NCBI GenBank assembly: GCA_963702005.1
Contig: OY969696.1
Span: forward strand, 1,184,001-1,248,000
Length of the DNA stretch: 64,000 bases
DNA from: Candidatus Aminicenantes bacterium
Lineage (GTDB): Bacteria > Acidobacteriota > Aminicenantia > Aminicenantales > JAFGBC01
Direction of reading: 5' to 3'
Positions 1-64,000 of the stretch are shown one piece after another; the stretch's first letter is position 1; the number at the start of each line of letters is the position of its first letter. Under the pieces are notes generated by a model that did no database searches, was not told the origin of the DNA, and worked only from the letters and a program-made list of their open reading frames with translations. A program made the translations under genes and the position numbers.

Positions 1-211
1 AGGGCTCGATGAGGCCGGCCCGGTTTTCGGGCCAGATGGATTCAAGATGGAGGCTGTTGAGCGTGACCGCCTCGTCTTTGGCGTCGCCGACAAGGTAGAG
101 GTCGATACGAAGGGTCTTGTCGAGGAAGTGCTCGTCGAAAGCGACGGGCGTCTGGGCGGCCAGGGCGCTGACGACCCAGGCGGCCAGAAGGAGTTTTATG
201 GCGGTTTTCAT
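1..211 (-). CDS. Peptidase M64 (IgA peptidase-like), N-terminal part; runs off the window edge
   Basis: Not in the ORF track. Manual translation from ATG at 211 (GGAGG upstream): MKTAIKLLLAAWVVSALAAQTPVAFDEHFLDKTLRIDLYLVGDAKDEAVTLNSLHLESIWPENR, i.e. a signal peptide plus the 'F..KTLRID....G' start typical of M64 N-domains. Confidence 0.7.
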   Translation of the reverse strand, partial: MKTAIKLLLAAWVVSALAAQTPVAFDEHFLDKTLRIDLYLVGDAKDEAVTLNSLHLESIWPENRAGLIEP

Positions 212-338
212 GGCAGCCTCCCGTAATGACGTTTCTTCAGGGATATTGAATGTACCAAGCCCGGGAACAGCCTGTCAACCGGGGCTTTTGGCGATCGCCG
301 CAGCCGGACTTCCCCGCTCCCGATCTTCTCCCCAGACG

Positions 339-1082
339 CTACTTCCGGAGCGAGGCCTTGGAGAAGAGGGCGTCGGAAATGGGGGCGTCGAACTCAATCG
401 ACAGAATTCTCAATTCGGTTCCTTGGCCTTCCTTCAGCACATCTCGGAAAAGGATTTCCTTCGGTAGCCAGCGGTTCTGGACGAACTCGACGCTGCGCAC
501 CTCGAGCGTCTTGAGGAGCCGCCCGCTCTTGGCGTAGCGCTCCTCCTTGAGGACGATGTACCGGTCTTTATCCACCCAGGTCTTCCGGCTCGGATAAGCG
601 ACGTCCCCTGACCTGGACATCAGCTCCAGGACCCAGCAGGGCCGGTCCCCGAACGTCTCTTCCCCGGCCAGGCGGGCGGCGTAAGCTTCGCGGAGCTTGC
701 GATCGGCCATCATATCCTCGTAGGACAGGTCCGAGCCCATCACGGATTGACGCAGCATATGACCTGAGATGGCGATCGCCCTGTCGGTATCGGGCGAGTA
801 GGTCCAGAGCCGGTCGCCCAACTTGAGCATCTTGATTCCCCGCTCGCGCGGCGGGTCAAGATATTCGGTGAAGGCCTTGTCTTCGCCCTCGATCCAGGAT
901 TTGGCTTTGACCGTCCGGCTTTCGCGCCGGCCGTGGATGGTCATCTCGCCGACCAGGATCTTGCTGCCCGGCACCGCGTTGCGGTCGACCCGGTCGAGGA
1001 TCGCGTCCGCGGAAGGGACCTGAGCCGAGGCCGCCGCGGCGAGGGTGGCCATGGCTCCGATGAGCAGGGCGAATCTGTTCAT
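339..1082 (-). CDS. Outer-membrane lipoprotein-sorting (LolA-like) protein
   Basis: Likely start MNRFALL (signal peptide) overlapping the upstream stop; motifs 'YLDPPRERGIKMLK' and 'MGSDLSYEDM'; last gene of an ABC operon. Confidence 0.85.
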   Translation of the reverse strand: MNRFALLIGAMATLAAAASAQVPSADAILDRVDRNAVPGSKILVGEMTIHGRRESRTVKAKSWIEGEDKAFTEYLDPPRERGIKMLKLGDRLWTYSPDTDRAIAISGHMLRQSVMGSDLSYEDMMADRKLREAYAARLAGEETFGDRPCWVLELMSRSGDVAYPSRKTWVDKDRYIVLKEERYAKSGRLLKTLEVRSVEFVQNRWLPKEILFRDVLKEGQGTELRILSIEFDAPISDALFSKASLRK

Positions 1083-2353
1083 GATTCCAGCTCCTTGAAC
1101 AGGCTGGCCGTCTGGCGTTTGTAGATCGTCCGTCCGGCGATGGCCGTTCCGATCAGACTGGCCAGAAGACCGGGAACGAAGCCGATGACGAAGCTCAGTG
1201 GAGTGATCTTGGAACGTAACACGGTATCCATCAGGATGGTGATATTCTTCATGATGGAGCTGACATCGATCCCGTGGACCTGAAGGTACCAGCTCAAGCT
1301 CAGCCCGAGGACGGTGCCGGCCGTCGAGCCCAGGACGCCGATGAGGAGCGACTCGGCGAGCATGGTCCGATAGACGTGCCCCTTGGCCTCGCCGATGGCC
1401 AGCCGGAGGCCGAATTCCCCGTAGCGTCGGAGCGTCCCGACCAGCCCGGCGTTCCACATGACGAGCGACATGGCGAGGATGAAGATGAAGACGATGGCCG
1501 AGGTGGCATATCGCATCCAGCCGATCATGAGATCCATGCCCGGTTGTTCGGCCAAGGTCTGCATGACGGGGAGGAATTCGCCCCGGCGGCCGGCATATCG
1601 GCCATTGAACGGTCGAACCGCGGCGCCGGCCCGGTCTGGATGGTAGATCCCGTCCTTGAACAGGCCGAGGACTTCGCCGGCGGCGTCGTCCATGTCCAAA
1701 GCCCTGCGGAGGTCGGCCAGGTCGGCGATGAGGCCGGTCCGGTCCATGGCCCGTATGCCGAACCGGATCATCCCGGCGACCGTGAAGTTGGCCATGGCCA
1801 GGCTGCCGGCCATCGTCGTCGTGATCAGCGTGGCTTTGCCGCCTATGTCCAGTCCCAGCTTGCGGGCCAGCTCGTCGCTCATCAACAATTCGCCCGGAGC
1901 TCGGGGCATCCGGCCCCGGACCAGGAGCTTGGCCAAGCCGAGCAGCCCGGGCTCCGGGCTGCCGGGTGTCCGAAGGTCGACGGCCAGGCCCGAGACCGGC
2001 GCCTGAATCCGCGTCTCGCCCTCGTCGTCGGGAACGTCGAGCAGGCCGCCGAAGGGGATGCGGGCGACCCAGTCGAGGTCGGGATAAGCGGTCCGGAGCT
2101 CTTCCATCAGGGCCGCAACTCCGGTCAGGGCCAGCTCGTTGGGGACCTGGGCGATGTCCTGGGCATAGGCCCGGGTCATAACCTTGACGTGGCCGTGCCG
2201 CAGATTGGCGTTGCTGCGGATCATATTGTTCATCATCCCCTGGACATAACCGTAAAAGGCGACGGTCAGGAAGACTCCGGCCGTGACGACGAGGAGGGGA
2301 AATAGACTCCGGCCGCGGTCGCGAAGAACGCCCTTCAAGAGAAACCGGATCAT
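1079..2353 (-). CDS. ABC transporter permease, FtsX/LolC-LolE family
   Basis: Start MIRFLLK coupled by ATGA overlap; N-terminal TM, periplasmic MacB-type domain, 'RRYGEFGLRLAIG' and three C-terminal TMs. Confidence 0.88.
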   Translation of the reverse strand: MIRFLLKGVLRDRGRSLFPLLVVTAGVFLTVAFYGYVQGMMNNMIRSNANLRHGHVKVMTRAYAQDIAQVPNELALTGVAALMEELRTAYPDLDWVARIPFGGLLDVPDDEGETRIQAPVSGLAVDLRTPGSPEPGLLGLAKLLVRGRMPRAPGELLMSDELARKLGLDIGGKATLITTTMAGSLAMANFTVAGMIRFGIRAMDRTGLIADLADLRRALDMDDAAGEVLGLFKDGIYHPDRAGAAVRPFNGRYAGRRGEFLPVMQTLAEQPGMDLMIGWMRYATSAIVFIFILAMSLVMWNAGLVGTLRRYGEFGLRLAIGEAKGHVYRTMLAESLLIGVLGSTAGTVLGLSLSWYLQVHGIDVSSIMKNITILMDTVLRSKITPLSFVIGFVPGLLASLIGTAIAGRTIYKRQTASLFKELES

Positions 2354-3525
2354 GTCATCCTCCCTTGAAGAGCGTCGGTCGGCTTGAGCTTGGCGATTTT
2401 CCTCGCCGGCAGGTAGCTGATAATCGTGGTGATCAGGAAGACGAGAACGGTCGTCCCCAGCACCAGCGCCGCGCTGTAGGCGGGATACATCTTGTCGCTC
2501 ATGGCGATGCCGAAGCTGTCCCCTTGGTTTGCGCCAAAGGACAAGCCGTGGACGGCGAAGTAAGCCAACACGGGGATTCCCCACAGGGCGCCGACGATGG
2601 CGGCGAAGACGCCGTTGAGGGCTCCCTCGAAGGTGAACAGCCCTATCACCCGGCCGCGGGTGACTCCGAGCGCCATCATCGTCCCGATTTCCTTGCGCCG
2701 CCTCCAGATCGAAAGGAGTTGCGTATTCAGGATGGCCAGCGCGGCCAGGAAGAGGAGGATCGCGTAGAGCACGGAGGCGCCGACCGTCTTGCCCTTGACG
2801 ATGTCTTTGATGTCCTTGAGCAGGACGTCGAGGCTCTGAAACGACCAGCCCGGGACGGCGGCGGTCGGGGCCGAATCCTTGGCGGTGACTACGATCGTGG
2901 CCTCCCCCGGCATGGCCGCCATATCCCGCAGGGTCGCGATCGGCAGCCAGACTTGGCCTTCGTCGATGGATTGGGCGATCGTCTTCATGACCTCGACGAT
3001 CTGGATGTCCCGGGCGTCGAAGGCGCCCCCGGCGTCGCGCCAGCGGACGGTCACCGTGTCGCCCGCGGCCAGCCCTCCGGTTTGAGCCATGCGGCTTCCG
3101 ACGAGCGCCGGAATGTCGTCGCCGGACGTCCGCAGGGTTCCCGTGGGAATGGACAGAAGGGATTGGCCGGGCTCGATCCCTTTGAGCAGGACGGGAAGGA
3201 TCCGCCCGCGGGGGTAGATCGTCCCCTGAACGATCAGGATCGGCGTCGCCTTGCCGGCGTCGATCTGGATCTGGAGAGGAGCGGCCGGGACGGCGTGGGC
3301 GTCCTGGATGGTGAACGGGTCGTAGGGATCATAGCCCTCCACCCAGTATTGCCCCCCGCCGTACTCGGCGTCGATCATGGTTCTTGACACTTCGGCGTCG
3401 AAGCCGTTGTAGAGGCCCTGGGCCCAGATGATGGCGACATAGGCCATGGACAGCACGGCCGCGTTCAGCCAGGTCTTGGCTCCGGCGCCCAGCATGTTGC
3501 GGATGGCCAGCTTGGGGATGATCAT
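2350..3525 (-). CDS. ABC transporter permease, FtsX/LolC-LolE family
   Basis: 'KLAIRN' start, 'RRKEIGTMMALG' and 'YLPARKIAKLKPTDAL' end motifs. Confidence 0.9.
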   Translation of the reverse strand: MIIPKLAIRNMLGAGAKTWLNAAVLSMAYVAIIWAQGLYNGFDAEVSRTMIDAEYGGGQYWVEGYDPYDPFTIQDAHAVPAAPLQIQIDAGKATPILIVQGTIYPRGRILPVLLKGIEPGQSLLSIPTGTLRTSGDDIPALVGSRMAQTGGLAAGDTVTVRWRDAGGAFDARDIQIVEVMKTIAQSIDEGQVWLPIATLRDMAAMPGEATIVVTAKDSAPTAAVPGWSFQSLDVLLKDIKDIVKGKTVGASVLYAILLFLAALAILNTQLLSIWRRRKEIGTMMALGVTRGRVIGLFTFEGALNGVFAAIVGALWGIPVLAYFAVHGLSFGANQGDSFGIAMSDKMYPAYSAALVLGTTVLVFLITTIISYLPARKIAKLKPTDALQGRMT

Positions 3526-3534
3526 GGTCCCCTC

Positions 3535-4242
3535 CTAGCGGCCGGCGCCGGATTCGTCCTTGGCGACCCGGCCGTCGACGAGCGTGATCTTGCGCCTCAA
3601 GTGTCCGATGACTTTGTCGTCGTGGGTGGAGAAGAGGAATGTCGTCCGCAGCTCGCGGTTGATGTTCTCCATGGTGCGGAGAATGTGGTGGGAGTTCTCG
3701 GCGTCCAGGTTGGCCGTCGGCTCGTCGGCCAGGACGAGCTCGGGCTTTTTGACAACGGCCCGGGCGATGGCCACGCGTTGGCTCTGGCCGCCCGATAGCT
3801 GGTTGGGACGAGACTTAGCACGGTCGGCCAGGTGGACCCACTCCAGCGCGTCCATGACCGCCTTACGCCGGGCCGCCGCCGCAATCCCCAACAGGAGAAG
3901 GGGGAACTCGACGTTTTCAAAGACGGTGTAGACGGGAAGGAGGTTGAATGTTTGGAAGATGAATCCGATATGGCGGTTCCGCAGCTCGGCCGCCTTCTTG
4001 TGGGGAAGGGCCTCCACCCTCAGTCCGAGGACTTCGGCGCTTCCCCGGGTCGGCGCGTCGAGCGAGCCGAGGATGTTGAGGAGGGTGGTCTTCCCCGACC
4101 CGCTCGGTCCGACCAGCCCGGCAAACTCGCCCCGTCCGAAGGTCAGGTTCACGTCTTGGAGGGCGGTGATGGATTGCTCGCCCATGGGATAGATCTTGAC
4201 CAGGTCCGTCGTTCGGATGATCGTTCCGTTGTCCATGGTCAC
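3535..4242 (-). CDS. ABC transporter ATP-binding protein (LolD-like)
   Basis: Walker A GPSGSGKT, signature LSGGQ, Walker B VLADEPT, H-loop STHD. Confidence 0.95.
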
Positions 4243-4248
4243 CTCGCG

Positions 4249-5400
4249 TCAGTGATCGTAAACCAGCGTGATCTGGATCCCCTTGCCGGCGAAGAGGTTC
4301 GTTTCCGCACGGTTGGCGTAGATCGCGTACCGATCCGCGTTCCAGAACCCTATAAGGAAGAAGGTCCAGGAGTCCGTGGTCCGCTGCCAGGTCAGGAAAC
4401 GGTACCAGTCTCCCGAGGTCCAGTCGTGGAAGACGATGGCGTGGAGGCGGTCGAGGAGCCCCAACGGAAAGTCCGCGCTCAGGGCGGTCAGGCTCCGCCT
4501 CGTCCCGGGCCCCAAGGCCTCCCGGGAGACGTCGAAGAGGAGATGTTCGGCCATGAGGTGAAGCCCGCTCCCGAGTCCGACGGTGCCGTCGAGCCCGAAG
4601 CTGAGCATCCGCTGGTATTTCCAGGGATAGACGCGCCACCCCTGGCGGACGAGGGCAGCCTCGAACCACACCCCGGGTCCGATGTCCCATTTCCCGTCGA
4701 GGCCGAGCCGGTCCTCGGAGGCGTTTTCGCTCTCGCCGGGCGGAAGAGGGACCAGGCTTTGGGAAGTGCTGAGGCGGCGGTGGTGGTAAGTCAAGGCCGC
4801 TTCTCCAGAGAGGACGGGCGTTTGGATCCGGCCGCCGAACTCGGGCGCTTTAGGACGCGTCGGGATGGTCTCCCAGCCCTTGACGTCGTCGTTTCCGTAT
4901 AGGCCCCACAGCCAGATGTTGGTGTTGTCGGCGAAAGTGTACTTGAGGAGAAGGCCGCCGACTCCGTCCGTGAGCTGCAGCGGATCGTTGGGGTCGAGGC
5001 GGTCGAACCACATCAACGGCCTGAGGAGCAGGGCCGAACCGAAGTTGATCTTCTGCAGTCCCAAACGGGCCTCGAACCGGGCGGTCGAGAAGCGAATCCA
5101 GGCTCGGTAGGGCTTCACCGCGCCGCTCGTCACGGCCGCGGGCAAGGACGATCCCTGGGCGGTTAGATAGACGTTGGCCGAAATCTCGGCGTCGAGGGTA
5201 AGTCCTCCGCCCAGATCTTTTTTCAGAGAGAAGGAGGGGATGTAACGCAGGCCGAGAGCCGTCTCGGCGGCCGGGCGGTCATGGAAACCCAGCCAGAAGG
5301 AAAGCCGGCCCCGAATGTCGAGGTCGGCCGGATAGGCAATCCCGGCCAATATAGCGAAGAGCCCGATGAAGAGGATCGGGACTCGGCGAGCGTTAGCCAC
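4249..5400 (-). CDS. Putative outer-membrane beta-barrel protein, first gene of the ABC operon
   Basis: Signal peptide; aromatic-rich alternating beta-strand pattern; 'GLQKINFG...RPLMWFD' segment; co-directional with the LolCDE-like genes. Confidence 0.65.
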   Translation of the reverse strand: MANARRVPILFIGLFAILAGIAYPADLDIRGRLSFWLGFHDRPAAETALGLRYIPSFSLKKDLGGGLTLDAEISANVYLTAQGSSLPAAVTSGAVKPYRAWIRFSTARFEARLGLQKINFGSALLLRPLMWFDRLDPNDPLQLTDGVGGLLLKYTFADNTNIWLWGLYGNDDVKGWETIPTRPKAPEFGGRIQTPVLSGEAALTYHHRRLSTSQSLVPLPPGESENASEDRLGLDGKWDIGPGVWFEAALVRQGWRVYPWKYQRMLSFGLDGTVGLGSGLHLMAEHLLFDVSREALGPGTRRSLTALSADFPLGLLDRLHAIVFHDWTSGDWYRFLTWQRTTDSWTFFLIGFWNADRYAIYANRAETNLFAGKGIQITLVYDH

Positions 5401-5561
5401 GGCCGTTCACTCTATCCTTCTCGTCCGTCCAGGGACGTAGAATACGATGATATAATATCAAAAAAGGAATTGCACAATGATTTTTCGGATCGCGGGAGCG
5501 CGTCCGCGGCCTCGTAAATGACGCCTACTTTTCTCTTCGGGATCACGGCTTCGAGGGCGCG

Positions 5562-6833
5562 TCAACGCCACTCGACGGGTTTGAGACGCGGCGCCAGAAT
5601 CTGGATGATCCCAAGGGCGATGAGATAGGCCGTTGCGGCGATCGCGAACAGCGGCCAGTAACTCCCCGTCCGCTCCAGGATGAACCCGGCCGAGGTCGAG
5701 AAGAGCATCCCGCCCGCCGCGCCGGCCGTCCCGCCCAAACCCGTGACGGAGCCCACGGCCTGCTTGGGGAACATGTCCGAGGCGAAGGTGAAGATGTTGG
5801 CCGACCAGGCTTGATGGGAGGCCGTGGCCAGCCCGAGGAGCAGGACCGCGCCCCAGAGATGCGAGGCCCGCGAGGCGGTCAGGATGGGGAGGACGGCCAG
5901 GGCGCAGACGAGCATGACGAGCTTCCGGCTCCGGTTGACCGTCCAGCCGCGCCGGATGAAGGCCGAAGAGAGCCAGCCGCCCCCGACGCTTCCGACGTCG
6001 GTGATAAGATAGATGACGATCAGGGGAAGGCCGAGACCGGCCAGGGACAGCCCGAACTTCGCGTTTAGGAACTTGGGAAGCCAATAGAGGTAGAACCACC
6101 AGATGGGGTCGGTCAGGAACTTGCCGATGACGATGGCCCAGGTCTGGCGGTGGCGCAGGAGGCGGGCCCAGGGGATTTTTTCGGGCGCCGCGTCGGGCGG
6201 ATCGCTCTGGATATAGGCTCGCTCGGCCGGGCCGAGGCTCTTTTTTTTCTCGGGCACTTGGTATGAGGCCAGCCAGAACAGGACCCAGACAAAGCCGATG
6301 GCGCCGGTCAGAAGGAACGCGGCGGGCCAGCCGAAGCGGACCGTGATCCAGGGGACGACGGCGGGCGCGACGACCGCCCCGATGTTGGAACCGGCGTTAA
6401 AGATCCCGGTGGCCAGGGCCCGCTCCCGGCGCGGAAACCATTCGGCCACGGCCTTGATCGCCGAGGGAAAATTCCCCGACTCGCCCAGCCCCAGGGCGAA
6501 ACGGGCTAGGCCGAATCCGAGGACGCTGCCGGCCGCGGCATGGGCCATAGCCGCGACGCTCCACAGGACGACGGCCGCCGCGTAGCCGATCCGCGTCCCG
6601 TAGCGGTCGATGAGACGGCCGAACAGGGCCAAGCCCAGCGCATAAGCCGCCTGGAAGGCGGTGACGATGGCGCCGTATTCGACTTCGTTCCAGCCGATGA
6701 CCTTCTGGAGGTGGGGCGCCAGGATGCCCAGCGCCTGGCGGTCGATGTAGTTGATGGTGGTCCCGGCGAACAGGAGGCCGCACACCGTCCAGCGGACGCG
6801 CCCGGTTCGCTCGCCCGCCGGCTTCTGCTTCAT
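5562..6833 (-). CDS. exuT: MFS hexuronate transporter (ExuT-like)
   Basis: 'TTINYIDRQ', 'GESGNFP', 'EWFPRRERALATGIFNAG' and 'DPIWWFYLYWLP' motifs; about 12 TM segments. Confidence 0.88.
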   Translation of the reverse strand: MKQKPAGERTGRVRWTVCGLLFAGTTINYIDRQALGILAPHLQKVIGWNEVEYGAIVTAFQAAYALGLALFGRLIDRYGTRIGYAAAVVLWSVAAMAHAAAGSVLGFGLARFALGLGESGNFPSAIKAVAEWFPRRERALATGIFNAGSNIGAVVAPAVVPWITVRFGWPAAFLLTGAIGFVWVLFWLASYQVPEKKKSLGPAERAYIQSDPPDAAPEKIPWARLLRHRQTWAIVIGKFLTDPIWWFYLYWLPKFLNAKFGLSLAGLGLPLIVIYLITDVGSVGGGWLSSAFIRRGWTVNRSRKLVMLVCALAVLPILTASRASHLWGAVLLLGLATASHQAWSANIFTFASDMFPKQAVGSVTGLGGTAGAAGGMLFSTSAGFILERTGSYWPLFAIAATAYLIALGIIQILAPRLKPVEWR

Positions 6834-6877
6834 GGCTTCCGATTATGTATCACACCGGATGCGCGAACACAAGGGAA

Positions 6878-6934
6878 GGAATTCGGGGGACATGTACTGA
6901 ACTTCTTAGTTCGGTAACGTGTCCCCCGAATTCC
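6878..6934. repeat. Palindromic REP-like element, family A copy 1
   Basis: GGAATTCGGGGGACATGTACTGAACT-tctt-AGTTCGGTAACGTGTCCCCCGAATTCC, an imperfect inverted repeat. Confidence 0.8.
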
Positions 6935-6944
6935 GTTTTCGAAT

Positions 6945-7937
6945 TCAGAGGATGCGCGGTTTTAAGACGACGGCTCCCAGCCGCTCGAGCTCGCGCCGAA
7001 GTTTTTCATACATCCGGTCGTCCAGATACATTCCGACGATCGATCCGCCCGAGCCCGCGAACTTGGCGGCCGCCCCGCAGGCGCGGGCCGCCTCGATCAT
7101 CTCCAGGTCGCCCGGCCGGATGGTCTGAATCGTGCGCCGTATGTCGAAGTTCTCGTTCATATAGTCGAACAACCGTTCCCGGCGTCCGGAGAGGAGCGCC
7201 TCCCTCCCCAACGCGGCCAGCTCGGCGAGCCGGCCCAGGGCGGCCTTGACGGTGAGATCTCCTTTGTCGTAGCAGATCCGGATTTCGCTCAGGACATGCC
7301 CGGACACCTTGGCCGCATCCGGCTTGTAAGCCAGGTAGAGGGGCGGGAGGAGCGCCGCGTCCATTCGTTCATAGCGGCCGTGGCCGCGGGCCCGGACGAA
7401 TGACTCCTCCAAATCCATGTAGACGCATCCCCCGTAGACCTGGACGACGCGGTCCATGAATCCGGCGTTAATGCCCAGCTCTTCCCGCTCGGCCCTCAAG
7501 CTGAGAGTGGGCTGGATTTCGATCGGAATTTCCGCGCCGCTGAAGGCCATCAGGGCCCTAAGCCCAGCGACGATGATCGCGCTCGACCCGCCCAACCCGA
7601 CCTGGCGCGGGATGGTCGAGCTGTAGCGCAGGGTGAAATTTGTCGCCGGAATCTCGATGTTTCGGTCGCGGCAGTAATCCCAGAAGAGACGGAGGAGGGC
7701 CTTAAGAAGCCGGACTCCGCCGTCATAGCCGTAGAGGCGGTTTCGTTCGACGAGGTCGGCGTAGCTGGAGTATTCGTCCGCCTCCTCGGCCGGCGGGACG
7801 ATCGAGAGCCGGTCGCTCTCCTCCAGCGTCACCCGGGCTTCGAAATCGCGCACGGAGACGGCCAGGATCTTGCCGAAGTAGCCGTCCGAGGGATTGCCGA
7901 GCAGCCCGGCCCGCGCGCAGGCGACGCCTTCGATCAT
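6945..7937 (-). CDS. GHMP kinase, glucuronokinase-like
   Basis: GHMP motif PRQVGLGGSSA and 'KFAGSGG'; N-terminal 'ARAGLLGNPSDGYFGK' resembles plant glucuronokinase; next to exuT. Confidence 0.8.
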   Translation of the reverse strand: MIEGVACARAGLLGNPSDGYFGKILAVSVRDFEARVTLEESDRLSIVPPAEEADEYSSYADLVERNRLYGYDGGVRLLKALLRLFWDYCRDRNIEIPATNFTLRYSSTIPRQVGLGGSSAIIVAGLRALMAFSGAEIPIEIQPTLSLRAEREELGINAGFMDRVVQVYGGCVYMDLEESFVRARGHGRYERMDAALLPPLYLAYKPDAAKVSGHVLSEIRICYDKGDLTVKAALGRLAELAALGREALLSGRRERLFDYMNENFDIRRTIQTIRPGDLEMIEAARACGAAAKFAGSGGSIVGMYLDDRMYEKLRRELERLGAVVLKPRIL

Positions 7938-8794
7938 AGGGTATCTAAGACTCCTCTCAAATAGCCGGCGGATTCGGCCGCGCCGGGGAGCGGATCGTTC
8001 TCGTCTTTTTCGAATTCGAGGCTGACCTTGCCGCCGTAGCCGAGGCGGATCAGGGTTTGCAGGAGCTTGGGAATATCGACGACGCCGCGGCCGATCTCGA
8101 CGGGGCCTCCCTGGGCGTCCGCCGAGGTGACGTCCTTGATGTGGACGTCCAGCAGGCGCTCGAAAAACCGTTCAGCCTCGTCCGCGGGGTCGAGGCCGCT
8201 GCGGGCGGCGTGCCCGGCGTCGAGGCAGAGCCCGACCCGGGGGTCGAGGTCACGGATCTTGAGATAGGCGTCTTCCGGAGTCGGATAAATCCTATCCGCG
8301 GGGCCGTGGTTATGAAGGGCCAGCTTGATGCCGCAGTCCCGGACGGCTTTCTCGGCGAGCGGGAGGAGCTCGATGTCGGGAACGCCGATAATGATGGAGA
8401 TGCCGGCGGCGCGGGCGTAATCGAAGGCCTGTCGGATTTCGTTTTCGCTCTTCATGTAGACGACGCCGCATCCGTAGAGGTCCAGGCCGGCCGCGCGGAC
8501 CTTGGCCGCCGCGGTCCCGACGACTTCGGGAGAGCTGTCCAGGGCGAGATGGACGCTTTTCAAGGCGATCGCTTCCAAGCCGAGCCTCAGGGTCATGGCC
8601 ACGACCTCATCCAGGCTGAAAGCGCGGAACGTGTAAGACGTTAATCCCAGCTTAAGGGGGACCGAGCTTTTTGCGTCTCGCGAGAGATTTCCGGACGATC
8701 GGGGGTGCGCCGCGCCGATTTCGGCCGGGGCCGTCAAAGCCGCGCCGGCCGCAAGCCCGGCCGCTTTGATAAAGTCCCTCCGGGTCGTGGCCAT
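7934..8794 (-). CDS. Tat-exported sugar phosphate isomerase/epimerase (xylose isomerase-like TIM barrel)
   Basis: Start MATTRRDFIK (twin-arginine signal); 'LHNHG', 'CLDAGH', 'VHIKD' and 'SLEFE' metal motifs. Confidence 0.88.
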   Translation of the reverse strand: MATTRRDFIKAAGLAAGAALTAPAEIGAAHPRSSGNLSRDAKSSVPLKLGLTSYTFRAFSLDEVVAMTLRLGLEAIALKSVHLALDSSPEVVGTAAAKVRAAGLDLYGCGVVYMKSENEIRQAFDYARAAGISIIIGVPDIELLPLAEKAVRDCGIKLALHNHGPADRIYPTPEDAYLKIRDLDPRVGLCLDAGHAARSGLDPADEAERFFERLLDVHIKDVTSADAQGGPVEIGRGVVDIPKLLQTLIRLGYGGKVSLEFEKDENDPLPGAAESAGYLRGVLDTL

Positions 8795-8811
8795 CGGTCT
8801 TTCCTTAATTA

Positions 8812-10158
8812 TTATAAAGCGGGCAGAGCCCAGGGAGCGCGATAGTTCCTCCCGACCAGGGCTTGGGCCTCGGCGTCTCCCGGGCATTGCTCTGCCGCCG
8901 CGTCCCAGGCGATCCGGCGGCGTAAGCGATAGGCAATGTTGGCGAGATGGCTGGGGATCAAGGACTTATGCCCGACCTCGGCGTCCGAAGCCGGGGTTTG
9001 GCGCGACTTGACGCAGTCCACGAAGTTCCGGACATGGTCGAAGTGGAAGTCGCTCGACCCGGTTTGCCGGGGCCGGGGCATCATCCGGAACACGCGCTCG
9101 GGCTGGGCGAGCTTGTCGGTCTCGGAGTGGACCTCCCAGCCGCCCCGGTCGACGACCAGGATGCCGTTCGCGCCGTGGAACTCGCAGCCGTGTTCGCGTT
9201 CCCAAGGACCTTGGCCGCATCCGATCATGTGTTCCCAGACGAGCGAATAGCTCGGGAATTCGATGAGCGCCTGCTGGGTGTCGGGCGTCTCGCGGATGTC
9301 GGTTGGGAACCCGAACTTCCCGCCGATGGAGGCGGCGCCCTGCGGCTCCTCGGCCATGGCCCAAATGACGACGTCGATCATGTGGGCGCCCCAGTCCGTC
9401 ATCAGCCCGCCCGAGTAGTCCCAGAACCAGCGGAAGTTATGGTGGAAGCGCATCGGGTTGAAAGGCCGTTCGGGCGCCGGGCCGAGCCACATGTCGTAAT
9501 CGACCGTGGGCGGGGCGGGCTCGTCGGGAGGATTGCCGATGTCCCCCTTCCAGTCTAGGTAGGCCCAGGCCCGGACCATCCGGATCCGGCCCAGCGCTCC
9601 CGACCGGACGAAAGCGACCGCGTCCTGGAAGAATCCGGAGCTCCGCTGCTGGGTTCCGACCTGGACGACACGGTTGAAGCGGCGGGCGGCCGTCACGATC
9701 GCCCGGCCTTCGGCGATGGACGTGGCCAGCGGCTTTTCGACATAGACGTCCTTGCCGGCTTGACAGGCGTAGATCGAGGCCAGAGCGTGCCAGTGGTCGG
9801 GAGTCGCGACGACCACGGCGTCGATATCCTTCCGCTCGAGGAGCTTGCGGAAATCCCGGTATCCTTCCGGCGCCCGGTTCCGGGCGTCCTTGACCGCCTT
9901 GAGGCCGTCGGCCAGGCGCGTCTCGTCGACTTCCGCCACGGCCGGGCACTCGACCTCGGGCAGGCGCAGAAAATCGGCAAGGTCGGCCGAACCCATGCCG
10001 CCGTAGCCGATGAATCCGATCCGGACCTTATCGCCGGCCGGAACCCGGCCGGGCTTGGAAGCTGATGCTGCGGCTTGAGCGCCGACGCCGAAGAGCACGG
10101 TCGCCGCCGAAGCCTTTGAGGTCGTTCCCAGGAATTCGCGTCGGGAGAAGGATTTCAT
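8812..10158 (-). CDS. Tat-exported Gfo/Idh/MocA family oxidoreductase
   Basis: SRREFL Tat signal; 'IGYGGMG', 'ATPDHWH', 'YVEKP', 'GTQQRS' and 'DWGAHMID' motifs. Confidence 0.93.
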   Translation of the reverse strand: MKSFSRREFLGTTSKASAATVLFGVGAQAAASASKPGRVPAGDKVRIGFIGYGGMGSADLADFLRLPEVECPAVAEVDETRLADGLKAVKDARNRAPEGYRDFRKLLERKDIDAVVVATPDHWHALASIYACQAGKDVYVEKPLATSIAEGRAIVTAARRFNRVVQVGTQQRSSGFFQDAVAFVRSGALGRIRMVRAWAYLDWKGDIGNPPDEPAPPTVDYDMWLGPAPERPFNPMRFHHNFRWFWDYSGGLMTDWGAHMIDVVIWAMAEEPQGAASIGGKFGFPTDIRETPDTQQALIEFPSYSLVWEHMIGCGQGPWEREHGCEFHGANGILVVDRGGWEVHSETDKLAQPERVFRMMPRPRQTGSSDFHFDHVRNFVDCVKSRQTPASDAEVGHKSLIPSHLANIAYRLRRRIAWDAAAEQCPGDAEAQALVGRNYRAPWALPAL

Positions 10159-10249
10159 GATGGGCTCCTCCTTCGTTCGGATGGATACACAGCTATTATA
10201 TACAAAGAACTCGCGCCGTTTGCCAGGTCTTTCTTTCCGGCGTTCGAAT

Positions 10250-10361
10250 TTGACCCGTTCGCCGACGCCAAGCCCCGCCTTTCAAGGCGGGGATGAGAGC
10301 GAGGCTCAGGGTTAATCATGAACAAGCCCCGGCCTTCAGGCCGGGGAGTCGATGATTTGAC
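10250..10361 (+). repeat. Multi-hairpin MITE/REP-like element, family B copy 1
   Basis: TTGACCCGTTCGCCGACGC..CCCCGCCTTTCAAGGCGGGG..GAGGCTCAGGGTTAATCATGAACAAGCCCCGGCCTTCAGGCCGGGGAGTCGATGATTTGAC; homologous copies at 34550 and 50562. Confidence 0.85.
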
Positions 10362-10416
10362 TTCACCCTCCCGCTTTGAGACGATAGCCGTCTGCGCGAG
10401 ATTCAAGGAGGCGTTA

Positions 10417-11217
10417 ATGATCCGGCGCATACAGCTTGTTCTCGCTTTATTTGTTCTGTCCCTTCTTTCCGGAGTCGTGATTCCGAACGAAGGGCTGATC
10501 GGAAAAGCATCTGCCGCTCAACAGGTTCCGGTCAATCAGCTGACGGCCGAGGAGAGAGCGCAGGGTTGGATTCTTCTCTTCGACGGCGCGACGTTCGACG
10601 GCTGGCGGGGATTGGGCCGGGCGGAAGTCCCGGCCAAGCATTGGGTCATCGAGGACGGGGCGATCAAGAAGGTCCCCAGCGGCGACGTTCCCCTTCAGCC
10701 TGACGGACAGCCGCTCGAGGGCGGCGACCTGATGACCGTGGAGACATTCCGGGATTTCGAGCTCGTCTTCGACTGGAAGATCAGCCCGGGCGGGAACAGC
10801 GGCGTCAAATACAACGTCTCGGAGGAGATGTCCACGGCTAAGCCGCCCCGTTATGCGGCGCTGGGTTTCGAGTACCAGATCCTGGACGACGACCTCCATC
10901 CGGACGCCAAGAACGGGCCGAACCGGACCGCGGCCGCCCTCTACGACCTCGTCGCGCCGGAGGGTAAGAAATTAAACCCCGTGGGCGAATTTAGCCGGGC
11001 TAAAATCATTTTCAAGGGTAACCATGGAGAGCACTGGCTGAACGGCGTCCGCGTCCTATCCTACGACCTGGGAACGGCGCGGATGAATGATCTCCTGGCC
11101 CGGAGCAAATATAAGGATATTCCGGATTTTGCCGATAAGCGATCAGGCCATATCGTCCTCCAGGATCACACCGACGCAGTCTGGTTCAGGAACATCAAGA
11201 TCCGCCGGCTGAACTGA
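10417..11217 (+). CDS. DUF1080 (3-keto-disaccharide hydrolase family) secreted protein
   Basis: AAGGAGG RBS before MIRRIQL; 'LLFDG..FDGWR', 'GGNSGVKY', 'EYQILDD' and 'LQDH...VWFRNIKIR' motifs. Confidence 0.92.
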   Translation: MIRRIQLVLALFVLSLLSGVVIPNEGLIGKASAAQQVPVNQLTAEERAQGWILLFDGATFDGWRGLGRAEVPAKHWVIEDGAIKKVPSGDVPLQPDGQPLEGGDLMTVETFRDFELVFDWKISPGGNSGVKYNVSEEMSTAKPPRYAALGFEYQILDDDLHPDAKNGPNRTAAALYDLVAPEGKKLNPVGEFSRAKIIFKGNHGEHWLNGVRVLSYDLGTARMNDLLARSKYKDIPDFADKRSGHIVLQDHTDAVWFRNIKIRRLN

Positions 11218-11225
11218 TAGAGGAA

Positions 11226-11291
11226 TAATTCTGGGGACACATCACTTAATTCCCGACGAATAACGAATTAAGTGATGTGTCCCCAGAATTA
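11226..11291. repeat. Palindromic REP-like element, family A copy 2 (possible bidirectional terminator)
   Basis: Perfect 27-bp arms TAATTCTGGGGACACATCACTTAATTC / GAATTAAGTGATGTGTCCCCAGAATTA between convergent genes. Confidence 0.88.
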
Positions 11292-11298
11292 GCTTTGC

Positions 11299-14200
11299 TT
11301 AAAGCCGGGCAAGGCGTTTGGCGGCATCCTCCAGCTCGGGAATCCCAGCGTCGGCGTCTTTCCAATAGCCGAGAAATTTCGCGTATTCTTTTTTCGCCTC
11401 TGGCCTCAAACCTTTTTGCTCATACAATTTTGCCAGACGATAATGATAGACGGGATTGTGCATACGGCGGTCTTGGCTCGCCGGGTCGAAAGTGAGAAGC
11501 TTCTTATATTCCTCGATCGCTTTATCCAAGTTCCCCAGCTTCTGAAAGGCCCGGGCCAAGACGTCCTGGTCCAGCGGAAAGTTATACAAAGCGTATGCCC
11601 GAGCATAGGATCCTGCGTAGTGAACGGGGATATGCAAACGGAACTCCTTTTCTATGTTGGATACTGCCTCCGCCGCTCTCCCTTCAGAAAGCCAGACTTC
11701 CGCCTGAAGAATTTTGTAGTTCTTCTCCAATTGCGCAGCCACTTCCCCCGTATCCTTGGGCAATTCGGAAAATAGCCGGCGGATGTGGTCGAGCCTTTGC
11801 TTGGCCGCTTCGATCCGGCCTTGCTTCCATTCTAAAAGCCCCAGCCAAAGCTCATTTTCGATGGAGTTTGTTCGGTCGGGCAGGGGCATGGCTTCTCTGG
11901 CATCCTTCTGATATTCAGAAAACAGCCTGAGGGCCGCATCAAACTCACCCCGATCATAATAAAAAAAGGCCTGGACGAGCTTGGCCACGGCGGTCCCGGT
12001 TATATCTCCGATCGATTGGCAGGCTGCCCGGACTCGTTCCATTTCCACTCTGGACTGCTCTCGTTTACCCAGGATATAGTTGAAAACCGCTTTCCACCAA
12101 TAGCCGAGGCTCTGCCATCTCTTGGACGGAGTCGCGAGAACGAATTGGTCCAGCCAGCTCATCGCCTCGGTATAATCCCCCTTGACGGCACAGATATAGG
12201 CGATGATATCTTCCGACCCGAAATCCGGCTTGATCCGCACCGCTTCTCTGTAGAGTGCCACCGCCTCATCGAGCCGGCCGGCGCGGAAATAAAACTCAGC
12301 CAAGGAATCTAAAGGGTTGGCGTCTCCCGGGGCGACGGAAACAGCCTTTTTCAGGTATTCTTCCGCTTTGACAAGATCCCCCGTCGCGCTATACAAATAG
12401 CCAAGTGAATTCAGGATGACCACCCACTCGGGGTCCAGATCCAGAGCTTTGCCCGCTTCTGCGATCGCTTCCGGATACATCTTTTTCTGAAGGTAAATCG
12501 TTACGAGTGAACTATAGGCTTCCTTTTCCTTGGGATATTTAGCGGCGATTTCCCGGAAGATGTTCAATTGTTTATCGGGATCTTGCTCAATCCTCCTGGC
12601 ATAAGCGGCCTCGATGTACAATCGTTCCTTTTCCGTCGCTTTTCCGGAATAAGCCTTGGCTTTCTTCAGAGTTACGGCTGCCAGATCGGAATTAGACAAG
12701 TACCGATAGGTTCGAAATAGATAGAGATAGGCGCTGGCAAATTGGGGGTCGAGTTCTACGGCCTTTTCCAGGTTTTTGCGGGCATCCTCGAAGTAAAACC
12801 TGTCCAGACACTCCTTCCCCATGAGGAAATATCTATAGGCTTCCAGGGACGAAGTCTGGAACTCGGAAATCTGAACCTGCGCCTCTTCAACCGTTTTTTG
12901 GGATAGGCCGACTCCCCGGGAGATCTCCCGGCTCAGCTGCCCGATCTGATTATCCAGAATGCTCTGCGCTCCCTCCCCTTTGGCGGTGGCGCTTTTAAGC
13001 AATTTCCTGGTTTTGACGTCAAACACCTTGACGTCCGTGGCAAACGTCTCGCCCGCCCTGACATAGCTACCCAGCACGAGAGCATCGACATTATCCTTTT
13101 TGCACAGCTCAAAACCGAGCTCACTGTCGATAACGCCGGCCTGTTCCTTCCCCATCTGCCTGAGGAGGTCGCGCAGCCGTTCGAATGTCGTGACGTGGAG
13201 ATATTTCGATTGCTCCAGGCTGGTGATCAAAAGGTTGGGAATAGCGGCCTGGAGATAATCGAAGGCCTGGTCTCCCGTTTGATTTTGAAAAGTGACGACC
13301 GCGACGGATCTCTCCACGAATTTCGTTTTGAAAACAACGCGCCAGAGCACGAGCCCGAGGACGACGGCCGCGGCGATCGCCACAACGGGGATCAGCAGCT
13401 TTTTCAGCCCGAATGTTACCGTGATCTCTTTGGAGGTCGGGGATTTTCTCTTGGGCTTTTCTCTTTCGGTCGAGGGAAATTCTTTCTCGATGGCCTCGAT
13501 CTCCGCGCACAGCTCATCGGCCGTCTGGAACCTTTTTTCTTTGTCTTTTTCCAGGCATTTGAGGATCAGCCGGCTGAGCGCCGCGGGGAGCTGCGGATTC
13601 CATTCTTTCGGGTCCTTGGGTTTCTCGCCCTTGTGCTTCATGGCGACGCTGAGCGGCGTCTCTCCTTCGAATGGAACGCGGCCGGCGACCATTTCGTAGA
13701 GGATGACTCCCAGCGAATAGATGTCCGACCGACCGTCCACGTCCTTCGCTTCCGCCTGCTCGGGGGACATGTAATCGGGCGTGCCGATGATGAAGCCCGT
13801 CCCGGTGATGGACTTCGTTTTGAGCGAGCGGGCGATCCCGAAGTCCATGATCTTGGCGTTTCCCTCGCGGTCGATCATGATGTTGCCGGGCTTGAGGTCG
13901 CGGTGGACGACGCCCAGCCGGTGGGCCTCGGCCAAGCCCCCCGCCATTTGCCCGGCGATGGAAAGCGCTTTGGCCGGCGGAAGCGGGCCGATCCTCTTGA
14001 TCAGGCTTTTTAAATCCTCGCCCGCGACATATTCCATGGTGATGAAGTGGGCGCCGCCGGACTCGCCCAGGTCATGCATGCGGCAGATGTTGCGGTGCGA
14101 GATCTTGCGGGCGATTTTGAGCTCCTGCCCGAATCGTTCGATGATCTTTCGATCCGAGGAGATCTGCGGATTGATGAGCTTGAGCGCGACTTCCTCGTTG

Positions 14201-14436
14201 ATTTTCTTGTCTTCAGCCCGATAGACGGCGCCCATGCCGCCCCGGCCCAGCTCTTCAATGATCTCGTACCGGCCGGCGAAAATAGTCCCACGGCTAAGGT
14301 CCGGCTTGGACAGGCCGAGCGGTTCCGTCGTGGAAATCGAGAATTCCGGAGAGAAGGGAAGCGGCGTCCCGCACTTGCCGCAGAAATTCGTGGCGGCGGG
14401 ATTCTCAAAACGGCACTTCGGGCAAGGGGCGGTCAA
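11299..14436 (-). CDS. Membrane Ser/Thr protein kinase: zinc ribbon, kinase, TM, TolB-N-like domain and TPRs
   Basis: Likely TTG start after AAGGA; CPKC..FCGKC; GRGGMG, VALK, HRDLKPGN, DFG, GTPDYMSPEQ; TM at 'LLIPVVAIAAAVVLGLVLW'; many TPRs. Confidence 0.93.
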   Translation of the reverse strand: MTAPCPKCRFENPAATNFCGKCGTPLPFSPEFSISTTEPLGLSKPDLSRGTIFAGRYEIIEELGRGGMGAVYRAEDKKINEEVALKLINPQISSDRKIIERFGQELKIARKISHRNICRMHDLGESGGAHFITMEYVAGEDLKSLIKRIGPLPPAKALSIAGQMAGGLAEAHRLGVVHRDLKPGNIMIDREGNAKIMDFGIARSLKTKSITGTGFIIGTPDYMSPEQAEAKDVDGRSDIYSLGVILYEMVAGRVPFEGETPLSVAMKHKGEKPKDPKEWNPQLPAALSRLILKCLEKDKEKRFQTADELCAEIEAIEKEFPSTEREKPKRKSPTSKEITVTFGLKKLLIPVVAIAAAVVLGLVLWRVVFKTKFVERSVAVVTFQNQTGDQAFDYLQAAIPNLLITSLEQSKYLHVTTFERLRDLLRQMGKEQAGVIDSELGFELCKKDNVDALVLGSYVRAGETFATDVKVFDVKTRKLLKSATAKGEGAQSILDNQIGQLSREISRGVGLSQKTVEEAQVQISEFQTSSLEAYRYFLMGKECLDRFYFEDARKNLEKAVELDPQFASAYLYLFRTYRYLSNSDLAAVTLKKAKAYSGKATEKERLYIEAAYARRIEQDPDKQLNIFREIAAKYPKEKEAYSSLVTIYLQKKMYPEAIAEAGKALDLDPEWVVILNSLGYLYSATGDLVKAEEYLKKAVSVAPGDANPLDSLAEFYFRAGRLDEAVALYREAVRIKPDFGSEDIIAYICAVKGDYTEAMSWLDQFVLATPSKRWQSLGYWWKAVFNYILGKREQSRVEMERVRAACQSIGDITGTAVAKLVQAFFYYDRGEFDAALRLFSEYQKDAREAMPLPDRTNSIENELWLGLLEWKQGRIEAAKQRLDHIRRLFSELPKDTGEVAAQLEKNYKILQAEVWLSEGRAAEAVSNIEKEFRLHIPVHYAGSYARAYALYNFPLDQDVLARAFQKLGNLDKAIEEYKKLLTFDPASQDRRMHNPVYHYRLAKLYEQKGLRPEAKKEYAKFLGYWKDADAGIPELEDAAKRLARL

Positions 14437-14592
14437 GCGTTTCCTTATTCCCTGACTTGGCCAGATGATAACAAGCGAATCGCCGACAGTCAAATCCTTC
14501 CGGAATATCCCGGATATGCCCCGCCGGCCGAAAGTTCGAACAAGACGTCAACCGGGCGACGATTCAGAAGCCGTCGGATTCGTCGCCGGCTC

Positions 14593-16662
14593 TCAGTCGT
14601 CCCCCCGGGAGAACTTGACGACGAAGGCATCGGCGTCCCCGGCCAGCGCCTTCTGATAGGGTCCGAGCGTCGGGAAGTCGAGGCTGTTCGTCATGCCGCA
14701 GAGATATACGGCCCCGCTCGTATCCAAGGCGATTTCTAAAACGCTGTCCCTGTAGGAGCCGCCCAGGTAGGTCGAAGACAGGAGCTTGAGGCCGCCCGGG
14801 TCCACGATCGTCAGAAAACCGTCATAGCTCCCTCTCCGGGCGGCCTGATAGGGCGATTTGACCGGAAAATTGGCGCTTCCCGTGCCCCCGACGACATGAG
14901 CTGCGCCGTCTCCGTCCACGGCGACCGCACTAGCAAAATCCGATCCAGCGCCGCCCAGGTAGCTTGAATAGGCGATGGCTTTTCCGTTCGGCTCGATTTT
15001 CGCGACGAAGGCGTCGGATCCGCCCTTTCGCGTTTTCTGGAACGCGTTCTTGAGCGGAAAGCTCCCCTGGGTGAAGCCGACGAGATAGACGGCTCCGCCG
15101 GCATCCATGCCCATATTATAAATCCCATCGTAGCCCGGGCCCCCGAGGTAAGAGGAATAAACGAGGCTGTCTCCCGTCGGGGAAAACTTCGTGACGAATC
15201 CGTCCCAGTTCCCGGCGTAGGATTTCTGAAAGGCGGACTTGACCGGGAAAACGGAGCTCGTCGTATTCCCCGCGATCGTGGCTGAGCCGTCGGCCTCGAC
15301 GGCCAGGCCTTGGCATATTTCGTCCCCGGTTGTCCCCAGACACGTGGAGTAGACAAGGCTCGTCCCCGCGGGCGCGACTTTGGCGAGGAAGGCGTCCCTA
15401 CGTATGCCTCCGTGGGGCTTTTGGAAGGCGTTCTTGGTCGGGAAGTCCGGGCTGGTCGTGGAGCCGGCAAGATAAGCGGCGCCGCTCGCGTCCGCGAAGA
15501 CCGCCGCGCATTCTTCCGATTTCGTTCCGCCGATGTAGGACGAATAGACCAGGCTTTTACCGCTCCGGGCCAGCTTCAGGATGAATCCGTCAACGCCCCC
15601 GCCCCCGGCCTTGGCCTGGAAAGCGTTCTTGACGGGGAATTTGGAGGACTTCGTAGCGCCGGCGAGATACACGAAGCCTTTGGCGTCCACCGCTATCCCC
15701 ATGATTTCGTGGCTGTATCCGGACGGGAAGAACGCGGAGTAAATAAGGCTTTTTCCGTCCGGGGACAATTTAGTGATAAAGACGTCGCTTCGAGGGAGCG
15801 TTTGGGTGACCGGCGGGAAGTCGCTGCTGTGCGTCTCGCCGCAGATATAAATTGCGCCGGTCGGGTCCACGACGAGGTTCAGAGCAAAGTCCTCGTTATA
15901 CCCGCCCAGATAGGTCGAATAGGCGAGGACAAGAGGATCGATGACGAGCTCGTGGCGCCGGTCGAAAGCTTCCACCGTGAAACCGAACGCCCCGTCTCCC
16001 GTCTTGCAAAACGCGGCCTCAACATCCACCCTGCGGTCCGCGATCATTTGATGGGCCCGCGGTTTGCGGTGGAGAATCCGGCCCGCGGGAGTTTCGACCG
16101 CCAGGCTCCCTTCTCCGTTCAGGCGCCCTTTATCCTTTCCGGAAAATGCGAACTGGATTTGCTCCGGCCTGGCGCCGGGGCTGACGATCCAATCGTATTC
16201 GATTTGACCCGCGGTGCTGTAAACCTTGAGATCGATGCCGTTATAGAGGTTCTTATAGAGAACGACCCTGGAGGTCGGGATATCCGTCTTCCACTCGGAC
16301 TCGTCCCGGCCGTAGAAATAGCTCACCCGATAGGCGGACGGGTCCGAGGCCATGACTTCGAAATTCTTATTGACGTTCTTAAAGGCAAGTCCGGTAACGG
16401 ACCGGCTCGTCCCGCCATTTTTTTCTTTCTCGATCCGGTCGAAGATCAAGCCCTCCCGGGTCAGCCATATTGTATAGCTGGGCGTATGGGCGTAAAAGAG
16501 CGCCGCCGCGTCCGTCTGGCCGCCGTTGGCTATGAAGTAGAGCGGAGCGGCGCCGCCGGCCCCGGCCGGCTTCAAGGCCGGGCCGGACCCCGTTCCGGAT
16601 CGGGCCGCGAAGAGCGCGGCGCAGGCGACGTAAAAACAGAAAACGATCCCTTTGATTTTCAT
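14593..16662 (-). CDS. Secreted SBBP-repeat beta-propeller protein
   Basis: Signal peptide; 'FIANGGQ' and 'LYNGIDL' N-domain; 'LVIDP'; about 7 repeats of 'YSTYLGG...D....IAVD..GA.Y..G.T.S.DFP'. Confidence 0.9.
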   Translation of the reverse strand: MKIKGIVFCFYVACAALFAARSGTGSGPALKPAGAGGAAPLYFIANGGQTDAAALFYAHTPSYTIWLTREGLIFDRIEKEKNGGTSRSVTGLAFKNVNKNFEVMASDPSAYRVSYFYGRDESEWKTDIPTSRVVLYKNLYNGIDLKVYSTAGQIEYDWIVSPGARPEQIQFAFSGKDKGRLNGEGSLAVETPAGRILHRKPRAHQMIADRRVDVEAAFCKTGDGAFGFTVEAFDRRHELVIDPLVLAYSTYLGGYNEDFALNLVVDPTGAIYICGETHSSDFPPVTQTLPRSDVFITKLSPDGKSLIYSAFFPSGYSHEIMGIAVDAKGFVYLAGATKSSKFPVKNAFQAKAGGGGVDGFILKLARSGKSLVYSSYIGGTKSEECAAVFADASGAAYLAGSTTSPDFPTKNAFQKPHGGIRRDAFLAKVAPAGTSLVYSTCLGTTGDEICQGLAVEADGSATIAGNTTSSVFPVKSAFQKSYAGNWDGFVTKFSPTGDSLVYSSYLGGPGYDGIYNMGMDAGGAVYLVGFTQGSFPLKNAFQKTRKGGSDAFVAKIEPNGKAIAYSSYLGGAGSDFASAVAVDGDGAAHVVGGTGSANFPVKSPYQAARRGSYDGFLTIVDPGGLKLLSSTYLGGSYRDSVLEIALDTSGAVYLCGMTNSLDFPTLGPYQKALAGDADAFVVKFSRGDD

Positions 16663-16799
16663 TTTCCCCTCCTCGGTAGGGGCTTCAGTTTAATCCCGGC
16701 TGCATTTCAAGTCAAGGAGCGCTGTCTTCCCAAATCCGTAAAAAGCGCTTATAGTATCCCTCCGTACAGAGAGACGGTCACTAATCCCGGGAGTTACCG

Positions 16800-19088
16800 A
16801 TGAAAAGAACAGAACATGGGCGGTTGGGTATCGTTGGAGTTTTTCTTGTTGTTGCGCTTGGTTGTTGGGGAGCTCGAGCACAAGTTCAAAAGGCTCCCAC
16901 AGCTGTTCCGGATGCATCCAAGCTTACGATCGAAAGGATCTTCCAGGGTCGCGAATTCGCGCCCGAGCGGTTCGGGCCGGCCCGCTGGATGAAGGACGGC
17001 CGCTCTTATTCGACCCTTGAACCGTCGAAGTCTGTCAAGGACGGGGATGACATTGTCCTTTACAGCGCGGCGGATGGACAGCGGAGCATCTTTGTCCCGG
17101 CCGAGCGGCTCATCCCTCCCGGGGCCGATAAGCCGCTTTCGATCGAGGATTACGCTTGGTCCGAGGACGGCCGCCTTCTCCTCGTCTTCACGAATTCCAA
17201 GCGGGTCTGGCGGCGGAACACGCGCGGCGACTATTGGGTCCTTGAACTCGCTTCCGGGGCGCTCCGCAAGCTGGGCAAGGGCTTCGAGCCTTCGTCCCTC
17301 ATGTTCGCCAAGCTTTCTCCGGACGGACTCAAGGCCGCCTATGTCCGGGCCAACGATATTTTTGTCGAGACCTTGGCCGACGGCGCGATCGTTCAGATCA
17401 CCAAGGACGGCTCCGACACCGTCATCAACGGCACTTCGGATTGGGTCTACGAGGAAGAATTTAACCTCCGGGACGGATTCCGCTGGTCGCCGGACGGGCG
17501 CTTCATCGCCTTCTGGCGGTTCGACACCTCGGGCGTCCCGGTTTTCTCGATGATCAACAACACCGACGAGCTCTACCCGCGCGTCATCTCCTTCCGGCAT
17601 CCCAAGCCGGGAGAGCCCAACGCCGCCGTCCGCATCGGCGTCGCCGGCGCCGCGGGCGGCGAGATCGTCTGGATGAAGGCGGTCGGCGATCCGCAGTCAT
17701 CTTATATCCCGGTCATGGAATGGGCGCCGGACGGCCGGTCAGTCGTCTTTCAGTATCTCAACCGTCTCCAGAATGAGGATCGGTTCATGACCGGCGACAT
17801 CAAGACGGGCGAGGTCCGGACGTTCTTCACCGACCGGGACGACGCCTGGGTCGATATCGGGGACGACTTCCGCTGGGCCGGCAAGGGGAGGGGCTTCGTC
17901 TGGCTGAGCGAGCGGGACGGCTGGCGCCATGCCTACCTCGTGCCGCTCGACGGAAAGGAGCCGCGGCTCGTGACGCCCGGCGACTACGACGTCATCGGAC
18001 TGGATGCCGTTGACGAGAAAGGCGGCTGGGTCTATTTCTCAGCTTCGCCCCAAAACGCGACGCAACGATACTTATTCAGGACGCGGCTCGACGGTAAAGG
18101 ACGGCTGGAGCGCGTCAGCCCGGCGACCGAGTCCGGCTCACACGGCTACGACATCAGCCCTTCCGCCGAGTGGGCTTTCCATACCTATTCCCGCTTCGGC
18201 TTTCCGCCCAGGACGGAGCTCGTCAGCCTGCGCGGCCGCACGCCGGTCAGGGTCCTGGTGGCCAACGCCGGCCTGGCGGCTAAGGTCGGCGCCCTCGAGC
18301 GGGGGAGGGCCGAGTTCGTCCGAGTCGGGATCGGCGACGGCGTCGAGCTCGACGGCTGGCGAATCCTGCCGCCCGGATTCGATCCCGCCAAAAAATATCC
18401 GCTCTTGATCCACGTCTACGGCGAGCCGGCCGGCCAGACCGTTCTCGACCGCTGGGGAGGTTCGGGCTACCTCTGGCACCTCCTGCTCAGCCAGCGGGGA
18501 TATATCGTGGCCTCTTTCGACAACCGCGGGACGCCGGCGCCGCGGGGACGGGCCTGGCGCAAGTCCATCTATCGCCAGGTCGGGATCCTGGCCTCGGCCG
18601 ACCAGGCTGCGGCCGTCCGGGCCGTCATCAAGGACTGGGCCTATGTGGACAAGGACCGGATCGGGGTCTGGGGCTGGAGCGGGGGCGGCACGATGACGCT
18701 CAATGCCCTGCTCCGCTACCCGGACCTCTACCGGACCGGGATCGCGGTCGCTTTCGTCTCTAACCAGCGCTACTACGACACCATCTACCAAGAGCGCTAC
18801 ATGGGGCTCCCCAAGGACAACGAGGCGGGCTACCGGGACGGCTCTCCGATCACCTTCGCCAAGAACCTGAAGGGACGCCTCCTCCTTATCCACGGCACGG
18901 GCGACGACAACGTCCATTATCAGAACTGCGAAGCCCTGGTCAACGAGTTCATCCGCTTCAACCGGACCTTTTCGATGATGGCCTACCCCAACCGCTCCCA
19001 CGGCATCTACGAGGGCGAGAACACGACGCTTCACCTCTACGGGATGATGCTGCGATTTTTGAATGAGAACCTTCCCCCCGGTCCGTAG
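16800..19088 (+). CDS. Dipeptidyl peptidase IV (S9B)
   Basis: Signal peptide; 'DWVYEEE' double-Glu motif, GWSGG nucleophile, 'HGTGDDNVH', 'YPNRSHGI'. Confidence 0.95.
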   Translation: MKRTEHGRLGIVGVFLVVALGCWGARAQVQKAPTAVPDASKLTIERIFQGREFAPERFGPARWMKDGRSYSTLEPSKSVKDGDDIVLYSAADGQRSIFVPAERLIPPGADKPLSIEDYAWSEDGRLLLVFTNSKRVWRRNTRGDYWVLELASGALRKLGKGFEPSSLMFAKLSPDGLKAAYVRANDIFVETLADGAIVQITKDGSDTVINGTSDWVYEEEFNLRDGFRWSPDGRFIAFWRFDTSGVPVFSMINNTDELYPRVISFRHPKPGEPNAAVRIGVAGAAGGEIVWMKAVGDPQSSYIPVMEWAPDGRSVVFQYLNRLQNEDRFMTGDIKTGEVRTFFTDRDDAWVDIGDDFRWAGKGRGFVWLSERDGWRHAYLVPLDGKEPRLVTPGDYDVIGLDAVDEKGGWVYFSASPQNATQRYLFRTRLDGKGRLERVSPATESGSHGYDISPSAEWAFHTYSRFGFPPRTELVSLRGRTPVRVLVANAGLAAKVGALERGRAEFVRVGIGDGVELDGWRILPPGFDPAKKYPLLIHVYGEPAGQTVLDRWGGSGYLWHLLLSQRGYIVASFDNRGTPAPRGRAWRKSIYRQVGILASADQAAAVRAVIKDWAYVDKDRIGVWGWSGGGTMTLNALLRYPDLYRTGIAVAFVSNQRYYDTIYQERYMGLPKDNEAGYRDGSPITFAKNLKGRLLLIHGTGDDNVHYQNCEALVNEFIRFNRTFSMMAYPNRSHGIYEGENTTLHLYGMMLRFLNENLPPGP
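18959..19018 (+). repeat. 60-bp direct repeat copy 1 (inside the 3' end of the DPP-IV gene)
   Basis: 56/60 identical to 28757-28816 by manual alignment. Confidence 0.9.
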
Positions 19089-19133
19089 CAAGTAGTTCCA
19101 TTTCATTTCCATTAATATGAAAGGAGTAGGGCG

Positions 19134-19529
19134 ATGAAATTGAACAAACGCATTCGAAAAGCTATCACGGGATTCGCGATTCTCATTTCTATGATAACCG
19201 GAGGATGTGCCATTGCGGACCGGTTGAGCGGCGTTTCAGATGCTAAAGCTTTGCAGGAAATCGGCGAATCTGCTGAAGCTACAATACTTAAAATTTGGGA
19301 CACGGGCATGACGGTAAATGACGACCCCGTCGTCGGCTTTCTGCTCGATGTACGGCCCTCCGGGAAGCCTGCCTATCAGGTGGAAACCAGGCTGCGAATT
19401 TCACGCGTCGACATCCCTCGTGTTCAACCCGGAACGGCCGTGGCCGTGAGGATCGATCCGAAGGATCCGAAACACGTCGCTCTTGACATCTATGACTATG
19501 GAGAACACAAAAAATCGCCCCATCTTTGA
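19134..19529 (+). CDS. Small lipoprotein (DUF3592-like OB/beta fold)
   Basis: AAGGAG RBS; lipobox-like ITGGC; 'ATILKIWDTGMTVNDDPVV...QPG..V.VRIDP.DP'. Confidence 0.75.
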   Translation: MKLNKRIRKAITGFAILISMITGGCAIADRLSGVSDAKALQEIGESAEATILKIWDTGMTVNDDPVVGFLLDVRPSGKPAYQVETRLRISRVDIPRVQPGTAVAVRIDPKDPKHVALDIYDYGEHKKSPHL

Positions 19530-19533
19530 TGCA

Positions 19534-19653
19534 ATGAAACGCGAATGAACCAACCACTTCAAGTTGACGTTCGTGGCGGAGAAGCCCCCGCCGTCCCGTG
19601 TTTTCGATCAGGTGGCCCTGATGGCGGCCGAGAAGAACATGGACTATTTTTGA
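19534..19653 (+). pseudogene. Short frame with an internal TGA (MKRE-TGA-TNHFKLTFVAEKPPPSRVFDQVALMAAEKNMDYF); possible 3' remnant of a small selenoprotein gene
   Basis: 34 sense codons with host-like GC-rich third positions follow the TGA at 19546-19548 and end at TGA 19651-19653; the family resemblance is from recall only. Confidence 0.3.
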
Positions 19654-19831
19654 TTATTTCGTGCTCACCGGGAGCGGGAGTCTATCGTCTTTCGGCCGGC
19701 CCGAAGGGATTTTGCGCGTCAACCGGCTCCTCCGTATCGCTTTTTGCCTGTCTTAACATCCCCGCGCGGCCGGCGATACTATTCTATCGTGATCAGAGGG
19801 GGAGATTCAGCGCCGAGGACGGGAATTCGCT

Positions 19832-19854
19832 ATGCTGCGGAAAAAGGAAATTCT
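19832..19854 (+). repeat. 23-bp direct repeat, left copy
   Basis: ATGCTGCGGAAAAAGGAAATTCT versus ATGCTGCGGAAAAAGGAATTTCT at 20888 (22/23). Confidence 0.9.
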
Positions 19855-19874
19855 AAGCGTTTCCTTGACGAATT

Positions 19875-20777
19875 ATGAAGATGCTGGTAATCCTCAATTC
19901 CGATGCGGGCAAGCGATCTTCTCCTGATGCAGAAAGCAAAACGGAAGAAATCGTAAAAGCATTCCAAGCCGTAAATGTGGATGCCCAGGTCGCATGCCCG
20001 GGAGTACCCGACCTAACCGCATTTACAAAACAGGCTGTGATTTCCCATTTCGATACCGTTGTTGCAGCCGGCGGAGACGGTACCATAAGCGCGGTGGCTG
20101 CAGCGCTGGTCGGCACGTCAACACCGTTGGGTATTCTTCCGCTCGGCACCTTGAACCACCTCGCCAAAGAGTTGAAAATTCCCTTCGACCTGCCAGAGGC
20201 GGCTCGCACTATTGCTGAAGGCAAGATCCGCGAGATTGACGTCGGAGAAGTCAACGGCCGCATCTTCGTCAACAATTCATCAATTGGCCTTTATCCCAAG
20301 GCGGTCCGAAAGCGAAACCAGGAGATCCTTCGCCTTGGCCGTGGAAAATGGCCGGCCATGTTGGATGCTTCCATCCGCGTATTCTTGCGGTTTCCCCTGA
20401 TTACGATCCGGCTTGAAACTTCCGATGGCAGTCCGACGCGCACCACTCCGTTCTTGTTTGTCGGCAACAATGAATATGGAATGAAATTCCTGCGCATAGG
20501 CAACCGCCACTCTTTGGAACGCGGAGAACTTTGTGCTTATCTTTTGATACATACGGGCCGGCTCGCTTTTCTGAGAATTCTCCTGATGGCGATCCTTGGC
20601 CTGAAACACGACAGAGATTTTGCTTTTATACTTTCCCGAGAGGTTCAGGTGCAAACGCGGCGCGGGAGCATCACGGTTTCCGCAGACGGCCCACTCATGA
20701 GGCTCGATACACCTCTGCATTACCGGATCCGGCCTAAAGCGTTGCGGGTGTTTGCACTGGAAATAGCCGTACCATGA
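19875..20777 (+). CDS. Diacylglycerol/lipid kinase family protein (YegS/BmrU-like)
   Basis: 'VVAAGGDGTI', 'LPLGTLNHLA', 'IDVGEVNGRIFVNNSSIG'; lower GC than the flanks; 'ADGP' in place of the usual 'DGE'. Confidence 0.9.
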   Translation: MKMLVILNSDAGKRSSPDAESKTEEIVKAFQAVNVDAQVACPGVPDLTAFTKQAVISHFDTVVAAGGDGTISAVAAALVGTSTPLGILPLGTLNHLAKELKIPFDLPEAARTIAEGKIREIDVGEVNGRIFVNNSSIGLYPKAVRKRNQEILRLGRGKWPAMLDASIRVFLRFPLITIRLETSDGSPTRTTPFLFVGNNEYGMKFLRIGNRHSLERGELCAYLLIHTGRLAFLRILLMAILGLKHDRDFAFILSREVQVQTRRGSITVSADGPLMRLDTPLHYRIRPKALRVFALEIAVP

Positions 20778-20953
20778 GGATGGTTGCGCACCTTTCGGAT
20801 CTCCATTTTGGGATGGAAGACGAGCGGATCGCAGAAAGCTTGTTGGAGGATATCGCCGGATTTCATCCAAGCGTAGTTGTCATCAGCATGCTGCGGAAAA
20901 AGGAATTTCTTATCCCTTCAGTTGACTCAAACCGGGATTCAGATTATCTTTAG
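20774..20953 (+). pseudogene. Truncated calcineurin-like metallophosphoesterase
   Basis: MRMVAHLSDLHFG...HPSVVVIS (38 codons) is coupled to the DAGK stop; homology ends exactly where 'GD' is expected, at the start of the 23-bp repeat (20888); stop at 20951-20953. Confidence 0.8.
20888..20910 (+). repeat. 23-bp direct repeat, right copy
   Basis: Matches 19832-19854 at 22/23. Confidence 0.9.
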
Positions 20954-20974
20954 AACAACGGGGGAGAGGAATTC

Positions 20975-23731
20975 GTGTTGAACTGCCCGAAGTGCCGCGC
21001 CGCGAACCCGGACACGTCCCGGTTCTGCGGTACTTGTGCGGCTTCGCTCCTGGCTGAACCGCCCGTACCAGCCGCCCCTGACGCTCCCTCCCTCACCAAG
21101 ACCATCGAGACTCATCTGCGCGGCCTCGCCCCCGGGACCGTGGTTGCCGGGAAATACCGCGTCCTCGGGGAGATTGGCCGGGGCGGCATGGGCGTCGTCT
21201 ACGAGGCGGACGACCTCAAGCTCCGACGCACCATCGCCCTCAAGTTCCTTCCCGGCGAGCTGACCTATGACATCGAGGCCAGGGAGAGGCTCGTCCACGA
21301 GGCCCAGGCGGCCTCGGTCCTCGACAACCCGCACATCTGCACGATCTACGAGATCGGCGAGGGCGGCTCCGGGCAGATGTACATTGCCATGGCCCTCTGC
21401 CACGGCGAAAGCCTGAGGGCCAAGGTCAAGCGCGGTCCGCTCGCCCCCGCCGAGGCCCTGTCGCTCGCCGCGCAGGTCGCCGACGGCCTGGCCGCCGCCC
21501 ACGAGAACGGCATCGTCCACCGGGACATCAAGCCCGGCAACATCCTCGTCTCGAAAGATGGGGCGGCCAGGATCGCCGATTTCGGTCTGGCCAAAATCGC
21601 AGGCGAGGCGCGCCTGACGCGGCCCGGCACTTCGGTCGGGACCGTCGCCTACATGTCCCCCGAACAGATCCGCGGCGAGGACGTCGACGCCCGGACCGAC
21701 GTCTGGTCCCTGGGGGTCGTCCTCTATGAGATGCTCACCGGCGGTCTGCCCTTCCACGGGGAGAACGAGCACTCCTTCGCCTATGCCGTCGTCCACAGCG
21801 ACCCGAAGCCCCTCGGCAAACTTCCGCTCGGCACTCCGGAGGGCTGCGGCCCGATCATCGCCAAGGCCATGGCCAAAGACCCTGCCGACAGGTTCGCGTC
21901 GGCCAGGGAGATAGCCGAGGCGCTGGCCTCGGTGATGGCGGGCGCTGGGTATCGGCCTCGGCCTCGTCGCACCTTCCTGAGGATTGCCCTCCCGGCCGTT
22001 CTCGGCGCGGCCGCGCTCTATCTCGTCTTCGCCCTTGGCCTGCCCGACAAGGTGGCCAGGTGGCTCGGCTTGAAGGCGGAAGCGGCCGGCCGGCACGTGG
22101 CCATCCTTCCCCTGGCCGTCCTCGGCAACGGCGGGAGCCCGGACGAACGGGCTTTCGCCGACGGGCTGGTCGAGCACGTCCGCCGCGAGCTCGATATCCT
22201 CGCCTCGCACGCACGCCGCCCCGACTCGTTTGTCATCCCGGCCAGCACTCTCCAGGACTACGAAGTCCGCGAGGCGGCGGACGCCTCCCGGTTCCTCGGA
22301 GCGAACGTCGTCGTTTCCGGCACGCTCAAACGTGACGGGGACAACCTGGTCTTGAGACTCGAGGTCGTCGACCCGGCCCAGTTCGCCCAGCTGGCCACCC
22401 TCTCGAAGTCCGACCACATCGCCAACATCGCCACCTGGCAGGAGGACATCGTGCTCGATCTGGCCTTGGCCTGCGGCCTTAAGCCTTCGGCCGGCGACAA
22501 GGCCCTCCTGGCTTCGGTCGACACAACCGTGCCAGGCGCGTTTGGGTCTTATCTCCGCGGCCTCGGCTACCTGAGCGAGCCCCTAACGGCGGCGAACGCC
22601 GCCGGCGCGATCCGGGGCCTCGAGGAGGCCGTGGCCCGGGACCCCTCGTTCCCCGCCGCCCTCGTCGGGCTGGCCGAAGCCTACTGGACCAAAAACCTCG
22701 TCGCCAAGGACGGTCCGGCGGCCGAGAAGGCCGAGGCGCAGGCCCGCGCCGTACTCAAGATGAACGAGAAACTCGCCGAGGGCCATCTGGTCCTCGGCTG
22801 GATCTTCAGCGGCACCGGCAGGGAGCGCGAGGCCGTCAAGGAGTTTGAACGGGCGACCGAGATCGACCCCTCAATGTACGAGGCCTTCAGGCGCTTGGGA
22901 AATGTCTACGAGGACCTGAACGAGCCGGCCAAGGCCGAGGCGGCCTACCGGTCCGCCCTCACGCTGCGGCCTTCCTACATGCTCGCCCACAGCTCTCTCG
23001 GCTATTTCTACTTTTTGCGGGGCGCCTTCGACAAGGCCCGCGACAGCTTCCTGAAGGCCACGAAGCTCTGCCCTGAGAACATTAACGCCCTGAACAGCCT
23101 GGGCGCGATCTATTACAAGCTGGGCGACGACCTCCAGGCCGAGGCCGCTTTCGAGCGCTCGAACGCCGTCAAGAGGAACGCGATCGCCTCCGCGAACCTG
23201 GCCGTGATCTATTATTTCAGAGGCCGGTACGCCGACTCCGTGACGGCGGGCGAAGCGGCCATCGGTTTCGACGCAAACGACTATCTTCTCTGGGGCAACC
23301 TGGCCGACGCCTACCGCTTCACGCCGGGCAACGAGGCCAAGGCCGAGGCCGCGTACCGCAAGGCCGTCGAGCTCGTCGGGAAGGAGCTCGCCGACCGTCC
23401 CCACGACGCCCGGTCGCGCTCGAGCCTGGCCCTGTTCCAGGCCAAGCTGGGGCTCGCCGAGAAGGCCCGGGCGGAGATCGCCGAGGCGCTCCGGACCAGG
23501 CCCGACGACAGCTCGGTCGTCCTGAAATCGGTCTTCGTTTTCGAGCTCGTCGGCGCGCGGCAACAGGCCCTGGAGGCTCTCCGTGAATACGCGCGCCTGA
23601 AGGGGCCGATGGACGAGGTCGTCAAGGACCCGTTCCTGGCCGGACTGAGGCAGGACCCGGGCTACGCCGATGTCATCGAAGGCAAATCGGCCGGCGGAAC
23701 CGGCACGAAGCCTGATAAAACGAAAAAATAA
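20975..23731 (+). CDS. Membrane Ser/Thr protein kinase with zinc ribbon and TPRs
   Basis: CPKC..FCGTC; GRGGMG, HRDIKPGN, DFG, GTVAYMSPEQ; TM; TolB-N-like domain; TPRs. Confidence 0.93.
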   Translation: MLNCPKCRAANPDTSRFCGTCAASLLAEPPVPAAPDAPSLTKTIETHLRGLAPGTVVAGKYRVLGEIGRGGMGVVYEADDLKLRRTIALKFLPGELTYDIEARERLVHEAQAASVLDNPHICTIYEIGEGGSGQMYIAMALCHGESLRAKVKRGPLAPAEALSLAAQVADGLAAAHENGIVHRDIKPGNILVSKDGAARIADFGLAKIAGEARLTRPGTSVGTVAYMSPEQIRGEDVDARTDVWSLGVVLYEMLTGGLPFHGENEHSFAYAVVHSDPKPLGKLPLGTPEGCGPIIAKAMAKDPADRFASAREIAEALASVMAGAGYRPRPRRTFLRIALPAVLGAAALYLVFALGLPDKVARWLGLKAEAAGRHVAILPLAVLGNGGSPDERAFADGLVEHVRRELDILASHARRPDSFVIPASTLQDYEVREAADASRFLGANVVVSGTLKRDGDNLVLRLEVVDPAQFAQLATLSKSDHIANIATWQEDIVLDLALACGLKPSAGDKALLASVDTTVPGAFGSYLRGLGYLSEPLTAANAAGAIRGLEEAVARDPSFPAALVGLAEAYWTKNLVAKDGPAAEKAEAQARAVLKMNEKLAEGHLVLGWIFSGTGREREAVKEFERATEIDPSMYEAFRRLGNVYEDLNEPAKAEAAYRSALTLRPSYMLAHSSLGYFYFLRGAFDKARDSFLKATKLCPENINALNSLGAIYYKLGDDLQAEAAFERSNAVKRNAIASANLAVIYYFRGRYADSVTAGEAAIGFDANDYLLWGNLADAYRFTPGNEAKAEAAYRKAVELVGKELADRPHDARSRSSLALFQAKLGLAEKARAEIAEALRTRPDDSSVVLKSVFVFELVGARQQALEALREYARLKGPMDEVVKDPFLAGLRQDPGYADVIEGKSAGGTGTKPDKTKK

Positions 23732-23749
23732 TAGTGGCCGGAAAAGGGG

Positions 23750-25780
<2,031 letters not shown>

Positions 25781-25970
25781 GGAGCGGCTCCTTTGTGAGA
25801 TGGGATTTTGACCGAATTCACTCATCAAATCTATCGCTCGCCCGAGCACTCTGTCAAGATGCGGGCGCTGCTTAATTTTTGAAGGAGAACCTTGACAGAT
25901 TCTAGGCTCCCATTTATGATTCTTTATTCCATTGTAAAATACGCAACCGCAGAAAATTGAGAATGTTTCG

Positions 25971-27386
25971 ATGAGCGACACCGGGCGATTCAAGCTGCCG
26001 CACACCCTGGTCCTGATCTACATTCTGGTGATCGGCGTTTATCTCATGAGCCTGCTGGTTCCCGCCGGCGAGTACCAACGGTCCGAAAAAACGTTCAATG
26101 GCCAGACCAGGCTGATCACGGTCCCCGGCACCTACGCCAAAACAGCAAAGAAATTGCTGGGCCCGGAGTGGCTCCTGATCGCTCCCATCCGAGGTTTCCA
26201 GGATGGTGCTTTGATCATTATCCTGATATTCATTTTCGGCGGGACGTTTGCCATCCTCGGCCAAACCGGCGCCATCGAATCCGGTATTCAGCGGCTGGCC
26301 CGGTTTTTTTCAAAAAAACCGAAATGGCAGGTTGCCGTCGTACCGGTCCTGATGGTGGTTTTTTCCCTGGCCGGCGGAGTTTACGGTATGGCGGAAGAAT
26401 CGATTCCCTTCGTGCTGATTTTCATTCCCCTGGCTCTGGCCCTGGGCTACGACTCCATCGTCGGGGTGGCCATTCCCTTTGTCGGGGCCGCCGCCGGATT
26501 TGCCGCCGCTTTCTTCAATCCGTTCACCGTGGGTATTGCCCAAGGTTTTTCCGATCTCCCGCTCTATTCGGGATTGACCTATCGCTTGATCCTCTGGGTG
26601 ATCGGCACCGCGATCGCGATTGTCTTTGTGACACGGTATGCGGAAAAAGTGAAGAAAAATCCGGAAAAAAGCCCCGTCTTCGAACTCGACCGGCAGCGCC
26701 GGCCGCCTGCCGGCGGCAACCCGACGGAGGAACGGCCCTGGAGCGTCAAGCAGAAAATCATTATCGGCCTGCTGCTGGGAGGAATCGGCTTGCTCATTTT
26801 CGGCATCCTGTCCCGCGGCTGGTACATCGAAGAGATCGCCGCCCTGTTCCTGGCGATCGGCCTCCTGTCCGGACTCATCGCCCGCATGCCGCCATCCGAC
26901 ATCGCCCTGGCCTTCATCGCCGGGGCCAAGGATGTCTTGAACGTGACGCTGATCATCGCCGGCGGCCGGGCCATCCTGATCATCCTCAAGGAAGCGCTGG
27001 TGATGGACACGGTGCTGCACTTCGCCGCCGGCTTGATTTCCACCGTTCCCGGCATCATCACCGCTCAGATGATGTTTATCACCCAGGGGATCATCAATTT
27101 CTTCATCCATTCCGGCACCGCCCAGGCGGCGTTGACCATGCCGGTCATGGCGCCGCTCAGCGACCTGGTGGGAATTACCCGGCAGACCACTGTACTTGCC
27201 TTCCAGCTGTGCGAGGTGATCAATCCCATCCTGCCGACATCCGCGGTCACTATGGGCGTTCTCGGGGTGGCCAAAATTCCCTGGGAAAAATGGGCCAAAT
27301 GGTTCCTGCCCTTGATGCTGCTGTGGGTGCTGTTTAGTCTGATCGCCCTGGTCCCGCCGATTTTGACTCACTGGGGACCCTTTTAG
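25971..27386 (+). CDS. YfcC/AbgT-like (DcuC-like) transporter, putative basic amino acid or dipeptide carrier
   Basis: 'PHTLV', 'VPAGEY', 'GMAEE', 'GYDSIVG', 'NPFTVGIAQ', 'LTMPVMAPLSDLVGITRQ'. Confidence 0.85.
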   Translation: MSDTGRFKLPHTLVLIYILVIGVYLMSLLVPAGEYQRSEKTFNGQTRLITVPGTYAKTAKKLLGPEWLLIAPIRGFQDGALIIILIFIFGGTFAILGQTGAIESGIQRLARFFSKKPKWQVAVVPVLMVVFSLAGGVYGMAEESIPFVLIFIPLALALGYDSIVGVAIPFVGAAAGFAAAFFNPFTVGIAQGFSDLPLYSGLTYRLILWVIGTAIAIVFVTRYAEKVKKNPEKSPVFELDRQRRPPAGGNPTEERPWSVKQKIIIGLLLGGIGLLIFGILSRGWYIEEIAALFLAIGLLSGLIARMPPSDIALAFIAGAKDVLNVTLIIAGGRAILIILKEALVMDTVLHFAAGLISTVPGIITAQMMFITQGIINFFIHSGTAQAALTMPVMAPLSDLVGITRQTTVLAFQLCEVINPILPTSAVTMGVLGVAKIPWEKWAKWFLPLMLLWVLFSLIALVPPILTHWGPF

Positions 27387-27429
27387 CCGTCTTTGACCGA
27401 GTGATGCGGCTTTCCCCGGCCGCTTTCCA

Positions 27430-28686
27430 CTATTTCTGTATTTCGACCCGGACCTTCAGGGGAGACATGTCCAGATGGACATTCAGCACCGAGTACAGAT
27501 CCCTGTCGTCTCGCTCACCGTAATAACCGACGGTCCCGTCCTCTTTCCGCAAGGTCATGAAAATGCCGCGGCCCGTACCATCTTTTTCCAAGAGGAAGGA
27601 CATCCCCTCGGAGCGATTCTGGCGGTTGTCAGCCAGGCCGCTGGTGAGACTATCGACCAGGGAATCCCGGCCGAAAATATTTGTATTCAGGGGGTATGTT
27701 TCGTTCTCTTCATCGCCTTTTTTGATCGGCTTCTTATCCTGGACAATGGTGAAAACGCCGGTCTCCGGGTTATACGAATCCCCGTCCGACAGGTAATGGA
27801 GAATGACGTTCTCCGCTTTCCATCCGAGGGGTGTTTGACCGCCCCGCGCCTGGCGGGTGTCCACCATCAGGACGCCGGAGCTGCCGACCACCTGGAGCGT
27901 ATGGTCATGAACAACCAGCGCCGTGTCCTCGTCAACGCCGAAACCGACAGCCGGGTCCTTGAGGAAAAGCAGCGCGACGATCAGTCTGCCGAACCGCCCC
28001 CTTTTCAGGCAATGCTGATCGACCAAGCCGTCAGCGAAGAATCCGAGACCCCGGGTGAGCCGGACGCCGGGCGTTGTCGCGCAGTCGCCCGGGAGATAAA
28101 CGGCTCCCTCGCTCACGGCCTCCTGGCTGTTGCCATCGCAAATCATGGGATTGCTCATGATGGCGGCTCCGGCGCTGGTCCCCCCCAGAACCCCCCCGTG
28201 CTCGTAGATATCGCGGATGGCCGCGAGCAGAGGCGAGTCCCGGCCTGTCGCATCGACCAGAGTTTTAAGGGTGCGGATCTGATCCCCGCCCACGAAAAAA
28301 ACCGAATTGTATCCGGCCATTTCCTTGGCCAGGAGCGGATCAAAACCGTTTTTCTGCCACCGCGATTCGTCCGTTTCCTTGGTGTCGGGCTCATCGACCA
28401 GAGCCACCGGGAAAACCTTGATTCGCTCCGCCGCCACCCCGAGCCGGATGAAATCGTCCGCCACATACTTGCCGCTGGAGGCCGGGGTGGCGCTGGCCGC
28501 CGGGATAATCGCCAGACGCATCCGCTCCCGCCCTCCCGCCAGGTCAATCCACTGCTGATAGACCCGGGTTTTAGCGGCGGCCAGTCCCCCGCCGATGATG
28601 ACCAAGCTGCCCCGGGAATCTTGCTCGGGAAAAAGTTGTGACGCCGATAAACAAAGCATACTCGCGATGAGAATTTTTTTTAGCAC
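27430..28686 (-). CDS. Secreted cyanophycinase-like peptidase (S51)
   Basis: Signal peptide; 'GSLVIIGG', 'FVGGDQ', 'GGTSAGA' nucleophile, 'DQH..RGRFGRL', 'GVDEDTA'. Confidence 0.9.
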   Translation of the reverse strand: MLKKILIASMLCLSASQLFPEQDSRGSLVIIGGGLAAAKTRVYQQWIDLAGGRERMRLAIIPAASATPASSGKYVADDFIRLGVAAERIKVFPVALVDEPDTKETDESRWQKNGFDPLLAKEMAGYNSVFFVGGDQIRTLKTLVDATGRDSPLLAAIRDIYEHGGVLGGTSAGAAIMSNPMICDGNSQEAVSEGAVYLPGDCATTPGVRLTRGLGFFADGLVDQHCLKRGRFGRLIVALLFLKDPAVGFGVDEDTALVVHDHTLQVVGSSGVLMVDTRQARGGQTPLGWKAENVILHYLSDGDSYNPETGVFTIVQDKKPIKKGDEENETYPLNTNIFGRDSLVDSLTSGLADNRQNRSEGMSFLLEKDGTGRGIFMTLRKEDGTVGYYGERDDRDLYSVLNVHLDMSPLKVRVEIQK

Positions 28687-28756
28687 GTTAAACCTCGCTA
28701 AGAAGCCTAACTATAAAAAAAAGGGTGGAATATTCAAGTCCGCCTTCTCTCAACGA

Positions 28757-28816
28757 CAACCGGACCTTCTCGATGAAGGCCTACCCCAACCGCTCCCTCG
28801 GCATCCACGAGGGCGA
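28757..28816 (+). repeat. 60-bp direct repeat copy 2 (orphan fragment of the DPP-IV gene)
   Basis: Intergenic; 56/60 identical to 18959-19018. Confidence 0.9.
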
Positions 28817-28827
28817 AGAGGGGAGCC

Positions 28828-30003
28828 TCAGTCCCAAATGTGCGAATACTTGGCGCCGTTTCCCGTATTGAAGAGGACGACCTTTTCTTCCTGGCGTATC
28901 CAGCTTTTTTTCCGGAGCTCGAGGAAAGCGGCCAGGGTCGCCCCGCCCTCCGGCGCGGGCCAAATCCCTTGGGTCCTGCCCATGAGGAAGGTCCCTTTCA
29001 GGATCTCGGTGTCGGGCACCGCGACGGCCGTTCCGCGACTTTCTCTGAGGGTCCGGAGGATCAGGAAGTCGCCGACTGCGGCCGGGACGCGCATTCCGTC
29101 GGCGATCGTCCGGGCGTCCGGCCACGGCTCCGCGAATTCCTTCCCATCGTGGAAGGCCTTGACCACCGGCGCGCAGCCTTCGGACTGGACCGCGACCATG
29201 CGCGGCCGCCCCGGCCCGATCCAGCCGAGCTTTTCCATTTCGTCGAAAGCCTTCCACATCCCGACGAGCCCCGTCCCGCCGCCGGTCGGATAAATAACGA
29301 CATCCGGCAGGGTCCACCGCATCTGCTCGGCGACCTCGTAGCCCATCGTTTTCTTTCCTTCGATCCGGTAGGGCTCCTTGAGGGTGGAGACGTCGAACCG
29401 GCCGTATTTTTCGACCCCTTCCCAGGCGGCCTTGCCGCAGTCCGTGATGAGCCCGTTGACCAGGGTTACCTCGGCGCCCAGGACGCGGCATTCGTTGATG
29501 AACGGTCGAGGAACGTCCGCCGGCATGAAGACATGAGCCTCCATCCCGGCCAGGGCGGCGTAGGCGCTCAGGGCGCAGCCGGCGTTTCCGGCCGTCGGGA
29601 TGGAGACCGCCTTGACGCCGAGTTCCCAGGCCCGGGAGACGGCTACGGCCAGGCCGCGGGCCTTGAACGAGCCCGTCGGATTCAACCCTTCGTCCTTGAT
29701 GTAGAGGTTTTCGAAGCCGATCTCATGACCCAGCCGGGCGGCCCGAATGAGCGGTGTGAAGCCTTCTCCCAGACAAAGCCTGAACCTGAGGTCCCTCACC
29801 GGGAGGAGCTCCCGGTACCTCCAAAGGGTCGGTTCCCGGCCGGAGATCGAGGCCCTGCCCACCGCGGCGCGGGCGGCCTCGAGATCATAGCGGGCGAGCA
29901 GGGGCTTCTGGCATTTCGGGCAGAGGTTCCACAGCTTGTCGGCTTCGAGCCGCTCGCCGCAGAGCCCGCATTCGAGGTGGGTCAAATAGCTGGCGTCTCT
30001 CAT
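28828..30003 (-). CDS. thrC: Threonine synthase (fold-type II PLP enzyme)
   Basis: 'LGEGFTPL', 'KDEGLNPTGSFKARG', 'TAGNAG', 'YPTGGG', 'NTGNGAKY'. Confidence 0.88.
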   Translation of the reverse strand: MRDASYLTHLECGLCGERLEADKLWNLCPKCQKPLLARYDLEAARAAVGRASISGREPTLWRYRELLPVRDLRFRLCLGEGFTPLIRAARLGHEIGFENLYIKDEGLNPTGSFKARGLAVAVSRAWELGVKAVSIPTAGNAGCALSAYAALAGMEAHVFMPADVPRPFINECRVLGAEVTLVNGLITDCGKAAWEGVEKYGRFDVSTLKEPYRIEGKKTMGYEVAEQMRWTLPDVVIYPTGGGTGLVGMWKAFDEMEKLGWIGPGRPRMVAVQSEGCAPVVKAFHDGKEFAEPWPDARTIADGMRVPAAVGDFLILRTLRESRGTAVAVPDTEILKGTFLMGRTQGIWPAPEGGATLAAFLELRKKSWIRQEEKVVLFNTGNGAKYSHIWD

Positions 30004-30044
30004 ACCATCTTCCCGCGCTAAAACCGATGGAATTTATCTCAGGT

Positions 30045-30157
30045 CATACCTTAATTCAATCCCTTCGGAAAAAGCAAATCCGAACCTAATCCCTACCCTG
30101 TCCGGCTCGATATGGCGACGGTGGAAGCAGAGAATTAAGTTGTGTGTCCCCGGAATT
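30045..30157. repeat. REP-like family A copy 3 (degenerate left arm)
   Basis: Right arm GAATTAAGTTGTGTGTCCCCGGAATT (30132-30157) overlaps the maf-rlmD stop; left remnant CATACCTTAATTC. Confidence 0.65.
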
Positions 30158-32078
30158 ATTTTTCAAGGACGGCCAGCGTTTCAAGATGGGGCGTATGGGG
30201 GAAGAAATCGATCGGCTTCAGCCTGATCGGACGATATCCTTTGTTTCCCAGTAATCCCAAGTCGCGGGCCAGCGCGGCCGGGTTACAGGAGAGGTAGACA
30301 ATATGGGGGATGTCCAGCGATAAAATCAGCTTAAGCCCCGGGGGACTTATCCCGGCGCGCGGCGGGTCGAGGACGAGAAGGTCGAACCGGCCGTGCGACC
30401 CCCCCTTCAAGACGTCCTCGACGCGGCCTTCGATGAATCTCACATTATCGGCGCCGTTGGCCAAGGCGTTCTCGCGAGCGATCGTGATATTGGCGGCTTC
30501 GGAATCGATCCCCACGACTTCGTCCACGGTCCGCGAGAGGAGGATCTCGATCGAGCCCGGACCGCAATAGAGCCCCAGGGCGCGCCGGCTTCCGAGCCGC
30601 TTCGCCTCTGCGACGATCATTCCATAAGCGAGCGCCGCCGCTCCCGGGTTGGGTTGGATGAACGATTCGGGGGAGATCCGTAGGGTTACTTCAGCGAGAC
30701 GGTCCTCGATCGTCGGGGTCCCGGCGATGGGTTTGATTTGAGACAAGTCCACAATGTCGGTGAGCCGGTCGGTCTCGGCCCACCACAGGCTGCGGACCTC
30801 GGGGACTTGGATTTTGAGCGCGGCGGCCAGGCCCGTGACATCCGGCGCTCCGCCGCTCCTCGTCACCAGGATGGCCATCACCTCGCCCGTCGCTTTGCTC
30901 TCGCGGAGGACGAGGTTGCGGAGATAGCCCGTCCCGGACATCGGGTCATAAGCGGAAGGTCCGGCCCTACGCGCCCAATCGAGCACGACCGGAAAGATCC
31001 TCTCGGCCGCGGGGCTGAAGATGAGGCAGCCGCGGAGCGGGACGGTCCTCCGCTCGTAGCGTCGGAACGGCGACGCCCGTTCGCGGAGGCCGAGGCCGAG
31101 CGCGCCATCGGCAGCGCCGAAGGCGAACTCCATTTTATTCCGGTAGCCGAAAAGCGCCGGCGACGGCGCGATCGGTTCGAACACGGCGTTCTCGACCTCG
31201 ATCCGGCCGATCTTGCGCAGGGTCGCGCCGAGGTAACGCTCCTTGAGCTCGAGCTGCTTGGGGTAAATCAGATTCTGAAAAGCGCATCCGCCGCAGACGT
31301 CGAAGTGGGGGCAGGGCGGCTCGGTCCTGAATGGGGACGGCTCCTCGACCCGGATGATGCGTCCGAATCGGAGCTTCTTTTGGGCCCGACCGATTCGGAC
31401 CCGGACCCGGTCGCCCGGCACGGCCCGGGGCACGAAAACCACGATGCCGCTCTCCAGCGTCCCGACTCCCCAGTCGTTGGGGAACGCGATGTCGGTGATG
31501 GCGGCCGTCGCCTCGGGATGGACGAATTCGTCGAACAGGGCGCGAACCTTGGCCACCGGAAGCCCCACGACGTTATCGTAGTCGCCCTCGAGGATCTCGA
31601 CGAAGGCGTCCCCGATTTCCTGGACGGCGTAGCTCCCGGCTTTGTCGGCATGGCCGCCCGTGTCGAGATAGGCCTCGATCTCGGCGTCGGAGAGCGTTTT
31701 AAAGCGGACGCGCGTCGTCTCATGGCCGGCCAGGAGCCTGTCCTCGTTTTTTTTATAGAGCGCAACACCCGTGATGACGCGGTGGGCCTGGCCCGACAGA
31801 CGCAGGAGCATGGCCCGGGCGTCCTCGCGATCCTTGGGCTTGCCGAAGATCTCGCCGTCCAGGCAGACGACCGTGTCCGCGGCGATAATCAGGGAAGCCG
31901 GGAAGCGCTCGCCGACATCGCGGGCCTTGGCGACGGCGGCCTCGGTCGCGAATCGAACCGGATCCCTTTCGGTCAGCGTGGATTCGTCGAATCCGCTGGG
32001 AACGACCCGGAACGATCGCAAGATCTTCTTAAGAAGCTCCCGGCGGCGCGGGGATTGGGAGGCAAGGATGATCTGCAT
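30156..32078 (-). CDS. Fusion of Maf/YhdE nucleotide pyrophosphatase and 23S rRNA m5U methyltransferase (RlmD/TrmA family)
   Basis: N-terminal 'ILASQSPRRRELL', 'ADTVV', 'GKP', 'DKAGSY', 'NVVGLP'; C-terminal TRAM-like, 'CPHFDVCGGC', 'YRNK', 'FIQPN', 'DPPRAG', 'YLSCNP', 'DFFPHTPHLE'. Confidence 0.92.
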   Translation of the reverse strand: MQIILASQSPRRRELLKKILRSFRVVPSGFDESTLTERDPVRFATEAAVAKARDVGERFPASLIIAADTVVCLDGEIFGKPKDREDARAMLLRLSGQAHRVITGVALYKKNEDRLLAGHETTRVRFKTLSDAEIEAYLDTGGHADKAGSYAVQEIGDAFVEILEGDYDNVVGLPVAKVRALFDEFVHPEATAAITDIAFPNDWGVGTLESGIVVFVPRAVPGDRVRVRIGRAQKKLRFGRIIRVEEPSPFRTEPPCPHFDVCGGCAFQNLIYPKQLELKERYLGATLRKIGRIEVENAVFEPIAPSPALFGYRNKMEFAFGAADGALGLGLRERASPFRRYERRTVPLRGCLIFSPAAERIFPVVLDWARRAGPSAYDPMSGTGYLRNLVLRESKATGEVMAILVTRSGGAPDVTGLAAALKIQVPEVRSLWWAETDRLTDIVDLSQIKPIAGTPTIEDRLAEVTLRISPESFIQPNPGAAALAYGMIVAEAKRLGSRRALGLYCGPGSIEILLSRTVDEVVGIDSEAANITIARENALANGADNVRFIEGRVEDVLKGGSHGRFDLLVLDPPRAGISPPGLKLILSLDIPHIVYLSCNPAALARDLGLLGNKGYRPIRLKPIDFFPHTPHLETLAVLEK

Positions 32079-32215
32079 CGGCGTTTCCGGACAGACACTA
32101 TAGAAGGAGGGCCGCGGCCTGTCAAATCAGGCTCGACTTGCTCTTCTTTCTTGGGATCGTATATCATGAGGGACAAAAGGATCAACCGAGACGGAATGAC
32201 CCGGGGAGCGAGGAC

Positions 32216-33784
32216 ATGTTCCTGAAGAGCCTGCTTGGGATTCTGAGCCTGGGCTGTCTTCTGTCCGCGGACTCTCCGGCCTCTCATCGTCCGGGGACGT
32301 ACCCGGCGCCGGGCTTCGAGCCTATCGTCATGGCTCATTATGCCTCTTGGTATATGGGTCAGGAGTCAGGCTGGTTTAACTGGGTGGGAGAGAAGAAAAT
32401 ACGGCCGGCTTATACTCCGCTCCTGGGGTTCTACGACGTCAGGCAGCCGGCCACTCTTTCCCAACATATCGCGTGGGCCGAGGCCTATGGAATCGACGCC
32501 TTTATGATCACCTGGGATGGAAACCCCACCGAAACCTTCCCCTTGAGCAACGAGCAGACGGTAAAGCTTTTTCTCGAAAACCCCGATTTCAAGAAGATCG
32601 AGTTTTTCTTCGTCTACGGGGTCAACACCTCGTTGAGAAAGAAGGGCGAGGTGATCGACAGTCCCGTCGACATCAACGATGACGCCAGGGTCCGCAAGTT
32701 CATCGCCGACATGGAATTCGCGGCCTCGAAATATTTCCATCAGCCGAATCATCTGAAAATACAAGGAAAACCCGTGCTCTATGTCTGGGCCACCGGACTG
32801 CTCCGGGGCGATATCAAGAAAGCCCTGACTCGGGTCCGGTCGGCCGTGAAAGCCCGGTGCGGGATCGATCTTTATATCATCGCCGATGAAGTCGGGTGGG
32901 GAGCGACGCCCTTCTTTGACAGGACGACCGCCTGGGACGCGGTCATGCCGTACATCATGCTCAAACCCCAGAACCCCCTCCGCAACACCAAGCTCGAGGA
33001 CTCGATCCCCGAAATCATTTCCCAGTACCAAAACTGGATCAACGTCTGCGCCGATCTCGGGATCGGGTTCGTTCCGGAAGTCCTCGCCGGAGAAAACGCT
33101 CGCGGCGCCCCTTGGCTTTATGATAAAGACGGAAAACTGACGGTGCCGGTGATCATCCGGAGCCCCGCCGCCTTCAAAAAACTCGTCCTTGAAGCGAAGC
33201 CCCTGATCGACCCCGCTCTTCGGCTGTTCTTCATCACCTCCTGGAACGAATGGAACGAAGGGACGAATATCGAACCGTCGAAGGAATTCCAGTTCGATTA
33301 TCTGGACGTCGTCAAAAAGACCTTGAAAACATTCACCCCCGCCGACCCCCCCCGGGATATCTTAAAGTTCGCCTTCAAACGGGTCTGGAACCCGGGTGAA
33401 GGGGATCGGGTGCTGGCGGCCGCGTTTGATTGGATCAAGTTCCTGGATGCGAACGGAAAAACGTTGCTCACGCTGGATATCGGGACGCTGGGAGCTCGGC
33501 CCTGCCTGGGTATGGGCTGGTCCTATGATGAGAAGGGGATGGGGGATGCGAAAACCTACGCCTGGGCCGTCGATCGTCAGAAGTACGCGACGATTCACCT
33601 CAACCTCCCGCCCGGGACCAAGACCATCCGGTTCAGGGCCTTCCAAGTCGATCCGCCCCAGTCCATCACCGTGCTCCTCGATTCCAAGCGGATCGGCTCG
33701 TTTCCCGTCCAATCGCCCTTTCAATGGGTCGTCTACGATGTCGAGGTCCCGTCCTTTCCGACGACGCTCACGCTCGACCGATAA
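32216..33784 (+). CDS. Secreted GH99-like glycoside hydrolase with a C-terminal beta-sandwich
   Basis: Start MFLKSLL after GAGG; 'MAHYASWY', 'YGIDAF', 'ITSWNEWNEGTNIEP' (GH99/GH71-type catalytic segment). Confidence 0.75.
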   Translation: MFLKSLLGILSLGCLLSADSPASHRPGTYPAPGFEPIVMAHYASWYMGQESGWFNWVGEKKIRPAYTPLLGFYDVRQPATLSQHIAWAEAYGIDAFMITWDGNPTETFPLSNEQTVKLFLENPDFKKIEFFFVYGVNTSLRKKGEVIDSPVDINDDARVRKFIADMEFAASKYFHQPNHLKIQGKPVLYVWATGLLRGDIKKALTRVRSAVKARCGIDLYIIADEVGWGATPFFDRTTAWDAVMPYIMLKPQNPLRNTKLEDSIPEIISQYQNWINVCADLGIGFVPEVLAGENARGAPWLYDKDGKLTVPVIIRSPAAFKKLVLEAKPLIDPALRLFFITSWNEWNEGTNIEPSKEFQFDYLDVVKKTLKTFTPADPPRDILKFAFKRVWNPGEGDRVLAAAFDWIKFLDANGKTLLTLDIGTLGARPCLGMGWSYDEKGMGDAKTYAWAVDRQKYATIHLNLPPGTKTIRFRAFQVDPPQSITVLLDSKRIGSFPVQSPFQWVVYDVEVPSFPTTLTLDR

Positions 33785-33963
33785 GATCGGGGCGTTCCGC
33801 GATCCGGCTCATCCTTAGTAACCTCTATCGCCGAATCCCTAAGACCGTCTGGCATGATTTCAAGGACGGCGGCGACAATCCCGAGGAAGGCTCCATCCCT
33901 ATCAAGCTCGGAATCTGAATCCCGACCGCCGGCGGCGCGGCTTCGGTCTTTAATCGGGGGTCG

Positions 33964-34491
33964 TTATCCGTTCTTGAGGTACTTGCCGGGGATGGGATGA
34001 TCGGGGGTCTCATCCTGCCAGATAATGCTGACGATCCACCAGCGCCGGCCGTCATTGATGAGCTGAAGGCCATTGATCCCCCGGACGAACGCCTCGGGAC
34101 TCGTCGCGTCCAGGCCTTTGCGGTAGACGCTGAAAACCTGGGCGATCGATCCGAAGGCTTCCGTCCGCCGGGCGATTTCTTCCTCGACGAAGGTTTTAAC
34201 GATGCCCTTCTCAGAGCGATCCTTGAAAAAGGAAACGAATCCCTCCAGGTCCATCCGGTTGGGGCCGTCCTTGGTCATCCGGACCAGCCTGGCTTCGGGC
34301 AGGAACAGGAGGCGAAACGAATCCAGCCGGGGCGGCTTCCCTGGGCTGTAGCCGAGCGAGCCGTAGAAGGCCGCTAGAGCCCCGTCGATGGAGCCGTAAT
34401 CGGGCTCTTGCGTCTGGGCCTGAAGCCCGGCCGAGGCCGTCACAAGAAAGAGCGCTATCGCGCTTGTCGTCAAGATCCGTCGAATCATCAT
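33964..34491 (-). CDS. Secreted NTF2-like protein
   Basis: GGAGG RBS and signal peptide; 'FVEEEIARRTEAFGSIAQVFSVY', 'RGINGLQL...RWWIVSIIW'. Confidence 0.8.
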   Translation of the reverse strand: MMIRRILTTSAIALFLVTASAGLQAQTQEPDYGSIDGALAAFYGSLGYSPGKPPRLDSFRLLFLPEARLVRMTKDGPNRMDLEGFVSFFKDRSEKGIVKTFVEEEIARRTEAFGSIAQVFSVYRKGLDATSPEAFVRGINGLQLINDGRRWWIVSIIWQDETPDHPIPGKYLKNG

Positions 34492-34549
34492 GCTGGACCT
34501 CCGCTGGGATCCATTGTACCTTAAAAGGCCCGGCCGATCCTTCACCGGG

Positions 34550-34749
34550 TTGACCCGTTCGCCGACGCTACCCCGCCTTGAGAGGCGGGGATGAGAAGCG
34601 CCACTTTTGCACTCAGCCCTTTTAGAGGGGATGGGGCTGAGTGGGCTCAGGGTTAATCCTGAACAAGCCCCGCCCTTCATGCCGGGGAGCAGCCTTGCAG
34701 CACTCATACTAAGCCGTTTTCGGCTTAGTATGAGTGTCGAAGGGTTGAC
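34550..34749 (+). repeat. Family B element copy 2 with two nested CACTCA...TGAGTG hairpins
   Basis: Same scaffold as the 10250 and 50562 copies, plus insertions at about 34601-34643 and 34690-34736 (perfect 16-bp stem CACTCATACTAAGCCG-TTTT-CGGCTTAGTATGAGTG). Confidence 0.85.
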
Positions 34750-34792
34750 TCGCTCGCCGCAGATGATTAATGTATAGGCAAAGAGGGTTCCG

Positions 34793-37024
34793 TTGAGCGT
34801 CGCTTGCCCGAATTGCCGCGCCGAGAACGATCCCGGCTCCAGGTTCTGCCGGATGTGCGCGGCCTCGCTCGAGCCGGGAGGGGGCGTTCCCGCGGCCACC
34901 CAGTCCATTCACCCCCCGGCCCATGATCCCGCCCGGGGAACGCTGTTCGCCGGAAAATACGTCGTCGTCAAAGAGCTGGGGCGAGGCGGGATGGGGATCG
35001 TCTACGAGGCCGAGCAGCAGAATCCCAAGCGGGCGGTCGCCCTCAAGGTCATCCGGGGCGGGACCCTCGTCACCGAGACGACGGTCAAGATGTTCCAACG
35101 CGAGGCCCAGACGCTGGCCCGGCTCAAGCATCCCAACATCGCGGCCATCTATGAATCCGGCCGGACCAAGGACGGCCGCCATTATTTCGCGATGGAGCTC
35201 GTCCGCGGCGAGATCCTGACCGGATACCTGACTCGCCGGGGCGAATCCGGTAAGCTCTCGCCCGACGAGGTCCGCTTCCGGCTCCGGCTCTTCCGCAAGA
35301 TCTGCGACGCCGTGAACTACGCCCATCAGCGCAGTATCATCCACCGCGACCTCAAACCCTCCAACATCATCGTTCTTTCCTTGCCGGGCCCGGCCGGCGC
35401 CGGCCCCGGAGACGTTCCCGAGATCAAGGTCCTCGATTTCGGACTGGCCCGGATGACGGACACCGACCTGGCCGCGAGCGCCATGGTGACTGAGGCGGGC
35501 CAGGTGTTCGGAACGTTCCCCTACATGAGCCCCGAGCAGGTCCGCGGGAACCCGGACGAGATTGACGTCCGCTCCGACGTCTATTCGCTCGGCGTTGTCC
35601 TCTATGAAATGCTGACCGGCGTCCTGCCCTACGACCTGACCCGGGCGTCGCTGCCGACCATGGCCCGGACGATCGTCGAGGAGCCGCCCCGGTCGCTCGC
35701 CAAGAGCTGGCGGGGCGCCCGGAAACCGGACGACGACATCCAGACCATCGTCGCCAAGGCCCTCGAAAAGGAGCCGGCGCGCCGCTACCAGAGCGCGGGC
35801 GCCCTATCCGAGGACGTGGAACGCTATCTCCAAAAGCAGCCGATCTTGGCCCGACCGCCGAGCGGACTCTACCAGCTTCAGAAGCTCGTCTCGCGTCACA
35901 AGATCGGATTCGGGTTTGCGATTGCCTTCCTTGTCCTCCTGGCGGGTTTCGCCCTGACCATGACGGTCCTCGAGGCCAGGATCGCGAGGGAGCGGACCCG
36001 GGCTGAGAAGGAAGCCGCCAAAGCCAAAGCAATCAACGAATTTCTCCTGGAGACGATGGGCTCGGCCAACCCGGTTGAAGGCGCCGGCCGCGACACGACC
36101 GTCCTGGAGGCGCTCAAGACTGCGGCCGAGAAGATCGCGCCGGCCTTCCCCGGACAGCCCAAGGTCGAGGCCGACCTGAGGCACAGCATTGGCATGACTT
36201 ACCTGAGGCTGGGACGCTACCGAGAGGCGGAGGATCTCCTCCAATCCGCCTGCCGGATCCTGGAAGAGAAGTTCGGTCCCGAATTCCCGGACCTCGCCTC
36301 CCCGCTGACGACGCTCGGCGTCCTGAAGCACGAACGGGGCGAATATGCGGAGGCCGAGTCCCTGTACCGGAGGGCGCTGGCCATCGCGCGCCGAACCCGC
36401 AAAGACGAGGACCCGAACGTCCTGAGTATTCTCAACAACCTGGCCCTTGTCCTCCAGGACCAAGGCAAGCTTGACGAGGCGGAGCCTCTCGTCCGGCGGA
36501 TCCTGGAGATAGACCGTAAGCTCCTGGGCTCCGAGGACGTCAATGTCGGCGTGGACCTCAACAACCTGGGAAACCTTCTCCTCAAAAAAGGAGACTTCAA
36601 GGAAGCCGAACCGTTTCTGCGCGAGGGCGCGGGCGTTCTCGATAAAAAAGGACATCCCTGGCGGTCCTTCGCCCAAGGCAATCTGGCCGATCTCCTCAGC
36701 CGGAAGGGCGAGAACGAGGCGGCCGAAGCGATATTCGCCAAGGCCCTTCCGGCCGCCCTCAAGGACTTCGGCGAAGACAACCAGGACCTCGCGAAGTTCC
36801 GGACGAAATACGGCGCCTGCTTGATCAACCTCGGCCGGCACGGCGAGGCGGAAAAGCAATTGCTGGCCGCGCTCCCCGTCTTCGAGACGAGCCTGGGCGG
36901 CAAGGACGAATGGACCCAGCGGACGATCCGGGAACTCGTCCGCCTCTATAAGGCCTGGGGCAAGGATGGGGAAGCGCTTAAGTATAAGAACCTCTTGGAG
37001 CCGGCCTCAGGGCCGCCGAAATAA
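34793..37024 (+). CDS. Ser/Thr protein kinase with zinc ribbon, TM and kinesin-light-chain-type TPRs
   Basis: CPNC..FCRMC; GRGGMG, HRDLKPSN, DFG, 'GTFPYMSPEQ'; 'LNNLA..L.DQGK.DEAE' repeats. Confidence 0.93.
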   Translation: MSVACPNCRAENDPGSRFCRMCAASLEPGGGVPAATQSIHPPAHDPARGTLFAGKYVVVKELGRGGMGIVYEAEQQNPKRAVALKVIRGGTLVTETTVKMFQREAQTLARLKHPNIAAIYESGRTKDGRHYFAMELVRGEILTGYLTRRGESGKLSPDEVRFRLRLFRKICDAVNYAHQRSIIHRDLKPSNIIVLSLPGPAGAGPGDVPEIKVLDFGLARMTDTDLAASAMVTEAGQVFGTFPYMSPEQVRGNPDEIDVRSDVYSLGVVLYEMLTGVLPYDLTRASLPTMARTIVEEPPRSLAKSWRGARKPDDDIQTIVAKALEKEPARRYQSAGALSEDVERYLQKQPILARPPSGLYQLQKLVSRHKIGFGFAIAFLVLLAGFALTMTVLEARIARERTRAEKEAAKAKAINEFLLETMGSANPVEGAGRDTTVLEALKTAAEKIAPAFPGQPKVEADLRHSIGMTYLRLGRYREAEDLLQSACRILEEKFGPEFPDLASPLTTLGVLKHERGEYAEAESLYRRALAIARRTRKDEDPNVLSILNNLALVLQDQGKLDEAEPLVRRILEIDRKLLGSEDVNVGVDLNNLGNLLLKKGDFKEAEPFLREGAGVLDKKGHPWRSFAQGNLADLLSRKGENEAAEAIFAKALPAALKDFGEDNQDLAKFRTKYGACLINLGRHGEAEKQLLAALPVFETSLGGKDEWTQRTIRELVRLYKAWGKDGEALKYKNLLEPASGPPK

Positions 37025-37051
37025 ATCAACTTCAATCAGCCGGGAGCATCG

Positions 37052-39016
37052 GTGGTACGAGGTCAAACGGTTTCAAAATCGAGAGCGGGGCGGCTCCTGA
37101 TCATCGTCCTGGGCGTGATAGTCCTCGGCCCGGTTGCCGAGCGAATGATCGGCGCAGCTTCCCTCTGGACGCCGTCCGGTCCATACGGCGGCGACGTCCG
37201 GGGCCTGGCCGCCGGCCGCGACGGACGGGAGTTTTTTGCGATCACGGCAGGAATTCCCGGGCAGGTCTACCGGTCCTCAAGCCCCGCGGCCCCTTGGCGC
37301 CGCGCGGCCTACCTTCCCGAGGCGCTCTATGACATCGGCTGCGATCCGCTTCATCCGGCCGTCGTCTTCGTCCTCGGAACGACGGCCCTGTTCCGGTCCC
37401 GGGATCTGGGTTCGACCTGGATGCGATGCCCCCTGCCGGCCGGATGTTCGGCCGAGCAGGGCCGGCTCGCCGTCCATCCCGATAATCCCAAGGTTCTCTG
37501 GGCGGCCGGGCGGATGAAGAGAAACGACGGTAAGGAGTCCTTTATCGTCCTGAGATCGGCGGACACGGGCGGGACCTGGACGGCCGCGATTCTTCCGGCG
37601 TTCCTTACCGGACAGAAAACCTGCTGCCTGGCCGTCAGCCCGTCCGACCCGAATCTCCTTTTCGCCGGCGGCGATTTGGACGGTGTGGATCGCGAAAGCC
37701 GCCTGTTCCGGAGCGGGGACGGAGGCCGCCACTGGACCGACGTCACCGGACCGATCGCTTCTCCGCCCCTGGCCCTCGCCGTTCATCCTCTCGATTCCTA
37801 CCGGGCCTATATCGCGACGGCCAAAGGCATTTACCTGAGCCGTGACCAAGGGCGTAGCTGGCGTCAGGCCGGGGGGAAAGCCTTCGGGACCGCGCTGGCC
37901 ATGGATCCGGCCCGGCCGCGGACCATCCGCGCGGGCGCCGACAGGCGTGTCTTCACGAGCCTGGACGGCGGAGAGCGCTGGACGGAATGTTCCGCCGGCC
38001 TGTTCGGGACCTGCCGCCGGATCGTCCTTGCGGCGGACCGGATTTTCTTCGCCTCCTCGGCGGGTATCTTCCGCAGCGATGACGGCGGGGCGAGCTGGGA
38101 CGAGCGAAACAGCGGGTTGGCGGCGGCTCAAGTCATTTCGCTCGGGATGTCTCCTTCCCGGCCCCTTATCCTCTACGCCGGGATCAGGGGGAACGGTCTT
38201 TTCAAGACCGCCGACGGCGCCGCCTCTTGGGAACGGCTGCCGGGATTTTATCGCGCGGAGATCGTGATCCGGATTGTCGTCGACCCCGCGGATGCCGCCC
38301 GGCTCTTCGTCCTGACCGGAGGCTGAGGGCCGGACGACATCTACAGGTCTGTGGATGGAGGCCGTAGCTGGGACAAATTGTTTCACGGAAATATGGAGGA
38401 TCTGGTCTTGAATCCGGGCCGGCCCGGCCATCTTCTGGCCGCCGGCCAAATCCAGGAAAAAATAGTATTGGTCCCGGTCGTGTTCCAGTCCAAGGACGGC
38501 GGCGCGACCTGGTCCTGGCATCGGCTTTCGACCGAAGCCGGCGTCGCCAGCGCGGTGGCCTGCGATCCTTCGAACGACCGGATCCTGTTTGCGGGCGGCC
38601 TGGCGGGAGAAAAAACGGTCTTGGTCAGGTCCGGCGACGGCGGGGAGACCTGGACGGACATCACGGGCGGGGTGACCGGCCGAGTCCTTTTCTTGCGCGC
38701 GGACGAGAGGACGGCGGGGCGGATCTGGGCCGGCACGGATTCGGGATTATTCCGCAGCGATAATGCGGGCTCGACCTGGACCCGGCTGTCCTCGTTCGCG
38801 GCGAGATGCGTCCTGGTTGATCCCGCGAACTCGCGGCGCTTGTTCGCGGCGGGAGCGGCCGGCGTTTGGACGAGCCGCGACGGGGGAACGACCTGGCAGC
38901 GGATGAACGGGGGACTCTCGGTCCGGGACGTGAATTGCCTCGGCCGCGAAGTCCGTTCGGACACTCTCTACGCGGGAACGGAGGGCGGCGGCCTCTGCAA
39001 GCGTATTCACAATTAA
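37052..39016 (+). CDS. Secreted BNR/Asp-box (VPS10/YCF48-like) beta-propeller protein, probably one 654-aa selenoprotein with Sec at codon 425
   Basis: ORFs 37052-38326 and 38351-39016 share a frame and are separated only by TGA 38324-38326; readthrough gives ...LFVLTGG-U-GPDDIYRSVDGGRSW, completing an Asp-box; SECIS-like hairpin directly 3'. The BNR call is firm; Sec decoding is inferred. Confidence 0.8.
38327..38363 (+). promoter_or_regulatory. Bacterial SECIS element
   Basis: UGA, 11 nt, then CAUCUACA-GGUC-UGUGGAUG (8-bp stem, 38338-38357); the apex CAGGUCUG matches the E. coli fdhF SECIS; possible lower GGCC/GGCC helix. Confidence 0.75.
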
Positions 39017-39060
39017 GCCCGATTTTTATATAATAAAGGTGACCTTGAAGGGAAGGGGAT

Positions 39061-39402
39061 ATGCAAATCGACTTCTATGCCTTCGGACGGATTGTCATCG
39101 AGGGCCGTGAGTTTACGACGGACGTCATCATCTTCCCCAAGCGGGTCGACTCCGCCTGGCGGCGGAAGGAAGGGCACCGTCTGTCCGTCGAAGATGTGCG
39201 GGGGGTCATCGAGGCCGACGCGGAAACGGTCGTCATCGGCACCGGCGCGGTCGGCGAGATGGCCGTCCCCCCCGATGTCATCGCTCATCTCGAAGCCCGG
39301 CGAATCCGGGTCATCGTCCTCCGAACCAAGGAGGCCGTCGAAACCTACAACCGGATTCTCGGCTCGGGCCGCGTCGTGGCCGCCCTCCATCTGACCTGTT
39401 GA
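39061..39402 (+). CDS. Mth938-like (DUF498) domain protein
   Basis: 'IDFYAFGRIVI.G..F..DVII', 'VVIGTG', 'T.EAV..YN' and C-terminal 'HLTC'. Confidence 0.92.
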   Translation: MQIDFYAFGRIVIEGREFTTDVIIFPKRVDSAWRRKEGHRLSVEDVRGVIEADAETVVIGTGAVGEMAVPPDVIAHLEARRIRVIVLRTKEAVETYNRILGSGRVVAALHLTC

Positions 39403-39420
39403 CGGGGGGCGCCCCGTCTT

Positions 39421-40170
39421 TCAGCCTTTGCTTCCCCCGGACTCCGGCGCCCGCGCCATAAGCTTCCGCTCGACCTGGGAGCAGAGACCGAAGATCATGT
39501 TGTATTCCCAATTCGTCAAGCCGGCCCGGCCGGTGACCTGCCTTATGTTGCGGAGAATCTCGGCCTCCAGGTCCCGGTCGCCTCGGGCGGCGTACTCGAG
39601 AAGCCGGATCGTTGATTGGATCTTGCGAAAGAGCAGCCGGAGTTCCGCCTGCGTCACGAACCTCGGATTTTCGCCCGGGGCGGGGAGCCGGCTCAGCTCG
39701 TAGGCCGCGAGGAGGACGCTCTGGGCCAGGTTCAGGGAAGGGGCGGCGGCGTCGGTCGGAATCGTCAGCAGAAACGCGCAGGAGGCGAGCTCGCGGTTCG
39801 TCAATCCGTTGTGCTCGTTTCCGAACAGGATGGCGACTTTATTCCCCGGGGCCGCCCGGACGATCCGCTCCGCCCCGTCCTTGAGGGGAAGGAAGAGGCC
39901 TCGACGGCGGCCGCGCCGCCGCGTCATCCCCACCACGAGGCTCGCGCCGGCGATCGCCTCTTCGAACGTGGCATGGACCGGGGCTCGTTCCAGAATGTCC
40001 TTGGCGCCGCAGGCCATGGCCTTGGCCATGGGGGAGTGGGGATCGGCCGGCTTGACGAGTTCGAGGCGCCGGAAACCCATGTTTTTGAGAGCCCGGGCGG
40101 CGGCCCCGATGTTCCCCGACTCGGTCGGCTCGACCAGGACGAAGGCGATGCGGTCTTTCCAGCCGCTCAT
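39421..40170 (-). CDS. SPOUT RNA methyltransferase, TrmJ/LasT family
   Basis: 'VLVEP..SGNIGAAARA.KNMG', 'LFGNEHNGLTN', 'SLNLAQSV'. Confidence 0.9.
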   Translation of the reverse strand: MSGWKDRIAFVLVEPTESGNIGAAARALKNMGFRRLELVKPADPHSPMAKAMACGAKDILERAPVHATFEEAIAGASLVVGMTRRRGRRRGLFLPLKDGAERIVRAAPGNKVAILFGNEHNGLTNRELASCAFLLTIPTDAAAPSLNLAQSVLLAAYELSRLPAPGENPRFVTQAELRLLFRKIQSTIRLLEYAARGDRDLEAEILRNIRQVTGRAGLTNWEYNMIFGLCSQVERKLMARAPESGGSKG

Positions 40171-40191
40171 GGGCGTCCGGTCTTCGATCCT

Positions 40192-41061
40192 CTATCCGAA
40201 CACGATACCGGCGTAGCCGACGAAGCTGGCGTTCGGAGACACGTCGAAGCTCGTGTAATAATCCAGGACCTCCCCCCGAGTCGCGCCCAGAAGCTTGGCG
40301 AGATGGACGGCCGTCGAGGCCGCGCCCATGCAGCAAGCGTTGTGATGGCGGAGGGCTTCCTCGCGGACTCCGGTCGCGTCCAGGGCCGTCATGAAGTCGA
40401 CGGCCTTTTTATCGTTGACGTCCTTGACCCAGCGCACGGCGTCCGGGCCGAGGCCCTTGGGAGCCATCCCGTAGTTGGGGCCGTAATGGGTCAGGTCTGT
40501 CGACCCGATGACGATGAGATTGCGGCCTAGAGCCCGGGCCGCTTTGATAATCGCTTCGGCGATCGCGAACGAGACATCCTCGGGCGGGGCTCCGATCCCG
40601 ACGACCTTGGCGCCGGGGAGGTAGTGTTTGATGAAGGGCATTTGGAGCTCGATCGTGTTGTCGTGGTCGTGGTCCTCCGGCGTCTCTTCGATGAAGCGGA
40701 ATGCGGCGAGGAGGGGAGCGGCCAGCTCGGCGTCCACGGGGAGGTTGCCCAGCGGCGTCTCCCACTCGCCCGCGGCCATGATATTCGGCTTCATGCCCGG
40801 CCCCAGATGGCCGCCGAAGAGGACGACGGTGTCCGGACGGGATCGCTCGGAGAGAGCCTGAATGACGTTTGCGGCCAGGCGGCCCGAATAGCTCCAGCCG
40901 GCGTGGGGGACGATGCCTCCGACGAGGTCGTCCCGAAGGATTCGAGGCCGGGCCGAGGACGCCTCGAACGCCTTGATCGCCCTCAGAATCCCGGTCTTGT
41001 CTCCGGGATACCACGACCCCGCGAAATCCGGCCTTCTGGCTTTGCTCGTCTTGACTTTCAT
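40192..41061 (-). CDS. amrB: MEMO1 family protein (AmmeMemoRadiSam system protein B)
   Basis: 'AGSWYP', 'PHAGWSYSG', 'WETPLG', 'STDLTHYG', 'NACC', 'VGYAG'; start inferred at MKVKTSK after GGAGG. Confidence 0.88.
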   Translation of the reverse strand: MKVKTSKARRPDFAGSWYPGDKTGILRAIKAFEASSARPRILRDDLVGGIVPHAGWSYSGRLAANVIQALSERSRPDTVVLFGGHLGPGMKPNIMAAGEWETPLGNLPVDAELAAPLLAAFRFIEETPEDHDHDNTIELQMPFIKHYLPGAKVVGIGAPPEDVSFAIAEAIIKAARALGRNLIVIGSTDLTHYGPNYGMAPKGLGPDAVRWVKDVNDKKAVDFMTALDATGVREEALRHHNACCMGAASTAVHLAKLLGATRGEVLDYYTSFDVSPNASFVGYAGIVFG

Positions 41062-41136
41062 GTGAACAGCCCCTCCGTATCCGTCTTCATTGTAGGTACC
41101 GGCCCGAGCCTCGTCAACCTCATTCCCCGCGGACAA

Positions 41137-41218
41137 TAATTCTGGGGGCCACGACTTATCTCTATCTTTCCATTTTAGAGGTGAAGCAAAAAAAGATAAG
41201 TCGTGTGTCCCCAGAATT
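41137..41218. repeat. REP-like family A copy 4
   Basis: AATTCTGGGGGCCACGACTTATCT ... AGATAAGTCGTGTGTCCCCAGAATT. Confidence 0.8.
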
Positions 41219-41323
41219 TGACTTAGAATGGCGGCATCCGGCCAGGTCTTGCCCTTCGAGATCCTGGGCTCCGCGACGGCCGGCGGGGGAGTCTAGGGCA
41301 CGATCAGTATCTCAGTCCTTAAT

Positions 41324-41452
41324 CCCCTCGCGGGATTCCACGGACGTAAGTCCGTGGAGGGATAGCGAATCCCCGCTTCGGGGACAGGCGCTCCAACGCC
41401 TGCAATGGGCGGATCCCACAGAAGTAAATCCGTGGAGCTTCAGTCGCGAGGG
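41324..41452. repeat. Multi-hairpin element (family C), single copy in the window
   Basis: Outer CCCTCGCG/CGCGAGGG stem enclosing TCCACGGACGTAAGTCCGTGGA, TCCCCGCTTCGGGGA, CAGGCG..CGCCTG and CCACAGAAGTAAATCCGTGG hairpins. Confidence 0.55.
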
Positions 41453-41454
41453 AG

Positions 41455-42495
41455 CTATGCTGGGCTCGGCCGCCCGCCGAGATGGCGCTCCGACCGCAAA
41501 TAAGAGACGGCTTCGAACGAGACAAAGACGGCTGCCGTCGCCGCGGCGGATAGAAAAGGCGGATCGTCGACGGCAATCCGGACAAGGAGGAGGAGGGGAA
41601 GCAGCCGAAGGACGGCCTGGGTCAGGACGAGATATTCCCAGGGCAACTCGCGGATCAAGGGCGAGGCTATAGGGGACCGGCGGCGGCGCCTGATAGTGAG
41701 GGCCGTCGCGGAGATGAACGCGCCGATAAGGCCCAGGCTTGCGGCTCGCCATCCGCGGCCGAGAGCCATCCACGTATAGATGAAGACGGCCGAGAGCGCA
41801 AGGGAAGCGAACCCGGCCGCGATCCTTAGGGTCCGCCTTGCCCGCGCGAGTCCCATCCTGATGGCGTAGGTTCGCGTCCCGCTCCGGAGGTCTTCATCGA
41901 AGCCGGAAACTTGATGAAAATGGAGGTTCGTCCATTTGTCGAGGAAAACGGCCGGGGCCGCGATGAGCAGGACTGCTCCGGTCGAACCTAGCCAAGCCCA
42001 GGGGACGAGGATATAGCCGAGAACGCAGGAAAGGCCATAGACGGCGAATCCCCATAATCCCCGTTCCTTGAACCGCAGCGGCCGGAGAGAATAGGCGAAG
42101 CCCGCCGCCGAAGCGGCCAGCACGGACCATGTCGCGCCCCTGGGCGCTTTTAACAGGACAGGCACCGCGAGTCCCAGGCCGGCCCAGAAGACGATGAGCA
42201 GGATCCCCGCCGCCCCCGGCAGCCGGTTGACCCATCGGATTCTCCCCACGGCGCTGTCGTAAGGCCGGTCCGCGATATCGTTGGCGAGGATGACTGCCAA
42301 AAGCCAGAAGGCGGCGGCGCCGGTGATTCCGAAGAACGAGACGATCGAACTTCGGGGCGACTCCGATGAATGCAGGGTCAGAATCAAGGCCAGGGGAAGC
42401 CAGAGGCCGTTGAGCTTGGTCAATCCCCGGTTGCCGAGGACGGCTTCGTCGATGATGTGCTTCCAGAGGGGGCCCGGCGCCGCCGCGTTCATCAT
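41455..42495 (-). CDS. UbiA family prenyltransferase
   Basis: Multi-TM; first Asp-rich motif NDIADRPYD; 'YSLRPLRFKERG'; second motif HQVSGFDED..SGTRT. Confidence 0.8.
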   Translation of the reverse strand: MMNAAAPGPLWKHIIDEAVLGNRGLTKLNGLWLPLALILTLHSSESPRSSIVSFFGITGAAAFWLLAVILANDIADRPYDSAVGRIRWVNRLPGAAGILLIVFWAGLGLAVPVLLKAPRGATWSVLAASAAGFAYSLRPLRFKERGLWGFAVYGLSCVLGYILVPWAWLGSTGAVLLIAAPAVFLDKWTNLHFHQVSGFDEDLRSGTRTYAIRMGLARARRTLRIAAGFASLALSAVFIYTWMALGRGWRAASLGLIGAFISATALTIRRRRRSPIASPLIRELPWEYLVLTQAVLRLLPLLLLVRIAVDDPPFLSAAATAAVFVSFEAVSYLRSERHLGGRPSPA

Positions 42496-43601
42496 ATCCG
42501 CGGGTTGTCCGCGTCCCGGCGCGCCAAGGCCTTACGGACCGGACAAGATGTGTCCAGCCCGTCGATCTTGCCGCTCAAGGACAGAGCGGCCGCCCGGCAG
42601 CCGCCCCCGCAGGCGGCGAGGTTCGGGCAGTCGAGACAGATCCCGTGTTCGCAGGGATTCCTGAACAGGCGGCAGACGGCCGCGTCCCGGAAGACGGCCT
42701 CCAGGTCATCGGTCCGGACGTTCCCGAGGCGGGCCTCGGCGACGTCCATACAAACGCAGGGCGAGAGCGTTCCATCCGGGTTGATGGTCAGCCGATCGCG
42801 GCCCGCCCGGCAGCCGCGGTGCAGGAAGCGGACGACCGGCTCCCAGCGGCGGACTGCGGGATGGTAGGAAGCCCAGGGGATGTAGGTCTCGATGAGCCAA
42901 TGTTCGGGGAGATTGCTGAAGTGATTGAAGACGGGGTCGAGCCGCTCCAACAGGTCGTCGTCCTGGGGATAAGCCTCTCCCACCCTCCGCAAATGGACCG
43001 GGAGATGGACGGTCACGGTCGGCCATCCCTCGCTCGAAGCCAGGTCCAGGAGGTTCGGAAGGCCGGGGAGCGTCGCCGGCGTCAGGCGGACAGCGACGGT
43101 CGTATGGAAGCCGTGAGCCTGGATCTTGGCCAGATTGGCTCTGGCGGTCTTCGCCGCTTCGGCCGATGTCCTGTGGACTTTGGCATAGAGGATCGGGTCG
43201 GTCGTCTCCAGACTCACCTGAAAGGATTTGACGAGGGTTTCGTCCTTGAGCCGGGCCACGGCCGTGTCGTTAAGAAGGGTCCCGTTGGTGGCGATCCGGA
43301 CGGCGATGTTGTGGCGGGCCATCCGCGCCAGGATTTCGATCAAGTCGGGCCGCAGGAACGGCTCTCCCCCCGAGATGAGGACGTCCCGGACGCCGGACCG
43401 CCCGATCTTATCCGCCACGTCGAGGGCTTCCGCGGCCGAAAGCTCGTCGTCTCCGCGCCGTCCCGCGTCCGTAAAGCAGGTCGGGCAGCCGAAGTTGCAG
43501 GCATAGGTCACGTTCCAGAAGAGCGTTTTGAGAGGGGAGGGCTCCATCCAGGCGCGTTCGCCGGTGTGCCCCGGCCTGATTTTCAATTTAACGTCCAGCA
43601 T
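42492..43601 (-). CDS. Radical SAM protein with a full SPASM domain
   Basis: CNFGCPTC, SGGEP, TNG; 'GCRAG...INPDG.LSPC' and 'CLDC...CGGGCRA...C'. Confidence 0.92.
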   Translation of the reverse strand: MLDVKLKIRPGHTGERAWMEPSPLKTLFWNVTYACNFGCPTCFTDAGRRGDDELSAAEALDVADKIGRSGVRDVLISGGEPFLRPDLIEILARMARHNIAVRIATNGTLLNDTAVARLKDETLVKSFQVSLETTDPILYAKVHRTSAEAAKTARANLAKIQAHGFHTTVAVRLTPATLPGLPNLLDLASSEGWPTVTVHLPVHLRRVGEAYPQDDDLLERLDPVFNHFSNLPEHWLIETYIPWASYHPAVRRWEPVVRFLHRGCRAGRDRLTINPDGTLSPCVCMDVAEARLGNVRTDDLEAVFRDAAVCRLFRNPCEHGICLDCPNLAACGGGCRAAALSLSGKIDGLDTSCPVRKALARRDADNPRI

Positions 43602-43620
43602 ATCCTTGTCTTTATCCTAT

Positions 43621-44529
43621 TCAACGAAAAGGGTCCGAACCTTCGCAAGGGACTCCGCACTGGCAGAGAGCGCAGCCGAGAGGGTATCGCCAGGCTTTGC
43701 GGCCGTTCACGGATTGAAGCGTGGGGAGGAGGCGGGCGCGGTCCGGGCCGGAGGATAACGATTTTTCCTGAACGGCCTTTCTCATCTCGTTGCATTTTAC
43801 CTTATTGAGGCCGGTTTCCGAAATAGCCCCGACCGGGCAGCGCTCGACGCACCGGCCGCAGAGCCCGGCATCCTCCAGACAAGGCGCCCGATGACAGGCC
43901 CGGAGCGAGGGAGTCGCCGCTTCGAGCGGCAAATTCGTGATCAGGCTTCCCAGGCGGACATGGATGCCGAGCCGGGTGATGAGGGCTCCGCTCAGCCCAA
44001 ACCGGCCCAAGCCGGCCGCGTAGGCCGCATGGCGCTCGGACCAAGTCGAGCCGTAGACATGATTCGGTACGCGGAAGGTGTCATAATCTTCGGCCAAGGC
44101 CGGCGAGACGGCCGCGAAGCCGAGGCGCTCAATCGCTTGGGCCAGTCGCCGCCCCAGTTCGACGGTCAAGACGCCGCCGCGGTTGCGGGCCAGGGAGTAA
44201 AGCGGGGACGGCCAGTCGCCCGCCCGGTTCGAGCGCCGGACTTCATCCGTGTAAGGGAAGGCCCAGGTCACGACGCGGACGTGCGAAAGGTCGCTTCCGC
44301 TCGGAGCCTGGCGTTCAAGAAACGCGCGCGGCCGAAGGTGCCGGGGGCTCACGGCCGCGAGGAACAATTCAAACAGGGGATCGTCGCCGTCGGCGACTCC
44401 CAGGCCGGGCGAATCGAAAATGGGCCGGTCCTCGGCGTCCGGAAGGCGGTTTTCGGGAGCTTCGAGGAGGAGGCGGCCGAAGGTCCGCTCCAGCCAGTCC
44501 GCGTGTCCGGTCGTGCCAGCGGCGTTCAT
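43621..44529 (-). CDS. Epoxyqueuosine-reductase-like (QueG/reductive dehalogenase fold) 4Fe-4S protein
   Basis: 'WSERHAAYAAGLGRFGLS', 'RLGSLIT', 'CGRCVERCP', 'CALCQCGVPC'. Confidence 0.85.
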   Translation of the reverse strand: MNAAGTTGHADWLERTFGRLLLEAPENRLPDAEDRPIFDSPGLGVADGDDPLFELFLAAVSPRHLRPRAFLERQAPSGSDLSHVRVVTWAFPYTDEVRRSNRAGDWPSPLYSLARNRGGVLTVELGRRLAQAIERLGFAAVSPALAEDYDTFRVPNHVYGSTWSERHAAYAAGLGRFGLSGALITRLGIHVRLGSLITNLPLEAATPSLRACHRAPCLEDAGLCGRCVERCPVGAISETGLNKVKCNEMRKAVQEKSLSSGPDRARLLPTLQSVNGRKAWRYPLGCALCQCGVPCEGSDPFR

Positions 44530-44534
44530 CCGTT

Positions 44535-45635
44535 TTACGATTTGCTTAAGCCGTCCGCGATGCCGGAAACGGTACGGCGGAACTCTTCCCTGCGCTCGAC
44601 GTCGTTCATGGGGCAGGCTCCGCGAAGGACGAGGTTCGTCCCCTTCGCGAAACGGTTCCAGATGAGTTCGATCGGCCTATCGCGCAGGTTCCCGATGGCG
44701 AAGGGGACGAAGGGACAGGGCGTGACGTCTCCCTGGGCGCCGATCGAGACGATGATCTTCCTGAAGGCGTCGCAGTTTTGCCGGGCCGAGGCCGATTCCA
44801 GGTGAAAAAAGGCCAGGTCCTGTTTTCGTCTCAACGCTTCCATATCGGAGGCGTCGAGGATCTGTTCGTGAGCGGACGCCCAACGACCCAAGGCAACCGC
44901 CGGAAGAACCAGAAAGCCGCGGGCCCTATGGGCTTTGGCCAGGGCGATCGTTTGATCCAGTCCGGAGGCCATCAGGCGCTTGGAAACAAAGGCGTTGACG
45001 ATCGTATAGATTCCCGCCTCCCGGAGGATGTCCAGGGCTTCCAGGGCTTTACGGTGCGCGCCGGGCAGTCCGCGCATCCCGTCATGGACGGCCGGGTCGG
45101 CGTCGTCGAGCGATACGGCGCAGCGGTTGAGTCCCGCTCTTTTCAGGCCCAGGGCGGCCGGCCGATCGATGAACCAGCCGTTGGTGTTGAGCTGCGTCTG
45201 ATATCCTTTTCGGTGCGCGTAGCGGATGATCTCGGGAAGGTCCGTCCGGAGCAGGGGCTCGCCGCCCGTGAAGATGGCTTGGTAGACGCCCATCCGGCGA
45301 GCCTGGTCGAGGACCGACAGGACCTCTGCCGTTGACAGCTCGGGACGGCCTGGCCTCTCATTTCCATACCGGTGGCAGTGGGCGCAGCGGCAAACGCAGC
45401 GATCGGTCAGGGAGATGCTGATGAAGAAAGGGACGGCCCTGCCCAGGACGTATCTTCTGAAGAAGTGCTCGAAATACCTGCCGGCCGTCCGGAAGGACCA
45501 GTTCGAAGCGAGCGACCCGACGAGCCGGATAAGGATGTTAGCGGCGGCCGTAAGCTCAACGATTCGGTCCCTGACGCGGTTCGTCTCCGGATCATGCGGC
45601 CGGGAGGTCCGATCTCTGAGCGCGGCCGCTTTCAT
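44535..45635 (-). CDS. Radical SAM protein with a Twitch/SPASM-like C-terminus (paralog B)
   Basis: CVCRCAHC, TGGEP, NTNG; 'C...GDVTPCPFVP..GN...CPM'. Confidence 0.9.
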   Translation of the reverse strand: MKAAALRDRTSRPHDPETNRVRDRIVELTAAANILIRLVGSLASNWSFRTAGRYFEHFFRRYVLGRAVPFFISISLTDRCVCRCAHCHRYGNERPGRPELSTAEVLSVLDQARRMGVYQAIFTGGEPLLRTDLPEIIRYAHRKGYQTQLNTNGWFIDRPAALGLKRAGLNRCAVSLDDADPAVHDGMRGLPGAHRKALEALDILREAGIYTIVNAFVSKRLMASGLDQTIALAKAHRARGFLVLPAVALGRWASAHEQILDASDMEALRRKQDLAFFHLESASARQNCDAFRKIIVSIGAQGDVTPCPFVPFAIGNLRDRPIELIWNRFAKGTNLVLRGACPMNDVERREEFRRTVSGIADGLSKS

Positions 45636-46666
45636 CGGTCCGGACTCCCCGCCGCGGCATCAATGAAGGCTTTAAGCGCCTCCCGGTTCGCCACGTTATT
45701 CATCGCGCAGTCCCCTTTAAAGCGGAGCTTCAAGCCCGCGGCGAACGGGCGCCAGAATTCCTTTAAGGGTCGGCTGCGGACGTTTCCGATGACGTAGGGG
45801 ACGAAGGGACAGGGCGTCAGATCACCGTAGGGCGAGACGTTCATGACCGAGCGCGCGGACACGCGGCACAGGGAGCGCCGGGTGGCAAGCTCGACATGGA
45901 CGTACCTCACGTCGGCGAGCTCGCGCACGCGGGCTTTTTCCTCCTCGGTCAGCAGCTCGTTGAAGGCGCAGATCCAGGCGCCCGAAGCCGTGGGGAAGAA
46001 AAAGTAGATGTAAAAAACCCCCAGCTCCCTCCCCAGCGAGATGAGCCTCCTGAGTCCCTCCGGGATATTCTCCCGAGAAGCATAAGTCATGAGCTGGACC
46101 AGGATGCCCCGGCGCTGGAGGTTGCGGATGCCCTCCAGGGCCGTGTCGAAGGCTCCGGGAAGGCCGCGCAACCGGTCGTGGATCTCGGCGTCGGGTGAGT
46201 CGATCGAGACGCCCGCTTGGGTGAGACCGGCCTTTTTCAACAGGGCCACGAGCTCGGGCGTGAAGAGAAGGCCGTTTGTGTTGATCCGGCTGATGAGCCC
46301 GCGGCGATGGGCATGGCCGACGAGCTCGACGATATCCTTTCTCATCAAGGGCTCGCCGCCGGCAAAGACGACATAGATGGCCCCCAGCCGGCGGGCCTGG
46401 TCGATGAGCGATTTGACCTCCTCCGCCGTCAGCTCGGCCCGGTCGTCGCGGACGGCCTGGCGCTGACAGCAGTGGACGCAGCGGCACTGGCAGCGGTGGG
46501 TCAGGGACAGGACGAGGTAGGTGGGGACGGTCCGGTCGAAGGCTTTGCGAACAAGGTGAAGGGCGAGGACGCCCCAGGCCTTCAAGGACCGGTTGTGTCC
46601 ATAAACTCGCAAGGCCCGGTAGAGTCCGTTGAGGGCTTCGCTGATCCTTCGAGATAGGGCGGTCAC
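45632..46666 (-). CDS. Radical SAM protein with a Twitch/SPASM-like C-terminus (paralog A)
   Basis: CQCRCVHC, AGGEP, NTNG; 'C...GDLTPCPFVP..GN...CAM'; colinear with paralog B. Confidence 0.9.
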   Translation of the reverse strand: MTALSRRISEALNGLYRALRVYGHNRSLKAWGVLALHLVRKAFDRTVPTYLVLSLTHRCQCRCVHCCQRQAVRDDRAELTAEEVKSLIDQARRLGAIYVVFAGGEPLMRKDIVELVGHAHRRGLISRINTNGLLFTPELVALLKKAGLTQAGVSIDSPDAEIHDRLRGLPGAFDTALEGIRNLQRRGILVQLMTYASRENIPEGLRRLISLGRELGVFYIYFFFPTASGAWICAFNELLTEEEKARVRELADVRYVHVELATRRSLCRVSARSVMNVSPYGDLTPCPFVPYVIGNVRSRPLKEFWRPFAAGLKLRFKGDCAMNNVANREALKAFIDAAAGSPDR

Positions 46667-46669
46667 GGC

Positions 46670-47233
46670 TCAGGTCGCGGGAAAGAGCTTGACGTATTCC
46701 TGGAAGGCCGCTAAAAACCAGGGGGTCCAGGCGCCGGGCGCTGAAGCCGCCTCCGCCGCGAGATCCTTCATCCCCAGAAACCGAACCTGGGAGATTTCCC
46801 GTTCGTTAGGCCGGACATCCTCGGTCTTAATGCCCCGGGCGGCGAAGACGTCGCAGACTTCATTTTCGGAGCCGGCATCCCCGAACGAAGCGTGATAACG
46901 GAAGGTGAAGAGAGGATCGACCTCGCGGCCGCGGACGCCGAGCTCCTCCAGAATCCTGTTGCGGGCCCGGCCGGGCCGATCTTGGCCGGGCCGGTAGTGG
47001 CTGGCCAGCGTCCCGTCCCAGTGCTCGGGCCAGAGCGTCTTGCGGCCGCTCCTTCGGGCCAGCACAAGCTCCTTTCGCTCGTTGAAGACCATGACCAGGA
47101 AGGCCGCGTGGAGGATGCCCGTCCCGCTGTGACAGGCCTCTTTATCCTCTTCGCCCAGGGAGCGCCCTTGGGCGTCGCAGATGAGAATTCGTTCGGGTTT
47201 CTCCATACGTTTAGGAACCTTGGCCGGATCCAT
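46670..47233 (-). CDS. idi: Type I isopentenyl-diphosphate delta-isomerase (Nudix fold)
   Basis: 'CH...GILH.AF.V.VFN', 'RRS..K.LWP..WDGTLASH', 'EELG', 'F.Y.A....SENEVC', 'TPW'; GAGGAG RBS before ATG 47233. Confidence 0.85.
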   Translation of the reverse strand: MDPAKVPKRMEKPERILICDAQGRSLGEEDKEACHSGTGILHAAFLVMVFNERKELVLARRSGRKTLWPEHWDGTLASHYRPGQDRPGRARNRILEELGVRGREVDPLFTFRYHASFGDAGSENEVCDVFAARGIKTEDVRPNEREISQVRFLGMKDLAAEAASAPGAWTPWFLAAFQEYVKLFPAT

Positions 47234-47251
47234 TCCCACTCCTCTACCGCG

Positions 47252-47280
47252 CTTATACCATAGGCCGGGACCGGAGTCAA
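47252..47280 (-). promoter_or_regulatory. Sigma70-type promoter of the idi-radical SAM-UbiA operon
   Basis: Minus strand TTGACT-17 nt-TATAAG with an extended TG, just upstream of the idi RBS. Confidence 0.7.
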
Positions 47281-47290
47281 AAAATTCGGG

Positions 47291-48676
47291 TCAGCGGCGG
47301 CGCCCGAGACGGAGGATCCTGGCCAGCCCCCGGACGTTGTAACGCCAGACGGTGGGGCTCAAGGTGAACAGCCGGGTTGCGATGAATCTTGGCCTGAAAA
47401 ACAGCGAACGATAGGCATATCTCAGCAGCCAGGCCAGGTCCTTGGGATCGACCCGGGCGGCCCGCATCGGAAGTTCATATTCCAGGTAGTCGGAGGCATC
47501 GAAGCCTTCCCGGAGCCAGCCGTTCTCGGCGGCCATGCGGTGGAGATCCGTCCCGGCATAGGGGACGACGTAGTTGAAATAGGAGAAATCCGGCTTGAGT
47601 TCCCTGGCCAGACGGATGGAGCGGAGCACGGCCCGGACATCCTCCCCAGGGTTACCGAACAGAAAATTAGCCTGGGTTTTCACGCCCGCGGCCCGGGCGG
47701 CCCGGAACGCCTCTCGGATTTGGTCGATGGTCGTGCCTTTCCGCAACGTGTTGAGAACGGCCTGGTCTCCCGACTCGACGCCGAGCCCGACCAGGAGGCA
47801 TCCGGCCCGCTTCATTTTTTTTAGAAGCTCTTGGTCGACCCGGCCGATCCGCACGTTACAGACCCAGCGGACGGGCGCGCCTTCTCGGATGAGCAAATCG
47901 CAAAGGGCTTTGATCCGCTCGCGGTCGTGGCTGAACTCGCTGTCCTTGAAGTGGATCTCCCGGATTCCGAACTCGCGGACGAGATAGCGGATCTCGGCCA
48001 TCGTTCTTTCCGGGCTATGGGCCCTGAACTCCCTTCCCATGACGACATGGGCGTCGCAGAAAATGCAGCGGAAACGGCAGCCGCGACTGGTGATCATTCC
48101 CGTGAACCGGGGATGAGACGTCTGGGGAGCCGAGTAACGGCCGATCGGCAGGAGGTCATAGGCGGGGAAGGGGAGACGGTCGAGGGGGCGGATGAGAGGA
48201 CGGGGCGGGTTGACCGCGATTCGGCCGTCCTTCCGGAAAGCAATGCCCAGGACGGTATCCGGATCGCGGCGTCCCGCCAGGACTTCCATGAGCTCGACGA
48301 TCGTATCCTCGCCCTCGCCGTGGACGGCGAAATCGACATCCGGCTCGGCGGCAACCTGGGCCGGATAGACCGTTGGGTGGGAGCCGCCGACGACGACCCG
48401 GATGTCTTTATCCCATTTTTTGGCCAGGGCGGCCAGATGGAGCGCTGTCCGGCGCAGCTGGGAGACGACGCTGATGCCGATGACGTCGGGCGCAAACGAT
48501 TTGAGCCGGCTTAGGAGGGCGAGGTCCTGGTTCCTTTCCAGGTTGGCGTCCAGGATCCGGACCGAATGGCCGGATTCGCGCAGGACGGCGGCGATATAGG
48601 CGATTCCGAGAGGAGGGAGCTTGATGTCCTCGAACAGCGGGTCGTGCCGCTTGGGGTGGACGAGAAGGACTCTCAT
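47291..48676 (-). CDS. Cobalamin-dependent radical SAM enzyme (class B methylase-like)
   Basis: Start MRVLLVHP; 'PPLGIAYIAAVL', 'GGSHPT', 'GEGE', 'TSRGCRFRCIFC', 'GVESG'. Confidence 0.93.
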   Translation of the reverse strand: MRVLLVHPKRHDPLFEDIKLPPLGIAYIAAVLRESGHSVRILDANLERNQDLALLSRLKSFAPDVIGISVVSQLRRTALHLAALAKKWDKDIRVVVGGSHPTVYPAQVAAEPDVDFAVHGEGEDTIVELMEVLAGRRDPDTVLGIAFRKDGRIAVNPPRPLIRPLDRLPFPAYDLLPIGRYSAPQTSHPRFTGMITSRGCRFRCIFCDAHVVMGREFRAHSPERTMAEIRYLVREFGIREIHFKDSEFSHDRERIKALCDLLIREGAPVRWVCNVRIGRVDQELLKKMKRAGCLLVGLGVESGDQAVLNTLRKGTTIDQIREAFRAARAAGVKTQANFLFGNPGEDVRAVLRSIRLARELKPDFSYFNYVVPYAGTDLHRMAAENGWLREGFDASDYLEYELPMRAARVDPKDLAWLLRYAYRSLFFRPRFIATRLFTLSPTVWRYNVRGLARILRLGRRR

Positions 48677-48881
48677 GCGATACGCGATTGTAGCATGAAG
48701 GCGCCCCGAAGATAAAGCCGCTCGGCACCAACGTCCGGGGCCAGACGGCGGATCGAATCCGGCTTTCCCCGAACCCGGGATAGAGAGCGGGGCTCCCGAT
48801 TGCCGGAGCGGCCGTTCTGTGGTAATCTCGCCTGCGGGCATCATGTCTACGATAGCCAAATCACTCCGAGGGCGGTGACGC

Positions 48882-50564
48882 ATGTTCAAGGGACATCCCA
48901 AGGGACTCATCGTGGCCTTCTTCGCCAACATGGGCGAGCGGTTCGGCTTCTACACGATGGTCAGCATCTTCGTCCTGTTCATGCAGGCGAAGTACGGCCT
49001 GAGCGCCGGAGCTTCGAGCATCGTCTACAGTCTATTCATGTCCGGCGTTTATATATTTCCTCTTCTGGGCGGGGCCCTGGCCGACCGGGTCCTCGGCTAC
49101 GGCCGAACGATCAAACTGGGTATGATCGTCATGTTCGTCGGCTATGTCCTCCTCGCCCTCCCGACGCGGATGGCGACCGGGTTCGGGCTCGTCGTCGCCG
49201 CCCTGGCGACCATCGCCCTGGGAACGGGCCTGTTCAAGGGAAACCTCCAGGCGCTGGTCGGGAACCTCTATGACGATCCCCGCTACAGCCCGCTCCGAGA
49301 CCGGGCTTTCAACCTTTTTTACATGGGGATCAACATCGGTGCCATGTTCGCGCCCACGGCCTCGGAGAAAGTCAGCAACTGGGTGTTATCGGCGTCCCAT
49401 TACGTCTACGACGCCAGGATCCCGGCCTTGGCCAACGATTTCTTGAAAGGGCGGCTGGCCGACGCGGCCGGATTCCTTTCGATCGCCAAGCTCCAGGATC
49501 CGTCGGTGACGCTCGATTCGCTCAAGACCTTCTCGGAGAGCTACATCAACGCCCTGGGCAAATCCTACCATTTCGGGTTCGGCGTCGCCTGCATCAGCCT
49601 GATCATCTCCATGCTCGTCTTCTGGGGATTCCGGAAGCACTACGCCCAGGCCGACCTGACCGAAAAACAGAAGAAACTTTCCGACGCCCACAAGGCCCAG
49701 GTTGTCGAGTTGACCCCTCAACAGACCAAGGAGCGCTTGGTCGCCCTCGGCCTTGTCTTCTTTATCGTCATCTTCTTTTGGATGTCGTTCCAGCAGAGCG
49801 CCGCGACCATGACCTTTTTCGCCAGAGACTACACAGTTCCCAGCGTCGGTAAAATCACCAACCTTTGGTTGGACCTGGTCGGGCTTCTCTCGATCGCCCT
49901 GGCCGTCGGCGGCCTCGTCTTTCTCGTCAGGAAAGGGAGCGGGCGGACGAGCCGTCTTCTGGGCGGCGCGGCTTTCCTTGGTTTCGGTCTGCTGGCCGTT
50001 CTCCGCTATCGGAGCTACCAAGACCTCAATCCTTTTACGCCCCAGCGCTTCCAGCACTTCAACCCCTTCTTCATCGTGGCCTTGACGCCGATCGTGATCA
50101 TCCTGTTTGGCTACCTCAACCGAAAAGGGAAGGAGCCGTCCGCCCCCCGCAAGATCGCCATCGGGATGCTGCTGACGGCGCTGTCCTTTGCCGTTCTCGT
50201 CGTGGGCTCGCTGAAACTCCCCAGCCCTAAATCCCTGGGCGGTCTGGTCGCCCCGGCGTCCTCGCAGGTCTCCGTTTACTGGCTGATTTCGACCTACTTC
50301 ATGCTGACGATCGCCGAGCTTTTCCTGAGCCCCATCGGCATTTCATTCGTTTCCAAAGTGGCCCCTCCGAAGTATAAAGGCCTTATGCAAGGCGGCTGGT
50401 TCGCCGCCACCGCCATCGGCATGAACCTGATCGGCGTCGTCGGCTATCTCTGGATGCGGGTTCCCCTCTGGTCCCTGTGGATGATTTGTGTCACCGCCTG
50501 TATCCTCTCGGCGGGCTTCATGTTCGCCGTCCTCAAGCGGCTGGAGCGCGCGGCCGGAGCCTAA
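48882..50564 (+). CDS. POT/PTR proton-dependent oligopeptide transporter
   Basis: 'GHPKGL', 'ERFGFY', 'GTGLFKGN', 'FYMGINIG', 'AELFLSPIG'. Confidence 0.93.
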   Translation: MFKGHPKGLIVAFFANMGERFGFYTMVSIFVLFMQAKYGLSAGASSIVYSLFMSGVYIFPLLGGALADRVLGYGRTIKLGMIVMFVGYVLLALPTRMATGFGLVVAALATIALGTGLFKGNLQALVGNLYDDPRYSPLRDRAFNLFYMGINIGAMFAPTASEKVSNWVLSASHYVYDARIPALANDFLKGRLADAAGFLSIAKLQDPSVTLDSLKTFSESYINALGKSYHFGFGVACISLIISMLVFWGFRKHYAQADLTEKQKKLSDAHKAQVVELTPQQTKERLVALGLVFFIVIFFWMSFQQSAATMTFFARDYTVPSVGKITNLWLDLVGLLSIALAVGGLVFLVRKGSGRTSRLLGGAAFLGFGLLAVLRYRSYQDLNPFTPQRFQHFNPFFIVALTPIVIILFGYLNRKGKEPSAPRKIAIGMLLTALSFAVLVVGSLKLPSPKSLGGLVAPASSQVSVYWLISTYFMLTIAELFLSPIGISFVSKVAPPKYKGLMQGGWFAATAIGMNLIGVVGYLWMRVPLWSLWMICVTACILSAGFMFAVLKRLERAAGA

Positions 50565-50671
50565 CCCGTTCGCCGACGCTGCCCCGCCCTGAAAGGCGGG
50601 GACGAGAAGCGAGGCTCAGGGTTAACCCCGAACAAGCCCCGGCATTCATGCCGTAGAGTCGAGGGGTTGAC
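50562..50671 (+). repeat. Family B element copy 3
   Basis: ACCCGTTCGCCGACGCTGCCCCGCCCTGAAAGGCGGGG..GAGGCTCAGGGTTAACCCCGAACAAGCCCCGGC..GAGTCGAGGGGTTGAC between convergent genes; it supplies the stop codon of the TPR gene. Confidence 0.85.
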
Positions 50672-52748
50672 TCGTTCCGAGGGGGCGGCCGCCGCCGTCG
50701 GAGGGACTGGGGCCGAGCTTTTTCTTGAGCTCGGATAAAAACTCGGAGTGGACGGCGAAACCCGCCGCTTCCGCTTTCCTCACGTACTCCCAGGACAGTC
50801 GGTAGGATTCCAGCCGGAAATAGACGACGGCGATGTTATTGAGGAGGGCGCCGTTCCGGGGGGCGAGGCGCTCCATCCGGAGGTAGAGGTCGAGGGCCCG
50901 GTCGAACCGCCCGGCCTGGAATTGGAGATTCCCCAAGTTCCAGAGAGCGTCCTGACAGTCCGGGTCCAGCGCGACGGCTTCCGCGAGCTCGTGGAAGGCG
51001 TTCTCGATTTGACCCTGCCTGGCGTAGGCGATCCCCAGGTTGTTGCGGGCGAGGGCCAGCTTTGGGTCGAGGTCCAGAGCACGCCGGGCCTCGGCGATCG
51101 CTTCGTCCGTCATCCCCTTCTCCAGGAAGGCGAAGCTGAGGTTGAGATGGGTTTTGGCGGAATGAAAGCCGAGCTCCTGGGCCAGGCGGATCTCCCCAAT
51201 CCCCTCGTCCACGCTCTTGCGGCGGAGGAGGCAGTATCCCAAACTGGCATGGGCCTCGCCGAACCGAGGTTTGAGCTCCACGGCCTTCCGAAAATGGGCC
51301 TCGGCCTCCTCGAGCCGGTCCTGGTCGAACAGACAGATTCCCAAATTGAAATAGGGCTTCTCGTAATTGGGATCGAAGGCAAGGGCTTTCCGGTACGAGG
51401 CGATGGCCTCCTCGGTCCGTCCCTGCTCATGGAGAATGTTGCCCAGGACGTTGTGAGCCGAGGGAAGGTCGGGAGCCAGCTCCAGAGCCTTTTGGACTTC
51501 GGCCAGGGCCCTATCTCCGTCCTTGTCCTGGAGATAGACCTCGGCCGCGTTGGCGTGAGTGAGGGCGAACGATGGACAAATTTCCATGGCCTTGACGAAC
51601 GAGGCTCGAGCCTCCTCCCGCCTGCCTTCCCGGAGAGCGAGCTCGCCGAGGTTGTTATAGGCCTCGGCGAAATTGGGCTTGAGGGTCAGGGCCCGCTCAT
51701 AGGCGGCGCGGGCCTCGACGAGGTCGCCCCGTTCGGCCAGGGCGATGCCCAGGTTGTAGACGACCTTGGATTGGCCGGGGTTCCCGCGCAGGATGTCCCC
51801 GTAGATTTCCACGGCCTCTCCGATCGCTCCCTGTCTCCGGCGGGCGATCCCGATCACGTTGCGCGTTTCGATGTTGTCCGGGTTGATCGAGAGGGCGGTC
51901 CGGCAGGCCTCGATCGTTTCCACGAACCGTTTCTGCTCGAGGCGAATCTGGGCCAGCATGAGGTAAGGGTCGTCGAGATGGAAGGGGTCCGGCTTGCCGT
52001 CCGGCCCGGCCGCGCCCCGGATGCCGGGCTTGAGCCGGTTCGCCCGGTCCTCGCCCCCCGGCGCGGCCCGGACCGCCGACCCGATGGATTCATAGATCGC
52101 AGCCAACGCTTCCCAGTTCTGACGGGGGAGGGGAAAATCGATGCCGTTGAATGTCCGCTCCCGGCACAAGCGAATGACTTCCGCGTTCCGGGCGTCGAAG
52201 TCGTCGCCTTGGACGAAACAGTCCATGACCGATTCGGGATCGGGAACATGGACGGCCCCGAACAGATGCCCCATTTCATGCTTGAGGGTTCGGGAGCTCA
52301 GGGGAAGCTGCCGGAGATCCAGGAAAATGATGATCCCCTCCTTGAATAGGGTGAATCCGGTATAGCCCGTCTCGATCCCAGCCTGACTTGTGAAAACGAC
52401 CAAGACCTCACAGCCTTCCTTATCGATGCGGGCGTCGACGGCGCGGCCTATATCTTCCAAGGTATGCAGGGAGGGCTCTGAGATCCAAGCGTCGATTTTG
52501 CGAACGACGACACGGAGGCCGAAGCCGCTTTCGAAATCGGCGGAAACCGACCGGACCAGAGACTCCGCCCTCGCCAGCCATCCCGGGGCGGACCGGAATT
52601 CCTCATCGGCCAGGAGTTTGACGCCGATCTCCCGAAGGCCGCCGGCCGGGGCGGACGCCGCCGTCCGCACGCATGCCATTAGAAGAGCCAGACAGACCGA
52701 TCGACGGATAGACTTTAAAGTCACGAAGTCCCTTTTCATTATAATCAT
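50646..52748 (-). CDS. Secreted metzincin-like metallopeptidase domain plus TPR repeats
   Basis: Signal-like N-terminus; HEMGHLFGAVH with Met-turn 'SVMD'; about 11 TPRs. The start may be at MKRDF, a few codons in. Confidence 0.82.
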   Translation of the reverse strand: MIIMKRDFVTLKSIRRSVCLALLMACVRTAASAPAGGLREIGVKLLADEEFRSAPGWLARAESLVRSVSADFESGFGLRVVVRKIDAWISEPSLHTLEDIGRAVDARIDKEGCEVLVVFTSQAGIETGYTGFTLFKEGIIIFLDLRQLPLSSRTLKHEMGHLFGAVHVPDPESVMDCFVQGDDFDARNAEVIRLCRERTFNGIDFPLPRQNWEALAAIYESIGSAVRAAPGGEDRANRLKPGIRGAAGPDGKPDPFHLDDPYLMLAQIRLEQKRFVETIEACRTALSINPDNIETRNVIGIARRRQGAIGEAVEIYGDILRGNPGQSKVVYNLGIALAERGDLVEARAAYERALTLKPNFAEAYNNLGELALREGRREEARASFVKAMEICPSFALTHANAAEVYLQDKDGDRALAEVQKALELAPDLPSAHNVLGNILHEQGRTEEAIASYRKALAFDPNYEKPYFNLGICLFDQDRLEEAEAHFRKAVELKPRFGEAHASLGYCLLRRKSVDEGIGEIRLAQELGFHSAKTHLNLSFAFLEKGMTDEAIAEARRALDLDPKLALARNNLGIAYARQGQIENAFHELAEAVALDPDCQDALWNLGNLQFQAGRFDRALDLYLRMERLAPRNGALLNNIAVVYFRLESYRLSWEYVRKAEAAGFAVHSEFLSELKKKLGPSPSDGGGRPLGTSQPLDSTA

Positions 52749-52811
52749 AGCACAAGCTGTCCGAATGATTTATTACCTGCTATAATACCCCCCCAGTTGG
52801 AAGAGGAAGCG

Positions 52812-54983
52812 ATGCGTTTGCGAATAACCTTCTGCCTGATTTCGCTCTTAATTACGGCTCTCCCGGCTCTAAGCCAGGGGCGGGTCCTGAGGGCCTTCCG
52901 GGTCGAGAAGGGCCCGGCCGTCGACGGCCGGCTCGACGACGAAGTCTGGTCCCGGGCCGTTCCTTTCAGCGGGTTCCGGATGCTCTTCCCTTACCCCGAG
53001 AGCGACCCGACCGAACGGACCGAGCTCCGCGTCCTCTACGACGATGACAATCTCTATATCGGAGTCAGCTGCTTCGACCGTGATCCCTCCAAGATCGCGG
53101 CCAACAGCATGGCCCACGACGCGGATGAAGACTATCACGGCGGCGGAAGCGAGGACATCGTCCGCGTCTTGCTCGATCCGTTCCAGGACAAACGGAACGC
53201 CTATATCTTCTTCGTGAACGCGCGGGGCGCCCGGAGCGAGGGCCTCGCCTTCGGCGAACACTACAGCCTCAACTGGGACGGCATCTGGGACGCCCGAAGC
53301 CGGATCGGCCGGGACGGCTGGAGCGCCGAGCTGCGGATTCCCTTTAAAACGATCTCCTTCAAGCCGGGGCTGACTTCCTGGGGCATTAACGTCGAGCGCT
53401 ATATCCCCCGCAAGCAGGAGACGATCCGGCTGAGCGGGACGCGGCGCGACAGCTTGTTTTACAACCCCGCCGAAGCCGCGCCGCTCGAGGGGATCGCGGA
53501 CATCCGGCAGGGGAAGGGGATCACCTTCCGCCCCTACGGGACGGCGAGCGCCTACAAAGACCATACCAGGGCGGTGGCGACCGATCTATCCCTGGACGGC
53601 GGTTTCGACATTTACAAGAATTTCACGCCCAATTTCGTCGGCGCTTTCAGCTACAACACGGACTTTGCCGAGACCGAGGTCGATGAGCGGCGGATCAACC
53701 TGACCCGCTTCCCCATCTATTTTCCCGAGAAGCGGACTTTCTTCCTGGAGGGCTCTGAGATCTTCAACTTCGGGACGACCGATGAGGAGAGCTTCGTTCC
53801 CTTCTTCAGCCGAAGGATCGGACTATCCCAAGGCCGTCCCGTCCCGGTCGCTTTCGGGACCAAGCTGTTCGGGAAGCTGGGCGAGACCAACCTGGCCGTT
53901 CTCGATGTCCGGACCGAGGCCTTGAACGGCCTCCCGGCCGAGAACTTCCTGGCCGCCCGCGTCAGCCGGAACATCCTTGAGCAGAGCAAGGTCGGATTCA
54001 TCCTCACCAATGGGAGCCCGACCGGGGAACGGAACACGCTGGCCGGGTTCGACCTCGTTTATAAGACGTCCCGTTTCCGGAGCGACCGGAACTTCGGCGT
54101 CGGCGGTTGGTACGTCCACAACTGGAACGCGATCAAGTCCGGGCATCATCAGGGCTTCGGTTTCAAGATCGACTACCCCAACGACCTCTGGGATATCGCA
54201 GCGAGCTACTCGTATTATGGAGACGGGCTCGACCCCGGGCTCGGCTTCCTGGCCCGGCCCGGCGTCCAGTCCTTCAGCTTCGGGGTCGATTACCAACCCC
54301 GGCCCGAGAAAGGATTCGTAGGCCGGCTTGTCCGCCAGTTCTTCTACCAGCTCGAGTTTTCCTTGGTCTGGGACCTGGCCGGCCGGCTCGAAACGCGCCA
54401 ACTCTTCCTGGCCCCCCTCAACCTGACGACCGAGAGCGGAGAGCGGGTCGAGTTCAACATTATGCCCAACCGCGACGTCCTTCCCTTCGACTTCGAGGTC
54501 GCCGACGGCGTCGTCCTCCCTCGCGGCGCCTACGGCTTCACGAACTACCGGGTCGAATTGAGCACGGCCTCCTTCCGGCCCTGGTCCGGCGGGATCTTCT
54601 GGCATTTCGGCCCCTGGTACTCCGGGCGCTACCACGACGCCGAGTTTGAGCTGAGCCTCAAGTTCAAGGGCTACGCGACGTTGGGGTTTAACGCGAACTT
54701 CGTCCGGGGCCGGCTCCCCCAGGGGAACTTCAACCAGAACGTCTACCAGCTCAAGGCCGATGTGTTTCTGTCCCCCGACCTCGGCCTCATGAACTACATC
54801 CAATACGACGACGTTTCCAGGCTCCTCGGCGCGAGCGTCCGTTTCCGCTGGCGGATCTCGCCGGGGAACGAGATCTACATCGTCTACAATAAAAACTGGG
54901 AGCGGCGCTGGAACCCCCTGAGCCGTTTCGTGCCGCTCGAGGAGCGCGCCGTCTTCAAGATCACCCTCAGCGTCCGGCCTTGA
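52812..54983 (+). CDS. CBM9-like plus DUF5916 outer-membrane protein
   Basis: 'P.VDGRLDDEVW', 'GWSAELRIPF', 'NTDFAETEVD...NLTRF..YFPEKR.FFLEG', 'FFSRRIG'. Confidence 0.88.
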   Translation: MRLRITFCLISLLITALPALSQGRVLRAFRVEKGPAVDGRLDDEVWSRAVPFSGFRMLFPYPESDPTERTELRVLYDDDNLYIGVSCFDRDPSKIAANSMAHDADEDYHGGGSEDIVRVLLDPFQDKRNAYIFFVNARGARSEGLAFGEHYSLNWDGIWDARSRIGRDGWSAELRIPFKTISFKPGLTSWGINVERYIPRKQETIRLSGTRRDSLFYNPAEAAPLEGIADIRQGKGITFRPYGTASAYKDHTRAVATDLSLDGGFDIYKNFTPNFVGAFSYNTDFAETEVDERRINLTRFPIYFPEKRTFFLEGSEIFNFGTTDEESFVPFFSRRIGLSQGRPVPVAFGTKLFGKLGETNLAVLDVRTEALNGLPAENFLAARVSRNILEQSKVGFILTNGSPTGERNTLAGFDLVYKTSRFRSDRNFGVGGWYVHNWNAIKSGHHQGFGFKIDYPNDLWDIAASYSYYGDGLDPGLGFLARPGVQSFSFGVDYQPRPEKGFVGRLVRQFFYQLEFSLVWDLAGRLETRQLFLAPLNLTTESGERVEFNIMPNRDVLPFDFEVADGVVLPRGAYGFTNYRVELSTASFRPWSGGIFWHFGPWYSGRYHDAEFELSLKFKGYATLGFNANFVRGRLPQGNFNQNVYQLKADVFLSPDLGLMNYIQYDDVSRLLGASVRFRWRISPGNEIYIVYNKNWERRWNPLSRFVPLEERAVFKITLSVRP

Positions 54984-55083
54984 TAATCGTGCGACTCGGA
55001 TCTTATGATCCAGGGGTTTAATGAGATAAACGGCCGCCTTGCTCGTCTTATCTACTGAAGGCCAAAGAGGGCCAAAAGATAAC

Positions 55084-55112
55084 TTGACTTTTCAGACTTT
55101 CGGGAGTAACAT
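55084..55112 (+). promoter_or_regulatory. Sigma70-type promoter upstream of the NYN gene
   Basis: TTGACT-17 nt-TAACAT. Confidence 0.7.
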
Positions 55113-55118
55113 TAATTT

Positions 55119-55171
55119 AGAATTTAGTCCCCGTTGGATCAGTCGAGAGACCTCCGGCGGGGTTATTTTTT
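55119..55171 (+). ncRNA. Structured leader or small RNA ending in an intrinsic-terminator-like hairpin, ahead of the NYN gene
   Basis: CCCCGUUGGA/UCCGGCGGGG stem, apical GUC-GAGA-GAC GNRA hairpin, followed by UUAUUUUUU and then a G-rich SD. Confidence 0.55.
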
Positions 55172-55181
55172 GGGGGGGATC

Positions 55182-55814
55182 TTGAAGGATGAACCAATCC
55201 TAAAGCGAACTTACGTTTTCTTTGACGGCCAGAATTTTTTCTATGCAGCGAAGGAAGCCTTTGGATACAGATATCCCAATTTCGCGCCCTGGCTTCTTTC
55301 GAAAAAGATTTGCACTATTCAAGGCTGGATTCTGGACAAGACCCATTTCTATACAGGAATTCCCTCCCGCCAGGACGATCCTTTCTGGTCCGGATTCTGG
55401 ACCAAAAAATTGACGGTCATGGGAACGCGAGGAGTCCGCGTCTATTCCCGAGAACTCCGTTATCGGAATAAATCCATTCGTTTGGAGGACGGAACCGAAA
55501 AAACCGTACTCGTCGGCCAAGAAAAGGGCATAGATATCCGTATTGCCCTTGATGTCATTCGTTTCGCTTGGGATGATCATTTTGACGTGGCGCTCATTAT
55601 TTCTCAAGATCAAGATCTCTCCGAGGTCGCTCAGGAAATCCGAAGGATCGCGGTTTGCCAGGGACGTTGGATAAAGATCGCATCGGCTTTTCCTTTTTCG
55701 CCCACTTGCGGAAACAAGCGAGGGATCGATAAAACTGATTGGATCAGGATCGAAAAGGATTTATATGACTCGTGTCTTGATCCGACCGATTATCGGCCGA
55801 AGGCGCCGCGATAA
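55182..55814 (+). CDS. NYN domain (PIN-like, LabA/DUF88) ribonuclease
   Basis: 'VFFDGQN', 'HFYTG', 'EKGIDIRIALD', 'SQDQDLSE'; likely TTG start after GGGGGGG. Confidence 0.92.
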   Translation: MKDEPILKRTYVFFDGQNFFYAAKEAFGYRYPNFAPWLLSKKICTIQGWILDKTHFYTGIPSRQDDPFWSGFWTKKLTVMGTRGVRVYSRELRYRNKSIRLEDGTEKTVLVGQEKGIDIRIALDVIRFAWDDHFDVALIISQDQDLSEVAQEIRRIAVCQGRWIKIASAFPFSPTCGNKRGIDKTDWIRIEKDLYDSCLDPTDYRPKAPR

Positions 55815-55883
55815 ACGATTCTAGATTTTTGATCCCTATCCTGGAAATGATATCTGAAGCAGCAAAGGCGCGTCATATATTAT

Positions 55884-56201
55884 ATGAATCGGCGCCACAT
55901 TAGGAAGAAAAGCCCAGCCGGTTTCTTGATCCGGAGAAAGCTAAAGCGGCCAAGAATCGGAGAAACCTTACAAACGAGAGAGGGAGAGGCAAGGATCATC
56001 GCGGTTATGGGCTTTAAAGATGCTGTCGAGGAAATGAGAAGAAATGGTGTTAGCCTGGAGGATATTAAACGGTTCGATCTCAGGGTCGTGCATTTTCTCG
56101 GTTTGAGGAGCCGATATTTTGAATGCGAAGTGGAATTGCCTGACGGGGAAATACTGCGTCTCGATTGGAGCGAATATTTTTCGCTTTTCAACGAACCCTG
56201 A
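55884..56201 (+). CDS. Small hypothetical protein
   Basis: 105-codon ATG ORF filling the gap in the low-GC island; no motif recognised. Confidence 0.55.
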   Translation: MNRRHIRKKSPAGFLIRRKLKRPRIGETLQTREGEARIIAVMGFKDAVEEMRRNGVSLEDIKRFDLRVVHFLGLRSRYFECEVELPDGEILRLDWSEYFSLFNEP

Positions 56202-56241
56202 AAAATAAAGTTGGGCGTTCGTACAGGAATCTGGATGTCGG

Positions 56242-59200
56242 TTAAGGTTTTGTTGTTTTTTTCCCTTGGATGTACCAACGTTCCAATACTTCGATGAGTT
56301 GAGTTCGGATTCGGTCATCGCTCGTCCGGCTTTCCGCAAGTTCGCTAAAAATCGCATTCGCCCTCTTTATCCTGTCTTTCATGCGGCCGAAAACGGCCCG
56401 GCACGCTTCTTTGTTGAGTGGGACCGTGACAGGGCCGCTTATCCCGTAGTTTGCCAGATGAAAGGCGAGCTCGGCTTGTTCCCGGGATCGATATTCCATG
56501 CGAATTTTACCCGCTTTGCCGAAGCAGACCGTATTCAATTCGAAAAGCGGATTATCAGGGAGGAATGCGGGCTTATCTTCGGGGATTTCGATTTCGGATT
56601 TGGCCTCGGGCTGCTTTGCCAACCATTCCCTCAAAGGCGTTTTGTCTTCGATTTCGGCCGCGTCCCAGATATCAAGCGCTAAATCTTCAACGCTCAGGCG
56701 CCGCCTTTCGGTTTTAGCACGTTGCTCCATTTTGCTAATTTCGACGATCCTAATTTCCCGAAAATGCCGGGCGGTCGTCTCATAAAGACTAGTAATAAGC
56801 TCCGCCCGTTCTTGGGCATCTGCTATTCCAAGGAGTTCGAGCACAGCATCGTCGAGAGCGCGACGGTCTCGGTGAGCTAGCTCTTTTGGAATAACAATCG
56901 GACCCGAATCGATTCGATGGGCAAGTTCCGGATCATGACATTCCATCAGTTGATCTTCGACCAACCGTCCGACTTCCCGGCGGGACATTTCACCCAAAGC
57001 GGAAACGAGTTTTTTGGCGAGCTTGACCGATATCCGGCGCGGGTCGGGTACCTCTATGAGCTTGACATCAACGACTTCAGTCTTTAGGTTGCCTTCCGTT
57101 CCTGCATATCGGCCATAAAATGTTTTAAATAGACCGACAAGGGTAGAGTTTAAAACGGCTACAAAAGCTTTTGCTTGCAAAGCGGACTTGTCGTTGGGAG
57201 TAATGTCAAATAGATTGTGATTGCATATGAGATGTTCCGGATTGGCGGCAATAATATGTCTATATTGTTGAGCCATAGGCCAGAAGGCGAAGCCGGGGCG
57301 GACGAGGCCGGTCAGGTCGTACCAAAGCCCCCGCGCGGCGCATGTCGAGCGTTTGGGCAATGGAACTGGTTTCGACTTCATGGAGGCGAATGTTGTGGTG
57401 CTTCCGTACCGGATGTATCGCCAGACCCAGGGGGCCTTGTTCTTGAGCTTGGAGAGAGGCTCACCGGCGAGAAGAACGACGCGGTCCAGGTCGGCCGCTA
57501 TAACAACCGGCCTGTCCACTTTCATCAGGCTGTGGACTTCGGGTGCAATGTATTCCGCTTCGATCGGATGAATGACGCCGTTGCCGTCCTTGATGATCTT
57601 GAGTTTCCCCGAGACGACTTCTTTAAGGGGAGCTCCGTTCGTGTTCTCGCAGAAGGCGCGATCGCTTGAATGCTTTTCCAACATTTCTTGGGTAACATCT
57701 CTGGGCATGAAAAAAGCGTCACAGCCGCTTTTTACGCCAAAACGAATATCCGCGATTTCTCCGAGCCGAATAAATTTGTTGCCGAACCGGCGCATGATTT
57801 CGAAATAGAAATCCGGCGCTCGAAGATAGCGGCCCCATTTTCCCGCAGCGTAAGCGCCTGCCGCAGAGGAAATAGTTGTAGAGCCGGCGCTCTTTGAAGC
57901 TAATTCATCTGAGGCCTCTAGTTCCTCATCATCCGATTCTTCGAATAGTCGGTTCTTATCTCCTAAGACGTCGCCGGCGCGGATCCCATCTTCCCATAAA
58001 AGTTTTTGATCTTTAATAATGATTCTAATATCTTCGTCGGCGAAATCGGCTTCCGCTTTAAGAATCCGGGTTCTCAGCTTTTCGAATGCGGCCTGACGCT
58101 TCGTTTCGTCGGACTCGGGCTGGATTCCGATGATGTCCGTGAGTTTTCGATTAAACCGGACGAAGCGGACCCGGTTGTTCATGCGAAGCGCTTCATTCGC
58201 GCATTCTTGAAGGATCGTGACGCAGGTTTTAACACGGGCGTCCTCAAACCAGGGTTCGGCCGCGCTTTCCATGATCGCTAAGATACGAAAATGACTAAGA
58301 ATCCATCCTTGAAGTGGGAATCCGTACTCGACGTCAAGCCAGGAGGAGCTTGTCAGGAAACCGAAATAGCCGCCATTCTCCAACCGGCGAGCGGCCGCCG
58401 GCCAGAAATAACAATGGAGATCGCTCCGTCCGCTCAATCCTATACCGGGATAAGCAGATTCGGCTAAAAGCCCATATCGGGTCTTTTCTTCCTTCTCAAT
58501 TTTTTCTTGGCGGACATAGGGAGGATTGCCAACGACTGCATCCAATGCGGGAAGTGAGATCCGAGCTTGACCTCCCGAAGAGTTAGGGATCGTACAAAAC
58601 GGTTTTTTCGGGGCCAAGTCGAAAAAATTGTTCCTCGTGATTCGGGGGTAGTTCGCTTCTTCATTGATTTCACGGGCGGCCAGATTCAGCGTGGCCAGAT
58701 GCGCGGGGTAAAGAGCGATATCGCAACCGAACAGCTCGCCGAGGAGGGCTAGATGAGAGCGGCGAGGATTCATATGTCTCTTGCGATAATAGGCGCGGAC
58801 CAGGAATGACCCTGATCCGCATGCCGGGTCGAGAATCTTCGCATCCGCTTTGCGAACGCAGAAGCAATTGATGAGATCGACGACATCATCCGCCGTAAAA
58901 TGCTGACCGAAGCGGTGGCGTTCTTCGGGACCGATGAGTTTTTGAAATATCCGGCCGACGACGTCGGAGGAAACCTCATGAAAATCGATCGGCTCAATGC
59001 CCTTAAGCAATCCGCGCCAGGCGTCTAAGGCGTTCGTCGATTGAAAGATCAAACCGGTCGCCCAATCTCGCTCCTTGGGCATCAAGAGAGGTTCGTAATC
59101 GCCGCTTCGCTCGACCGCTCGTTGAAAGAAACGGTTGAGCGCCTGGACGGCGTCCTCCGATGTCTTTATCGAAGGCTTAATGTCAAGACGGGGCAACTCC

Positions 59201-59988
59201 GGAAACCGAGCCCGTAAGGCTTTATAAAAGATCAATCTATTTGCCCATATGTAAGCGAGTGTCCTCGCCATGTTTTTTACCGATTTCTCCCATTCGTCAC
59301 GCGGGCTACGGACGAACGTCCTATCCTGATCGGACATCCACTGTTCGACGCGGGATGAAAAAACTTTGCTGCGATCGGCTTGCTCCAGAATATATGAAGA
59401 GACGAGCTCGATCGGCCAGTCGAGATGGCTGTTCAGGGATTGTATAAAAACGTCGTCCGCGGGAAGAGCCCATTCCCGCCTTCGGCCGCCGATGATATCC
59501 GCGATTTCCCGGAGGAGGCCGGGGATGAATCGGGTCTTGATATGATTAAGGTTGTCTTCGAGCGCGACTTCATATTGATCCCGCAGGGGCCGATCCAAAC
59601 GCCATTGTGCGACTCTTCGGTCTAAAAGGGGCTTGTCCCAGAGGCTTCTGTCCCAGAGCACGAATTCATTGACGTTCCAAGTGAAAAAGAATTGGGTCCC
59701 TAAGTTGTCTGACTTTCGAGCGGCGTCCTGGCAGAGCTCGGAGTCGAAAGGAGACCGTCCTTCGAGAGTCCCCGGGAGCTTGACCTCGCCGCAAAGAATC
59801 AGCGTTCCGTTCTTATCGAAAAAGCGAATATCGGAACGTTTTCGCGCGGAGGGGCCCCTTCCAAGGCCTTCCACCCTCGCAGATTGAATCGGGTTTATTG
59901 CCGGATCTTTCTCGGCGAGGGCTGTAACGGCGGTAGCGATCTGGCTGCAGAAATCGATTTCGTGGATGCCTGTCCTATTGGAATCCAC
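56242..59988 (-). CDS. Type IIG-like restriction-modification enzyme (nuclease, N6-adenine MTase and specificity region)
   Basis: N-terminal 'SDIRFFD...GEVKLP' PD-(D/E)xK pattern; 'GQHFT', 'DPACGSGSF', 'GNPPY'; 1248 aa; lower GC than the flanks. Confidence 0.88.
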   Translation of the reverse strand: MDSNRTGIHEIDFCSQIATAVTALAEKDPAINPIQSARVEGLGRGPSARKRSDIRFFDKNGTLILCGEVKLPGTLEGRSPFDSELCQDAARKSDNLGTQFFFTWNVNEFVLWDRSLWDKPLLDRRVAQWRLDRPLRDQYEVALEDNLNHIKTRFIPGLLREIADIIGGRRREWALPADDVFIQSLNSHLDWPIELVSSYILEQADRSKVFSSRVEQWMSDQDRTFVRSPRDEWEKSVKNMARTLAYIWANRLIFYKALRARFPELPRLDIKPSIKTSEDAVQALNRFFQRAVERSGDYEPLLMPKERDWATGLIFQSTNALDAWRGLLKGIEPIDFHEVSSDVVGRIFQKLIGPEERHRFGQHFTADDVVDLINCFCVRKADAKILDPACGSGSFLVRAYYRKRHMNPRRSHLALLGELFGCDIALYPAHLATLNLAAREINEEANYPRITRNNFFDLAPKKPFCTIPNSSGGQARISLPALDAVVGNPPYVRQEKIEKEEKTRYGLLAESAYPGIGLSGRSDLHCYFWPAAARRLENGGYFGFLTSSSWLDVEYGFPLQGWILSHFRILAIMESAAEPWFEDARVKTCVTILQECANEALRMNNRVRFVRFNRKLTDIIGIQPESDETKRQAAFEKLRTRILKAEADFADEDIRIIIKDQKLLWEDGIRAGDVLGDKNRLFEESDDEELEASDELASKSAGSTTISSAAGAYAAGKWGRYLRAPDFYFEIMRRFGNKFIRLGEIADIRFGVKSGCDAFFMPRDVTQEMLEKHSSDRAFCENTNGAPLKEVVSGKLKIIKDGNGVIHPIEAEYIAPEVHSLMKVDRPVVIAADLDRVVLLAGEPLSKLKNKAPWVWRYIRYGSTTTFASMKSKPVPLPKRSTCAARGLWYDLTGLVRPGFAFWPMAQQYRHIIAANPEHLICNHNLFDITPNDKSALQAKAFVAVLNSTLVGLFKTFYGRYAGTEGNLKTEVVDVKLIEVPDPRRISVKLAKKLVSALGEMSRREVGRLVEDQLMECHDPELAHRIDSGPIVIPKELAHRDRRALDDAVLELLGIADAQERAELITSLYETTARHFREIRIVEISKMEQRAKTERRRLSVEDLALDIWDAAEIEDKTPLREWLAKQPEAKSEIEIPEDKPAFLPDNPLFELNTVCFGKAGKIRMEYRSREQAELAFHLANYGISGPVTVPLNKEACRAVFGRMKDRIKRANAIFSELAESRTSDDRIRTQLIEVLERWYIQGKKTTKP

Positions 59989-60072
59989 CTATACTCCTTC
60001 TTGTTGAACCCATCATCAGGAACTATATTTCCAGTCGGTCTCGGAAGTCAAGAAAAGGACAATAAGCCGATA

Positions 60073-60771
60073 TCAGAGCATAAAGACCAGACCGATTTCC
60101 CAGCCGGGGCAGGGGACTTTAATGAAGCTGTGCCGCTTGGGTCCGAAACGGTCGACGTAGGTATTGGCGACGTCCCGGGCCTTGCCTCCCCCCTTGACGT
60201 AAAGAAGAGCGAGATAGCGGTAGTGGACGCCCGCGGTCAGGATGATTCGCGGGACCAGCTGAGCGGCCAACCCCGCTCCTGCTTTAATGCCCACCCCGAT
60301 GTATTGGGCGTCGTGCACCGTCGTCCCTTTGAGAGCGCCGTCCCTGACCGTCAGCCAGGGGATGCTGAACCCGGCCAGGAGGTAGGGGCGGACGGGCCTT
60401 CCCCGGATTAAAAATCCCTTCCCCTCGAGTTCCACGGCGTGTAAAGTCGCTGTCCGCTCCCAACTCTGGAAGTAAGCGGTGTGGCTCGATTGCAGATAAG
60501 CGACGCTCCAGATTCCCAGCTTGATGACGCCGCCCCCTTGCACGCTGAAGCCGGCGCTGGGATCGAGCCGGGGCAAGTAGAAGGCATAGAGCGAGTCTCC
60601 CAGGATGAGCTTGCCGTCGAGTTCGCCTCCGGGCGAGGCCCGGAAGGCGGAGAAGCCGAAAAAGAGGCGAGCTTTTTCGGCGGGCGGCCACGCTGCGGCC
60701 GGCTCCTGAGCGCGGGCCCTGAGCGGACTCAGGATGGCTAAAAGAAAGAGGGTGACCGCTGTGCGTCTCAT
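60073..60771 (-). CDS. Hypothetical outer-membrane beta-barrel-like protein
   Basis: Signal peptide; 'RPYLLAG', 'GIKAGAG', 'VHYRY' strands; coupled to the glmS stop. Confidence 0.6.
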   Translation of the reverse strand: MRRTAVTLFLLAILSPLRARAQEPAAAWPPAEKARLFFGFSAFRASPGGELDGKLILGDSLYAFYLPRLDPSAGFSVQGGGVIKLGIWSVAYLQSSHTAYFQSWERTATLHAVELEGKGFLIRGRPVRPYLLAGFSIPWLTVRDGALKGTTVHDAQYIGVGIKAGAGLAAQLVPRIILTAGVHYRYLALLYVKGGGKARDVANTYVDRFGPKRHSFIKVPCPGWEIGLVFML

Positions 60772-62495
60772 TTCACGGTCACCGATTTAGCCAGGTTGCG
60801 CGGCTTATCGATAGGGCGTCCCAGGGCGGCGGCCGCGTAGTAGGCGATGAGCTGCCCGGCCACGGCGGCCAGGATCCCGAACTTGCCGTCGTTCCCGGTC
60901 CGGATGTGGACGGCGTCTTCGTTTCCGCCCAAGGTCGGATGATTGGTCAGGATGAAGATTTTGGCGCCGCGGGCCTCGACTTCCTTGGTGTTGGAGATGA
61001 TGTCCGGGTCGTTCGTGGCGATGAGGCTGACGACCGGCGTCCCCGATTCGATCAGGGCGATCGTCCCGTGCTTGAGCTCCCCGCCCATCATGCCCTCGGC
61101 GTGGATGTAGCTCGTCTCCTTGATCTTGAGGGCGATCTCCCGGGCGATCGGATAGGTCAGGCCGCGGCCGATTATGTAGGCGTCCCGGGAGCGGGCGATC
61201 CGTTCCGCGATGGCCCGGATCCTGGGCCTGGCCTTGAACAGCGTTTGGATCCGGTCCGGCAGGTTGTCGAGCTCGACCTCGAACCCGAACGTCCGGGCAA
61301 TCTTGAGGAGGAGGGCCGCCTGGTTGACGAAGGCCTTGGTGCTGGCAACGCAGACCTCGGGGCCGGCCAGGATGTTGAGGCTCAGCTCGCTCATCCGCTG
61401 GACCGTCGAATGGGGGACATTAACGATGCTCGCGATTCGCCCCCCGTTGTCGCGGGCGTACTTGAGGGCGTCGATGACGTCCATCGTCTCGCCGCTCTGG
61501 CTGACGGCGATGACGAGCGTGTCGCGGTCGACCTTGGCGAAGTGGCGGAACTCGGAGGCGATCAAGGTCTGCACTTCCATCCCGACCCGGTGAAGGTAAT
61601 AGGCTCCTAAGAGCGTCGCGTGGTAGGACGTCCCGCAGGAGGCGAAGATGACCTTCCGGGAGCGGCGGATGAGCCGGATGAGTTTTGCCAGGGCCGCCTT
61701 CTGGTCGTGGCCGAGCGAGAACAGCATCCGGCGGACGACGGACGGCTCTTCGAGGATCTCCTTGAGCATGTAATGCTTGGCCGTCCGCTTGGCGGTCCGC
61801 TCTTCCTCCCAGCGGAAGGTCCGCAGCGGCTTCCGGATCGGCCGGCCGGTCCGGTCGAAGAAGCGGGGACCGTCCGGACCGACCACGGCGAACTCGTCGT
61901 TCTCGAAGAAGGCGGCCCGGTCCGTCCAGTCGGAAAAAGCGTAGATGTCGGAGGCGAGGATGGTCCGCCCGTCGGCCGCGCCCAGGGCGAGCGGGGAATC
62001 CCGCTTGACGGCATAGATCTCGTCCCGCCCCTTGAGCATGATCAGGACGGCAAACGTTCCGGCCAGGGTGCGGAGCAAGACGGGGAGCGTCTCCTCGATC
62101 GAGCGCCGCCGCAGGTTGTCTTCGAGAAAATGGGCGATGACCTCAGAGTCCGTCTCGCTGGCGAAGACGTGCCCCTTGCGGACGAGATCTCGCTTGATCT
62201 CCTCGTAGTTCTCGATGATGCCGTTGTGGACGACGGCGATCCGCCCGTCGCAGGAGAGGTGGGGGTGAGCGTTCCGTTCGCTGACGCCGCCGTGGGTCGC
62301 CCAGCGGGTGTGGGCGATCCCGGCCCGGCAACGGCCGCGCCCCTCGACCCGGATGCCGCCGACGCGCTTCCGCAGCTCGCGGCCGTCGAAAACGCCGAAG
62401 GAATCGTAGCCGCGGTACTCGAGCCGCTTGAGCCGTTCGAGAAGCGTCCGGGACGGGAAGTCCGCCCGGGAGACGATGCCGACGATGCCGCACAT
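60768..62495 (-). CDS. glmS: Glutamine-fructose-6-phosphate transaminase
   Basis: MCGIVG, 'LEYRGYDS', 'AHTRWATHG', 'HNGIIEN', 'SQSGET', 'KPRNLAKSVTV'. Confidence 0.97.
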   Translation of the reverse strand: MCGIVGIVSRADFPSRTLLERLKRLEYRGYDSFGVFDGRELRKRVGGIRVEGRGRCRAGIAHTRWATHGGVSERNAHPHLSCDGRIAVVHNGIIENYEEIKRDLVRKGHVFASETDSEVIAHFLEDNLRRRSIEETLPVLLRTLAGTFAVLIMLKGRDEIYAVKRDSPLALGAADGRTILASDIYAFSDWTDRAAFFENDEFAVVGPDGPRFFDRTGRPIRKPLRTFRWEEERTAKRTAKHYMLKEILEEPSVVRRMLFSLGHDQKAALAKLIRLIRRSRKVIFASCGTSYHATLLGAYYLHRVGMEVQTLIASEFRHFAKVDRDTLVIAVSQSGETMDVIDALKYARDNGGRIASIVNVPHSTVQRMSELSLNILAGPEVCVASTKAFVNQAALLLKIARTFGFEVELDNLPDRIQTLFKARPRIRAIAERIARSRDAYIIGRGLTYPIAREIALKIKETSYIHAEGMMGGELKHGTIALIESGTPVVSLIATNDPDIISNTKEVEARGAKIFILTNHPTLGGNEDAVHIRTGNDGKFGILAAVAGQLIAYYAAAALGRPIDKPRNLAKSVTVK

Positions 62496-62620
62496 CAAAG
62501 TCCTCGAAGTTCCCTCATCTTATAGTGCCCCATGCCGCGCCTGTCAAGCGAAATGCGGCCCAAAGACGACTTGACCTGAGGGGGAGCTTGGGATATCGTT
62601 AATCCTAAGGAGCCCCAGCC

Positions 62621-63631
62621 ATGAAGCCGGTCGTTGTCTATTTCGCTGACGGGCAGAGCAAGGCCGGCAAGGTCATGTTTTTCAACCTCGCGAAGACGAC
62701 CTTTCCCCTCCAGGTCGAGACCGGAGAGGGCAAGATCGAGACCCTGACCGTCCGCCTGGACGACGTCAAAAAGATACAATTCCTCAAGAAGGAAGCCGGC
62801 GCGGCGCCCGAGTCTTCCCTCCGCCGCGAGACTATCGAGCAATCGACCTTCGTCAGCTCGGTCTCCTTAAAGCTCGCCGTTGAGTTTAAAGACGGAGAGG
62901 TCCTGACCGGCTCGACGGTCAAGTACAGCCCCAACGACAAGGGATTCTTCCTAACGCCCCTCAACCCGGCCGAGCCGAGCGAACGGATTTACATCAACGG
63001 CCGTTTCGTCAAGAACATCGAGCAGCGGAAACTCCTGGGCCGGATCCTGGTCGATGAACGGAAAATCACCAACGGACAGCTCGAGAAGGCCGCAGGCGTC
63101 CAAGCCGAGATTCGGACGAAACGGATCGGGACGATCATGATCGAGCACGCCATGATCAGCCAGACCCAGCTTGAAGAATCCCTCAAGAGACAAGGCGAAC
63201 GGAACCTTAAAATCGGCGAGCTCCTGATCGAAGCCGGCTACATCTCCCAGGAACAGCTCGACACCGCTCTCCGCATCCAGAAGGAGTTCCGGAACAAGCG
63301 CCTGGGCCAGATCCTGGTTGAGCTCAAGTACGTGACTCCCAACGACATCTGCCTCGCCCTCGCCTCCCAGCTCGGCTGTCCCTGGGTCGATCTCTCGACG
63401 GTCACGATCCGGCCCGAGACGCTGGCCCTCCTGCCGTCCGAAATCGAGAGGCGGCTTGAGGTCGTCCCGTTCGAGAAAAGGGGAGGGGATATTCTCGTCG
63501 TCGCCTCCTCCCAGCCCCGGGACCCGGAGCTTCTCAAGGAGCTGAGCCGGCTGACGCCCTGGAAGCTCGAGCTCGTCATCGCCTATGACGGGTATATCTC
63601 GTCGGTCATCCAAAAGTATCTCTCCAATTGA
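62621..63631 (+). CDS. Stand-alone MshEN-repeat (c-di-GMP-binding) protein with a duplicated N-terminal beta domain and no ATPase
   Basis: Four tandem motifs LLGRILV, RIGTIMI, KIGELLIEAGYISQEQLDTALRIQ and RLGQILV, then a GspE N1E-like tail; no Walker A. Confidence 0.8.
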   Translation: MKPVVVYFADGQSKAGKVMFFNLAKTTFPLQVETGEGKIETLTVRLDDVKKIQFLKKEAGAAPESSLRRETIEQSTFVSSVSLKLAVEFKDGEVLTGSTVKYSPNDKGFFLTPLNPAEPSERIYINGRFVKNIEQRKLLGRILVDERKITNGQLEKAAGVQAEIRTKRIGTIMIEHAMISQTQLEESLKRQGERNLKIGELLIEAGYISQEQLDTALRIQKEFRNKRLGQILVELKYVTPNDICLALASQLGCPWVDLSTVTIRPETLALLPSEIERRLEVVPFEKRGGDILVVASSQPRDPELLKELSRLTPWKLELVIAYDGYISSVIQKYLSN

Positions 63632-63771
63632 GCGGGCGAGCTTGCCTCCCGATTTCATTCCCCGTATAATGCCCCTGTGAATTCCGCCGTCGCGCGGTCG
63701 ACGCCGTCATCGAAAGCCTCGTCATCCGTCCCTTGTCCCCCTCATTAAACATCCTGAACCAAGGAGTCATC

Positions 63772-64000
63772 ATGCCTCCGTCCCAGAACGGATTTTTCGG
63801 TACCCGGGGCCGGATCGCCTTTGTGGACCTTGGCGGCCGGACGGTCCGCATTGAATCTCCCGATCCCGGTCTCTACCGGGACTACCTTGGAGGCCGGGGC
63901 GTCCAAGCCCGCCTCCTTTACGATCATCTCAAGCGGACCGGCCCGGTTCGCGATCCGCTCGACCCGCTGAATCGGATCATCCTCGGCAACGGACCCGTCA
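63772..64000 (+). CDS. Aldehyde:ferredoxin oxidoreductase family protein, N-terminus (partial)
   Basis: AAGGAG RBS; manual translation MPPSQNGFFGTRGRIAFVDL...YRDYLGGRGV...DPLDPLNRIILGNGP matches the AOR N-terminal pattern. Confidence 0.85.
   Translation, partial: MPPSQNGFFGTRGRIAFVDLGGRTVRIESPDPGLYRDYLGGRGVQARLLYDHLKRTGPVRDPLDPLNRIILGNGPV

Follow-up and report, generated by a model that had tools for sequence, protein, structure and literature searches.

Two adjacent open reading frames in a 64,000-nucleotide stretch of DNA from a Candidatus Aminicenantes bacterium (hereafter the window) very probably form a single gene, which would encode an exported selenoprotein of 654 amino acids. From the sequence comparisons given below we are highly confident that the UGA at codon 425 encodes selenocysteine (Sec) and that the gene is real and under selection. 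It is not a singleton, being one of 14 Sec-bearing paralogs in the genome. The features of the gene are listed in Table 1.

Table 1. Features of the probable Sec propeller gene (positions in the window)
Feature	Position	Strand	Basis
Shine-Dalgarno-like GGGAG, 5 nt 5' of GTG start 37052	37042..37046	+	Direct sequence reading
Single gene, probable 654-aa selenoprotein	37052..39016	+	GTG start, TAA stop 39014-39016; translation with TGA=U
Hydrophobic helix near the N-terminus (residues 12-32), preceded by a basic stretch; probable signal peptide or anchor	37085..37147	+	Helix H12-32 in model
Ala402 codon; column is Cys in 42/54 family members (candidate Sec partner), lost in the window's copy	38255..38257	+	Family alignment
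UGA, probably read as selenocysteine, residue 425	38324..38326	+	14 paralogs have it at one alignment column; contigs of runs X1, X2 and X4 keep it
Predicted SECIS hairpin: 5' arm 38338-38345, loop GGUC 38346-38349, 3' arm 38350-38357	38338..38357	+	Fold, pair counts, covariation, codon bias
Asp-box S-V-D-G-G-R-S-W; first codons form the hairpin loop and 3' arm; GTG 38351 is its Val codon	38348..38371	+	Sequence and translation

The interrupted reading frame

ORF1 (37052-38326, 424 aa, GTG start) and ORF2 (38351-39016, 221 aa) lie in a common frame and are separated solely by the TGA at 38324-38326, just as an earlier note on this DNA had described. Readthrough yields the predicted product of 654 residues, with the junction ...RLFVLTGG-U-GPDDIYRSVDGGRSW.... 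The GTG called as the start of ORF2, which the note had placed in the middle of an Asp-box without a clear Shine-Dalgarno sequence, is indeed the Val codon of S-V-D-G-G. ORF1 is on public record as a separate 424-aa protein (P0002), and it seems that gene callers systematically cut the genes of the Sec double-propeller family in two. Export of the full-length protein is suggested by the hydrophobic helix at residues 12-32 of the structural model and by the N-termini of the paralogs, which resemble typical signal peptides.

The 14 paralogs contain exactly one TGA each, all in the same alignment column and each followed by a near-identical hairpin. One paralog without the TGA has decayed, carrying TGG at the Sec column together with a frameshift, and a second paralog is split in two. 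The TGA of the window gene was verified in independent assemblies: TGA and hairpin were kept in wetland contigs of runs X1, X2 and X4, which come from three studies. Among strain variants in these contigs, synonymous changes outnumbered non-synonymous ones 16 to 8 on the upstream side of the TGA and 11 to 5 on the downstream side, and none fell within the TGA or the hairpin.

The hairpin downstream of the UGA

The hairpin, CAUCUACA[GGUC]UGUGGAUG, was found where the note had located it, starting 11 nt past the UGA and consisting of an 8-bp stem closed by a tetraloop. The bacterial SECIS model given in the legend to Fig. 2 of PMC13188914 specifies a loop of 3-9 nt, a stem of 4-16 bp, a G in the first two loop positions, a UGA-to-loop distance of 16-37 nt and a minimum free energy (MFE) of at most -7.5 kcal/mol. 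The 20-mer of the window gene falls within all four constraints of that legend, with a GGUC loop (GG then U), 8 bp, 19 nt from UGA to loop and an MFE of -7.9 kcal/mol. In some relatives the spacing is 22 or 25 nt. Folded in a context of 71 nt the region reaches -25.1 kcal/mol (z = -1.6 versus shuffles), which is unremarkable when taken alone and counts against the assignment. A scan of positions 38200-38500 against Rfam at E <= 10 returned no bacterial SECIS family and only a chance match to a miRNA.

The note's comparison with fdhF was checked on E. coli K-12 and proved accurate. The E. coli element (UGA-CACGGCCCAUCGGUUGCAGGUCUGCACC) has an apex, CAGGUCUG, identical to that of the window hairpin, and its GGUC starts 18 nt past the UGA as against 19 nt in the window gene. 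The bulged U of the fdhF minihelix is important; the window hairpin, a perfect 8-bp helix, has no such bulge, and this is a point against it. The window's genome also carries a thioredoxin-like UGSC selenoprotein gene whose UGA is followed after 12 nt by the element CUGCUG[GGUC]AGCAG.

The codons that spell the hairpin are those of the Asp-box, V/I-Y-R-S-V-D. It had been proposed from the Arg-Ser codons that selection acts here on RNA structure, and the family as a whole bears out the bias: among its x-x-R-S-x-D motifs, Arg-Ser is AGG TCT in 11/11 SECIS blades versus 1/59 other blades. All 7 inner stem positions are paired in 11/11 SECIS blades and in 0/59 of the others. In the 4.3-Mb genome the sequence ACAGGTCTGT is present at 13 sites, of which 11 follow paralog TGAs. 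Pairing of the RNA within the codons I-Y-R-S-V-D would fix not only the codon choice AGG UCU but also two residues of the protein, Tyr/Val or, in one subfamily, Phe/Glu. In agreement with such an effect Tyr431 and Val434 are about 89% conserved in Sec forms, compared with 20% and 8% in non-Sec homologs. This would be a clean natural case of an RNA signal dictating protein sequence, and it sets the gene apart from known bacterial SECIS genes in that its hairpin is encoded by a structural repeat, the Asp-box, and constrains two amino acids.

Conservation of the hairpin, on which the note had made its reading depend, was evident from protein similarity and from pattern scans. Among 21 distinct hairpins found via protein similarity, 98.8% of cells were paired, with compensatory changes at two pairs (GC/AU in 5/21 and AU/UA in 2/21); the covariation score was reached by 0/500 shuffles. 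A pattern scan of metagenomes, in which two stem positions were left free, gave 78 matches, and 73 of these had an in-frame TGA 5-7 codons upstream. The free pair was complementary in 73/73 TGA forms (66 A/U, 7 U/A); the two non-complementary combinations occurred only in matches without TGA. The outer pair of the 73 Sec forms was GC in 49, AU in 21, GU in 2 and AC in 1, and Gly preceded Sec (G-U) in every one of them. The corresponding scan of genomes, whose matches came from Aminicenantes MAGs and one Zixiibacteriota MAG, showed TGA in 8/10 matches. In two of the paralogs the loop reads GUUC, and in one of these two the closing pair is an A-C mismatch, so that not every copy need be decoded well.

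It might be argued that the TGA is a nonsense mutation or a sequencing error, and that ORF1 and ORF2 are the remnants of a pseudogene. Public gene calls, which give ORF1 as a protein of its own, are compatible with this idea, as are the decayed and the split paralog. It offers no reason, however, for the same TGA column and hairpin in 14 paralogs and in most metagenome and genome matches, for the retention of the TGA in contigs of three studies, for purifying selection that is equal on both sides of it, or for the codon bias and covariation of the hairpin. This explanation is effectively refuted, and we give it hardly any weight.

Selenocysteine machinery, homologs and novelty

If UGA425 is decoded as Sec the genome should encode the machinery, and selA, selD, selB and tRNA-Sec were all present. 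The proteins were identified at 561.7 bits (selA), 364.6 bits (selD) and 255-288 bits (selB), and the tRNA-Sec, with anticodon tca, at 73.8 bits. The genes form one cluster (G000, 765451-770102) with the operon order selA-selD-selB-tRNA-Sec(UCA). Half of the Sec paralogs (7/14) lie within 15 kb of this cluster, flanking the operon. With 14 Sec copies, half of which surround the sel operon, the family probably accounts for much of the selenium demand of the lineage. A strict scan of the genome for TGA followed by a GGTC-loop hairpin recovered the family and no other bona fide selenoprotein, and thus does not amount to a census of the selenoproteome.

Other members of the class were searched as well, with six candidates scored per genome. 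The Sec form was present in at least 5 of 201 genomes, a lower bound given that limit on candidates. All four other Sec-form genomes tested contained selA (4/4), which in G111 lies about 5 kb from the gene. A homolog in G016 (L039, "2 TGA") has no hairpin and looks frameshifted, and was left out of the count.

By the standard bacterial mechanism, as it may be deduced from the sequence, the hairpin with its GGUC loop would recruit SelB-GTP-Sec-tRNA(Sec, anticodon UCA) to the ribosome, where UGA425 would then specify selenocysteine rather than termination. Conceivably the hairpin might help an ordinary tRNA (Trp, Cys or Arg) to read the UGA, or TGA might simply be a sense codon, in both cases without Sec. 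The decayed copy with TGG at this position could be taken as a hint in that direction. Against it, six family genes end with TGA as their normal stop codon and each gene has a single internal TGA; the GGUC loop is the same as in E. coli fdhF and in the UGSC selenoprotein gene of this genome; the Sec operon is complete and has family genes grouped about it; and close full-length homologs have Cys in place of the Sec. We therefore consider such readthrough most improbable and retain decoding as Sec.

The note had proposed to check homologs for TGA or Cys at the Sec column. Both were found, with Ser in some, and TGG was confined to the one decayed, frameshifted copy. Two full-length Cys forms, P0211 (679 aa, ...LLVAGG-C-GYDEVYRSGDGG..., 32% identity over 633 aa, E 2e-104) and P0228 (...FLARG-C-GDADVYRSADGA...), are the Cys counterparts of two Sec subfamilies. 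Cys also occupies the column in paralog 2125550, and Ser does so in paralogs 3451957 and 3032208 and in P0182. Serine is incapable of redox chemistry, and its presence in several paralogs and homologs of the same length is a point against reading the Sec as a redox residue. A search with a 139-position profile of the Sec region ranked long multi-repeat proteins first, and the domains were re-aligned to score the Sec column; in 388 aligned domains it was Cys in 18 and Ser in 15. Distant homologs mostly have no Cys there (among 119: G 31, gap 30, T 12, A 10, C 3). The Sec is located in an insertion of 3-5 residues particular to its subfamily, and non-Sec homologs are without this G-U-x-x-x loop insertion (gap in 83/89).

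The note's author knew of no description of such a family, and we found none either in the literature outside subscription journals. The family is absent from the 119 prokaryotic selenoprotein families of a 2026 catalogue as given in its Table 1 (PMC13188914), where no BNR, propeller, GH74, Ycf48, sortilin or glycosyl entry appears. No selenoprotein model matched in a scan of NCBIfam, and the family is not mentioned in the deep-Sep text and its four supplementary files or in a 2022 review. In its genetic make-up the gene resembles the bacterial selenoprotein genes with a SECIS in the coding region (prototype E. coli fdhF; consensus model summarised in PMC13188914), which likewise have an in-frame UGA with a stem-loop, selA, selB, selC and selD, and Cys homologs. 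It differs from known bacterial selenoprotein genes in that the product is not an oxidoreductase of known fold and in having 14 paralogs in one genome. The exported non-thioredoxin selenoproteins that Table 1 of PMC13188914 lists, such as the FCYXU-type TonB-dependent receptor, the GSU2204/MtrB-type barrel and the UshA-like protein, are likewise extracytoplasmic with a single Sec, but their folds and motifs differ. The propellers would thus add a large exported family without the thioredoxin fold to the bacterial selenoproteome.

Fold and possible role of the selenocysteine

The note's double propeller was reproduced by an AF2 model with two seven-bladed Asp-box propellers (pLDDT 92.7, pTM 0.89). 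Pfam reports Sortilin-Vps10 (1.6e-31) plus BNR. The best Foldseek matches were GH74 xyloglucanases (E 2e-29 to 1e-26, TMq 0.64-0.67), and GH74 profiles matched at E 1e-50 to 1e-59. The GH74 xyloglucanases and OXG-RCBH (PDB 2cn3, 1sqj, 2ebs, 5fkt, 4lgn) have the same tandem seven-bladed Asp-box propellers; in comparison with them the window protein is about 80-120 residues shorter and has no carbohydrate-binding module. NCBIfam model NF045728, 'F510_1955 family glycosylhydrolase', matches P0001 with 194.1 bits (cut-off 175), in six stretches of a repeat-like model of 246 positions, and implies a function by name only. Sortilin-Vps10 gives 110 bits for P0001 (cut-off 33). These two models and the PSII_BNR (Ycf48) and BNR models are, like their names, silent on Sec.

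The Sec would be situated in blade 9 (of 14), on the loop that joins strands B and C. In the profile alignment (G424/U425) it falls at, or within one residue of, the GH74 catalytic Asp465, a placement to be read with the repetitive nature of the protein in mind. The catalytic pair of OXG-RCBH is Asp35/Asp465. The title of PDB entry 2ebs names a D465N mutant, and 1sqj and 2ebs differ at SGIG[D/N]ISG, which aligns to LTGG-U-GPDD. In the 54-member family alignment the GH74 pair is absent: the Asp35 position is G/S/Y, with Asp in 7/54, and the Asp465 position is Sec. Asp465 of GH74 faces the cleft between the propellers, and from profile alignment and strand order the Sec may be exposed there too.

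The model also bears on the suggestion, made in the note, that selenium availability switches the cell between isoforms of 424 and 654 aa, or more generally that the UGA is a regulated terminator giving the 424-aa protein with or without a separate 221-aa one. Bacteria generally decode Sec inefficiently, and a certain amount of truncated product is therefore to be expected. According to the model, however, the 424-aa product would stop inside blade 9 of the 14-blade double propeller. The GTG of ORF2 lies inside the hairpin, within the Asp-box and without a Shine-Dalgarno sequence, and the full-length Cys and Ser homologs have an uninterrupted frame. The switch thus found no support, and termination as the function of this UGA seems highly unlikely.

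The note had spoken of a lone Sec. This is correct for the window copy, which has Ala402, but not for the family, where a Cys 23 residues upstream of the Sec is found in 42/54 members; the window copy is the only one with Ala at that position. Residues 402 and 425 are probably at adjacent strand ends, judging from strands 404-410 and 418-423 of the model. Exported WCVPC/WCGPC thioredoxin-fold proteins, DsbD_N or Fer4_5 were encoded within 2 kb at 8/41 loci, which is a raw count without background control. Of 100 flanking ORFs this neighbour scan covered 63; it omitted ORFs that were short or overlapping and those at a locus without a TGA form. Three further redox-type genes of this kind lie in the island of the own genome. 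It is because exported TlpA-like reductases recur beside the family genes that a redox role is proposed. In most members the Sec might form a selenylsulfide with the upstream Cys, which would lie at the end of the neighbouring strand, and the exported thioredoxin-fold proteins of TlpA type and the membrane Fe-S proteins encoded beside the genes could reduce this bond again. The window copy, without that Cys, may rely on an external thiol. We propose tentatively, at somewhat less than even chances, that the protein is an extracytoplasmic enzyme and the Sec its reactive residue, whether redox or nucleophilic.

A genuine Sec need not be a redox residue. In a binding or hydrolytic propeller it could serve as a soft-metal or chalcogen ligand (Cu, Hg, As, polysulfide, selenium), or as a nucleophile in covalent catalysis whose place Ser or Cys can take. 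Ser at the column in two paralogs and in P0182 speaks for this, as does the missing partner Cys of the window copy, which is equally a point against a Sec-Cys redox pair; the fold is shared with carbohydrate-active enzymes and sortilin-type binders, and the closest NCBIfam model is named a glycosylhydrolase. On the other hand the GH74 catalytic Asp pair is missing, and the upstream Cys of most members together with the adjoining thiol-disulfide reductase genes fits a redox cycle better. A non-redox Sec is a possibility to be taken seriously, if an improbable one.

On the redox reading the family might even represent a new class of extracytoplasmic selenoenzyme, in which a GH74-type cleft was rebuilt around Sec (and Cys) at the old catalytic-Asp site. 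Electrons would arrive by a dedicated trans-envelope pathway of TlpA-like and Fe-S proteins, and the 14 paralogs of a genome would have diverged to reduce different extracellular substrates, polymeric or chalcogen, in anoxic sediments. We offer this as speculation that may well prove wrong. If it is true, the Asp-box consensus x-Y-R-S-x-D, which can be written as a perfect GGUC-loop SECIS, may make BNR propellers unusually prone to acquiring Sec.

The Sec, if it does sit at the catalytic-Asp position of the GH74 scaffold, would give biochemistry a concrete handle. It would also point to the residue that is probably active in a very large and uncharacterised group, the BNR/Ycf48-like proteins of about 650 aa. 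This group yielded 3455 matches at E <= 1e-10, and its non-Sec members, numbering thousands, are annotated as 'photosystem II stability/assembly factor-like' or 'WD40/YVTN/BNR-like'.

The split gene and its paralogs

The earlier note had read two consecutive open reading frames as one hidden selenoprotein gene, and our results support this reading. ORF1 and ORF2 share a common frame in which the TGA at 38324-38326 is the sole interruption, and translation of this codon as U gives a 654-aa product, ...RLFVLTGG-U-GPDDIYRSVDGGRSW.... The true start at 37052 has GGGAG 5 nt upstream, while the start called for ORF2 lies inside an Asp-box, as had been claimed. The upstream gene (34793-37024, +) stops 27 nt ahead of the selenoprotein start; its product is a Ser/Thr protein kinase of 743 aa that has TPR repeats and a zinc ribbon at the N-terminus. 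For the downstream neighbours of the selenoprotein gene (DUF498, SpoU methylase and Memo-like) no functional link was obvious.

Features of the selenoprotein gene (window positions), the sel cluster of the source genome (G000) and neighbours of one Sec subfamily
Feature	Location	Strand	Details
ORF1	37052-38326	+	424 aa, start GTG
ORF2	38351-39016	+	221 aa; start GTG = Val codon of Asp-box S-V-D-G-G
SECIS hairpin	38338-38357	+	CAUCUACA[GGUC]UGUGGAUG, 11 nt 3' of UGA
tRNA-Sec	G000 cluster 765451-770102		73.8 bits, anticodon UCA
selA	G000 cluster 765451-770102		561.7 bits
selD	G000 cluster 765451-770102		364.6 bits
selB	G000 cluster 765451-770102		255-288 bits
DUF7948/SBBP neighbours	L067, L075, L076, L105, L117, L122, L135; G000:C1:783411-785498		

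An assembly error was rejected as the source of the TGA. Contigs of three wetland-metagenome runs from three studies (X1, X2 and X4) span 38324-38357 and keep the TGA and the hairpin free of differences, with strain differences elsewhere (e.g. 23 in 1401 nt in X1). The listed differences are synonymous and non-synonymous in a ratio of 16:8 upstream of the TGA and 11:5 downstream, which places both halves under the same purifying selection in frame. Among the runs listed for the gene there was no RNA run. Some contigs of X1 and X4 match the SECIS/Asp-box stretch alone (38333-38361, 38489-38512) and then diverge, one of them reading ...GGGGCTGAGCGGGC ahead of this stretch; these are paralogs or relatives from the same samples, aligned on the conserved hairpin.

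The readthrough protein matches 53 places in the source genome, 14 of which contain exactly one in-frame TGA. All 14 TGAs share one alignment column and the preceding residue is always Gly. The hairpins of these paralogs follow 11 or 14 nt past the TGA and are near-identical, (C)RUCUACA[GGUC]UGUAGAY(G), in spite of a protein identity of only 30-38%. Of the 13 genomic occurrences of ACAGGTCTGT, 11 lie downstream of a family TGA. Since six family genes terminate at an ordinary TGA, this codon is no general sense codon. Two paralogs (3598420-3600348 and 762652-764586), both encoding Y-S-S-V-D, have a GUUC loop, one of them with an A-C mismatch in the closing pair. The Sec-bearing paralog at 756159-758157 falls into two frames, with a break, either a frameshift or an assembly error, that lies between query residues 280 and 287; both its TGA and its hairpin are intact. 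In the decayed paralog at 1976698-1978576, Sec and SECIS have been lost together: the Sec codon is replaced by TGG (Trp), the frame shifts about five codons before it, Arg-Ser is written AGA AGT and there is no hairpin. Paralogs 780804 (L024) and 772893 (L031), with their orthologs in a genome of the same genus (G001), carry a C-terminal extension of ~170-200 aa past the second propeller.

The complete Sec machinery sought in the genome (4.31 Mb, one contig) was found in a single cluster. Seven of the 14 Sec paralogs flank it (756159-764586, 772893-774809 and 780804-782687). This 'selenium island' (G000:C1:756159-782687; L150, L151), located outside the window, consists of five tandem paralogs, the sel cluster and two more paralogs. 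The latter two enclose one Fer4_5 membrane Fe-S gene and three genes for exported TlpA-like proteins of the thioredoxin fold, of which one is a fusion to DUF6029 and another a CarboxypepD_reg lipoprotein. All four other carriers of Sec forms that were tested possess selA, located in one of them (G111) ~5 kb from the Sec gene.

The hairpin as a selected RNA

The hairpin at 38338-38357 folds into an 8-bp stem with a tetraloop (MFE -7.9 kcal/mol for the 20-mer). Its 71-nt context is unremarkable against shuffled sequences (z = -1.6), so a single fold alone is little proof. The noted likeness to fdhF of E. coli K-12 (UGA-CACGGCCCAUCGGUUGCAGGUCUGCACC) holds: the two share the apex CAGGUCUG, whereas GGUC lies 19 nt from the UGA in the window gene and 18 nt in fdhF. 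It conforms to the published bSECIS model in all four constraints (PMC13188914, section 5 and legend to Fig. 2). A GGUC loop is also present in the thioredoxin-like UGSC selenoprotein gene of the same genome (CUGCUG[GGUC]AGCAG, 12 nt past the UGA), so that GGUC loops seem to be read by the SelB of this organism.

The element is written in the Asp-box codons V/I-Y-R-S-V-D, and the suspicion that AGG TCT at Arg-Ser reflects selection on RNA was borne out. Among the x-x-R-S-x-D motifs of the family, these codons occur in 11/11 SECIS blades vs 1/59 other blades, and all seven inner stem positions are paired in 11/11 vs 0/59. Covariation was examined in 21 distinct hairpins from homologs collected by protein similarity in the source genome, G001 and three genomes of other families of the same order (G111, G139 and G146). 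Paired cells amounted to 98.8%. G-C is replaced by A-U in five of the 21 (Val GUC/Asp GAC vs Ile AUC/Asp GAU) and A-U by U-A in two (Tyr UAC/Val GUA vs Phe UUC/Glu GAA), the latter swap changing two amino acids jointly. The covariation score was matched by none of 500 shuffles, and slid controls paired at 15-54%. Tyr431 and Val434 are 89% conserved in Sec forms vs 20% and 8% in non-Sec homologs, so the RNA constrains the protein. These comparisons show selection on the hairpin at the RNA level. By codon chance, the 20-22-nt hairpin sequence also occurs without an upstream TGA in Asp-boxes of BNR proteins (L054, L129 and L045, from Roseivirgaceae, a metagenome contig and a Pseudomonadota MAG); the Asp-box consensus is thus close to a SECIS.

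Sec, Cys and Ser forms in other organisms

A scan of one genome per species with the exact hairpin pattern gave 10 matches. In eight of them an in-frame TGA precedes the hairpin by 5-7 codons and the protein context is the same; three 'Candidatus Aminicenantes' MAGs account for seven of these and a Zixiibacteriota MAG for the eighth. The remaining two matches are ordinary Asp-boxes that have no TGA. Metagenomes were scanned with one stem pair left free (W...W), and a TGA was present in 73 of 78 loci, always preceded by a Gly codon. Because such patterns are built to favour the canonical stem, evidence can be drawn from the free positions alone. The free pair is complementary in 73/73 TGA forms (66 A/U, 7 U/A), and the non-complementary A/A occurs only among the five TGA-less matches (two cases). 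The outer pair of the TGA forms is G-C in 49, A-U in 21, G-U in 2 and A-C in 1. Among 201 genomes of the class, with 6 candidates scored per genome, Sec forms were found in at least three further families, which points to a patchy distribution.

Database searches gave 3455 matches (E <= 1e-10). Homologs of ~650 aa number thousands, go by names such as 'photosystem II stability/assembly factor-like' and 'WD40/YVTN/BNR-like', and mostly lack the Sec loop: 83/89 non-Sec homologs show a gap in place of G-U-x-x-x, and the Sec column of 119 homologs holds G (31), gap (30), T (12), A (10) and only three C. When the Sec region served as the profile of an exhaustive search and the matches were re-aligned, close full-length Cys and Ser forms of the same loop length did emerge. 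P0211 (...LLVAGG-C-GYDEVYRSGDGGKTVK...; 32% identity over 633 aa to the window protein, E 2e-104) and P0228 (...FLARG-C-GDADVYRSADGAQTRKNILHK...) are Cys forms of the 2077105 and 872145 subfamilies, and P0182 (...LAGN-S-GKDNVYRSVDGG...) is a Ser form. Same-length paralogs in the source genome have Cys (2125550) or Ser (3451957 and 3032208) at this column.

Fold, novelty and possible function

Pfam matches of the window protein are Sortilin-Vps10 (1.6e-31), PSII_BNR and BNR. In NCBIfam it matches NF045728 'F510_1955 family glycosylhydrolase' (194 bits against a cut-off of 175); none of the selenoprotein models there was hit. An AlphaFold2 model from a 65-sequence alignment (pLDDT 92.7, pTM 0.89) has an N-terminal helix (12-32) and about 14 four-stranded blades, consistent with the predicted double propeller. 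The best Foldseek matches are the GH74 xyloglucanases 2cn3, 5fkt, 4lgn and 1sqj (E 2e-29 to 1e-26, TMq 0.64-0.67); GH74 enzymes consist of two seven-bladed Asp-box propellers in tandem (PMC2716378). The family profile (35-606) aligns in register with chain 14-672 of the GH74 enzyme OXG-RCBH. Wild type (1sqj) and the D465N mutant, so named in the PDB title of 2ebs, differ at SGIG[D/N]ISGMKHDD, opposite VLTGG-U-GPDDIYRSVDGG, which places Sec425 at, or at most one residue from, the catalytic Asp465. The second catalytic Asp (Asp35, ARTD-IGG) is replaced by G, S or Y in the Sec family, except for Asp in 7/54. The GH74 scaffold is thus kept but the acid/base pair is absent, and for this reason GH74 was rejected as the enzyme class.

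The mechanism of UGA decoding is textbook. New are the protein family, its GH74-like fold and Sec at the old catalytic-Asp position, as well as the SECIS inside an Asp-box and the expansion to 14 copies about the sel operon. The 2026 review of 119 prokaryotic selenoprotein families contains no propeller, BNR, Ycf48, sortilin or GH-type entry in its complete Table 1 or by text search (PMC13188914), and no such term appears in the deep-Sep paper with its four supplementary files or in a 2022 selenoprotein review. Literature searches outside subscription journals found no description of this family, so within these sources the family is, as supposed, undescribed.

The Sec had been called a lone one. 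This is true of the window protein, the only one of 54 distinct full-length Sec forms with Ala at residue 402, which belongs to the motif F-Y-R-x and precedes Sec by 23 residues, but not of the family, in which 42 have Cys and 8 Ser at this column. Subfamilies without this Cys have one nearby, in W-T-T-C-G or E-C-R/G-C-Q loops. Strands 404-410 and 418-423 are antiparallel neighbours in the model, so residues 402 and 425 would, by extrapolated registry, lie at neighbouring strand ends on one face. A neighbour scan covered 63 of 100 flanking ORFs at 41 loci, leaving out short or overlapping ORFs and those of one TGA-less locus. Eight of the 41 loci, a count without formal background control, have an exported thioredoxin-fold protein (DFWATWCVPC- or WCGPC-type), a DsbD_N protein or a Fer4_5 membrane Fe-S protein no more than 2 kb away. 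Our tentative reading is that Sec, or a Sec-Cys pair, forms a redox centre within the cleft and that a thiol pathway outside the cytoplasm keeps it reduced. The main rival, in which Sec acts as a nucleophile or soft ligand, is favoured by the Ser forms and by the window copy without a partner Cys. The 'LESG-U-TKFF/VFRSEDGG' subfamily, which has the Phe/Glu version of the hairpin, is adjoined by DUF7948 and SBBP beta-propeller genes.
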